This document shows positions 1-47,011 of a stretch of DNA of 47,011 bases, in pieces. The DNA is taken from IMG/VR virus record IMGVR_UViG_2534682294_000023; one strand, 5' to 3'. Under the pieces are notes generated by a model. The model searched no databases. It was not told the DNA's origin and saw only the letters and a list, made by a program, of their open reading frames with translations. The translations under genes and the position numbers were made by a program. Each line of letters opens with the position of its first letter. Within the stretch, counting starts at the first letter, position 1. Source of the DNA: a virus. Taxonomy: Duplodnaviria; Heunggongvirae; Uroviricota; Caudoviricetes.

Positions 1-738
1 TCATTCACTCTCTTTCAAACCAGTTTTAACTGTTTGTGGTTTTGGGTAAGGGTGGACTTTGAATAGCTTTGTGTTGAGGCGTTTTCTGGCCCTCTTGTTC
101 AGAAACCGGATGTAACGAAACTGTCGGAACTTATGCACACTGGCTCTGTCGATATTAGCCCTCAGATGTTCACCTCGTTGTCCGCCTCGTTTAATGGCAC
201 TCCTGCAAATCTCGTGATACCACTCGCCATCAAGTTCATAGAATGTTGATTCATGGCTGCCTACATAATCAAAATTGCTGGCCTGATACACGACACCAAG
301 ACAGCCACAACGCTCATCTGCAAACGACTGAACCCACTGTACCTGCGGATAAAGCTGCCTGATTAGCTTGAGCGCGTAACTGATTGCCCTTGATTCGGAG
401 TTTCTCGGCATACAGTCATGCATCCATAGCCGGTTAAGCTCCATATATTCTCGGTTCTGCGTACCCGTTACGACGCGTGCACCACTGTTTGGGTTAAGGG
501 CGTAACCCCATTGCATTACGCCAACAAGTTCCCGTTCTGAAAATATACCCAGATGAAGGTAGGAATTATTTACGAAACGGTGGCTGTAATGTTTATTGAC
601 GATAACCAGTCTGGCCAGCCAGCAACTTATTGTCTCAACCCGCAACTCACGGGAGCCATAACCAACGATATTGTCGTTATAGCGAATAAGTTCAGGCGTG
701 CTGATGATACGGGATGTGACTTGCTTTCTGTTCCCCAC
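1..738 (-). CDS. mom: Mom-like DNA modification protein
   Basis: 245-aa ORF immediately downstream of and overlapping a Com-like zinc-ribbon ORF at the prophage end; matches the Mu com-mom arrangement. Start codon uncertain. Confidence 0.65.
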
Positions 739-892
739 GACAGGATTTCCTTGTGTATGTGGGGTGCTCTGTGGCGCTCGGAGATGTGATTTGATTGAGG
801 GTTTTACAGCGCGGACATTTTACTTCCAGATAACTGAAACTGGCCCGTGCCAGTAGCTTATTGCAGTGTCGGCACCGTATGTTTCGATACAT
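692..892 (-). CDS. com: Com-like zinc-ribbon translational activator of mom
   Basis: Translation from the ATG at 892 reads [14 protein letters not shown]...KCPRCKT, with the C-x2-C...C-x2-C spacing of Mu Com; overlaps the mom start. Confidence 0.65.
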
Positions 893-1080
893 GGCCGCAT
901 AACCTCCTGCTTTGTTGTTGATGCCTTTCTCATGCAATCGATCGACAAAAACGATCGATTCGATTTGTTTAATTGATACAACAAATAGATTTAAAAGTCA
1001 TCAACAATGATTCAGGGCGGTGATTATTTACTTAAAGAAACGAAGAGTTAGGTGGTGAAAACGATCATAAAATGATCATT
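893..1080. promoter_or_regulatory. Putative com-mom promoter/regulatory region with clustered GATC (Dam) sites
   Basis: GATC at 940-943 and 953-956 (13 bp apart) and again at 1063-1066 and 1074-1077, directly upstream of com; Mu Pmom is controlled by Dam methylation of clustered GATC sites. Confidence 0.4.
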
Positions 1081-1298
1081 TTATTGACTTTTTATACAGT
1101 GAAGGTAGGATCGCGCGTATATGTAGTATGTTTCAAATCAACAGGATACTACATAAAAGTGAAACCCAGCATAGCTGGAACTATGCTGGGTCAATCTGTA
1201 AAAACTTGCATCAATGCTTTACTTCGAGCTCGTGGCGTATCCTATGATATTCCCCGGTCTCCTGTAAAGCAGAGATGCATAAAAAGGAGATCTTTATC

Positions 1299-1469
1299 AT
1301 GGATAAAGAGCCTGTTTGCCCTGCCTGTAAGACTCCCTTACAGCTCATCTATCGCCGTTCTCGATCTCAAAATGGCAAGACATACAAACCAAAAAATGCT
1401 TCCTGTTTCAGGATGCTGATATGTCCTGCCTGTTCTCCCCGGAGGGAAAATACACAAAACGTGCATTAA
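1299..1469 (+). CDS. Hypothetical small protein with C-x2-C ... C-x2-C zinc-ribbon-like motif
   Basis: ATG at 1299 preceded by AAGGAG at 1285-1290; translation MDKEPVCPACKT...CPACSP; divergent from com. Confidence 0.3.
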   Translation: MDKEPVCPACKTPLQLIYRRSRSQNGKTYKPKNASCFRMLICPACSPRRENTQNVH

Positions 1470-1507
1470 CAAATTCACCCGGCAGGGAAACCTGCCGGTC
1501 GGTATTG

Positions 1508-1753
1508 TTACATCATAGTACCGTCAGTTCCGGGCTGAACCGGCTCTGGTTGCTCTACGGGTTGAGGCTCATTTTCCGTGCTGTTTTCAGCCGGAGAACG
1601 ACCAACCATTCGGGCCAGCACTTCATCAACATATGCGTCGATTTGTGCCTCAAAATCCTTGCGAACCTGCGCCTTCAGCACGCGGTTCACTTCTTCAGAA
1701 TAAAGTGCCTGTTTGACAAGCTCTTCAGTAACCGTGCCTTTAATCTCTGGCAT
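1508..1753 (-). CDS. Hypothetical protein (81 aa, acidic, Pro/Glu-rich C-terminus)
   Basis: ORF with GGAGAA RBS directly upstream; co-oriented with and downstream of the esterase and a small membrane ORF. Confidence 0.4.
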   Translation of the reverse strand: MPEIKGTVTEELVKQALYSEEVNRVLKAQVRKDFEAQIDAYVDEVLARMVGRSPAENSTENEPQPVEQPEPVQPGTDGTMM

Positions 1754-1788
1754 GAATATTCTCCTTTCCTTTTCTGGTTCACAAAAAA

Positions 1789-1968
1789 TTAAATCTGACC
1801 GGAGTCTTTCGGCTGCGGCATTACAGCACCGCTTTTTATCTTTTCCTCGGCAGCTGCATCAATTTTATTTCGAAAATAATTGCGAATAATTTTATAACCA
1901 CCGCTGACAAGCAACAGACAACAAACCACCGTGCAGAAATACAGCAGGCAGACGTTTATATATGTCAT
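1789..1968 (-). CDS. Small putative membrane protein (59 aa, one hydrophobic helix)
   Basis: Translated by hand: MTYINVCLLYFCTVVCCLLLVSGG...; sits between the esterase and the 81-aa ORF; below the ORF-track size cutoff. Confidence 0.3.
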   Translation of the reverse strand: MTYINVCLLYFCTVVCCLLLVSGGYKIIRNYFRNKIDAAAEEKIKSGAVMPQPKDSGQI

Positions 1969-2025
1969 ATAAGCCTCACTCTTATTAACTGATGTTACAG
2001 CCGGATAAATTCCCGGCCGTCACGA

Positions 2026-4083
2026 TTATGCCGCAGGGGTATTAACCTCAAGGACAACGCTCTCAAAAGACACGCCATAAGTTGCCCCTTTGGTGACATC
2101 TGTCAGTGTCAGCGTATCTTTGGCAGGGGAAAGTGCATCTTTCACCATCTGGAATGCCTGGCCCGGAGTGCCATCCAGCACAGGCGTTACCTGGGCACTT
2201 CCCGCCGTAAACTTCAGGACAAGTGTATGCCACTGGTTATTGTAGGCTCCAAATGATCCCAGTTTCGTATTCCCCCCTGTTTTATGGTGCATCAGATTTA
2301 ACTGGCCGCCTGTTGTCTGGAGATAATACGCCATCAGGAACGGTGTGCCTGTACCACTCATGGTTACACCTTCCGGGACCGTATCGGTGTGGAGGTAAAT
2401 ACCCAGAGCAAACTGGCCTTCTTTTACTTCACCTGACAGACGGAATTTACAGGTCAACTGACCACCATGCTTCAGAAGTTCACCGGCTGCATCAGTTCCA
2501 TGGGTAAGCGTCCAGGTTTTTCCGCTTTGTTTGGATACGGTCAACGCTTTACCTTCGTCCGTCAGCTGGATTGTACCATCTGTAATTTTCCAGCCCTGAG
2601 CCGGGGCTTCTCCTGCTGATGCTTTAAGTGAAAGCAGCGTACGGAGTGACGGGGATGTCGGATGGGGGGACTCACTGCCTCCTGGCTGACTACCTGTCGG
2701 CGCTTCCGGTTTCCCACCCGGCGCGGGCTGAGGCAGGGCTTCACCATCAGGGGCCACACCGGCAATAAATGCAGAGGTCAGACCTGCATATTTAAGAATT
2801 GCTGATGCAAAACGATCTGAGACCAGAAAACGGCGCGCCCAGGAGCTAAAATGGGTTGCCCTGGATGCTGTTGTCCAGTTGCCATCTCCCCGTGATTCCG
2901 CACCATAATACCCGGCAGAAGCGATATCCGGGTCGTGCTCCGGCAGGTTGGTCGCGGTTTTATTACCGAACTCATCGTGCATCAGTGGAACAAAGTGAAT
3001 GTTCTCGGAAGCCCGGTTTTTATATCCGCTATAAATGGTTTCATATGCCGCCGGGTTCTTCTCTTTCCAGTCATAGGTTGTGTCACCACATAACCACGGC
3101 ACACTGTCTGATGAACCACCAATACACTGACCGGAGAAAGCACCAAGATCCGCACGGAATTTTTTCACCATCGCAGTAAACTGGGCACCATGCTGGGCCG
3201 GGGTCGCTTTAAGGTCTCCTTCCCCCTGAATCCATACGACAGATAACAGCACATTCTTTGGATTCGCCTCAAGTGCCGCTTTAGTTCGACTGACAAGATC
3301 CTGATACAGTGGGGTATCCACTCCCCAGCGTAGTGACGCCTCGGCTGCACCACTTGCCGGATCGAATGAGCCAACTGCGCCGGTTGTAAAAGCAGAGCCG
3401 CCACGGGCACAGGGAACCAGTAAAATCCCGGCATCAGCAGGAATCACCGGTAATACTTTTTTCGCAATATGAAGTCCCTGCCCCACACAACCATACTGCC
3501 CTTTTTTCAGGTCTGCTTTTGGATGGTTCAGCAGACTCATATTCTGAACATCATGAAGGCAGTGATCTGCTGGAATGATTTCATTGTATTTGCAGGGAAT
3601 ACCTCCGGGGGTTTGTGTATTCCTGCGTGCCAGCTGCATAATACGTGGATCAGGACGATCATAAGAATCCGGAAGGGGCAACCCTTCACCATAAGATGAA
3701 GCATTGGACTGGCCGGCTATAACAATCACGTAATACCAGGAAGGGGAGCTGGAAGCCGTTTCATTTCCTGCCGGACGGGTATGTGTTTCTGCATTATCCC
3801 AGTCTGACGGTTCAGCAGTACCGGCAACATCAGCACTTAACGGAATGACAGCACCAATACCCGCTCCGGTAATTTCCACGTTCGGATCACCGGATACTGG
3901 CCTTACCCACAGGCAATCCTGTGTATTAAAACTGATGAGACAGTCAGCAAATGTCATTCCTCCTTTCGTTTCAGCAGGAGGAAAGGGAGCCTCAAGAAAT
4001 GCCGCTGTACCACCGGAAACTTTAACGGTAAAGTTTCCGGGCATTGATGATAGTTGAACCCATTTGGACGTCATAATATTCAT
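2026..4083 (-). CDS. NanS-like sialate O-acetylesterase: N-terminal region, SGNH/DUF303-type esterase core (GQSN motif), C-terminal lectin/LamG-like domain
   Basis: 685-aa ORF containing IAGQSNASSYGEG, typical of sialate 9-O-acetylesterase (NanS / prophage NanS-p) domains; C-terminal beta-rich region resembles a carbohydrate-binding domain. Confidence 0.55.
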   Translation of the reverse strand: MNIMTSKWVQLSSMPGNFTVKVSGGTAAFLEAPFPPAETKGGMTFADCLISFNTQDCLWVRPVSGDPNVEITGAGIGAVIPLSADVAGTAEPSDWDNAETHTRPAGNETASSSPSWYYVIVIAGQSNASSYGEGLPLPDSYDRPDPRIMQLARRNTQTPGGIPCKYNEIIPADHCLHDVQNMSLLNHPKADLKKGQYGCVGQGLHIAKKVLPVIPADAGILLVPCARGGSAFTTGAVGSFDPASGAAEASLRWGVDTPLYQDLVSRTKAALEANPKNVLLSVVWIQGEGDLKATPAQHGAQFTAMVKKFRADLGAFSGQCIGGSSDSVPWLCGDTTYDWKEKNPAAYETIYSGYKNRASENIHFVPLMHDEFGNKTATNLPEHDPDIASAGYYGAESRGDGNWTTASRATHFSSWARRFLVSDRFASAILKYAGLTSAFIAGVAPDGEALPQPAPGGKPEAPTGSQPGGSESPHPTSPSLRTLLSLKASAGEAPAQGWKITDGTIQLTDEGKALTVSKQSGKTWTLTHGTDAAGELLKHGGQLTCKFRLSGEVKEGQFALGIYLHTDTVPEGVTMSGTGTPFLMAYYLQTTGGQLNLMHHKTGGNTKLGSFGAYNNQWHTLVLKFTAGSAQVTPVLDGTPGQAFQMVKDALSPAKDTLTLTDVTKGATYGVSFESVVLEVNTPAA

Positions 4084-4173
4084 CCTGTTCCTGAATAAAC
4101 AGAATTATCATATCCACAGACCGATAAACGCCATTTTGCGTTAATTCAGTAAAGGCCCAACAAAGGGAGCGTC

Positions 4174-4734
4174 TTATTTTTCCGAAACGCTCGCAGGATA
4201 ATAACGATAAAGGGTTGAAAGGCCGATATCAAAAATAAGTGCCACCTGTCTTCGACTGACACCCCCGGCCAGTAAACGCCCGACCTGCTCGTATTGTTCC
4301 TGCGTGAGACGACGGGGTCTGCCGCCGGTTCGTCCCCTTTCACGGGCAGCTGCAAGACCAGCCCGTGTCCGTTCGACAATTAATTCACGCTCCATTTCTG
4401 CCAGCGCACCCATTATGTGAAAAAAGAAGCGCCCCATGGGGGTTGACGTATCAATGTTGTCAGTAAGACTACGAAAATTTATCCCCTGTTGCTGTAATTC
4501 ATCTGTCAGCGCAACAAGGTGGCGCATACTGCGCCCCAGCCTGTCCAGTTTCCAGACCATCAGTGTGTCACCGGGTTTTAGTTTCTTCAGTGCCCGCTTC
4601 AGTCCCGGCCGCTGTGTCGTTTTACCACTCATTTTATCTTCAAAAATCTGCTCACATCCTGCACATTCCAGCGCATTTCTTTGTAAACCTGTGTTCTGGT
4701 CATTTGTTGATACGCGTATATAGCCAATCAGCAT
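4174..4734 (-). CDS. gin: Gin-family serine DNA invertase
   Basis: 186-aa ORF MLIGYIRVSTNDQNTGLQRNALECAGCEQIFEDK...; matches the Gin/Hin/Cin/Pin N-terminal catalytic serine region and C-terminal HTH. Confidence 0.9.
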   Translation of the reverse strand: MLIGYIRVSTNDQNTGLQRNALECAGCEQIFEDKMSGKTTQRPGLKRALKKLKPGDTLMVWKLDRLGRSMRHLVALTDELQQQGINFRSLTDNIDTSTPMGRFFFHIMGALAEMERELIVERTRAGLAAARERGRTGGRPRRLTQEQYEQVGRLLAGGVSRRQVALIFDIGLSTLYRYYPASVSEK

Positions 4735-4790
4735 GTATTTACCTTCCTTAAAAAGAGGTGGAAAGGCCTTTTAAAACAGATATACGGCAT

Positions 4791-4816
4791 CCCTGAAACC
4801 TCGGTTTACGGGATAC
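4791..4816. repeat. gix-like recombination site (gin-proximal)
   Basis: ccctGAAACCTCGGTTTACgggatac closely resembles my recollection of the Mu gix core (AAACCTCGGTTTAC); lies 57 bp from the gin start. Confidence 0.5.
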
Positions 4817-5159
4817 TGTAAACAGGGCCGCGAATGCCCTGCCATCGAACGGAGCGGCTGTTGCAGCGAATAAACTCGCCACTCCAAGAAATATTAATGG
4901 TGTCCCATTTGACGGAACGCAGGATATAAATATTACATCGGGGATGACGCAGTCTGTGGCTGACTCACGTTATGTTCAAAGCATTCGAAGAGGTTCAAGG
5001 TCAACGATTGGAATGCAATATAATATTTTTGAGGTTCCTGACGGATGCGTACTTACAGGGCTTGATGTCGCTGGTGATGGTAATGCAACGGTAACCGCAT
5101 ATTATCGACCTGTTCAGTTTCTGATAGATGGTTCGTGGAAAACAGCTTCCAGCGCATAA
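4797..5159 (+). CDS. Alternative tail-fibre C-terminal coding segment (S'v-like); start-less in the current orientation
   Basis: Open frame right after the gix-like site translates to [53 protein letters not shown]..., parallel to residues about 177-303 of the S ORF and then diverging; both end in a YYRPVQ-containing tail. Confidence 0.6.
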   Translation, partial: NLGLRDTVNRAANALPSNGAAVAANKLATPRNINGVPFDGTQDINITSGMTQSVADSRYVQSIRRGSRSTIGMQYNIFEVPDGCVLTGLDVAGDGNATVTAYYRPVQFLIDGSWKTASSA

Positions 5160-5238
5160 AAGTGCAGTAGTTCAAAAAACAGATTATCTGAATAAATATA
5201 TGATGATTTTGTCTTTTCAACAAAAACAAGGTGAAATA

Positions 5239-5760
5239 ATGGAGCTTATTAACGTAAAACGATATTACCCGGAACACAAACCCTATGGTGAGGATGTTCA
5301 GTATTTCCAGAGTGAGGACGGAAGGGATTTTTATGAATCTATCCCGCTTTTCACAAAGAAATACAAACTCTGTATTTCGCCTGTAACGGGTATTATCTGC
5401 TCTGTTGCTGAAGATGTCTCTGCTTTATATCCGGCAGGTTTTACTGTTGTTGAAGTGGACGAACTGCCGGAAGGTGTGAATATTGACGGTAACTGGCAGT
5501 TTTCTGATGGCCTGATATCAAAGGTGCCGGTAAACTGGAAGACGGTTGCTGAAAAGCGTCGCTCATCGCTGCTCCAGGAAGCCAACGAAACCGTGGATGA
5601 CTGGAAAACAGAATTAAAACTGGACATGATTAGCGATGAAAATAAATTACAGCTGACGCGCTGGATGGCGTATATCCGACAGCTTAAAGAAATGCACTTT
5701 AATGATATTGCCAGTGAGGGGCATTACCAGGCGATTCCCTGGCCGGAAAAACCGGAATAA
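5239..5760 (+). CDS. Tail fibre assembly protein (Mu U/U'-like chaperone)
   Basis: ATG at 5239 preceded by AAGGTGA; product has the Tfa-family C-terminal region (...KLQLTRWMAYIRQL...PWPEKPE); follows the S'v segment on the same strand. Confidence 0.75.
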   Translation: MELINVKRYYPEHKPYGEDVQYFQSEDGRDFYESIPLFTKKYKLCISPVTGIICSVAEDVSALYPAGFTVVEVDELPEGVNIDGNWQFSDGLISKVPVNWKTVAEKRRSSLLQEANETVDDWKTELKLDMISDENKLQLTRWMAYIRQLKEMHFNDIASEGHYQAIPWPEKPE

Positions 5761-5794
5761 TTCAGAGGGTGCATTCAGCACCCTTTTCTGTGGT

Positions 5795-6706
5795 TTACAC
5801 TGAACTTACCGTTCTCCAGGCATTATTAATATAAATCTGAACCGGGCGATAATAGACCCCACCGATATTGTCCGCAGACCGGGAGCCGGTTTCCTGCACG
5901 TTAATACCGGAAAGCATACAACCGGAAGGTGCGCTGTAATTCCATGATATTTCATTGCCTCCGGGTGAATGATAGCTCTGTGCTCCAAGCTGAACATTCT
6001 GTACATACCGGCCATCTGCGGTTGACTGCGTCATTCCTGACGTGATGTTGATATCCTGCGTTCCGTCAAAAGGAACGCCATTAATATTTTTTGGGGTGGC
6101 GAGTCTGTTTGCTGCCACGGCGGTTCCACCCGATGGCAGGGCATCAGCAGCCTTATTTACCGTTTCCCGTAAACCGACGTTATCGATAAAAGCGCCTTTA
6201 TCCGGAATGTCTGCGCCATTCTGGTCCCTGCGCAGGTAACGGTTATCACCTTCGCTCTTGCTGTAAACATCCAGATTATTACGGGCGGTTCCCTTATTCT
6301 CCAGGTCGGCGAGATTCTGATCCTTCGCCAGGGCATTAACGTCACCGGGACCAAGACTGTTTTTTGTGGCAAGCGTCCCCAGACCAAGATAACCACGGGC
6401 CAGACGCTGGGCCTCCGCACCGGCATCAGCAATTTCTTTCAGGTTATTTTTCCGGGAAAAAGCATTCGCAGCGATAATGGCTTTAATAGACAGCGTAAGC
6501 TGGTTTAACTGCGCCTTATCCGGCTGAATACTGGCTTCAGCCAGAATATTCAGCAGTTCGGCCTGGAGAATATTCAGCCAGTCCTGACCAATCCAGCTGA
6601 TACCTTTTTGTCCGTCACCTTCGGTAAACCAGGTGGTGGTATTACTCTGCGCCGGTGCCAGCGCAGGCATATTCGCCACGCCGGAATTATTATCAACATG
6701 AAACAT
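5795..6706 (-). CDS. Tail fibre protein (Mu S-like), constant N-terminus joined to the currently expressed variable C-terminus
   Basis: 303-aa ORF; N-terminal part lies outside and C-terminal part inside the gix-bounded segment. Confidence 0.8.
6163..6183. repeat. gix-like recombination site (inside tail-fibre gene S), inverted relative to the site at 4791-4816
   Basis: tcccgtaaaccga shares 13 bp with the reverse complement of the site at 4794-4813; sits exactly where the two alternative tail-fibre C-terminal coding segments start to align (S residue about 177). Confidence 0.45.
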
Positions 6707-7266
6707 TAAATAGTCTCCTCTTCATGGCTGTTTGCATACACGTAAATAAACGTCTGCCATGCAGGCTTATAACGGTTCAGAATACATTCCAGCGCACCGC
6801 CTTCATAAATACGCAGCGGCGTGAGAATATCATCCAGCACATTCATATTCCGGTAGCCGGTTTCACTGTTAATCGTGACAATACTGACCCACTGTGAATC
6901 CGGTGATGGCTGAATATCTATTTCATAACCAAACTCTGCCGCAAACCGGATATAAAATTCACGGTTAAGAGAGGGTTTCATCCGGTATTTATTCCCGGCA
7001 TAACGCTGACGCTCCTGAATGGTTGCGCCGGTCATATCACATTCCGGTAACCCCAGATAACGCTCCCAGTCTTCCAGCAGCAGACGGGATGAATCAGGAA
7101 AACGTTCTGCCAGCATCTGGTTACCGGTCCAGGAAACACGCTCCGTGGAATGACTGAGGCCCAGGCACAAAGCCGCAAGAACGGATGACGGCCGCTTATC
7201 CCATGCCAGCCCGTCAGGCAGCAACTGCAACAGGGCACGCTGATGCGGGGTCAGGGTTACAGCCAT
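6706..7266 (-). CDS. Mu gp48-like tail/baseplate protein
   Basis: Position between baseplate J-like gene and tail fibre; size and synteny with Mu. Confidence 0.6.
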
Positions 7267-8342
7267 GTGATTTCCCCCACGGTCAGCAACTCTGTATCTC
7301 CGGCCATCACGGACTTCAGCGGGCTGCGAACTTCAAAATCCTCCAGTCCTTTCACCCCTGCAACAGCCCGCCAGAATGATGAAGGCAATACAAGTCCACC
7401 CGGCCGCGATTCGTTATAAAGCAGGTCCGTTAATGCCTGTTTTACGGCAGCCTGATTTTCCGGCGTTTTGGGTACAATCCTGATCTCAAACGCCACCGGC
7501 TTATTGGTCAGCTTAAACACGCTGATTGTCGGCCCAAGTGGCTGACCAACGGGCTGGCCCGTCGCCGGATCATCATGACTGCGGATATAATCCGCCACCC
7601 GCTTCACATCACCTTCTCCGGGGAAAATGTCAGGGTTATTATCCTGAACAAAAGTCACACCAACACTACCCGCCTCAGGCCATTCAGGCTTACACCATGC
7701 CCGCGTCACGCCCGGTACTTCCCGTGCCCAGCGTTCAAAATCATACTGTGTTCCCCCTGATGGCGGGTTCTGTACCCGGAATACCAGCCTGGACAGCAAC
7801 TCCGGCACCGTTTCCACATCCGCACCACCGGTGAGTCCCGTGCCGGTGACCGTGGCTGTCTGGTTGATGCCCGCCTGTGGCGTGATAAAGGACAGGCGGG
7901 TTCCGGTCGGGGTATTTCCAGCGCGCCCCGCACTTTCCGCCTCCACATTAACATTCAGTGTTCCGGCTTTTCCGGTCGCAGAGCCGGTGATGCGGTACAC
8001 AACACCATCGCTTCGCTGAAGGAGTACGCCTTCCGTGATCCCTGCATCCGTGGTCAGCATCAGTTGTACCGGTCCGTCAGCGCGGGAAGCCGGTTTACGG
8101 ATGACACCCCAGAATGCGCAGTGTTTCAGGAGTTCGGCTTCATCAGCTTCTGTCGGAATTATCTGCCGGGAGATCCAGGCCAGATGTTCATGCTCCTGTG
8201 CTGACAGACCCGCCAGTGCATACGCAATGGCATTCAGGGTGGTTTCATTCACGCCCGGCTGCGAACCGGGCAGGCGCTGGCTGATATCCTGTTGTGTCTG
8301 TGTGATCAGTTGCGCCAGTGGTAAGGGCTGATAAGGCATCAT
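7257..8342 (-). CDS. Baseplate J-like protein (Mu gp47-like)
   Basis: 361-aa ORF in the baseplate block; synteny and size. Confidence 0.7.
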   Translation of the reverse strand: MMPYQPLPLAQLITQTQQDISQRLPGSQPGVNETTLNAIAYALAGLSAQEHEHLAWISRQIIPTEADEAELLKHCAFWGVIRKPASRADGPVQLMLTTDAGITEGVLLQRSDGVVYRITGSATGKAGTLNVNVEAESAGRAGNTPTGTRLSFITPQAGINQTATVTGTGLTGGADVETVPELLSRLVFRVQNPPSGGTQYDFERWAREVPGVTRAWCKPEWPEAGSVGVTFVQDNNPDIFPGEGDVKRVADYIRSHDDPATGQPVGQPLGPTISVFKLTNKPVAFEIRIVPKTPENQAAVKQALTDLLYNESRPGGLVLPSSFWRAVAGVKGLEDFEVRSPLKSVMAGDTELLTVGEITWL

Positions 8343-8776
8343 TCCCCCTTCATATCAGCATAAAAAATCATCGGATGTCTGCTTCCGTCCGGCAGGGTGA
8401 TTTTCACGGAAAGCGAAAGGCGAGCATGCCCCACACGCATGGCATGACATACCACGGATGTGGCAGCACCGCTTTTATGCAGCCACGCCAGCGCTTCATC
8501 AGCATAGGCCTGTGCACGGCTGACCACGGAGGACAGCGTCTTTTCACGGCTTAACAGCCAGAGACGGGAGCCAACGGGGCGCTCCCGGAAACTGTCTCCC
8601 CACCATCCCCGACGGTCACGGGTGCCGTCAGGGATTTCATCGGAATCCAGCGCCCGCCTGTCCGTAAACAGTGAAATAATGACCGCAGTCAGCAGGCTGT
8701 TATCCGTCAGAAGATCTGCGCCGTTCAGTTGCAGGGAACCGCAACCCTGATCCCAGACGACAGCAATATCAGCCAT
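8339..8776 (-). CDS. Baseplate assembly protein (Mu gp46-like)
   Basis: Start set at the internal ATG at 8776 (GGAGGA RBS upstream), giving 145 aa and an 8-nt overlap with the upstream gene instead of the 220-nt overlap of the long ORF. Confidence 0.55.
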   Translation of the reverse strand: MADIAVVWDQGCGSLQLNGADLLTDNSLLTAVIISLFTDRRALDSDEIPDGTRDRRGWWGDSFRERPVGSRLWLLSREKTLSSVVSRAQAYADEALAWLHKSGAATSVVCHAMRVGHARLSLSVKITLPDGSRHPMIFYADMKGE

Positions 8777-9383
8777 TCTCTGGTCCTCCCGTTTTGCTGC
8801 CTTCACCGTTATCGTGATGCACATGACCTGAATAGGTGATCCCGGCAATAACCGCTTCGGACATCGTGAACGTCCCCTGTGATCTTCCGGTGCCGTCAAT
8901 GGACACATTGCCTTTGACATGCAGGTTCTTATCCACTGTGACATTACCGGTAAAGTGAGCCTCCGGTGTATCCACCTGAACACCTTCATCGGCGTAAATC
9001 TCCAGCGTCTTACAGGTCACAATGATCCGGCCGTTCTTTGTCAGACGTATGCGGTGCCCCTCATGGTGATACACGCCGGTATCTCCGGCGGTAAGTCCGG
9101 TCGGGCGACTGCGGCGGTCTTCCACCACAAGCACCACGGCCTGATCCCGTTGTCCGCCAGCACAGGCCAGAAAAACTTCCGCACCAGGCAGGGGGACGCT
9201 GATTTGCCCGTACTGCTGGGGGCGTTCAACGTCATCAAAGGTTTCACCATCCATACCGGTGATTTGCACATTCTGGATTTTCAGCGTGTCCGTTGTGCCG
9301 GTCAGTACACCACGCCCGAACAGCAGACGAACACCCCGCATCACGGGGGCCAGAAGGCGGCTGATGACTTCGTCATTCATCAT
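8769..9383 (-). CDS. Baseplate spike / assembly protein V-like (Mu gp45-like)
   Basis: 204-aa ORF, beta-rich, Gly-rich C-terminus; synteny. Confidence 0.65.
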   Translation of the reverse strand: MMNDEVISRLLAPVMRGVRLLFGRGVLTGTTDTLKIQNVQITGMDGETFDDVERPQQYGQISVPLPGAEVFLACAGGQRDQAVVLVVEDRRSRPTGLTAGDTGVYHHEGHRIRLTKNGRIIVTCKTLEIYADEGVQVDTPEAHFTGNVTVDKNLHVKGNVSIDGTGRSQGTFTMSEAVIAGITYSGHVHHDNGEGSKTGGPENG

Positions 9384-10497
9384 TGAATTTAATCCCCTGT
9401 TTTTTCATCTGTGCCCGCACGAAGGCGTCCACGTCACCCGCATTTCCGCTTCCGCTGTTTCCCGGCTCTGCCGGAACAATAAAGCCGTCACGGGGTGCCA
9501 GAATCAGACGGGTGGTTTCGCCGTGATTTGCATCCAGCGAAAACTCCACCTGACAGACAAGAAGATCACGCTCTTCCACTCCGGTACGGGGAGCCGTGAC
9601 AGCCGTCAGCAGGTTGATATCCCACAACTGGCCGTTCTCCCGAAACCAGTGCCGCACGGTGGCTGTCAGGCGCACAGAGCGGGCAACCGCCCGGCGCATT
9701 TCCCGGACAGCCCTCTGGCGTGCACCGTCTGCATCAACAGCATGATCCGCCAGCACAATTTTCGGTCTGTAACGGTGGATGGCACTGTCTGTCACCGTAC
9801 CAACTGGTGCGGCCAGCGTTCCGGCTGTCAGTGCATCCCCGGCATGACCACCACCACGCCCGTGCCCCCGTACACGGTATTCACTGTGGCGCAGACGGTG
9901 ATCCACGTTGTGATCCAAATCCAGCAGATTTTCGCCCAGCGTCAGCGTGTCACCACGCTGACTGCCGGCCTGAGTGAAAACCAGTTCACCGGCGGCATTA
10001 CTGGTTACCAGGACGCCTCTGTGTCTCGCGGCCCGTGTCAGCGCATCTGCCACGGTTTCTGAATTTTCCAGTGTGAAGGTGGAAAAGGGCCGGGCTGCCG
10101 TTGCATCATTTACCTGCCAGCGCACCGTGACCCCGAACGGAGCACACAAATCTGAAGCAATGTGCTCCAGCGTGCGGTTCCTCCACTGGCTGCCCGGATG
10201 AATGGCTGAACAGTCCACCAGGTCACCGGTTTTATCCCGTCCGCTGAGCGTGATCTGAAAACGCGTGGCGCTGATGCGCTGCCGGACCTGATCCAGCCAG
10301 CCAGTGATCACAGGCTGACCGTCAATGCGCAATTCCAGAGACTGACCGGCACGGACGGATGACGGAAGGCGTACACCGGGCATCATTACCCCCAGTTCAA
10401 AGGAGCCCGCCAGATGTTCAAGAGAGCGACGAACACTCACCGTCAGCCAGCCGGAAAAAATCTCACCGCCCAGATACAGTTCAACCCTGCTGCTCAC
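9373..10497 (-). CDS. Baseplate hub protein (Mu gp44 / P2 gpD-like)
   Basis: 374-aa ORF at the expected position downstream of the DNA circulation gene. Confidence 0.7.
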   Translation of the reverse strand: MSSRVELYLGGEIFSGWLTVSVRRSLEHLAGSFELGVMMPGVRLPSSVRAGQSLELRIDGQPVITGWLDQVRQRISATRFQITLSGRDKTGDLVDCSAIHPGSQWRNRTLEHIASDLCAPFGVTVRWQVNDATAARPFSTFTLENSETVADALTRAARHRGVLVTSNAAGELVFTQAGSQRGDTLTLGENLLDLDHNVDHRLRHSEYRVRGHGRGGGHAGDALTAGTLAAPVGTVTDSAIHRYRPKIVLADHAVDADGARQRAVREMRRAVARSVRLTATVRHWFRENGQLWDINLLTAVTAPRTGVEERDLLVCQVEFSLDANHGETTRLILAPRDGFIVPAEPGNSGSGNAGDVDAFVRAQMKKQGIKFNDE

Positions 10498-11851
10498 TAA
10501 TCACCTCCACTGAATGGCCTCCGGGAATGAACAGCGGATCAATAATACCGTTACGGCGCACAAAACGTTGCCAGCCGGTACTGTTCCCGGTGGCACGGTA
10601 CAGGGTCACCAGTGCAGGCTCGGTGGTACGTACAGTCACTACTGTTGCACCGGGTAGCTGAACTCCCCGTGTATTCAGATCCTCTGTCAGTGCCAGTCTG
10701 GCATCACGAAGCGTCAGCGCCGTGGCGGTATACCCCTGCCCGGACAGTGTCATCACCTGCCGTTCGAGCGCTTCGCTTAAGTCACGGTTAATGCGCTGAA
10801 GATCAACTGAACTTTCCAGCCAGACAGGCCAGGTACGGTGGGCTGCGTCACTGTCCGGCAGGGTTTCCTGACTGAGAACCTGATCCAGCAGTTTTCCCAC
10901 GGTCTGTGCCTGGGCCACCACGGCAGCACTCTGCATTACCGCCCGTATCAGACGAATATTCTTTTGTGCTGCCGGTGTCAGACCGATGAGAGTCTGCGGA
11001 TTATCCTGCTCATCCAGCACGTAACGCAGGGAAGATAATGTCCTGTACAGTTGTGGCATTCCCTGAGAGACGGCGGATGTCGTCCGGCCGATACTGCCAC
11101 CGGGCCGGGTATTCAGGCCTCCTGAAGACAGTGACGGCAGCGATGGCAGGGTGATCAGGGCACTGAAAAGCCCCGCAAAAGATGAGGCCATGCGGGAAGG
11201 TGCTGTCAGTAATGCCGTGGCATTCCCTTTCAGCGCCGTGAACGTGGCAGTAAAGGCACTGATATCCTGTACAATCCCCATGCCGGAAACGGCATTTTCC
11301 AGGGCGGACACCTTATCGCTGATGGTTTCGGTCATTGCCTGGACATCGTGCATTCCGTCAGAAATCACCGTCCAGCCCGCTTCCAGGGTTTCAAAAACCT
11401 TCCCGAGCGCGGTGGTACTCTTCTGCTCCAGAATGGCGGCCGTGTCCTGTGTGACAGCAGGTGCGGTATCATCACTTACCGGCGTGACATTAATGGTGAA
11501 CTCAACCACGCCCTGTTCAGCAGCGTTATAACGACTTTCAAAGCTGTTTATCAGCACATTTAACGTGCCGTAATCCGGGTGAAGCAGCTCCCCGGCACCG
11601 GGAGCACGAAGGGCATCACGCAGACGATTTCGCTGTGTCTGAACATCATCCCCCATCACAAGTACACTGAACGTAAATTCAGCCAGTTTAGGTCCCAGAT
11701 CGTCTGCACCACCGGTTTCCCGTAACGGATATTCCCGACGGACAATGTTTCGCCCGCCACGTTCGCGCTGCTCACGCCAGACGAGGAACGGCACACCACG
11801 GAACGCACCACGACCGTCACCAGAGGCCATAATTCCCTCCGTTCCAGACAT
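10481..11851 (-). CDS. DNA circulation protein N-like (Mu gp43-like)
   Basis: 456-aa ORF immediately downstream of the tape measure gene; synteny. Confidence 0.65.
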   Translation of the reverse strand: MSGTEGIMASGDGRGAFRGVPFLVWREQRERGGRNIVRREYPLRETGGADDLGPKLAEFTFSVLVMGDDVQTQRNRLRDALRAPGAGELLHPDYGTLNVLINSFESRYNAAEQGVVEFTINVTPVSDDTAPAVTQDTAAILEQKSTTALGKVFETLEAGWTVISDGMHDVQAMTETISDKVSALENAVSGMGIVQDISAFTATFTALKGNATALLTAPSRMASSFAGLFSALITLPSLPSLSSGGLNTRPGGSIGRTTSAVSQGMPQLYRTLSSLRYVLDEQDNPQTLIGLTPAAQKNIRLIRAVMQSAAVVAQAQTVGKLLDQVLSQETLPDSDAAHRTWPVWLESSVDLQRINRDLSEALERQVMTLSGQGYTATALTLRDARLALTEDLNTRGVQLPGATVVTVRTTEPALVTLYRATGNSTGWQRFVRRNGIIDPLFIPGGHSVEVISEQQG

Positions 11852-13892
11852 TCACATCCAGTCCGTGACCGGACGTGTCATCAATATCAATACTGCGAGC
11901 CTGCCACCCTTCCGGGGCAACCAGCTCCACACGGGCAGAGGCTTTTTGTACCGCCTGTCCACTGCTTTCATCATCACTGCCCCGTAATTTCTGCCAGGCT
12001 TCAGTCAGCCATCCCCCCAGATAGTTACCGAGATAGCTGCCCACCGTAGAACCAATGGCAATCCCCACAGGTCCGGCTGCCGCCCCCAGCGCACCACCGG
12101 CAATACTGCCTGCAAGAGAGCCGACCGCTTCTCCCTTGTCTGTGGCACTGGCGCTGCCATCCAGCAGAACCGGGGCTGCCATCGCGCCAGCCCACAGGGC
12201 ACCTCCACCCAGCCGGCCGGCCAGTCCACCGGCACTGCGGAAAAAGCCGGAGAAACGCCCCAGCCCCATGCGGCTACCGACAGACGAAAGTAACCCACCG
12301 GCGCGCCCCATCATGCGCCCCCAGAACCCTGCCCCACCAGAAGAGGGAGACGGTGGCACTGGGGACGGTGGCAGGGGAGGCGTGACCGGTCTTCCGCGCC
12401 CCGGTCCGCGTTTCCTGCGGCCCCGCCCCTGACGTCCGCCTGAGGATGTATCGGTCGCGCCGGTGCCGGACAGTCCTCCTGTGGGCCAGTTTGTTACAAG
12501 TACTGGCTGAACGGCTGCCGGATTTACCCCGGTAAGAAAGTTTATAAAACGTTGCCCTCGTCCCTGAGATGTGCCTGGTGGTGTTCCGGCCGGAGGAGAG
12601 CGCCGGAAAGGTGAGGTCAGGAAGGCCGCCGCTGATAATCCGTATCCCAGCAATGCAGCACCCGGACGTATAATCCCCGTTCCGACAGCCCGCGCCATTT
12701 TCAGGGCACGGGTGGCGAGATACATGTACAGCAGGTATTTCGCGGCGGTCTGTGCCCCCTGACCAATGCGATCCAGCGCATCACCATAGCCCGCATCCCG
12801 CAGAGCCTGAAGCGTGTCGCGTACCTTTCTGATCGCCTGATAAAACCCTGTCACTGCATCACGGGCATACTCAAAGCCCTGGTTCATGGCTGATGCCGTG
12901 CTTTCCGCCAGGGAATGGTAACTGCCATCAGATTTGGCACTGTCAACCCATGAAAGAAATCCCCTGAGATTACCCTTCAGTTTTTCAAATGGCCCACTGT
13001 CCATCACATCCCGGGCAAACTGGTCCCAGACGTCACCCATCATGGCCGTCAGGCCACTCCAGGAATTCATTGCGTCCTTTTGTGCTCCCCTGGCCTGTTC
13101 CGCCAGCGTCTGAAATAACAGGCGAATACTGTCCGGCCCAAGCAGCCCTTTTTCACCAAGTTTTCTGACCACTTTCTGGTCCACACCCAGACGATCAGCC
13201 AGCACGCGGTAGGCATTAATGCCGTAGGTGGCAAGAATATTTGCATCCGCCGCCTGAATACTGCCTCTTGCATACATCTGTTTCAGTTGCAGGGATGCCC
13301 CCTGTGCATCGGACAGTGACCAGCCGCCCACGGCACCCTGATCCTGAAGCATGGTGACAAAATTTCGGGCCTCCCTGTCACTCATACCAAAGCCCAGACT
13401 GGACGTATATTCCTGCATGACGCCAGCCAGCCCCCAGGTGGTTTCCTTCGCATTCTGTATTGCCCACCTGCGGACATCATCAGTTTTCGCCCGATCCCCT
13501 TTGTAAAGGGAGTTCAGGCGAATCATATAGGTTTCCATCTCCGCTGCCGGGCGAATAAATCCCCGGTTAAAGCCATATACAGCAGCACCACCGGCCAGCA
13601 TTCCGTAAAGATTGCTGATCCGCCCGATGGTGCCGGTAATACTGCCCTGAAGACGGTCAAAATCAGAAGTGACATGGCGGATACTGCCCCGCACCCCGGC
13701 CAGCGTGCGCTGCATCCTGCTTCCGAGTACATCTGTTTCCTGCCCGGCACGGCGGGCAGCATTTCCCAGGCCACCCAGCCCCGCCTGGCCGGAGCGTGAG
13801 AATGCCCCCAGCTCCTGTGACCACTGGCGGGATTTGGCTGAGATATTGCCGAGCAAATCAACTATCAGAGATGCTCTGAGATTTCGGGCCAT
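11817..13892 (-). CDS. Tail tape measure protein
   Basis: 691-aa ORF, helical N-terminal part, Pro-rich linker (PPLPPSPVPPSPS) and Gly-rich C-terminus; follows the tail chaperone. Confidence 0.8.
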   Translation of the reverse strand: MARNLRASLIVDLLGNISAKSRQWSQELGAFSRSGQAGLGGLGNAARRAGQETDVLGSRMQRTLAGVRGSIRHVTSDFDRLQGSITGTIGRISNLYGMLAGGAAVYGFNRGFIRPAAEMETYMIRLNSLYKGDRAKTDDVRRWAIQNAKETTWGLAGVMQEYTSSLGFGMSDREARNFVTMLQDQGAVGGWSLSDAQGASLQLKQMYARGSIQAADANILATYGINAYRVLADRLGVDQKVVRKLGEKGLLGPDSIRLLFQTLAEQARGAQKDAMNSWSGLTAMMGDVWDQFARDVMDSGPFEKLKGNLRGFLSWVDSAKSDGSYHSLAESTASAMNQGFEYARDAVTGFYQAIRKVRDTLQALRDAGYGDALDRIGQGAQTAAKYLLYMYLATRALKMARAVGTGIIRPGAALLGYGLSAAAFLTSPFRRSPPAGTPPGTSQGRGQRFINFLTGVNPAAVQPVLVTNWPTGGLSGTGATDTSSGGRQGRGRRKRGPGRGRPVTPPLPPSPVPPSPSSGGAGFWGRMMGRAGGLLSSVGSRMGLGRFSGFFRSAGGLAGRLGGGALWAGAMAAPVLLDGSASATDKGEAVGSLAGSIAGGALGAAAGPVGIAIGSTVGSYLGNYLGGWLTEAWQKLRGSDDESSGQAVQKASARVELVAPEGWQARSIDIDDTSGHGLDVNVWNGGNYGLW

Positions 13893-13894
13893 AC

Positions 13895-14077
13895 TTACTG
13901 CTTCGTTCTGATGATTTTTTCTGTCTGTCGGCAGTGCCGGTAAAGTTGCGACAGGGGGAGGTTAAGCGCCCATTCCGGACCGCTTTTTGTCACCATCCCC
14001 AGGATAATTGCCGCTTCTTCAATCTGATCCCGACACTGCGCCTGATCGCCCCCGGTCAGCTGCCAGCTTTCCGGCAA
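13895..14077 (-). CDS. Possible frameshift extension of the tail assembly chaperone
   Basis: 60-aa ORF overlapping the chaperone 3' end in another frame and ending 3 nt before the tape measure start; arrangement typical of G/GT-type chaperones. Confidence 0.25.
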   Translation of the reverse strand: MPESWQLTGGDQAQCRDQIEEAAIILGMVTKSGPEWALNLPLSQLYRHCRQTEKIIRTKQ

Positions 14078-14513
14078 GCGCGGTATCCAGCAGGCTGACC
14101 GCTGCCATCAGGCGGGAGAGATCGCGCTCGCTTAACTGTCCAATCTGACGGGGTGACAACGGACCTTCAATGTCTCCCACTGCGGCAATCTGACGGCGCA
14201 GCAGTGCAACACCGCGTAACGACGGAGACGCTATCAGCATCGGGCCATTGTTTGTCTCCACCACGCGCTCGGCTTCTGCTTCTGCGTCAATACTGTCTTT
14301 CGCTGTCAGTTCCCGGAACGTGACACGATATTCACGGGTCTCACCAAACGGCAGACCATCAAGCAGATCCACATATCCCTTTGCCAGTTGCTCTGTCAGC
14401 CCGGCAGTGCGTGGATCAGCCCCCTCAAGTGCTTCCCGGATTGCCTCCATCACGGCTGCCTCGGAAACTGCCGTTTTTTTCTTACGTGTGGTCATTTTAT
14501 TTTTCCTGATCAC
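14019..14513 (-). CDS. Tail assembly chaperone (Mu gp41-like)
   Basis: 164-aa acidic ORF between the tail tube and tape measure genes. Confidence 0.55.
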   Translation of the reverse strand: MIRKNKMTTRKKKTAVSEAAVMEAIREALEGADPRTAGLTEQLAKGYVDLLDGLPFGETREYRVTFRELTAKDSIDAEAEAERVVETNNGPMLIASPSLRGVALLRRQIAAVGDIEGPLSPRQIGQLSERDLSRLMAAVSLLDTALAGKLAADRGRSGAVSGSD

Positions 14514-14875
14514 TGAACACGGGTACTGGAGGCGCTGGCGAACTTCACGGAGATCTCCCCGCCACCGTCAAGCGAGGCCGGTTCACTGCTCCAGGCCTTC
14601 GTCATCATGTGGACTTCGCCGGTATCCGCCACAAACTCGATAGTGACCGCAGTCCAGTTGTTGATTTCATCGGCGGCTGGTGAACCTTCTCCGCCTGCCG
14701 GAAATTTGCAGTCCAGCGTCGCTTCACGTGGTTTCTGGCGGTAACCATAGACTTTCGCGCCTTTCACCACTTCACGTTCAAAACCAGACGGAGAAAATGT
14801 AGCTCCCTCAAGCGTCTCGTATTCCTGACCGTTCACACGGATAGTGGCCGTACCCTGATACTGTTTTCCGCTCAT
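14510..14875 (-). CDS. Tail tube protein
   Basis: 121-aa ORF immediately downstream of the sheath gene; size and synteny. Confidence 0.75.
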   Translation of the reverse strand: MSGKQYQGTATIRVNGQEYETLEGATFSPSGFEREVVKGAKVYGYRQKPREATLDCKFPAGGEGSPAADEINNWTAVTIEFVADTGEVHMMTKAWSSEPASLDGGGEISVKFASASSTRVQ

Positions 14876-14883
14876 GCCTTACC

Positions 14884-16386
14884 TCACAAAATGAAACGGA
14901 TCTGTGCTGCCAGGAAGCGGAACTGGTTAACCAGATCCGGCGTGCATAACACGTCAAGACGGTTTCGATCTGACGCATTACGCTCCACAAGCAGATTCTT
15001 TTTAAAGGTGTCCAGATTTTCGACCAGCCCGAGTTCCACCCACTCTTCACCCAGCGAAATTAACTGAAGCTTCATGATCTCCGGCGTCACGATATTCTGA
15101 CCGGCACGAACGGGCGTCCCGTCATCAGCCAGTTTATGGCGCGGAAAACGTTGTGTGATAAAAGTACGCAGGGAATAACGCAGCCAGGAGAGGGTGTAGA
15201 TGGTTTCCACATCCAGATAGCTGGGATCACTTTCGCCGTACACGTTCTGGCGATACATGGTCACCTGACGTTCGATCTGAACCACATCACCGGCAGCCAC
15301 ACTGACCGTGGCAATCCCTCCCCACAGCAGACTGTTACGCTCTTCACGCGTCAGACGATCGGCCGGAGCCGGGGCCATGCGTGACGGAAGCGCCAGCGTC
15401 TGAAGCGGACGCGCAGGATCTGCTCCCAGAGAGGGTGCACAGGTGGCACAGACCGCCGCTGCCCAGAGGTAATCCGGTTCAGGGGCTTTGGGAATGGATG
15501 TGCAGGTCGCCAGAAAATCATTGCGTTTTGCCCCGAATGCCTGCACCTCACCAAACGTGCCGGTATGTGCCAGCCACAGCACGCCGTCAGACATTTTGGC
15601 CGGTCCCCAGCGTTTCAGAAGCTCATCACTGATGATTTTCAGGTTTGCATCATCCTTATAGGGCATGACGACATAGTTGTACTGGCGATCGCCCATACCC
15701 GCCACGCTTCGGGTGATATCCGGGTTAGCCGCTTTTTGTTTCGGATAGGCTATAGCGACCTGTATTCCTTCCGGGGTTGCTTCCCCGTCGTGATAGTTCA
15801 GGCGCACATCATGAACGGAGCATTCACCGGTAAAGCGGGCGGTGATCCCCAGAGACCCTTTCAGACCTGCGCCATTATCACCACTTCCTGCACCAGAGGA
15901 GGCCGTGAAGGGCGCGTCAGGATCGGCATTGATCAGCGCGGCCAGCTCGTCGGTCAGTTCTTTGCCTTTCTTACCTTTTGGTGCCGGGAGTGTATAACGC
16001 CGCCCCCCCACGCAGGCATAAACAATCCCGTCACGGGTGACCGTTCCGGTCAGATTCATGGCCGCAGCCGTTGCCTGTCCGGTGCCGTTCCCCTGAGCAA
16101 TGGCATACAGTTCAGCATCAGGATTGATGGCGATAAATTCCGCCACCATCAGGGCAATCATGGAGCCGCGCCCCCAGAGTTCTGTTGCCTGAGACGCACG
16201 GGTGATCCTGACCGGAACATCCAGAACACCGGCACCGTCCACGGCATTCTCTTTCATTCTCGCCTGACCAAACAGCAGCACACACTGACGCTGTGCCGGA
16301 GTGCCGGTGACAGCCATGGAGTTATTAAACTCAACCTCAATCAGCGGTATACGGCGGTCATTACCGATCCCGTCAAAATTAATCAT
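14884..16386 (-). CDS. Contractile tail sheath protein
   Basis: 500-aa ORF in the canonical sheath-tube-chaperone-tape measure order. Confidence 0.85.
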   Translation of the reverse strand: MINFDGIGNDRRIPLIEVEFNNSMAVTGTPAQRQCVLLFGQARMKENAVDGAGVLDVPVRITRASQATELWGRGSMIALMVAEFIAINPDAELYAIAQGNGTGQATAAAMNLTGTVTRDGIVYACVGGRRYTLPAPKGKKGKELTDELAALINADPDAPFTASSGAGSGDNGAGLKGSLGITARFTGECSVHDVRLNYHDGEATPEGIQVAIAYPKQKAANPDITRSVAGMGDRQYNYVVMPYKDDANLKIISDELLKRWGPAKMSDGVLWLAHTGTFGEVQAFGAKRNDFLATCTSIPKAPEPDYLWAAAVCATCAPSLGADPARPLQTLALPSRMAPAPADRLTREERNSLLWGGIATVSVAAGDVVQIERQVTMYRQNVYGESDPSYLDVETIYTLSWLRYSLRTFITQRFPRHKLADDGTPVRAGQNIVTPEIMKLQLISLGEEWVELGLVENLDTFKKNLLVERNASDRNRLDVLCTPDLVNQFRFLAAQIRFIL

Positions 16387-16628
16387 TGCGGTTTCTCCTT
16401 ATCGGATGCCGGTTGGGCGACCGGTTTTTCTGTCGCAGTCGTTGCATCCGCAGATACAGCCGGAGCCTCTTCAGCGGCTTTTTCAGCCTGAATGACATCG
16501 CCGTCATCAAGACGCCGACACCAGAACGGCGTAAAGGGCTTTTCCTCCCCCTCCTGTGCCAGCGGGCGCATTGTGTCGGGATCACGAATCAGGCGTCCCG
16601 GCGCGGGTTTGATAAAGATGGTTTTCAT
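16383..16628 (-). CDS. Mu gp38-like small protein
   Basis: 81-aa ORF between head-completion genes and the sheath; synteny. Confidence 0.5.
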   Translation of the reverse strand: MKTIFIKPAPGRLIRDPDTMRPLAQEGEEKPFTPFWCRRLDDGDVIQAEKAAEEAPAVSADATTATEKPVAQPASDKEKPQ

Positions 16629-17189
16629 TTACAGTTCCTCCGGCGGTTCGACCGCCGTTGTCGTGTTCCCCGGCAAATCAATATGTGCCTCAAACGGCGG
16701 CGTACCGGGCGGCTCCACAAAGGTTTCGTAATGACGCAGGAAGTCGTCCAGCGAGCTGGTATCGGTCAGCGGTGCGATCATTTCCTCGCAGGAGAAATAA
16801 AGCGCATACATCACCGCACCACTGTCCGCCTGGGTTTCGGTGTAACCGTTGACCGCCTTTTCAAAGTAAAGCGGTGAGGTTTTTTCTGTTCTGAAGCCGT
16901 TAAGCACGGCAATCAGCCGGGCCACAATCTGATACAGTCCGGGACGGCTGGCCTCACGCCCGTTGAGCATGTCGCCGATGACGTAGAACACCCAGTGACT
17001 GACCAGGCGACCACGGGTACGGCCTTCACCGGCACCCAGCCAGGCAACGTAGATCGCCGGGGCGTTAATCAGCATGGTGCGCAGTACGCTGTCGCTCCAG
17101 TCGCCGGGATGCGTGTCAACAGACACCAGTTCATTCCCGAAATACTCACGGATACGGGCGATGTATGCCTGTTCGGTTTCCGTAATCAT
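16629..17189 (-). CDS. Mu gp37-like head-tail joining protein
   Basis: 186-aa ORF; synteny. Confidence 0.55.
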   Translation of the reverse strand: MITETEQAYIARIREYFGNELVSVDTHPGDWSDSVLRTMLINAPAIYVAWLGAGEGRTRGRLVSHWVFYVIGDMLNGREASRPGLYQIVARLIAVLNGFRTEKTSPLYFEKAVNGYTETQADSGAVMYALYFSCEEMIAPLTDTSSLDDFLRHYETFVEPPGTPPFEAHIDLPGNTTTAVEPPEEL

Positions 17190-17605
17190 ATGAAGCCCTT
17201 CTGGTTGCGCCCGAATACCGCTGCATCAGACTGAACCTGTGGTAAATCCCCGGATTCAGGGGCCGCACCGTTCGTATCCACACCGACCGGCACATTGCCG
17301 TTCATGACATCTTTCAGCCAGGCCAGCGCTTCACGGTAACGGTCACGCGCCTGATCGGAGGCTCGCTGATCGCACAGGTAATAAAAGGCAATCGCGCAAC
17401 AGTGCTGAACAAGAACGGCCGGAATAACCTCCAGCGGCAACGTGTAACGGGCGGACAGATAGCTGTCGATAAGGGCTGACGCATCTGTCAGCGCCCGGTT
17501 CAGCTTGCGCGTGTCCGGCTCATCCGAACGGGGCACAGCCAGTAACGGCCTGAGCAAATCCTCGCGGTAACGCGCCCGCATATCGGTTTCAGTGGCGTAA
17601 TTCAT
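17186..17605 (-). CDS. Mu gp36-like head-tail connector protein
   Basis: 139-aa ORF; synteny. Confidence 0.55.
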   Translation of the reverse strand: MNYATETDMRARYREDLLRPLLAVPRSDEPDTRKLNRALTDASALIDSYLSARYTLPLEVIPAVLVQHCCAIAFYYLCDQRASDQARDRYREALAWLKDVMNGNVPVGVDTNGAAPESGDLPQVQSDAAVFGRNQKGFI

Positions 17606-17958
17606 GCACGGGCCTGTTCCGCTTTGTTACCGGTCTTTTTCCGGGGAGCATCCTGTCCGGCTTCGGCTTCGGCTTCGGCTAAATCTGTACCGGCCACTGC
17701 ATGAACCACACCCGCCACGCTCCCCGCATCATCAGCAGACGTCTGTAGTATTCGCACAGTGAGGCATGGCTCCTCCTCCAGTCGGGCAAGCTGCTCCGGG
17801 GTGACCTCAACCTGCTGACGTCCACGCGTGAACAGGAACCCCGCACGACGAAACGCCGAACGACTGCAACGCACTTCTGCCAGCACCGTGACAGAATTGT
17901 CACCACTGACCTGAAGACCTGAATCATCTGTTGCTGCCACAGTGTGATGTTCATTCAT
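17602..17958 (-). CDS. Mu gp35-like protein
   Basis: 118-aa ORF immediately downstream of the major head gene. Confidence 0.45.
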   Translation of the reverse strand: MNEHHTVAATDDSGLQVSGDNSVTVLAEVRCSRSAFRRAGFLFTRGRQQVEVTPEQLARLEEEPCLTVRILQTSADDAGSVAGVVHAVAGTDLAEAEAEAGQDAPRKKTGNKAEQARA

Positions 17959-18001
17959 ATTTGCCCTCCGCAGGGGCCGGGCCGTAAGCCCGGCTCACCG
18001 T

Positions 18002-18949
18002 TTACAGATAATCCGCGACAACCAGCTCCAGCTTGCCCTTCATCTCGTTAGAGACGGTTGCGTTTCCGTCTGCGAACAGTTCACGCTCCAGCAGCTGCAC
18101 CGCCTGTTTTTCCAGCGAGGTGGGGACAACAATATGGGTGGGTTTAATGCCGAGTTTGCGGCCACCGTCAGCGGTAAATTCGCGCATGGCTGACCAGCCG
18201 TGCCACAGTGCATCCAGCGTCAGCGGTGACTGCATTATGTAGGCCATCTGCCAGAAGCCGTAGCCCACATTGCGACGGGCGGATGCACCAAACACAAATT
18301 CGTTATCGGTGAATGCGCGACCTTCATCGACTTTGGTCTGGGCAACCAGTTCAGCCTTACGGCGATCCTGATAAATCAGCGGTTTTACCGCGCGGGAGCA
18401 GTCAAGCAGATACCAGGCCGGACCGCTGTAATCAGCCTGTGCGCCGACAGAGCCGGTTTTTGCCACAAACATATTGCTGACCATCTGCGCATCCCCGGAG
18501 CCATCCACTTTGGGGTAAACCGGATGTTCGGTATCAAAGAAGTTCTGACCGTCATAGCAGGCCGCACTGATCCCGTCACGCAGGGCAGCAAAGACCAGCT
18601 CATCCGGTTGTACCGCCGCAGCGCGCCCCATCTCCTGGAACAACGGGGAATAAATACCGAGGTTGTCGTCTTCGAAGTCATCGCGGCTAATGGCGACAGT
18701 GCCTTCAAAAGTTTTGTTCACGATGGCATAGCCATAGGCTTTCATCTTCTCGATGACGCGGGAGCCGATCCACTCACGGAACTGCGGGAACTGCCCCAGC
18801 CAGCCGTAGGTGTTGGATTTCGATGTGGAGGGCACGGTCATCGCAATTTTTTTATACTGCGACGGGGCCATGGACATCCCGGCCTGAAAATCAGAACGGT
18901 AGCCCGTCATCAGGGCGGTGATCATCGCCGGTGTAATCGGGGTAGGCAT
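18002..18949 (-). CDS. Major head (capsid) subunit, Mu T-like
   Basis: 315-aa ORF downstream of the protease/scaffold gene; size and synteny. Confidence 0.8.
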   Translation of the reverse strand: MPTPITPAMITALMTGYRSDFQAGMSMAPSQYKKIAMTVPSTSKSNTYGWLGQFPQFREWIGSRVIEKMKAYGYAIVNKTFEGTVAISRDDFEDDNLGIYSPLFQEMGRAAAVQPDELVFAALRDGISAACYDGQNFFDTEHPVYPKVDGSGDAQMVSNMFVAKTGSVGAQADYSGPAWYLLDCSRAVKPLIYQDRRKAELVAQTKVDEGRAFTDNEFVFGASARRNVGYGFWQMAYIMQSPLTLDALWHGWSAMREFTADGGRKLGIKPTHIVVPTSLEKQAVQLLERELFADGNATVSNEMKGKLELVVADYL

Positions 18950-20073
18950 TATTGCATTTCCTCTTTCATTTTCAGGAACTCGGCTTCGGTTTTACCCAGC
19001 AGTTTGGCGGCCGCGATATCTTCAGCCGACAGCGCAGCGGTGGCAGTCTTTTTATCCGGCACGGTCACGGTGTCGGTCTGAAGAGAGGTCAGGGCCGCAA
19101 CCGGCTGGCGGGCGTCAAGCTGTGCAGAAAGTGCCGCAACGCCAATCTGCCCGCCCAGTTGTTCCAGATAGCCGCGTTCGCTTTTGAAGATGCGCCCTTC
19201 GGATTCAGCCTTGTCCAGCACCTGCTCCAGCGTGGTGCTGCCGTGCTGCGCCGACAGCGCAACGTATTCGGTACGCAGGGCGTTATACGTTTCAACGGGC
19301 ACGTATTTCGTCAGATCAATAATGCCGCCAGCCGGTGTGCCTTTTGCGGTTTCCAGCTCTGCCGACAGACTGGCGACCTGTGTTTTCAGGTTGTCGTGTG
19401 CATCCGCACGGGTTTTGATCCCGGTGAGGGCAGACAGCGCCGCCGTGCCCAGCTCCGGCGTAAATTCGTCACCGTCAGCCACGGTCAGACCGAGCGCCGT
19501 CAGCAACTGGCGTAATTGCTCATTCATGGAGGTATCCTTTAAAGGAGGGTTTAAGGCGTTATAAAGGTCATCCGCCGACAGCGCGGCGACAGGATTCATG
19601 CCGGTCAGACCGGGGTCACCGGTAATAGCCAGCATCCGAAGTTCGACAGGTTCGCCGGTGTTCTCGTCATAGCCAATCACCGGTGAAAACCAGGGGAATT
19701 CGTTATTACGCAGATGTTCAAGGGCCGGAGGGTTCCACTTCGGGCGCACCTCGAAGCCACGCTCTTCACTGAAGCGAAAATTCTCCGGTGAGGCCATCAC
19801 AAAACCGGCAGCCGGTGCCTGATGCCCCTTAATCAGGGTCTGGTGGTTGTAGTCAATTTTCACCGGCTGATTGAGCGCCACAACCCGGGATACCATGCGC
19901 TCAACGGTCGCACGGTTAATCAGCCAGCCCTCGGCCGGTTTTTCCGGGCGACCGTCACGGGCCTTTACCCGACCGGCTGGCATGATCTGACACCAGTCAC
20001 CGTCCCCGTCTGCGGACAGGCTGATGGCATTCAGAATGGCATAAGCAAGTTTGGGCGTGTTTTTCGTCTTCAT
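18949..20073 (-). CDS. Head maturation protease / scaffold (Mu I-like)
   Basis: 374-aa ORF with N-terminal protease-like region and Ala/Leu-rich helical C-terminus; synteny. Confidence 0.75.
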   Translation of the reverse strand: MKTKNTPKLAYAILNAISLSADGDGDWCQIMPAGRVKARDGRPEKPAEGWLINRATVERMVSRVVALNQPVKIDYNHQTLIKGHQAPAAGFVMASPENFRFSEERGFEVRPKWNPPALEHLRNNEFPWFSPVIGYDENTGEPVELRMLAITGDPGLTGMNPVAALSADDLYNALNPPLKDTSMNEQLRQLLTALGLTVADGDEFTPELGTAALSALTGIKTRADAHDNLKTQVASLSAELETAKGTPAGGIIDLTKYVPVETYNALRTEYVALSAQHGSTTLEQVLDKAESEGRIFKSERGYLEQLGGQIGVAALSAQLDARQPVAALTSLQTDTVTVPDKKTATAALSAEDIAAAKLLGKTEAEFLKMKEEMQ

Positions 20074-20249
20074 TCCGGCAGCATAAGCCGGGAATTTTCA
20101 GGGCGGGTTTTGCGGGATTTCAGGAAGTGCTTCCAGGGGAAAAATACAAAGGCGCTTCACGCAGATTTTAAAGCCCGTTAAATACAGGTTAGAAAATCAC
20201 GACACGCGCCTGAAGGGGGTAAGGTAATGCATTTGCATACCTTAAACAA

Positions 20250-20723
20250 TTAAGGCGTTTCTGTGGCCTTTTTAAAGCGTTTTCTGATTTCGTCCATGAT
20301 CTCCTGCTCTGCCACCTGATCAAAGCCCATATACGGGCGTGCGCCAATGGCCGCCGGTCCCGGTGGCATACCAGGCAGGCCACCCCACTGATGAATGGCC
20401 GCATAAGGCTCATTTGATCCAATCAGCGCCCAGGTATCGCCATAATCCGTGGTCAGGCGTCGGGCCAGATCGCCGTTCAGCGTCAGGATTTTGCCGGGCA
20501 TGTATCCCTTACGGGTACGCCACTTGCGGTAAGGATCTGACCAGTCATGCCAGCGTTCGCCGTCCGGCTCTTTTTCCTGTTCAAACGCCATTTCTGACGA
20601 TGACAGAAGACTCGCCGCCACACTGCGGGCCAGGTCTTTCCCTCCACCCACAAACTGAAGCCGGGCAAAGACCCGCTGGAGACGCGTAACGTCAACAACG
20701 ACAGCGGCATCAATGGATGACAT
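20250..20723 (-). CDS. Virion morphogenesis protein (Mu G-like)
   Basis: 157-aa ORF between F-like and I-like genes. Confidence 0.7.
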   Translation of the reverse strand: MSSIDAAVVVDVTRLQRVFARLQFVGGGKDLARSVAASLLSSSEMAFEQEKEPDGERWHDWSDPYRKWRTRKGYMPGKILTLNGDLARRLTTDYGDTWALIGSNEPYAAIHQWGGLPGMPPGPAAIGARPYMGFDQVAEQEIMDEIRKRFKKATETP

Positions 20724-20844
20724 ATTGCCTCCGCATAAAGGATGAATATAAAATAAACAGGCGGTCAGTGTACGCTTAACTGGTAAAGTCGGTGCCTGCC
20801 TCCGGGTGGATCATGTATGCGGGTTCAACCCCCGCCACTGACCG

Positions 20845-22176
20845 TTAATCAATATCTCCTTCCAGTACCTCAAGCATTCCACCCCGGATATCCGATTTCA
20901 GCTTATCCATATTGATAACCCGGTAAGCATTCACAATCACATCCAGTTTATCCGGCTGACGCTTCAGGCTGTACGGCGCATTAACGGCAATCTGCACACT
21001 GCTATCCTTACTTTCCACGATATACATCAGATTGTTGTGGCGTTTGTCCCACAGCACCGCTTTTGGCTTTGCCAGCATTGCCGGTAATCGACCGAAATCC
21101 TCCGGCGTCAGGGCGATACCGTCATTCTGATGTTTCATGCTGTCCGCATGGAGCACATTTTTACCGCTCATCGCCAGCAGGCGGGCCGGTGGCGTTCCCG
21201 TCCGGCTTTCCACCGCCTGCGCAATGCTTTCGGTCATAAAGCCCAGCGTGCGGATATCGTTACCGCCTCGCCGGGTTTTCATGATGTTTTTTGCCCAGAT
21301 GCGGAACGCCAGCTGCCGCTCCGGGCTGTTGTTCATCTCCTGCACTACCATTTCCCGCAGCGCCGGGCTTTTCACCTCGATCAGTTTACGGATCAACGCC
21401 TGGTCTGTGCCGAACGCCGCCGAGCCGGGGTTATATGACCAGCCCACATCCGGTGTCATGGTTCTGGTGCCATCTGAATATGTGGTCACCGGCATTTCTC
21501 TGACTTCTCCGGTCTGCTTATCCACGCCAGCCTCAACATTGCGGGTGGAGAGATGATCCTGACCGGATGAAACAGACAGCCCCATCGCATCCAGACGGGC
21601 CTGAGACAATGGCCGGACACGGCAGCGACAGTTCCAGCCATTGGGCGGGTAGTGTGTATTCCAGAACGGATCGTCATAGCGGAATACCAGCCCGTTAAGG
21701 GCGGAATGTGCCGGGCGGGTGCGGCTGTCCATCACCGCCACATACTGCCAGAACGGATGCGTGTCCGTGTTGTTCATCATCTGCGTGTAACGCCCGGCAT
21801 TGTAAGCCACACGGGTGTTCACGTTGTAAATCAGCGCCAGACGGCGGGGACTGCCCAGCTGCACTTCTTCCGCGTTACCGGCACTGTCCACCACAATCTG
21901 TTTTCCCCACCATCCCAGCTTTTGCAGGCGGGGTGTCAGCGTGCGAATAAATGCTTTCTGTGAAATCCCCTCATCAACAGCACGCTGCACTTCCGCCTGT
22001 AGTGTGGTCAGTACGTCCAGGCGTGCCACTTTTGCCGCCGTGAATGAACGGGCATGAACATCCGCGTCTGTTTCGAACCAGTTCCAGCTGATATGCGCCC
22101 CTTTGGCGCGGAAGTATGCCACCGCCTCTTTTGAGGCAAGTGTGGCGGCATAACCTAAATCAATCCCTTGTGCCAT
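20845..22176 (-). CDS. Head morphogenesis protein (Mu F-like)
   Basis: 443-aa ORF immediately downstream of the portal gene. Confidence 0.75.
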   Translation of the reverse strand: MAQGIDLGYAATLASKEAVAYFRAKGAHISWNWFETDADVHARSFTAAKVARLDVLTTLQAEVQRAVDEGISQKAFIRTLTPRLQKLGWWGKQIVVDSAGNAEEVQLGSPRRLALIYNVNTRVAYNAGRYTQMMNNTDTHPFWQYVAVMDSRTRPAHSALNGLVFRYDDPFWNTHYPPNGWNCRCRVRPLSQARLDAMGLSVSSGQDHLSTRNVEAGVDKQTGEVREMPVTTYSDGTRTMTPDVGWSYNPGSAAFGTDQALIRKLIEVKSPALREMVVQEMNNSPERQLAFRIWAKNIMKTRRGGNDIRTLGFMTESIAQAVESRTGTPPARLLAMSGKNVLHADSMKHQNDGIALTPEDFGRLPAMLAKPKAVLWDKRHNNLMYIVESKDSSVQIAVNAPYSLKRQPDKLDVIVNAYRVINMDKLKSDIRGGMLEVLEGDID

Positions 22177-23758
22177 CCAGCATCCCCTTCATTTCCGCAG
22201 CAAACATGGCATCACTGAGCAGCGTCATCAGGCGGGAATCATCCATTTCACGGTAAAGGGCAGGCAGGTCTGCCAGTGCCTCCGCCAGCCCCCGCGTTCT
22301 GATGGCATCAATGACCGGCTCCAGTACCGGGTCGATGGCCTCCTGTAACCGACGGGCAGGCACCGCATCCCCCATGTCGTCCAGTTCATCTCGGGGGCTG
22401 CTCTTCGCTTCCGGCAGTCTGGCAGCCAGCGCCGTCTGCTCTGTCTTCTCCTGTTTTTCCGGTGGCATCTCTTTGTCTGTCTGAGCAGGTTCATTGCCAC
22501 TCTGACGGACACGGAAGATGGCTTCGCCGGGCGTGGGCTGCGGAATACCCGTCTGCTCACGTATCCAGGGATCAGAAATATCCATCCCCGTACTGAGCTG
22601 CATCACCGCACTGGTGATTTTGGTGATATCCCCCGGCTCTTTTGTCTGGAAACAGATACGCGGCAGGCGACGGATATCTATGGCGTGGGCGGTGTTCAGG
22701 GCATACAGCGGATACACCAGATCGCGGTTCAGCGTGGCGGCCAGCTGACGTAAATCAGAATCCCTGATTTCCCGGCGCACCTCGTTATGCACTTCACCCA
22801 GCGAGCGCGCGCCCTTGTCTCCGGCTTCCGTGGTCAGCGTGCCGCCGAGGATAGCTTTGGAGATGGAACGCTCCCCCCACGAAATCATGGTTTCAAACGG
22901 ATCGGCCTGACCGTTCGCTGCCGCCTGAAACTCCAGCGACATCCCGGCCGGGATGATCCCGCCTGTACGTCGCCCGATATCCATCACCGCCCGCATCAGG
23001 GCGCTTTTCTGCTCCGGCGTTGCCCCGGACGGGTATTTACCGACCTTCATCGGCAGGCCGTACACCTCCAGAAATTCAGCCAGATCGCGCACGGAATAGT
23101 TTTTGAAAATGAACGGCCAGATAAGCGTCCTGACAAGCCCCGTTGCGCCGCCGTAACCGGTGCGTGAACGTGACTGATGCACTATCCAGCCAAAGGGCTG
23201 AAACGCCACCCCGGCATGGCTGCCGTCACGCAGCCGCAGTTCGCTCAAATCATCCGGGTTAAGGCAGAAATGCCCGCTGTCACGCCAGCGGATGGCGCGG
23301 ATGATGTGCATTTTACCGAGCATCCCGTGCTCAATCTCCATGCAGGAATAGCCTTTCAGGATGGCATCGGTGGCATCAAACAGCATGGCATCAAACCAGT
23401 CGGCGGAATGCAGATATTCGTCGAGCATTTCCGCGTCCTTTTTCTCATTCGCGCTGGCGTTCGGTGGCGGCTCAATACTCCAGGGCACCCCCTGAATGGC
23501 AAGGCGTCGCTTGCCCAGCTCAGCAAAAAGGTGGGTATCCTTTTCTTCAATGTCAGCGGCAAGATCGGACTGGGCAATCAGATCGCCACGTTCAGCCCCG
23601 CGAAGGCACTGTGCCGCCCGGTTCGGGGTGATACCCGAGGCCGGATGTTCAATATAACGGCTGGCAATCTGCGGAATATCCAGCGCGGCACTCTGCATCT
23701 CCGGGTCAAAGGAGAAAGGTTTTCCGTCAAGATCAATTATGCGTCCCACTACCAGCAC
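22160..23758 (-). CDS. Portal protein (Mu H-like)
   Basis: 532-aa ORF immediately downstream of the large terminase. Confidence 0.8.
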   Translation of the reverse strand: MLVVGRIIDLDGKPFSFDPEMQSAALDIPQIASRYIEHPASGITPNRAAQCLRGAERGDLIAQSDLAADIEEKDTHLFAELGKRRLAIQGVPWSIEPPPNASANEKKDAEMLDEYLHSADWFDAMLFDATDAILKGYSCMEIEHGMLGKMHIIRAIRWRDSGHFCLNPDDLSELRLRDGSHAGVAFQPFGWIVHQSRSRTGYGGATGLVRTLIWPFIFKNYSVRDLAEFLEVYGLPMKVGKYPSGATPEQKSALMRAVMDIGRRTGGIIPAGMSLEFQAAANGQADPFETMISWGERSISKAILGGTLTTEAGDKGARSLGEVHNEVRREIRDSDLRQLAATLNRDLVYPLYALNTAHAIDIRRLPRICFQTKEPGDITKITSAVMQLSTGMDISDPWIREQTGIPQPTPGEAIFRVRQSGNEPAQTDKEMPPEKQEKTEQTALAARLPEAKSSPRDELDDMGDAVPARRLQEAIDPVLEPVIDAIRTRGLAEALADLPALYREMDDSRLMTLLSDAMFAAEMKGMLDGTRD

Positions 23759-25413
23759 CCCCGATCAAATTCATGATATGCCTCATCGTCATCACGATAA
23801 CCGCCCTCTATTGCCCGCGACCGCTCCGGCAGCGCCTGACAGGCTGATTCATCCAGGATGAAGCCCTCCATGTATGACGCCCGGTTTGCCATACAGAGCG
23901 CCACGGCAAAATCACCATGGCGGCGGGCGTTCACAGCCGTTGCGTTCTGGTCCTTCGTACGCCCCTTGTCGATTTGCGGGATACCGTTAACCACCTTCAC
24001 ATGGCGCAAATCATCAAGCGTGGTCTGATGGCGGGCGACGAGGATATTCTGATCTTCAAACTCGGCCTTCAGTTTTGGCATCCACTCGCCGTACCACTTC
24101 GGCGATAACATCACGCTGTCGATGATGTCCGGGCCAAAGGCCAGCAGCGCGGCTTCGGCCAGATAGCCGCCGTTACCGGTGGCGTCGAACGCTGCACCAA
24201 CCAGGGCCGGAACGCGGGTCAGGATGTACATCATCACCTGCTCCTGCTGGGCATATGGCAGGTTACGCAGCTCCACGCGAAACACCTCGCGTTTTGCCAG
24301 GGATTCAGTGATTTCCAGCAGCACAAAGCAGGAGAGGTCACCGGTGCGGGCAAAGTCTTCCCCGAAGCTGAAGCGGGAACGGGGATTTAACGCCTCTAAA
24401 AGCGGTTTTAAATGTTCTTCAGACCAGGTTAAAACCTCCGATTCACGCAGCCATGCGGCACGGCTGATGAAGTCGTCCGGGGCTTCAAACGTCAGAATCG
24501 GGATGTCGCGGATCATCGCCATTTCAATAAGCGCGTGAGGAATATAGGCACCGCCGGATTTTTTCGGGATACAGCCGTATTCCTCGTCGGCATCCTCACG
24601 GGTCGGGGCGTTTTTGTAGAGATCATCACGCCACTTCTGCTCGCTTTCCGGCGACCATTCGCGGCCGGTGACATAACAGATACGACGGTACAGCCCGTCC
24701 GCAATGGCATCATCCAGGGTAATGCGGTGGACGCTGTAATCCTTGCGCCCCTCGCGGGCTTCCTGAATGTACTGATTAAACAGATTATCGACGCCGTTAT
24801 GCGTGGAGATAATACGCACGCGCGCGCCCCACATGGTGAGCGCCATTGCCGCCTTGAGAAGCTCATCCAGTGACTCGTGGAACGCGGCTTCATCAATCAC
24901 CACATCCCCCTGAAGGCCGCGCAGGTTTGACGGACGGGAAGACAGTGCCTGAATTTTGAATCCACTGTTCGGAAAGCGGATCATGTAGGTCAGAATTTCT
25001 TCTTTTTTATCCCGATCCCAGAAGGTCTGCTCATACACATCAGCATCTGCCAGCTGGTTAAAGGCACGGGAGAACAGTGCGCAGGCAGAAATATATTCCA
25101 GCGCCATCTCCTGCTTTGACCCCACATAAAACACATTGCGGCCACCGCGCCGCTTCGGTTTTGCAGCGGTAATGACGTTACGCCCGGCTTCCGCCCAGGT
25201 AAGCCCGGTACGGCGGGATTTTTCCGCGATGCAGACCTCGCTTTCATCCTCAAACCAGCGGGCCTGATAATCCAGAAACACCGGCATATCACCGGGCAAA
25301 TCAAGGCTGTCCGGCACATCCACGCCCAGCAGGGCTTTTTCACCGGCCAGATCAATTTTGCGGGTGGAGACGGTATTCGTCAGTAAGGGTGAGAGTTCTT
25401 CGGCGTTATTCAT
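23749..25413 (-). CDS. Terminase large subunit
   Basis: 554-aa ORF with ATPase-like N-terminus and nuclease-like C-terminus; synteny. Confidence 0.8.
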   Translation of the reverse strand: MNNAEELSPLLTNTVSTRKIDLAGEKALLGVDVPDSLDLPGDMPVFLDYQARWFEDESEVCIAEKSRRTGLTWAEAGRNVITAAKPKRRGGRNVFYVGSKQEMALEYISACALFSRAFNQLADADVYEQTFWDRDKKEEILTYMIRFPNSGFKIQALSSRPSNLRGLQGDVVIDEAAFHESLDELLKAAMALTMWGARVRIISTHNGVDNLFNQYIQEAREGRKDYSVHRITLDDAIADGLYRRICYVTGREWSPESEQKWRDDLYKNAPTREDADEEYGCIPKKSGGAYIPHALIEMAMIRDIPILTFEAPDDFISRAAWLRESEVLTWSEEHLKPLLEALNPRSRFSFGEDFARTGDLSCFVLLEITESLAKREVFRVELRNLPYAQQEQVMMYILTRVPALVGAAFDATGNGGYLAEAALLAFGPDIIDSVMLSPKWYGEWMPKLKAEFEDQNILVARHQTTLDDLRHVKVVNGIPQIDKGRTKDQNATAVNARRHGDFAVALCMANRASYMEGFILDESACQALPERSRAIEGGYRDDDEAYHEFDRGCW

Positions 25414-25994
25414 CAGGCTTTACCCAACAGAATCCCCTTAATACGGGACTCAAGCTGTTCACTCATCCCGTCCACGCCGCGCAGCTCGTCGGTGACCGCG
25501 TTTGCCATCTCTTCAGCAAATGCGGCCCGGATTTCTTTTTCACGCTTAATGCTGCGCTCGGCGGCACTTTCCGCACGCTGTGCTGACAGGAGGATGTCTT
25601 TGATGAGGCGCATATCCACGTCGCTGTCGCTGTTCAGAGATTCGGTCGCGGCACGCAGGCGGCGGTACATCAGGGCGCGGGACATTTCCAGAATCAGCGC
25701 TGTGGTTTCACCGGTTGGCTTGTCCCCCAGTTCGGCCATCATGGCTTTTGTCTGCTCGCGTAAATCACGCAGGTTACGGGCAATCAGCTCATTACGGGAG
25801 GCTTCCCGGCTGATGGCCGCCGGTGAAAGCTGCTGCTCTTCCGGCAGGCCCGCCTCACGGATCAGACGGTTGATTTCCTCGCGGATCTGGACCTGCGTCA
25901 GACGTTTTTCACGCAGCATTTCCAGCAGCGGCTTACGGATGCTGTCGGGGAGCAAATCCACCTTGCGTACACGACCACGCGTCGGCTTGTCCAT
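25413..25994 (-). CDS. Terminase small subunit-like (Mu gp27-like)
   Basis: 193-aa helical ORF immediately upstream of the large terminase. Confidence 0.6.
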   Translation of the reverse strand: MDKPTRGRVRKVDLLPDSIRKPLLEMLREKRLTQVQIREEINRLIREAGLPEEQQLSPAAISREASRNELIARNLRDLREQTKAMMAELGDKPTGETTALILEMSRALMYRRLRAATESLNSDSDVDMRLIKDILLSAQRAESAAERSIKREKEIRAAFAEEMANAVTDELRGVDGMSEQLESRIKGILLGKA

Positions 25995-25996
25995 CG

Positions 25997-26287
25997 TTAC
26001 CCCCTTGCGCGTGGTTTCTTCACACCCGGAACGCAGGCCCGGCCTTCCGCCACATCCTGCCCCCGGCCGGTCAGCTCTGCGATGAAATAACCGTTAATCA
26101 GAACGCGTTTGCGCACCAGTCCCTGCTCGGCAAGCCAGGCAATGTGGGTGTGAACGGTGTCGCGGGACACGCGGTGGCCGTAATCATCCAGACAGTCCTG
26201 GAGCACGGATTCACCCAGTTCACCGTTGTAATCTGCCAGCGACCGCAGAATGACCAGACGCTGATCTTCAGTAATGAAATCACTCAT
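25997..26287 (-). CDS. Mu gp26-like protein
   Basis: 96-aa ORF; synteny. Confidence 0.45.
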   Translation of the reverse strand: MSDFITEDQRLVILRSLADYNGELGESVLQDCLDDYGHRVSRDTVHTHIAWLAEQGLVRKRVLINGYFIAELTGRGQDVAEGRACVPGVKKPRARG

Positions 26288-26592
26288 TGCGTTTTTTTCC
26301 TTACAGCCTGCTCCAGCAGCAGTTCGTTCTGATAGGAGACAGAGCGGAGCGTGGCGTTCGTGGTTTTCAGTTCACCCCGCAGGGTCACGATTTCCACATT
26401 CAGACGGTTGACCTCGGCTTCTGTCGGCAGTGACGACAGGCGGGTTTCCACCTTCTCAACGCGGTCGGAGAGTTTTTCAAAGGCCTCGCGGGGGACAAAC
26501 GTTTTGCGCATCAGCGCCATGAATATCCCGCCAGCGGTTGCCGTCGCCGAAAGGATCGGCACAACATAATCTTTAACGATGCTGACCCACAT
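26284..26592 (-). CDS. Mu gp25-like membrane protein
   Basis: 102-aa ORF with N-terminal hydrophobic helix and coiled-coil C-terminus. Confidence 0.45.
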   Translation of the reverse strand: MWVSIVKDYVVPILSATATAGGIFMALMRKTFVPREAFEKLSDRVEKVETRLSSLPTEAEVNRLNVEIVTLRGELKTTNATLRSVSYQNELLLEQAVRKKTQ

Positions 26593-26800
26593 TACGGGCC
26601 TCCATGATGTTCTGGCAGTTCACACAACGGATGGCATCAGGCACAGCAACAAGACGTGCGGCGGGGATCTCTCCGCCACAGTCCGCGCAGACACGTCTGC
26701 CCGGCGTATCCACTGCCTGGCGCTTACGTGTCAGCCGGTTACAAAGGGCGCGTTCTGATCCCCGCTCCATCACAGCCTGAGCACGATCTGAATCATCCAT
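26573..26800 (-). CDS. TraR/DksA-family C4 zinc-finger protein
   Basis: 75-aa ORF with C-x2-C ... C-x2-C (CADCGG...CVNCQ) at the expected spacing. Confidence 0.6.
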   Translation of the reverse strand: MDDSDRAQAVMERGSERALCNRLTRKRQAVDTPGRRVCADCGGEIPAARLVAVPDAIRCVNCQNIMEARNVGQHR

Positions 26801-26809
26801 ACCTTTTCC

Positions 26810-27181
26810 TTACTTCGTTTTTCCTGCCGGAACAGCAGGCGTTCCGGCCATATCAGTAAATTCATGTTGTCGCCGCGTCTCCAGACGACGAATACTGGCC
26901 TTGTCCACGTTGCAGTTCTTGATCACCGCCAGCAGTTGCAGGTTGTAAGTGACCGATGCCCCAAACGTGAACGGCTCCGGCGCAGGAGGGACTAGGCAGT
27001 CAGCCAGCCATTCAGCGGGGATCGGCACCGGCTTCACAGGCACGTATTTCACAGACGGCCCGGCGCACCCGATCAGCCACATCATCAGGAACAGGGGCAG
27101 AGGCCGCAGGCACTGCTGCCAGCGACCGGCGGACAACGCTCTGCTGCCCCTCGCTGTGCTGAATGTTCTGTTGTTTTTCAT
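26810..27181 (-). CDS. Putative o-spanin (Rz1-like lipoprotein)
   Basis: Frame overlapping the i-spanin 3' end; hydrophobic stretch followed by an LIGC lipobox-like motif, Pro-rich. Start is a guess. Confidence 0.35.
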   Translation of the reverse strand: MKNNRTFSTARGSRALSAGRWQQCLRPLPLFLMMWLIGCAGPSVKYVPVKPVPIPAEWLADCLVPPAPEPFTFGASVTYNLQLLAVIKNCNVDKASIRRLETRRQHEFTDMAGTPAVPAGKTK

Positions 27182-27512
27182 TCGTGGCCGCCTCACTGAT
27201 TTGTGAAATGAGTTGCAGGGTGTGCTGCTGATTTGCCAGCACCTGACGCGCCTCATCCCGCTCACGCACAAGCACCTGATTATTGTCTTCAAGGCGCTGC
27301 GTCTTCTGGTGCATTCCCCATATCGCGGCAACCAGTACAGCGATAATCCCCAGCGCCGCCATGCACGCCCCGGCAATCAGGGCCGGTAAGGCATTATTCA
27401 CCGCAGCCACAGGACACCCCGTAACAGCAGTACCGCACACAGCAGCGCTATCATGATCGGTCGCCAGAAGCGGTTCAGACTTTCGGCAAATCGTAGCGAC
27501 ATAACCATTCAT
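27012..27512 (-). CDS. Putative i-spanin (Rz-like)
   Basis: N-proximal transmembrane helix followed by a coiled-coil (QRLEDNNQVLVRERDEARQ...); immediately downstream of the endolysin. Confidence 0.5.
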   Translation of the reverse strand: MNGYVATICRKSEPLLATDHDSAAVCGTAVTGCPVAAVNNALPALIAGACMAALGIIAVLVAAIWGMHQKTQRLEDNNQVLVRERDEARQVLANQQHTLQLISQISEAATNEKQQNIQHSEGQQSVVRRSLAAVPAASAPVPDDVADRVRRAVCEIRACEAGADPR

Positions 27513-27975
27513 CCGCCGAACGGCGGGCCTCAAGGCCGGGGAGCTTCACCCCCTTTGAATAAATCCAGCGGATATACTGCTTACAGGACGCGGGCATCTG
27601 CCCGGCATTGATCAGGCGCAGAAGCGTGGAGTTGCGAAAGTTCGTTTCACCGGCCCAGAAGATCCACGAAGCCAGCGCCACCGTCTGACCACGGGTAAGC
27701 GGCACCTGAACACGCCGATCAATGGCCGCAAAGGCCCATTTCATGTCCTTTTCCAGTAGTTCCAGGCATTCTTCATCCGTCAGGGTCATACCCGGTTTCA
27801 CATCCGGGCCGGTATGGCCGTAACAGATGGTGGGTGTACCGGTGGGATCGATATACGTGGAGTTTTCTTTCCCTTCCCAGTAACCGGTGTAATGCGTGGC
27901 AATCGTGAACGTCCCGGCACCGGCCAGAACAAGGGCAATCAGCTTTTTACGCAGTGGTGCGGGGAGTTTTGGCAT
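27475..27975 (-). CDS. SAR endolysin (lysozyme family)
   Basis: 166-aa ORF with N-terminal weakly hydrophobic Ala/Gly-rich segment (LIALVLAGAGTFTIA) followed by a lysozyme-like domain. Confidence 0.8.
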   Translation of the reverse strand: MPKLPAPLRKKLIALVLAGAGTFTIATHYTGYWEGKENSTYIDPTGTPTICYGHTGPDVKPGMTLTDEECLELLEKDMKWAFAAIDRRVQVPLTRGQTVALASWIFWAGETNFRNSTLLRLINAGQMPASCKQYIRWIYSKGVKLPGLEARRSADEWLCRYDLPKV

Positions 27976-28046
27976 TGTTACGCTGTCTCATGATGTTCTC
28001 TGAGTCAGCGTAACGGTGAAGGAAAGGCGGCAGGCTTTGCGGAATA

Positions 28047-28472
28047 TCAGAAAAGTGGCGGTTGTGTTCTTGCCAGATGCAGACGGCGCTGTTCACGTAT
28101 GACGGTATAAATCTGGGTTTCTGACATCCGGTAATGGCGGCGAAGGGATTCAATTTTCTCGCCCCGGTCCCAGCGCGAAAATATCTCATTGTTTCGCAGC
28201 TCGGCAAAGAGAGATTCCCCGACCGGCAGGTAATAACCCCGTCCGCCCATATAGGCTGCCTGAGCCGCAGCCACCTTGCGTGCCAGTTTGCCGGCCAGTA
28301 CCGGCTCAATCCCCTGACGCTGAAGTTCTGCGCCGGTGACTTCAACCAGTTCTGACAGGGTCCGCGGCCAGTTCTTTTTGAGAACATCATCAGGGATGTC
28401 ATCAAGGCGGTCGATAAGGGCGTGCAGTTGCTCACTGTCACCACCAAACATGCTCATCTGAGTTTCTGCCAT
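28047..28472 (-). CDS. Mor/C-family transcriptional activator of late genes
   Basis: 141-aa ORF with GGAGG RBS; C-terminal HTH region typical of Mor/C; lies immediately upstream of the lysis and morphogenesis genes. Confidence 0.75.
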   Translation of the reverse strand: MAETQMSMFGGDSEQLHALIDRLDDIPDDVLKKNWPRTLSELVEVTGAELQRQGIEPVLAGKLARKVAAAQAAYMGGRGYYLPVGESLFAELRNNEIFSRWDRGEKIESLRRHYRMSETQIYTVIREQRRLHLARTQPPLF

Positions 28473-28541
28473 ATCAGCCTCCGGTTCTCGCGTTCCCGGT
28501 AAGTTTAAAATAAAAATCCCGCGTTGTGGCGGGATTTGGAG

Positions 28542-29051
28542 TTAACGGGGAAGTGATTTTTCATACTGCCTGCAAACGGCGTCATACCCCATCAGCGTGC
28601 GTTCGGGCATTCCCATCGCGGCCAGCATTTTGCGGCGGTGCCATCGCTTGAGACGCTCCAGCACATCTGAGGCCAGGGCGGGGTGTTGCTCCAGCCACTG
28701 CCAGTTTGCCACACCTTCGCCGCCGTTCTGCGCGGCCGTCTGCGATTTCACCCAGCGGTTAAGGGCGGTTTCCGCACCATCGGTGATAAAGCCCTGCCGG
28801 TGCATCACCTTCCAGATGGCGCGAATTTTGGCGGTCACCGTACCCGGTTTTAAGGCCCGGTTAACCGGGTTCTGACGCACTTTAAAACCGCGTTTTTTGA
28901 AAACATCCAGCACGCGGGATAACTCATCCGGTGACATATCCCGGCAGCTGGTTTTGCCGGTGACCGCCAGTAGTACGGATGTGTAGGTTTCATCATCCAG
29001 GGCAAGCTCGCGTTTTGCCACATGAATGGCAGATATCAGTTTCCCTCTCAT
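28542..29051 (-). CDS. GemA-like regulatory protein
   Basis: 169-aa ORF directly upstream of the Mor/C-like gene, as gemA is in Mu. Confidence 0.6.
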   Translation of the reverse strand: MRGKLISAIHVAKRELALDDETYTSVLLAVTGKTSCRDMSPDELSRVLDVFKKRGFKVRQNPVNRALKPGTVTAKIRAIWKVMHRQGFITDGAETALNRWVKSQTAAQNGGEGVANWQWLEQHPALASDVLERLKRWHRRKMLAAMGMPERTLMGYDAVCRQYEKSLPR

Positions 29052-29344
29052 GCTGTATCAACACTCCTGCGGATATGATAGGTATTATTTTCCCGATCGA
29101 GCTGAACCCGATACTCCGGAGGAATCACAAAAATATTAAAACCATCATCAGTTTTTATTCTTGAGTAGCATTCCCCCTTATGATATCTGGCCAGTGCATT
29201 AATCAGAGAAGTCGCAGCCTGCCCAATCAGGTATTTTTTATGAAAAATACTGATAACTTTCCGGCACAGCCATCGTGTAATGACGAATGCACCGAAAAAG
29301 GATGTGATATATAAATACCAGAACAACTGCGAACTACTGTCCAT
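29048..29344 (-). CDS. Hypothetical early-region membrane protein
   Basis: 98-aa ORF with N-terminal transmembrane helix; AT-rich. Confidence 0.4.
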   Translation of the reverse strand: MDSSSQLFWYLYITSFFGAFVITRWLCRKVISIFHKKYLIGQAATSLINALARYHKGECYSRIKTDDGFNIFVIPPEYRVQLDRENNTYHIRRSVDTA

Positions 29345-29531
29345 TATCTTTCTCCTTATTCAGTCTTCTGCGGCATTCGGCACAGTCATCAGGGCTTTCA
29401 AATGTATCCGGCTCGCGATTATGAGCCAGATATAACCACCGTCCACATATACTGATATTTTCGCCTGTTTTAAAAAAATGATGCTTCCTGGCCATTAGTG
29501 GCCGCGCCCATCCAGCGGGTAGACTATTCAT
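29334..29531 (-). CDS. Hypothetical small Cys-containing protein
   Basis: 65-aa ORF, CGRW...CAEC spacing. Confidence 0.3.
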   Translation of the reverse strand: MNSLPAGWARPLMARKHHFFKTGENISICGRWLYLAHNREPDTFESPDDCAECRRRLNKEKDNGQ

Positions 29532-29859
29532 TTGCTTTATCCTCCATGCTGGACAGAATCATATGTATTAATGTCGGGCGTGGAGATATACGCATTTCAT
29601 TAAGCGTCTGAAGGGCAGCAACAGCTGCCTGTTTATCGGTGCCTTTGGCAATTTCAGCAAGAGAATGCACAATCCATAATGGGCTTAACGCTACGGCTGA
29701 ATGCAGAATCATGTCATCCATAATAATTTCTGGCATATCCCGTTTGTCACATTCTTTATCCATAAAAGAAACGATTTTTTCTGCATCTTCCGGTTTCATT
29801 CCTCCGGCGATGAGAATTTTACGATATTCATAAGACGATCTTAATTCAATACTCATCAT
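29524..29859 (-). CDS. Hypothetical early-region protein
   Basis: 111-aa ORF overlapping neighbours by a few nt. Confidence 0.4.
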   Translation of the reverse strand: MMSIELRSSYEYRKILIAGGMKPEDAEKIVSFMDKECDKRDMPEIIMDDMILHSAVALSPLWIVHSLAEIAKGTDKQAAVAALQTLNEMRISPRPTLIHMILSSMEDKANE

Positions 29860-29871
29860 TCACCTGCCTGT

Positions 29872-30264
29872 TTAATCAGTTTCCAGTGCTTTGCTACGGG
29901 CAACAGCCTCACACTCAAAAAATACCGACTCCGGCACACGCTCCTTTAATTCACGAACAAGAAAATCATTAACGAGTTCATGACGTCTTATATTTCTTTC
30001 CTTTTCCTCCTGGCGCAATACAGCAAGGCGGTATTCAACAGTCCGGCGTTGTTTCTGAAAGACAGCCAGTGCTTTTCTGGCAGAGTTACGCCATGTATCA
30101 TCGCCACAGGGTTCGTATTCAAGCTGAAATTTAATCTCTTCAATGGTTTCTTTTATTTTTGCCAGCAAGCTAAGACAGTCGCTGATTGTCTTCAGTTTTT
30201 CATTATCAATATAACTTCTCACGCATTCACCTCCCGTCATTCCGGTAAAGCTGAAATATGGCAC
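29872..30264 (-). CDS. Hypothetical early-region protein (coiled-coil)
   Basis: 130-aa ORF. Confidence 0.4.
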   Translation of the reverse strand: MPYFSFTGMTGGECVRSYIDNEKLKTISDCLSLLAKIKETIEEIKFQLEYEPCGDDTWRNSARKALAVFQKQRRTVEYRLAVLRQEEKERNIRRHELVNDFLVRELKERVPESVFFECEAVARSKALETD

Positions 30265-30548
30265 CAGTGCGTCACCTGTCCGTCCTCATCTTCAAGGCAG
30301 GCTCCGGTTTCTTCATCAATAAAAAAGCCTTCATACCCCATATGGCCGATGCGCAGTTCCTGTTGGTCACCATACTGAACAATCAGCACGACAGCCTCCA
30401 TATCAGGCGGGAAAGCATCATTCAGTGAATGCCAGGGATAACCGCGCAAATCCCCGAAATAAACACCGGTCAGCGTTCCGCCACAGACCGGCATTCCGAC
30501 GGCACACACAAGGGGTTCATCTGATTCAACAAATAATGTCGTTATCAT
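30237..30548 (-). CDS. Hypothetical early-region protein
   Basis: 103-aa acidic ORF. Confidence 0.4.
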   Translation of the reverse strand: MITTLFVESDEPLVCAVGMPVCGGTLTGVYFGDLRGYPWHSLNDAFPPDMEAVVLIVQYGDQQELRIGHMGYEGFFIDEETGACLEDEDGQVTHWCHISALPE

Positions 30549-31096
30549 GGCATTAATTCCCGTAATACAACATCTTCGGCAGTCCGACGACGGTGATAAA
30601 TAAAACTCACCGTGCCCTCGGATAATTCAAATTTCTCGCCGATTTCCCTAAAGGTAAGACGCCGTGGTGATTCAGCATCCCGTAATTCACGAATAAGACG
30701 AACATCATCGTCAGGTATGCGGGTGAAGGGCAGCAACTCTCCGTATTTTTTCATGCTTACGCCAATATATCGCGCCCGATTGTGGACAGAATCCCGGTCT
30801 CGCCCCAGATATTCTCCTATTTGCTTACCGGTCATTGTTCTGGCATTTTTTCGGATAAATTTATCTTCATCAGGTTTAAATCTGAGGCGTTTGCATTTGA
30901 GCAACTCCGGGTAAGTACCGCGTAATAAAACAATCCGGTTATGTACACCCCAGAAACTTCTTTTTATCCTGACAGCAATATCCTTAACCGGGGTGGATGG
31001 ATAAAGCGCAATCAGCAGCGCATCTTCTTCAGGTGTCCATGCGCGAACATGAGCGGGTGCACGGCCTTTTCTCCCCATGGGTTGTAATATCATCAT
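30545..31096 (-). CDS. Hypothetical early-region protein with three tandem HTH-like repeats
   Basis: 183-aa ORF; three segments of similar pattern (WTPEEDALLIAL...IAVRI, MTGKQIGEYLGRDRDSVHNRARYIG, LTFREIGEKFELSEGTVSFIYHRR). Confidence 0.45.
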   Translation of the reverse strand: MMILQPMGRKGRAPAHVRAWTPEEDALLIALYPSTPVKDIAVRIKRSFWGVHNRIVLLRGTYPELLKCKRLRFKPDEDKFIRKNARTMTGKQIGEYLGRDRDSVHNRARYIGVSMKKYGELLPFTRIPDDDVRLIRELRDAESPRRLTFREIGEKFELSEGTVSFIYHRRRTAEDVVLRELMP

Positions 31097-31099
31097 GCA

Positions 31100-31615
31100 T
31101 CACCCCCTGACTCGCTTTTCAGCAGCATAAAACTCATCAGACAGAATTTCGGTCATTTTCTGATTTGCGGGTTTTACGCCGCACTCAAGGTAAATCACAT
31201 CGTCAACGCAGAACCACTTCACAGGGCCAAACATGATTGCCGAGAAATCAATACCCAGCCAGAACAACAGTGCATCGGTTCTGGCATACGTGACGGGCGA
31301 ATATTCACGCCACAGACTGTTAAGTTCGTCAGAGGCAACGCGCAGGGCTTTGGGAATACGTGATGTGCGCGGTGTGCAGCTCCAGCCATTCGACGCAGTC
31401 GGTTTTCGCCATAAGTCGCGATGAAAAGGATATTTGTCATCCATAAAGCGCAGCCCTTTAAAACAAAAGCCACTGATACCGGATACAAATACCGACCGGC
31501 ACGCAACATTCAGCACGGCCTCAAGGCGTTTTGCCTCATCCTTAACTTTCTGGCAGTCCTGCTGATATTTTTGCCACGCGGCCAGCGCGGAAGGGTTTGA
31601 TGTTTTAAAGAACAT
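31100..31615 (-). CDS. Hypothetical early-region protein
   Basis: 171-aa ORF. Confidence 0.45.
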   Translation of the reverse strand: MFFKTSNPSALAAWQKYQQDCQKVKDEAKRLEAVLNVACRSVFVSGISGFCFKGLRFMDDKYPFHRDLWRKPTASNGWSCTPRTSRIPKALRVASDELNSLWREYSPVTYARTDALLFWLGIDFSAIMFGPVKWFCVDDVIYLECGVKPANQKMTEILSDEFYAAEKRVRG

Positions 31616-32148
31616 TACGCCACCTCCGCAGATATCCCGGCAGGCGCGGCCGTCCGGTCAACAATCAGGTAACGCAGAACGCGCGAGGTGATATTCCAGC
31701 CGCTTAAACCGCAGATAATGACACCCAGGCGTATGTCGATATACGCCATCACAAACTGGGGCACGCCTTCTTTCATGGCCTGCTCATCAACTTCAGCCAC
31801 CACATAAACGGTTTCACAGGTCAGAACGCCCTGAGCAAATTCCCACGCCATTGACGGAATATCATGCCCCTCAATCCACGGCAGGGATTTTCTGAAGCTG
31901 CACCACTGAACATCATCAGCCGCACCTTCCTGGCTGCATTTGCGACGAACCGGCTGCACCGGGCGGGGACGCGGAATATCATAAAAACCGTTACATTCCG
32001 TCAGCACCCCGGCATCGACCGCATCACGCAGAAAATAAACCATCGAGGATGGCGGCATATTCATTTTTTCAGCCAGAATGCCGCAGGTCAGACGCCCGTA
32101 AATACTCAGCCAGTTTTTAACCCCTTCAAGCACTTTTGCACCAATCAT
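31615..32148 (-). CDS. Hypothetical early-region protein
   Basis: 177-aa ORF. Confidence 0.45.
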   Translation of the reverse strand: MIGAKVLEGVKNWLSIYGRLTCGILAEKMNMPPSSMVYFLRDAVDAGVLTECNGFYDIPRPRPVQPVRRKCSQEGAADDVQWCSFRKSLPWIEGHDIPSMAWEFAQGVLTCETVYVVAEVDEQAMKEGVPQFVMAYIDIRLGVIICGLSGWNITSRVLRYLIVDRTAAPAGISAEVA

Positions 32149-32151
32149 GAA

Positions 32152-32694
32152 TTATTCCTCCGTCAGCGCCACATATTCAGAATGTTTAATCTCCTGGCAT
32201 TCTTCAGGAATACCCCCTTTTATTTCCCTGCCATAAGCGCCTACTTTAAACACCACGCACAGGGCATCACGGGAGAGCGACGGGGTCCACCAGGAGTCCA
32301 TGTTAAACATGGAGGGGATTCTCATTACCCCCAGCTTTTCACAGAGCCAGACAAGGAAATCAGGACGCTTTCTTAACTCGCGTTCAGCGGCTTCAATCAT
32401 TGCGGCAATCGCCGGTCCTTCAGGGCATGACTCATCAGGTCTGGCAATAAAGCACGGTCCGTCCCCGATAAAAGCCACATCATCGCGCTTACGCCAGCCC
32501 GCAGGCAGAGCACCAGAAAAATAAAACTCACTGATTACGTCCATGGCAAACGGCTTTAAGCGCAATCCGGCAGCGCCTGTATTTTTCAGTAATGCCCGAA
32601 GAATACTGTTGCGTAGCGGTAAAACAGTCTGTTGATATTTGGTGAAATATTTATTTGTCTGCACACGGTCTAATTTGAAATAAAAATATGCCAT
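32152..32694 (-). CDS. Hypothetical early-region protein
   Basis: 180-aa ORF. Confidence 0.45.
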   Translation of the reverse strand: MAYFYFKLDRVQTNKYFTKYQQTVLPLRNSILRALLKNTGAAGLRLKPFAMDVISEFYFSGALPAGWRKRDDVAFIGDGPCFIARPDESCPEGPAIAAMIEAAERELRKRPDFLVWLCEKLGVMRIPSMFNMDSWWTPSLSRDALCVVFKVGAYGREIKGGIPEECQEIKHSEYVALTEE

Positions 32695-32791
32695 ATATCC
32701 TGTTCCTTATTTTCAGTTTACAGGCGCAGGCAGTCCCCTGACGCGAGCGCCATAATTAAAACGAAGTGATATTTAATTGATTAATGCGGTG

Positions 32792-33322
32792 TTATTTATT
32801 CAGTCCGGCGTCCTGTTCAAAAGGCTCGACATAAAAACTTTCAGCGCCTTTATTCACCTTAATACCGGCAATCCCTTTCACCGCATCCGGCTCCGCCAGG
32901 ACCGCTTCCTTGTTCACTTCCTCTTTCGTGCGGATGAATCGCTCAAGCCCCATACGGCGCAGCATTTCAATCACACCTTCCACATCACGACTGACGCTGC
33001 ATGATGGATTCCCCAGTCGCCATGACACCGTTCCGGTGGTCAGATTGGCAGTTTTGGTTTTGCCGCCGTTCGTCAGCTCATCACGGTTGGTTTTGCACCA
33101 GTCCTGAATCCCCTTAAAAAGCACTTTGATTTCTTTTTTAAGGTTTTCAATCTGCGGCGTATAACGGGCGGTGATTTCTGCCACTTCATCATTCATCGCT
33201 GTTTCCAGGCGCAGCGCCTCTCGCTGAATATCGCCCAGGGTGCGGATATCGCGGCTGACCTCTTCACGGGTCTGCGGTGCCGCCTCTGCTGCGGCCTTTA
33301 ATTTTGTAACGCGTTTTGCCAT
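32792..33322 (-). CDS. gam: Host-nuclease inhibitor Gam (Ku-like DNA end-binding protein)
   Basis: 176-aa ORF; size, composition and position match Mu Gam. Confidence 0.75.
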   Translation of the reverse strand: MAKRVTKLKAAAEAAPQTREEVSRDIRTLGDIQREALRLETAMNDEVAEITARYTPQIENLKKEIKVLFKGIQDWCKTNRDELTNGGKTKTANLTTGTVSWRLGNPSCSVSRDVEGVIEMLRRMGLERFIRTKEEVNKEAVLAEPDAVKGIAGIKVNKGAESFYVEPFEQDAGLNK

Positions 33323-33333
33323 TTTGTTTTTCC

Positions 33334-33654
33334 TTATTGCAGTGTGCCTGATGCTTTATGCACGCGGTGGCGTTTAATGATGGCATCCGCCCCAAAAGCC
33401 TGTACAGATGCCTGAAATTCCGCTGAGAGAAACTGAATAATTTCAGGACTGTGATACTGGAGAATACTTGCATAAACGTCACAGAGTGACGTCGGCCTGT
33501 TATTCGTATCACGTTCTGTTTTTACATCCACACCAATCTTTTCATGCACTTCAACACAGTCATTGCCTGCCGGTTTTTCGTCATGCGAAACATGCTTAAA
33601 TTCAAAAATAACGCGTACTTTGCTCATGGAATTACCCCTGCTGATTAAATTCAT
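33334..33654 (-). CDS. Hypothetical protein, paralogue of the next ORF
   Basis: N-terminus MSKVRVIFEFKHV parallels MSKVVRIIFEYKEHV of the 33632-33904 ORF. Confidence 0.4.
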   Translation of the reverse strand: MNLISRGNSMSKVRVIFEFKHVSHDEKPAGNDCVEVHEKIGVDVKTERDTNNRPTSLCDVYASILQYHSPEIIQFLSAEFQASVQAFGADAIIKRHRVHKASGTLQ

Positions 33655-33904
33655 TACCTTTAATAACCCCGGAACGCATGCTCATATCTTTCATGAGCGC
33701 ACTGGCTTTCATTGCCACAAGTTCAGCAAAGTCTCTGCTTTCCGCGAGCATAACCACCCCAAAAATCATGGCGGGTCCATCACCTTTCTGCTTTATCCCG
33801 GTTGAACGTATGTCCAGACTTACCCCCATGCGCACTGTTCCATCAGCGTTTTTATGGATAACGTGCTCCTTGTATTCGAAAATAATGCGTACGACTTTAC
33901 TCAT
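33632..33904 (-). CDS. Hypothetical protein, paralogue of the previous ORF
   Basis: Shared N-terminal motif with the 33334-33654 ORF. Confidence 0.4.
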   Translation of the reverse strand: MSKVVRIIFEYKEHVIHKNADGTVRMGVSLDIRSTGIKQKGDGPAMIFGVVMLAESRDFAELVAMKASALMKDMSMRSGVIKGNEFNQQG

Positions 33905-34182
33905 CCTCTGGTCCTCGTTCTGTTTGGATAACTGACCCGGCGTCTGACCTCACGGCAGAACCGAATCATGGCATTAAAGGCTTCTTCCTCCGTCACCGCT
34001 TCCGGTATCCCCGGAACCAGCAACTGCTCCTGTTCATCACGTCCATGACGCGCCATAACCTCAATCACATGCCGTACCGTGGCAGGCTTTCCGGCAACTA
34101 TCGGCAATGCACCTTCCGGCAGGACGTAACCAAACTCAATAAGACCACTCGACCACGCCCATGCAATGAGATTTTTTTTCAC
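33901..34182 (-). CDS. Hypothetical early protein
   Basis: 93-aa ORF, start overlaps upstream gene. Confidence 0.4.
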   Translation of the reverse strand: MKKNLIAWAWSSGLIEFGYVLPEGALPIVAGKPATVRHVIEVMARHGRDEQEQLLVPGIPEAVTEEEAFNAMIRFCREVRRRVSYPNRTRTRG

Positions 34183-34183
34183 C

Positions 34184-34450
34184 TCACACCTCCCAGTAAA
34201 CCGTGCAGCCGCTGATGCGGGTGGCCTTCACACGGCGGCGCAGGCCGTTGGTCTGTATGGTGATTTCAATTTCACCGGTTCCCTGCACGTTGCCTACCGG
34301 CGGCGTGGTTTTCAGTGCAAAACGTTGCGGATAGCGCTTACTGCGTTCCAGTACCGCACCGGCAAGTTCGGTCAGACGGCGCGCGCTGTTCAGGGAGTCG
34401 AATAAATTCATTTTGTTACCGCAGGATTGCATATTCATATAACACCTCAT
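34184..34450 (-). CDS. Hypothetical early protein
   Basis: 88-aa ORF. Confidence 0.4.
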   Translation of the reverse strand: MRCYMNMQSCGNKMNLFDSLNSARRLTELAGAVLERSKRYPQRFALKTTPPVGNVQGTGEIEITIQTNGLRRRVKATRISGCTVYWEV

Positions 34451-34678
34451 TTAGCTGACTTGTTTCGCACCAACAGAACGGCATATTCCGCTGTAAACGT
34501 CTGTCGCACCTTCTCGATCAAGTCCGGCAGATATCACCATTCGTGTGCGGTCATTAAATTCAAAAAGTAAATCGCCACATTCTTTATTTTCGGCCAGTGA
34601 AATCACCTTCACGTTATCGAAATTAACCAGGTAAAAGCGTCCGTAAATATCAGGAATATTAAATACCGCCATAATCAC
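34451..34678 (-). CDS. Possible Kil-like protein
   Basis: 75-aa ORF immediately downstream of B with start/stop overlap, as kil is in Mu; no sequence-level confirmation. Confidence 0.3.
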   Translation of the reverse strand: MIMAVFNIPDIYGRFYLVNFDNVKVISLAENKECGDLLFEFNDRTRMVISAGLDREGATDVYSGICRSVGAKQVS

Positions 34679-35607
34679 ACCTGTGAGAGTAATTCAGGGT
34701 TGGTATAAACCTCTTTAAAGGCCGCATTAATATGTTTTTCTGTCAGCGCCGCGCCTTCACCGCTGGCGGTGAGCCACGCCTGGTTAAGCGTATGTGTCAG
34801 AACGCGTAACGCTCCCGGCTTTTCAGCGATAGCCTGCATGACGGCCAGCTCGGCCTCACCACTGATCCCCCACGCCCTGGCAATGGCCAGCACATCCGCC
34901 TTTTTGGCCTTGCGAAGTTGTTTTGTACGGGCAAGACGGCTGAACAGGCGCGATAAATCATCAAAGGTGCGGCGTCCACCTTTAAACAATCCGCGCGGGT
35001 TACCAATAAGCACCATCCCGATCCCCGTGGCGTCCTGAATTGCCCGGAGTTGCTCCAGACCGTCAATACCAAGATGATCCGCCTCATCCACAATCACCAG
35101 TCCACGCGTTCCCATCAGGCGACGGCGGATGGCGCGGGATAATGCCCCTTTGTTCGCGCGGGTGTAATCAATCCCCAGCGCATCGGCCAGCTCCAGCAGA
35201 CACTCCGTGACGCTGGAGTGCGCGGGTGACAGGGTGATCATCCAGGTGTTTGGTTGCTCCTGGCAGTAATTACGGGCAGTGGCCGTTTTACCCACACCCG
35301 GTACGCCCACAATAACGTTAATACAGCCCATCAGACGAACCGCCTGAAACAGTGCGCGCAGCTCCTGGACTGTCTGCGTTTCCACAAACTGCGGCGGTTC
35401 CGGCAGTGCGCTTTGTTTATTCCAGTTCTCATACCAGGAACGCAGGGAAGCAGCCACAGCAGCGTTATCGCCTTTATATTTTCCCTTACGGAAAGCCGAT
35501 AATGTGCCGTCGGAAATTCCCGCCTCTCTGGCGATGGCATACTGCGTCAGTACGCCGCCATCAATAAGTTCATCAATGGTCTTGATTACATCGTTAATAT
35601 CAGTCAT
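34675..35607 (-). CDS. B: Transposition ATPase B (MuB-like)
   Basis: 310-aa ORF with Walker A GVPGVGKT and N-terminal HTH; immediately downstream of the transposase. Confidence 0.9.
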   Translation of the reverse strand: MTDINDVIKTIDELIDGGVLTQYAIAREAGISDGTLSAFRKGKYKGDNAAVAASLRSWYENWNKQSALPEPPQFVETQTVQELRALFQAVRLMGCINVIVGVPGVGKTATARNYCQEQPNTWMITLSPAHSSVTECLLELADALGIDYTRANKGALSRAIRRRLMGTRGLVIVDEADHLGIDGLEQLRAIQDATGIGMVLIGNPRGLFKGGRRTFDDLSRLFSRLARTKQLRKAKKADVLAIARAWGISGEAELAVMQAIAEKPGALRVLTHTLNQAWLTASGEGAALTEKHINAAFKEVYTNPELLSQV

Positions 35608-35678
35608 ATTATTAACCTCTCATTTGATACCTTGTTTAATCAAATAACCTGAGTCGCCGCTCGGGTTATTTTTTTATT

Positions 35679-37769
35679 TCAGGCCAGCGGGTCATTTTCT
35701 TTTAATTTCGCTTCCAGCAACTGCAATCCCCGCTGGAAATTACGCTCGTATTCTTCATCAGGTTCATCATCAACGGCAGGTTGCTGAACGGCCACCGTAT
35801 TACCCACCGGGCGGTAGATGTTTTCCAGCCAGGGCTCCTGCGGCTTGTGCTCCAGCACGTTGACAACCTCATCCTCGGCATCACGGATTTTTTCCTCTGC
35901 GCGTTTACGCATACCTTTAAGGCGCTGCTGCTGTTTGTAGTATTCCGCGCTGACCGGGAAGGCTTCGCGTTTATTGCCGTCCCATACCGCCTCGCAAATC
36001 ACGCTGCCATCCAGGCGACGCACGGTAATTCGTTCGGCATCATGAATGTCATAGCTGATAAGCACCTTACGACCATGCTCGTCACGCAGCTCGGGCGCGT
36101 AGTAAATATTATTCAGCCAGCGTATTTCACAGCGTCTTACAGGGCGTTCCACCATCGGCCGGAACATATCCCGCAGCTCAACATCGGACAGCCATTCAAT
36201 TTCCGTGTCCTCTTCCGCCAGGCGTTTTTTTCTGAACTCCGCCGGGCTGTAATGTTTACCGTTCGGCTTCATCGGTAATTCATCGTGCGGCCGGTTGTTG
36301 TACCACTCAACACCGTCACGAATGGCATCAATCAGTTCAGACCAGGACGGTAAATCACGCATCGCTGACTGCTGCCGGGCGTTCAGCCGTTTGCCCTGTT
36401 GCAGGGCAGTAAATGCCGAGCGTAAATCGCGGTTGGTTTTGCGTAACGTCTCGCGATCTGCACCTTTCCCGAAATAGGTGCGGTATTTACGGGCTATGCG
36501 CATCGGTAATGTGCGGTTAAGCCGTTCGATAATGCCTCGTCCCTGCGGATTACCGGCAATCCCGGTCGGGTGATTAATCCCCAGTCGCGGCAGTATCCCC
36601 ACAACCTCCTTATCCAGGATGTCGGCGGTTTCCCCGGAGCCGTTATCCGAGTAATACAGAAACGGTTTGCCGTGATGGCGAATGCCGTGCTGTATGGCAC
36701 CGGCTACGGCGAAAACATTTTCAGCCAGGTCAAGGCTCCAGCCCACCACAAAGCGCGTGCCACCGTCGATAACAAAGGTCACTTCCGGTGCAAATGGCCG
36801 ACCGTGAACCGGGTGTGCGCATTTCAGCTTCATGCCGTGACCGTCACCAATCCAGACATAATTCACCGGCATTCTGGACCAGTCGCGGCGCGTGAATCCC
36901 TCAAGCTGGCGGTATTCACTGCCGGTCACCCGGCCTTTTTGTTTCACCACTTCCGGCAGTTTCTTCATTGCGCGGCGAATGGTGTCATAAGACGGCATGA
37001 TATCGAGCATATAAGGCTCATCAGCGTGCCGGTGCTGCCATTCAGCGACAAAATCCTCGTAAGCCTCGGTCATTGGTCGGCCGTTTGACTGGCGATACTG
37101 CGCCAGAAATTCGGGCAGCCAGTTAATATCTTCGGCTTTTATTTCCTGGCGCTTACCCGGTGCCAGTAAAAGCAGGCGTTCAGCGGCGTTCTGCGCCTTG
37201 TTAAAGGCCGCAATCCAGCGTTTCAGCGTTATTTCACTCAACGCACGGCTGTTTCCCTTTTTGGCGTTCGCCGTCTCAACCATTGCCACAATGCGCTCGT
37301 CCAGTTGCGAACGTGCCAGGTTGTCAACGATAAACCGGATAGCTTTCGCACAGCTGAAACCGGGGTGTTGCGCGACTTTCATCACTTCGCTGACGATCGC
37401 GATTCGTGCATCAGCCACCTGACGCTGGTTTTCAGTCAGGGCATTAAGGCGTTCAACCATCAGTTGTGGTGATCCGCGATATGCCTCCACCGCATCAACC
37501 ACGGCAGGCGAGCGTCTGGCCTTTGTCACCACCGGAGCCGGTGATTCATCAGCTTTTTGCGTCATCAGTTGAAGGGCATAACGTTCACGCAATACTTGTT
37601 GCGCGCCAGAAGGCAAACAATCGATATTAAATTCGATTGCTTTTGTCCCCTTACGTTTGCGTAACATGGCTGCATTTCCCGCAGCTGCTTTTGTGAGTCG
37701 ATGGCGAATGTTATGTTCCATCATTGGTAAATCAGGAAGACCAACACATTCTTTTGCTGTTACCCACAT
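35679..37769 (-). CDS. A: DDE transposase A (MuA-like)
   Basis: 696-aa ORF; size, domain layout and position between ner and B. Confidence 0.9.
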   Translation of the reverse strand: MWVTAKECVGLPDLPMMEHNIRHRLTKAAAGNAAMLRKRKGTKAIEFNIDCLPSGAQQVLRERYALQLMTQKADESPAPVVTKARRSPAVVDAVEAYRGSPQLMVERLNALTENQRQVADARIAIVSEVMKVAQHPGFSCAKAIRFIVDNLARSQLDERIVAMVETANAKKGNSRALSEITLKRWIAAFNKAQNAAERLLLLAPGKRQEIKAEDINWLPEFLAQYRQSNGRPMTEAYEDFVAEWQHRHADEPYMLDIMPSYDTIRRAMKKLPEVVKQKGRVTGSEYRQLEGFTRRDWSRMPVNYVWIGDGHGMKLKCAHPVHGRPFAPEVTFVIDGGTRFVVGWSLDLAENVFAVAGAIQHGIRHHGKPFLYYSDNGSGETADILDKEVVGILPRLGINHPTGIAGNPQGRGIIERLNRTLPMRIARKYRTYFGKGADRETLRKTNRDLRSAFTALQQGKRLNARQQSAMRDLPSWSELIDAIRDGVEWYNNRPHDELPMKPNGKHYSPAEFRKKRLAEEDTEIEWLSDVELRDMFRPMVERPVRRCEIRWLNNIYYAPELRDEHGRKVLISYDIHDAERITVRRLDGSVICEAVWDGNKREAFPVSAEYYKQQQRLKGMRKRAEEKIRDAEDEVVNVLEHKPQEPWLENIYRPVGNTVAVQQPAVDDEPDEEYERNFQRGLQLLEAKLKENDPLA

Positions 37770-37779
37770 ACATCCCCCA

Positions 37780-38046
37780 TCAAGCCACTTCTCTGGCGTC
37801 CACCTGGTATCTGCTGGGCCAGATTACAGCAGGTTCAACCCCTATTTTTTCGGCGATGGCGGCTTCGTATTTACGGCACTGGCGGTAAAACACATTGCGC
37901 ATTGATCCGCTTTTTAATCCTAACTCCCTTTCCAGTTCAGGGAGGTCTGTGCCTTTGTTTTCAAGGGCTGCATATACCGCTTTAGCAGACCAGTCACACC
38001 CCTCTCGAACAAACAAATTATTCGATGCTTGTCTGGATACCCTCAT
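37780..38046 (-). CDS. ner: Ner-like DNA-binding regulator
   Basis: 88-aa ORF with DWSAKAVYAALENKG and IWPSRYQ, matching the Ner/Nlp family; first gene of the early operon. Confidence 0.8.
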   Translation of the reverse strand: MRVSRQASNNLFVREGCDWSAKAVYAALENKGTDLPELERELGLKSGSMRNVFYRQCRKYEAAIAEKIGVEPAVIWPSRYQVDAREVA

Positions 38047-38063
38047 TGTGTGATCCTCTCATG

Positions 38064-38107
38064 TTTACCTAAACCGATAATCAAAACCGGTTATCGATTT
38101 AGGTAAA
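38064..38107. promoter_or_regulatory. Palindromic operator in the ner-c intergenic region
   Basis: tttacctaaaccgataa (38064-38080) and ttatcgatttaggtaaa (38091-38107) are inverted repeats with one mismatch, 18 bp upstream of the ner start. Confidence 0.5.
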
Positions 38108-38197
38108 CGATACTCGAACAATAATCCGAGATCAAGCTTTTTGTTCGGTTTATTGTTTGGTTTTTCTTTTGTGCGTTTTTGTAGGAAAACCATTTTT

Positions 38198-47011: not shown

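Follow-up and report, generated by a model that had tools for sequence, protein, structure and literature searches.

Two alternative fibre ends and one tail fibre assembly gene in the Gin-invertible segment of an Sp18-family Mu-like prophage

Tail-fibre chaperones (Tfa) are commonly regarded as partners dedicated to one fibre, with their gene placed directly behind the fibre gene. In the C segment of P1, the P region of e14, and the Min system of p15B, where a serine invertase lies beside a segment that swaps the C-terminal parts of the fibre, a tfa gene of its own is generally described after either fibre end, and p15B has multiple crossover sites. Unlike these segments, the one described here, found in a 47,011-nt stretch of phage DNA (the window in the following), has two crossover sites only and a single tfa gene, which lies in tandem with the silent fibre end and is convergent to the end now in use. 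The locus raises the question of how two different fibre tips are assembled with one chaperone gene, and in particular whether the tip facing this gene is chaperoned by its product, by that of another gene, or not at all.

The invertible segment and its genes

The window holds a full-length Mu-like prophage, one end of which lies just beyond position 1, where mom ends, and the other at about 39.0 kb; it is inserted in a MATE-family gene, and its main features are listed in Table 1. The invertible segment is 98.9–99.9% identical to that of Mu-like prophages in STEC, O157 included, and on the strength of these matches the element is assigned to the Sp18 family of Mu-like prophages of E. coli.

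Table 1. Features of the invertible segment and of the prophage that carries it (window coordinates).
Feature	Position	Strand	Remarks
gin-like serine invertase	4174..4734	-	186 aa; Pfam Resolvase (E = 1.4e-51) plus HTH_7
gin-proximal gix-like site	4789..4814	.	ATCCCTGAAACC-TC-GGTTTACGGGAT; core TC 4801-4802
S'v, silent alternative C-terminal segment	4803..5159	+	118 codons plus stop; open frame
AT-rich spacer, S'v stop to tfa start	5160..5238	+	79 nt; own Shine-Dalgarno AAGGTG
tfa, sole tail-fibre assembly protein gene	5239..5760	+	173 aa; Pfam Caudo_TAP (PF02413), E = 1.9e-18
GC hairpin, terminator-like	5764..5786	.	9 pairs then TCTGTGGTTT; T-run in tfa direction
Sv, variable C-terminal segment of S, current fusion	5795..6175	-	126 codons plus stop
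Sc-proximal gix-like site	6164..6189	.	TTCCCGTAAACC-GA-CGTTATCGATAA; core GA 6176-6177
Sc, constant N-terminal part of tail fibre S	6176..6706	-	outside invertible segment
Tail fibre S as it stands (Sc + Sv)	6706->5795	-	303 aa
gp48-like baseplate wedge protein	6706..7266	-	directly upstream of S; Pfam Phage_Mu_Gp48, E = 2e-22; 49% identity to Mu gp48
gp47-like gene	8342->7257	-	minus-strand order gp47-like, gp48-like, S, gin-like
B	35607->34675		
Transposase A	37769->35679		
Repressor	38141-38839		

The invertible segment, 1,373 bp between the cores of its crossover sites, adjoins a gin homologue, the product of which shares 75% identity with Mu Gin across 181 aa and has a catalytic-type N-terminus, MLIGYIRVST. 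In Gin/Hin-type systems, a Fis-dependent recombinational enhancer (sis) lies in the 5' part of the invertase gene; here the gene shows 80% identity to Mu gin over its first 120 nt as against 71% overall, an indirect hint at a putative enhancer. The two 26-bp crossover sites are inverted and located at the outer ends of an inverted repeat (arms 4797–4978 and 6000–6181, 182 nt, 78% complementary), which is long because its arms are the homologous coding starts of both variable segments. Both sites have the core TC in the same sense, as in Mu gix (TTATCCAAAACC-TC-GGTTTACAGGAA), with which the gin-proximal site agrees at 19 and the Sc-proximal site at 22 of the 26 positions; the gix-like nature ascribed to them in the initial annotation is thereby borne out. 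A scan for gix gave 13 loose matches against 4.3 expected, with no mismatches in the two known sites only, and with this loose pattern no third gix-like site was found in the segment or elsewhere in the phage. A third crossover site that would re-orient tfa alone was also considered and rejected, as there is neither such a site nor such an architecture among the surveyed loci. The system is thus confirmed as a Gin/gix invertible tail-fibre segment of the Mu G-segment type.

The constant part Sc shows 47% identity with residues 1–191 of Mu S and matches PDB 5yvq_A (E = 5.9e-49). When the segment was flipped in silico at the cores, Sc joined 4803–5159 in frame to give S', a protein of 295 aa, and this fusion is annotated as an intact tail protein CDS in genomes that carry the flipped segment. 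S'v has its homologue in the last 126 residues of S; its identity with Sv is 56% overall and 40% in the tip. Two alternative fibre ends on opposite strands, bracketed by inverted gix-like sites about 1.4 kb apart, are therefore confirmed, as is the observation, made from the sequence, that S in its present orientation is complete yet has no co-oriented chaperone gene downstream.

The product of tfa scored 67.3 bits with the Caudo_TAP profile (cut-off, 22.1), matched Mu U in PDB 5yvq_B (E = 2.3e-15), and showed 28–31% identity to Mu U and U'. It is a member of the tail fibre assembly protein family, and a chaperone action on the neighbouring fibre is predicted from the association of such genes with related tips in other loci. 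The description of tfa as the single gene of its kind, co-oriented with the silent S'v, needed only one adjustment, namely, a start at ATG 5239 and not at 5128. In the Sv-ON state, in which Sc is fused to Sv, tfa is antisense to the late operon. A second Tfa-like ORF, the discovery of which would have overturned this description, was not found: when every ORF of 40 aa or more from the 47-kb window was compared with the Tfa profile, no other match appeared even at E = 10. Moreover, only 34 nt, including the GC hairpin, separate the stop codon of Sv from that of tfa, leaving no room for a second chaperone gene between the convergent stops. A hidden chaperone ORF downstream of Sv was likewise rejected, the ORFs antisense to tfa not being conserved between alleles. 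The hairpin has a folding energy of -15.3 kcal/mol in one direction and of -14.7 kcal/mol in the other, and an equivalent GC hairpin lies between the convergent tfa and Sv stops in every allele. The spacer from S'v to tfa measures 79, 108, or 51 nt depending on the allele type, whereas in Mu just 2 nt separate S from U.

The segment resembles the Mu G segment (AF083977) in its place after gp47 and gp48 and before gin and then com-mom, in the location of the crossover within the fibre gene (...NVGL/RETVN versus ...NLGL/QETVN, the slash marking the crossover), and in its Gin, gix, Sc, and tip ends, the last of which are about 40% identical. It differs from the Mu segment in length (1.37 kb versus 3.06 kb), in the size of the variable parts (118–126 aa versus about 320–335 aa), in having one tfa gene instead of two, set off by a spacer of 51–108 nt, and in an Sv that abuts a hairpin and a convergent tfa. 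A tfa gene directly after each fibre end, as in canonical Mu- and P1-type cassettes, is not present in the window.

Inversion in natural genomes and conservation of the single-tfa layout

The 2.7-kb region in the orientation of the window was found end to end in 182 complete E. coli genomes, and its exact in-silico flip, also end to end, in 25 others, three of them at 99.9% over 2,701 nt; the naturally flipped genomes are joined exactly at the predicted cores. Both orientations of a segment that had been proposed to invert from a single state thus exist as natural genomes. Indeed, AR-0428 (unflipped) and FORC_044 (flipped) have an identical phage–host insertion junction over 1,602 nt, which shows that the segment has flipped in place within one prophage lineage. 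The prophages sampled, seven Sv-ON and seven flipped, occupy 14 different host loci and are accordingly insertions that a transposing phage made independently. The Sv-ON state predominates, both among the complete genomes, where the ratio of 182:25 contains clonal replicates, and among the IMG/VR loci (14 versus 6, leaving out one truncated remnant and the locked loci described below). A biased equilibrium, instead of the orientation in which the phage infected, could underlie the ratio of 182:25.

The conservation of the layout was surveyed among IMG/VR loci anchored on the constant part of S, in which Sc, the variable ends, Tfa, and Gin were mapped. All 20 complete segments with an Sc at least 62% identical to that of the window contain exactly one tfa gene, always in the layout Sc-(Sv> <tfa <S'v)-gin or its flip, and the same layout with a single tfa occurs in 207 complete E. 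coli genomes. The alleles of this clade have diverged, with Tfa identities of 98–100%, 64%, and 61–62%, three types of S'v, two families of Sv, and mosaics as well. The complete Mu-type segments (Sc about 48% identical) have U and U' in every case, so that the statement of the initial annotation that Mu G segments carry a chaperone gene for each variant holds for Mu and its relatives. A search of genome contigs by Sc alignment yielded one distant locus only (L004). The single-Tfa layout is thus the norm of the Sp18-type clade and not a defect or a local deletion; the deletion suggested for this copy is not supported in view of the 20 clade segments, their diverged alleles, and the 207 genomes. 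A second tfa may have been lost once, long ago, in the common ancestor of the clade. Remnants were also encountered, namely, a truncated locus (L024) and two 99.9% matches next to dusA that are rearranged or truncated (H3 and H33), and these were left out as evidence of function.

Selection on the fibre ends was estimated from the allelic divergence. The Sv tip alleles gave dN/dS values of 0.05–0.15 at pS of up to about 0.7, a combination of deep synonymous divergence and low dN/dS which indicates that selection acts on the tips at the protein level; within each S'v type, there is almost no variation. Sv is clearly under strong purifying selection. These data bear on the view that Sv-ON is a non-productive off state, or that the locus is a decayed, non-functional Mu-type G segment from which one chaperone gene was deleted. 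Although such a view could appeal to the U and U' of canonical Mu and to the copies that are clearly remnants, it would have to account for selection on Sv across deep allelic divergence, for a majority of Sv-ON in independent insertions, for a layout universal in the clade, and for the full-length prophage in the window, and Sp18 itself has been reported as predicted intact, with its DNA efficiently packaged (PMC2669165). The selection on Sv together with the Sv-ON majority renders an off state or a decayed segment very unlikely. The segment is a working G-type host-range switch of an intact Sp18-family prophage.

The element as such is already on record: in Sp18 of O157:H7 Sakai, the host-specificity region (invertible) was scored "atypical" by Asadulghani et al. 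2009 (PMC2669165). A literature search found no published account of the single-chaperone layout, its conservation, or its consequences. Papers on SfMu, on Yersinia Mu-like phages, and on the cryo-EM structure of Mu give the S/U/U'/S' layout only, the paper on PDB 9cuy (a short tail fibre) contains nothing on chaperones, and transcriptome papers mentioning Sp18 have no gene-level data for tfa. A long-read-validated Mu-like inversion (CP066032; PMC9881135) proved to be a classic Mu-type segment with two Tfa genes.

Expression and retention of tfa

In the Sv-ON state, transcription of tfa would have to proceed convergently against the late operon, which would be unusual, and promoters were sought accordingly. 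In a consensus scan, no sigma-70-like site upstream of tfa in the window, the spacer included, reached the threshold. The annotated late promoters of Mu have a common CATAAC-type box, and the late-promoter box of the window phage, CTGAWATYCCGCAAARCCYGCC, located upstream of the lys and I homologues, differs from it; neither box is present in the invertible segment, where a relaxed pattern was not above chance. The box of the window phage was derived from two sites and the search recovered those two only; the test has low power because even the equivalents of PP and Pmom went undetected. In each of the alleles, a weight-matrix scan revealed candidates that precede tfa by 115–215 nt and fall within the 3' end of S'v. 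They are moderately enriched (99.98th–99.997th percentile of the phage-wide distribution) and constitute weak evidence for a promoter because the region is AT-rich.

The retention of tfa can be followed in derivatives that are locked in one orientation. In seven IMG/VR loci (L006-L009, L025, L026, and L032), S'v and gin were lost via one shared deletion, and at least two complete genomes, E. coli CI5 and S1-CAM-01-A, are locked as judged by match length. The locked loci retain S with its Sv end, the hairpin, an intact convergent tfa, and the 108-nt spacer, which now abuts an esterase gene. One of them, L032, located on a 36.5-kb contig, has the only strong sigma-70 candidate of the scans, ATGATA-17-TATAAT, at the very top of the phage-wide distribution. 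Four tfa alleles occur among the locked loci, with pairwise dN/dS of 0.10–0.23. An intact tfa in these loci is as expected if S with the Sv end needs Tfa and tfa has its own promoter. The diversity of tfa among the locked loci is not proof of this, as the alleles may be recombination imports and not have been maintained in place.

Possible dependence of the two tips on Tfa

The last 70 or so residues of both Sv and S'v show about 40% identity to the C-terminal end of Mu S (for the S'v tip, Mu S 437–504), and PDB 5yvq is a joint structure of Mu S and U. A further scan of IMG/VR showed that, in all 80 of the other phage loci whose tips share 56–63% identity with Sv, a Tfa gene follows immediately on the same strand. 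Two Mu-type loci (L052 and L066), with tips 61% identical to Sv, continue into a U-like Tfa. The same is seen in non-invertible Mu-like loci. L071 and L073 resemble the window in an Sv-like tip and in a Tfa of the same subfamily (56–58% identical to that of the window; 58% in L073). Unlike in the window, their tfa lies directly after the fibre gene on the same strand with a 10-nt spacer; the locus sequence of L073 contains no gin or second tip. By this comparative evidence, the Sv type of tip would be a client of Tfa elsewhere. Thus, of the proposal in the initial annotation that one variant folds without a dedicated chaperone, the part concerning the lack of a co-oriented tfa after S stands, but a chaperone-free Sv is made doubtful by the 80 loci, L073, and the homology to Mu S.

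Tfa types also appear to be promiscuous across tips, as suggested by two comparisons. In the Mu clade, U-type Tfas 91–100% identical accompany tips that are just 54% identical to each other, and two loci of the Sp18-type clade (L027 and L002) have the same S'v type together with Tfa alleles only 64% identical. Such promiscuity could favour a supply of Tfa in trans, whereby Sv would need Tfa but obtain it from co-resident prophages, which are numerous in STEC, its own tfa being expressed in the S'v-ON state only. The hosts have many prophages bearing tail-fibre genes, and several insertion sites lie inside other prophages. This supply would, however, depend on a second prophage being induced at the same time and would not work in hosts poor in prophages, and it explains neither the retention of tfa and its spacer in the locked derivatives nor why every allele keeps exactly this layout; we consider it improbable.

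Possible, though doubtful, is that Sv folds and trimerises without any Tfa and that Tfa is dedicated to S'v, a flip toggling both the tip and the presence of Tfa. The position of tfa, in tandem with S'v only and antisense to the late operon in Sv-ON, is what this explanation would lead one to expect, as is the outcome of the consensus and late-box scans, in which a promoter for independent expression of tfa was not found; Sv works somehow, given that Sv-ON is the commoner state and that Sv is under purifying selection. The explanation is at odds, however, with the Tfa that follows this tip family in the 80 other loci and in the two Mu-type loci, with the homology of the tip to the end of Mu S, and with the locked derivatives, in which an intact tfa and spacer would be unexpected if Tfa acted on S'v only. 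On these comparisons, a Tfa that serves both tips is probably more likely than a chaperone-free Sv. In work by North and Davidson, the Tfa of Mu is reported to remain on the tip of the fibre and to bind to the cell surface. It seems rather unlikely that Sv assembles here without Tfa and that the flip switches, besides the receptor-binding tip, the production of Tfa and its attachment at the end of the fibre.

The reading that we prefer, with a probability of about one half, is that one promiscuous Tfa, transcribed whatever the orientation, serves both tips. Gin recombines the inverted gix sites and flips the 1,373 bp, so that Sc is fused to Sv, as at present, or to S'v, according to the orientation. 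The single Tfa would act as a promiscuous chaperone of both tips, its action on Sv being presumed from the related loci. With its own spacer and ribosome-binding site, a putative promoter upstream, and the hairpin as a terminator downstream, tfa would form an expression unit of its own, from which Tfa could be made in either orientation, presumably even while tfa is antisense to the late operon.

With the element already on record, the gain is mechanistic and does not lie in a new class of system. A widespread natural switch, carried by over 200 complete E. coli genomes, O157 and further STEC among them, has one chaperone gene for two tips 40% identical, and the commoner, well-conserved tip is the one convergent to that gene. 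If Sv were Tfa-free, the segment would be a two-component host-range switch with a natural Tfa-independent fibre of the Mu S type, and would define what makes a Mu-type tip chaperone-independent. If, on the other hand, a single Tfa is shared by both tips, the promiscuity of Tfa would be used in nature, tfa could be an autonomous transcription unit, and a cassette of 1.4 kb would be enough for a two-state receptor switch, which would be useful for host-range engineering.

Prophage boundaries and accessory genes

The mom stop coincides exactly with the first position of the window, and a comparison with FRIK804 coordinates places the prophage's right end about 90 bp beyond it. Mu has nothing but a promoter separating gin from com/mom; at this place the window carries a moron-like gene block that encodes a protein with a sialate O-acetylesterase domain and two small proteins; RefSeq names the products of small block genes in relatives DUF1378 and DUF826 proteins. 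Similar blocks, with NanS-p esterases, occur in Stx prophages. The opposite, repressor end of the prophage (region 38141–47011 with its flank) is located near 39.0 kb, and the MATE-family (dinF-like) gene there is interrupted by the prophage. Farther into this flank, the YfbR-like and DUF2303 genes resemble the yfdR/yfdQ prophage genes beside dusA.

The lys homologue and the I homologue are each preceded by one copy of a 22-nt box, CTGAWATYCCGCAAARCCYGCC, and a −10-like element, TTAYGCT, comes about 20 nt after each copy. This box, which differs from the CATAAC-type late box of Mu, is probably the binding site of the C-type late activator of the window phage. No copy of it was found at the PP and mom positions.

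Features of the window outside the invertible segment
Feature	Position (nt)	Strand	Remark
Mom-like gene	738→1	−	79% identity to Mu Mom
Com-like gene	937→692	−	
Moron-like block	1508–4083	−	between gin and com/mom
Small gene	1753→1508	−	matched by position and length to a RefSeq-annotated small gene of relatives
Small gene	1968→1789	−	matched by position and length to a RefSeq-annotated small gene of relatives
685-aa protein	4083→2026	−	sialate O-acetylesterase (SASA) domain and DUF6645
22-nt box copies	28029–28050 and 20102–20123	−	upstream of lys and I homologues
MATE-family (dinF-like) gene	39165–40130		interrupted
Fur-family (zur-like) gene	41072→40497	−	next after MATE-family gene
DUF2713 gene			after Fur-family gene
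YfbR-like and DUF2303 genes	45.3–46.7 kb		

Remnants and insertions into other prophages

The closest matches to the invertible segment (99.9%), L158 (NZ_CP027591.1) and L003 (NZ_CP024056.1), are not complete prophages; they represent a rearranged remnant adjoining dusA/pspG in the order gp46 fragment–gp47–gp48–S–G–gin–truncated esterase, with a com–mom piece elsewhere in L158. Among the strains carrying this remnant, the segment is found in both orientations. The Stx-converting phage records LC727881.1 and LC727895.1 each contain an inserted Mu-like phage of the window's family, showing 94.6% identity over the segment in the window orientation; thus, Mu-like phages transpose into other prophages. 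Several genome-borne Mu-like prophages of this family are likewise inserted in other prophages.

Locked derivatives and diversity of the fibre ends

At the segment itself, a fragment of S'v, the silent alternative fibre end, appears in RefSeq under the name 'tail fiber protein' (WP_010917875.1; 67 aa; 4944–5159, +), starting at an internal ATG, together with small 'hypothetical proteins' spanning the gix/IR arms (e.g. 4748–4882, −). These annotations result from the invertible layout and do not represent separate genes.

From the locked derivatives, namely the loci L032 (7001–8760), L006–L009, L025 and L026 and, judged by match length, the E. coli genomes CI5 (H63) and S1-CAM-01-A (H67), S'v and gin have been removed by one deletion common to all. 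The tfa gene remains intact with its spacer, convergent with S(Sv), and the esterase gene directly adjoins this retained S(Sv)/tfa unit. In L032, tfa is preceded at a distance of 123 nt by a strong candidate sigma-70-like site (ATGATA-17-TATAAT).

Comparison of alleles across L002–L042 revealed that the Tfa-distal tips of Sv, the end expressed in the window, fall into two families whose synonymous divergence is deep (pS as high as 0.7), whereas the Tfa-linked S'v is nearly invariant inside each type (pS at most 0.04). This unequal diversity suggests that the two cassette ends differ in age or in recombination dynamics.

Follow-up and report, generated by a model that had tools for sequence, protein, structure and literature searches.

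What the nine small genes between gam and gemA do in a Mu-like prophage, and whether they form a known kind of early region, is the question raised by this locus. Decades after the semi-essential early (SE) region of Mu-like phages was recognised, most of its genes are still without a known function. The window analysed here is a 47,011-nt stretch of a Caudoviricetes genome (IMG/VR record IMGVR_UViG_2534682294_000023). In it, nine tightly packed minus-strand genes (29048-32694), termed o1 to o9 in the direction from gam to gemA, fill the interval. The upstream boundary is gam (32792-33322, minus strand; 57% identity with Mu Gam, 175 aa), named 'host-nuclease inhibitor Gam family protein' in RefSeq. 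The downstream boundary is gemA of the gp16 family (28542-29051, minus strand; 44% identity with Mu GemA), which RefSeq names 'gp16 family protein' and which overlaps the o9 stop by 4 nt. Homologues of B, gam, gemA, and mor surround the block in the same order as in Mu and on the same strand; matches to Mu were found for Gam, GemA, Mor, B, and o2/o3. A preliminary description of this DNA had called the block a Mu-type early accessory region between gam and gemA, and the identities of both flanks bear this out. The best explanation overall, with a probability of roughly 0.6, is that the block is the SE region of a transposable, Mu-like prophage that belongs to the Shiga-toxin-producing E. coli (STEC) lineage. 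It is an ordinary member of the Mu SE type and consists of nine real but uncharacterised genes.

The nine ORFs lie where they had originally been placed, and the same nine CDS are annotated by RefSeq in near-identical O157 prophages. Each of them matches a PHROG family (E from 4e-34 to 2e-104), and the reading frames are intact across hundreds of genomes. Gene junctions across the block range from -11 to +14 nt, and plausible ribosome-binding sites accompany the tightly packed genes. All nine genes have a dN/dS below 1 among prophage alleles: the medians are 0.00-0.34 for o1-o8 (0.18-0.20 for the core genes o2, o3, and o4; 0.13 for o6) and 0.55 for o9, with the values for o5, o7, and o9 resting on few substitutions. 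The opposite reading, in which the ORFs serve as filler of the prophage and are either decaying or without a function, draws on their lack of known functions, on the low GC content of o6-o9 (40-46%, vs. 55-59% in late genes), and on one related locus that carries a frameshifted o8 variant. However, such decay is at odds with dN/dS values well below 1 in o1-o8, with intact frames and a PHROG match for every ORF, with the tight packing and the plausible ribosome-binding sites, and with the confident AlphaFold2 (AF2) models obtained for o1 and o4. Filler was already unlikely and has to be regarded as highly improbable.

Mu-like prophages in STEC strains, O157 among them, share 99.4% DNA identity with this one, and of 5426 complete E. 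coli genomes, 233 have the region. With the prophage family this common in Shiga-toxin-producing E. coli, any host-directed activity of its genes would bear on prophage biology there. Among 28 complete gam-gemA intervals of related prophages, 15 gene orders occur. The trio o2-o3-o4 is present in every related Mu-like locus extending across it, and o1 and o5-o9 are present or absent depending on the prophage. The o1 site is occupied by o1 itself, by alleles of 21-38% identity, or by nothing. The block has two layers: an invariant o2-o3-o4 core and exchangeable small genes on both sides of it. Such strong variation of the gene set is what accessory, conflict-type genes would be expected to show. 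The division into a core shared with Mu and fast-turnover flanks makes the SE region more tractable.

Judging from gene spacing, the nine genes most likely constitute one early polycistronic accessory module. From an early promoter, the transposase genes A and B, gam, and then the nine genes would be transcribed as a single unit, and the nine products would be made only on induction or infection and not in the lysogen. Promoter-like sites in the region do not rise above shuffled expectation (5 vs. 7.4 +/- 3.1). The spacer between gam and o1 (32695-32791, minus strand, 97 nt) contains a GGCGC...GCGCC hairpin without a U-run behind it. Read from the sequences, this spacer has a conserved counterpart in the 98 nt between gam and gp11 in Mu (predicted folds of -18.6 and -17.8 kcal/mol), and an Rfam search with the spacer gave no matches. 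At the other end, an intrinsic-terminator-like hairpin with a U-run (28514-28537, minus strand; a 9-bp stem, then TTATTTT) lies directly 3' of gemA and 42 nt ahead of mor, in a spacer with a predicted fold of -20.8 kcal/mol. It was the strongest match in the terminator scan, which also detected four weaker minus-strand matches within the block. The hairpin is probably the 3' end or an attenuator of the early transcript, and transcription would end or attenuate there, behind gemA. With gemA and mor separated by this terminator here but overlapping in Mu, how far the transcript extends is uncertain.

In the core, o2 (31615-32148, minus strand, 177 aa) is the orthologue of Mu gp11 (Mu_11), with 67% identity and a match to Pfam Gp11_C (PF25754, E 8e-40), and o3 (31100-31615, minus strand, 171 aa) is the orthologue of Mu gp12 (Mu_12), with 55% identity. 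Relatives of o3 bear the precomputed label PF26885 (Phage_Mu_Gp12), and 91 representative clusters of the family were counted among 1.84 billion proteins. Genes of the gp12 family also stand alone in unrelated, non-transposing prophages. In lambdoid prophages they are found downstream of a CI-type repressor, between the repressor and the integrase where an integrase is seen. The early accessory genes of lambda itself sit downstream of the repressor, toward the integrase.

The variable gene o1 (32152-32694, minus strand, 180 aa) encodes a divergent protein of the DUF5420 lineage. It was grouped with DUF5420 proteins from prophages of Salmonella and E. coli, and its family profile pulls out PF17457 proteins at an E-value of about 1e-70. 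The o1 protein itself has no match to the Pfam DUF5420 model (PF17457) at E up to 1; 7 of 10 aligned o1 relatives match the model (best E 1.3e-13). The o1 and o3 families can be aligned over their full length (hhalign E 7e-5, at a probability of only 63%) and have two motifs in common, an N-terminal [YF][YF]K and a C-terminal E-I-x-x-S-E-[FY]-x-A. On this profile evidence, o1 is probably a distant gp12 paralogue. Its confident AF2 model had no close match among solved structures. DUF5420 is linked in this way to Mu gp12, and the fold is one without a close solved relative.

The third core gene is o4 (30545-31096, minus strand, 183 aa), in which three HTH-like repeats had been noticed in the preliminary description; the AF2 model and a profile match to c-Myb agree with this. 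In the model (pLDDT 84.4), three helix-helix-helix units span residues 22-59 (helices 22-31, 37-44, and 48-59), 75-110 (75-84, 90-97, and 101-110), and 129-169 (129-140, 149-156, and 160-169). Two consecutive repeats of the o4 family profile can be aligned with c-Myb R2R3 (E 4.6e-6), and the structural matches of the model are GcrA, Myb, and SANT domains. Direct sequence similarity of repeat to repeat is weak (z = 2.3-4.1). Matches to Pfam Myb (16.9 bits vs. a gathering score of 24.4), sigma-70 region 4, and AsnC-type HTH are all under the gathering thresholds; several o4 relatives carry a precomputed PF00249 label. Comparison with Mu gp9/E8 gave an hhalign probability of 97.8% (E 7e-13, 36% identity over 89 columns), and phrog_323 is matched by both o4 (E 6e-58) and Mu E8 (1e-28). 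By profile and predicted fold, o4 is a Myb/SANT-type protein that is homologous to Mu gp9/E8 and has an extra repeat. It is basic (pI 10.2, net charge +13) and is already labelled 'DNA-binding protein' in RefSeq. DNA binding by o4 is a well-supported prediction from fold, charge, and homology. The protein would contact DNA through successive HTH recognition helices, like tandem Myb repeats. Its early role could be that of a regulator or an architectural factor, with phage or host DNA as the target. SANT-type domains can also bind proteins instead of DNA.

A tentative possibility for the core is that it forms an accessory set for transposition/replication or for transcription timing, and not for host conflict, with action on the Mu ends, on early or middle promoters, or on host nucleoid proteins. 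Retention of the core in Mu and its purifying selection are consistent with this, as is the basic, multi-HTH nature of o4. In P2-like phages, o4 relatives are located within the replication operon, with the Dam methylase gene on one side and the replication gene A on the other (6 of 6 loci). The best structural match of o4 is the DNA-binding domain of Caulobacter GcrA (PDB 5yiu), a regulator which reads adenine methylation (PMC3667746, PMC5887438). However, gp12-family genes standing alone in non-transposing prophages are hard to reconcile with such a role, in Mu the block counts as semi-essential, an established view that is echoed by PMC8705779, and a D12-class methylase gene is absent from the window.

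The genes between the core and gemA are small. The very acidic o5 (30237-30548, minus strand, 103 aa; pI 4.05, net charge -16; phrog_6925, E 2e-52) occurs in two phage records only, both with the inserted Mu-like phage, and is a variable cassette confined to this Mu-like prophage family. Variable cassettes are also o6 (29872-30264, minus strand, 130 aa from a GTG; phrog_6158, E 2e-57), o7 (29524-29859, minus strand, 111 aa; phrog_1988, E 6e-45), and o9 (29048-29344, minus strand, 98 aa; phrog_17269, E 1e-68). For o6, a 116-aa form is favoured by the RefSeq call and by the PHROG match (residues 15-130), and the start is probably at 30222. Relatives of o7 with 34% identity were found by tblastn of phage records in SfMu and Yersinia Mu-like phages, and o9 has a second allele type of about 51% identity. 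No recognisable features were detected in o6, o7, and o9, the aromatic/hydrophobic N-terminal segment of o9 (Kyte-Doolittle 19-residue maximum 1.34) not being established as a membrane helix.

The small His/Cys protein o8 (29334-29531, minus strand, 65 aa; phrog_2358, E 4e-34) contains the Cys pair that had been pointed out earlier. This pair (C50-x2-C53) is invariant in 10 relatives of 61-69% identity, together with C29 and H17-H18, and because of this invariant set a zinc site is probable. No described zinc-ribbon family was matched; the sole Pfam match was DUF6011 (E 0.14), and PDB sequences gave none better than E 0.14. The o8 family is spread over unrelated phages. It was found in 185 phage records, including 153 of Pseudomonas phages of about 66 kb and 4 named Pbunalikevirus.

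Position, predicted early expression, and turnover suggest that the variable genes may be dispensable modulators of host physiology or defences, and an anti-defence or host-takeover role is plausible from their position and variability. A stronger version, possible though doubtful, is an anti-defence island in which several of the nine proteins inhibit host immunity (restriction, RecBCD-linked, Gabija) early in infection. The block would be suitably placed in an early operon beside gam, a known RecBCD antagonist, and in a Mu-like Pseudomonas phage Gam and GemA affect Gabija targeting (PMC12407980). The strong turnover of the flanking genes, with the divergent o1 alleles at one site, argues for the same role, as does the location of lambdoid gp12-family genes at the early accessory gene site of lambda. 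The acidity of o5 resembles that of DNA-mimic inhibitors, but by itself is weak evidence. Similarity to named inhibitors or defence components was not found, and the o2-o3-o4 core is invariant and not diversifying (dN/dS 0.18-0.20). In PADLOC, none of the nine proteins had a match with an E-value under 0.009; its library holds defence and not anti-defence proteins, so what points to anti-defence is still position and variability.

A more far-reaching proposal, which is rather unlikely, takes the gp12/DUF5420 proteins (o3 and o1) as a phage-specific fold without a solved relative, serving as an early effector on a host target. In it o1, which has divergent alleles at one site and is often lost, would be engaged in an arms race with a variable host defence. 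Separately from this, Mu E8 and o4 could be methylation-aware readers of the Myb type, for phage or host DNA. Either reading, if true, would provide the first function for a conserved Mu gene that has been unknown for decades.

For none of the nine ORFs was a homologue of demonstrated function found in Pfam, NCBIfam, PADLOC, or PHROG, and Pfam and NCBIfam searches returned nothing functional. The earlier statement that none of the ORFs can be named is true in that no family has a known function, but o2 (gp11), o3 (gp12), o4 (Myb-type, E8), and o1 (DUF5420) can be named. The ORFs are also not all characterised Mu early proteins, as no ORF matches a protein of characterised function. The SE region described here would, as matters stand, hold nothing surprising to a Mu specialist. 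The candidates are, in order, o4 with Mu E8 (DNA binding), o1 with o3 (host partners), and o5 with o8 (small effectors).

Like c-Myb R1R2R3 (PDB 1h88/1h89, 1gv2), o4 is built of consecutive three-helix domains, three in number, each of about 52 residues and spaced by about 53 residues. Its repeat 1 opens with W-T-P-E-E-D-x-L-L, and the profile alignment spans two repeats and the linker. In contrast to c-Myb, o4 is a 183-aa phage protein without any other domain, the regularly spaced Trp triad is only partly kept (W20 is invariant; repeat 2 has F or W as its first aromatic residue), and repeat 3 is nearer to sigma-70 region 4/LuxR-type HTH (Pfam E 4.5e-5, under threshold). Identity with GcrA is 17%, and o4 has three repeats whereas GcrA has one. 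Membership of o4 in the GcrA family was rejected: the sigma-70-binding C-terminal domain is missing and Pfam GcrA gave no matches at E up to 1. Cbp1, the archaeal CRISPR-repeat-binding protein of Sulfolobus (PDB 2lvs), is weakly similar to o4, with nothing pointing to a common target or role.

The SE (or E) region of phage Mu comprises the genes Mu_9 to Mu_54, between B and gemA (AF083977). Common to both phages are the position and orientation of the block between gam and gemA/mor, the gp11 and gp12 orthologues, an E8-type homologue, a spacer of about 98 nt downstream of gam, and the lack of an assigned function for the block's genes. The gemA and mor genes overlap in Mu but have a terminator-like hairpin between them here. 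Here the E8-type gene follows gp12 and encodes three repeats, whereas in Mu it is found upstream of gam and encodes two. Nine genes are present here and five in Mu (Mu_11, 12, 13, 14, and 54): o1, a gp12/DUF5420-type gene ahead of gp11, is extra in comparison with Mu, and o5-o9 are without a counterpart there.

The nine minus-strand ORFs between gam and gemA (29048-32694; o1 lies nearest gam and o9 nearest gemA) are the form that the Mu semi-essential region takes in STEC prophages; this part of transposable phage genomes has been described as long, poorly conserved and encoding small proteins of uncharacterised function (PMC8705779). All nine are present where the preliminary description had placed them, and all are genes. 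Every one has a PHROG match (E 4e-34 to 2e-104), the junctions range from -11 to +14 nt with overlapping stop and start codons at several of them, and the RefSeq annotation of near-identical prophages has the same nine CDS. Median dN/dS, calculated from alleles on related viral contigs, is 0.00-0.34 for o1-o8 and 0.55 for o9 (29048-29344), the latter resting on very few substitutions. Eight of the RefSeq products are labeled "hypothetical protein" and o4 is labeled "DNA-binding protein" or "AsnC family protein". For o6 (29872-30264) the long GTG start is doubtful, and a 116-aa form starting at 30222 is favoured by both the PHROG match and RefSeq. GC content drops to 40-46% in o6-o9, compared with 55-59% in the late genes. 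PADLOC and NCBIfam searches returned nothing significant for any of the nine, Rfam had no match at E up to 1 over 27-36 kb, and nothing on these genes was found in the literature on the Mu early region and phage Myb-like proteins.

Over 4.9 kb the region has 99.4% identity with Mu-like prophages of E. coli O157:H7 and other Shiga-toxin-producing strains. It was found in 233 of 5426 complete E. coli genomes, and two Stx-phage records annotate it as "inserted Bacteriophage Mu-like phage". On the minus strand, the Mu early-region genes for the Mu-type transposase (35679-37769) and the AAA ATPase B (34675-35607) are followed by five small ORFs, Gam (32792-33322), the nine-gene block, GemA (28542-29051) and Mor (28047-28472), and then by lysis and late genes. 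Among the small ORFs, one of 88 aa (34184-34450, minus), two genes downstream of B, bears a weak likeness to Mu Kil (phmmer against a database of 13 sequences, E 8.5e-5; tblastn, E 4e-4), and the remaining four had no match in Mu. In the repressor position, the plus-strand ORF 38141-38839 has Pfam matches to Cro/C1-type HTH_3 and Phage_CI_repr. The repressor end of the prophage meets host DNA inside dinF (at ~39196; 39165-40130), a MATE transporter gene downstream of lexA. From 39196 onward the flank is 100% identical to O157:H7 genomes with an intact dinF, so the Mu-type insertion in this copy disrupts this SOS-regulon gene. Beyond the Gin-type serine invertase (4174-4734, minus) is the gene for a 685-aa protein (2026-4083, minus) that has both a sialate O-acetylesterase (SASA) domain and DUF6645; it is apparently cargo carried at the late prophage end.

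The nine genes share a strand and are almost without gaps between them, promoter-like sites in the region do not exceed the shuffled expectation, and the strongest terminator-like hairpin of the scan follows gemA, four weaker minus-strand matches being found inside the block. These features suggest that the block belongs to a single early polycistronic transcript. The nine genes would then be expressed following induction or infection and be silent in the lysogen. The hairpin (28514-28537, minus) is in the 69-nt gemA-mor spacer (28473-28541) and reads AAATCCCGC-CACAAC-GCGGGATTT, followed by the U-run TTATTTT. At the other end of the block, the 97-nt spacer downstream of gam (32695-32791, minus) has a conserved counterpart in Mu, the 98-nt gam-gp11 spacer (ttttaattatggcgc...cgtcagg...gcgcctg). 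Both spacers form a GGCGC/GCGCC hairpin without a U-run, and Rfam gave no match.

Two of the genes are orthologues of Mu early genes: o2 (31615-32148) of gp11 (67% identity; Pfam Gp11_C E 8e-40) and o3 (31100-31615) of gp12 (55% identity). An exhaustive search with o3 recovered 91 representative clusters, almost all full-length (165-190 aa), which bear the newer Pfam label Phage_Mu_Gp12. Lambdoid prophages, downstream of a CI-type repressor, and another integrase element also have genes of this family, unaccompanied by gp11. In the lambdoid prophage L099 (5001-8266) the gp12-family gene has the CI-type repressor on one side and the integrase on the other, with a C5 DNA methylase encoded in the same gene run; gp12-type genes are thus not restricted to transposable phages. 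No fixed partner gene was found for the gp12 family, gp11 being absent beside it in the non-Mu prophages.

Relatives of o1 (32152-32694) at 21-38% identity match DUF5420, a domain mentioned in no paper found by literature search, and a profile search recovered 132 proteins, with Salmonella and E. coli as the only sources. Profiles of the o1 and gp12 families can be aligned over their full length (162 columns, E 7e-5, probability 63%), and both families have the motif [YF][YF]K in the N-terminal part and E-I-x-x-S-E-[FY]-x-A in the C-terminal part. When o1 was compared directly with o3 by BLAST, the result was not significant (E about 7), and shallow profiles gave P 0.019; the E of 7e-5 was reached only by the deeper family profiles. 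Judged from these alignments and motifs, o1 and o3 are probably distant paralogues placed on either side of gp11. Among predicted viral structures the o1 model matches uncharacterised phage proteins only (TM 0.67-0.70), and PDB sequence searches with the o1, o2 and o3 family profiles gave no meaningful match.

The 183-aa product of o4 (30545-31096) had been described as carrying three HTH-like repeats, and its AlphaFold2 model (23 relatives, pLDDT 84.4) bears this out with three consecutive three-helix units plus a single short helix at one end. Across two repeats and the linker, the family profile aligns with c-Myb R2R3 (E 4.6e-6); it also matches B-Myb (2e-4) and Cbp1 from Sulfolobus (6e-4). 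Pfam matches of the window protein to sigma-70 region 4, AsnC-type HTH and Myb are all under the gathering thresholds, and the sequence likeness between repeats is weak (z = 2.3-4.1). The protein is strongly basic (net charge +13, pI 10.2), and we infer DNA binding of the kind seen in tandem Myb repeats. Its role may lie in controlling phage or host transcription, in helping transposition or in reading methylated DNA. Mu gp9 (formerly E8) is homologous to repeats 2 and 3 (hhalign probability 97.8%, E 7e-13; 36% identity over 89 columns). Because of this homology and because phrog_323 includes both proteins, o4 is a relocated Mu E8-type protein with one repeat added.

Members of the o4 family come only from E. 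coli, Salmonella and Citrobacter. Its relatives in P2-like phages (loci L045-L050, 42-47% identity) belong to the early replication operon, and in 6/6 of these loci the gene order is Dam-type methylase, o4 relative, replication gene A. The stretch before gene A also encodes a PAPS-reductase-domain protein in L047 and an Ash-family protein in L045. No Dam-type methylase to pair with o4 was found in the window. The Dam neighbourhood in P2-like phages and a resemblance of o4 to GcrA are leads only.

The architecture survey covered 49 viral-contig loci with an o4 relative. Every Mu-like locus extending across o2, o3 and o4 contains all three. At the o1 position the gene is kept, exchanged for a distant allele, or missing, and o5-o9 are found in many different arrangements, together with at least eight alternative small ORFs. 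Among 28 complete gam-gemA intervals there are 15 gene orders. Pfam and PHROGs searches found no function for the alternative genes; one of them, a small gene, weakly matches a zinc ribbon. The variable flanking genes appear to follow the behaviour of accessory genes of the conflict type, and could plausibly serve in anti-defence or host takeover. Gam and GemA of a Mu-like Pseudomonas phage interact with Gabija defence (PMC12407980).

Among the variable genes, o5 (30237-30548) is very acidic (net charge -16, pI 4.05) and restricted to this STEC Mu-like prophage family; a DUF551 domain, proposed by eye from a C-terminal "VTHW...LPE", had no Pfam match at E up to 1. Relatives of o7 (29524-29859) at 34% identity are found in SfMu and Yersinia Mu-like phages. 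Searches with o6 and o9 gave no informative matches, and o9 was rejected as a membrane protein (Kyte-Doolittle 19-residue maximum 1.34, under the usual threshold of 1.6).

The Cys pair noticed earlier in the 65-aa product of o8 (29334-29531) is real (C50-x2-C53) and conserved. H17, H18, C29, C50 and C53 are invariant in relatives at 61-69% identity, within the pattern GW-RP, KHH[FY]F, S-I-C-G-x-W (T replaces I in three relatives) and REPDTFESPDDC-x-x-CRR. This residue pattern points to a small zinc-binding protein; no described zinc-ribbon family (Pfam) or solved structure (PDB family-profile search) was matched. The family is present in 185 records across unrelated phages, 153 of them Pseudomonas phages of ~66 kb and 4 named Pbunalikevirus, and in a second Mu-like lineage its gene again directly precedes gemA. 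In one related prophage (L036 7523-7693; L064 4001-4171) o8 is frameshifted and the C-terminal Cys pair is lost, an example of variable-gene decay.

What is new here is modest: o4 is recognised as a three-repeat Myb-type protein homologous to Mu E8, gp12 and DUF5420 are probably linked (with no close solved structure for that fold), a conserved core is set apart from variable flanking genes, and o8 has a conserved His/Cys site. Compared with Mu, the region has nine genes instead of five, including an extra gp12/DUF5420-type gene and five genes without a Mu counterpart. The E8-type gene is moved and enlarged; Mu gp9 has 95 aa and two repeats, and its gene immediately precedes gam. The Mu genes gemA and mor overlap, with the annotated terminator directly behind the mor stop codon, whereas here a terminator-like hairpin separates the two genes, so that Mor expression may depend on read-through or on a promoter of its own.
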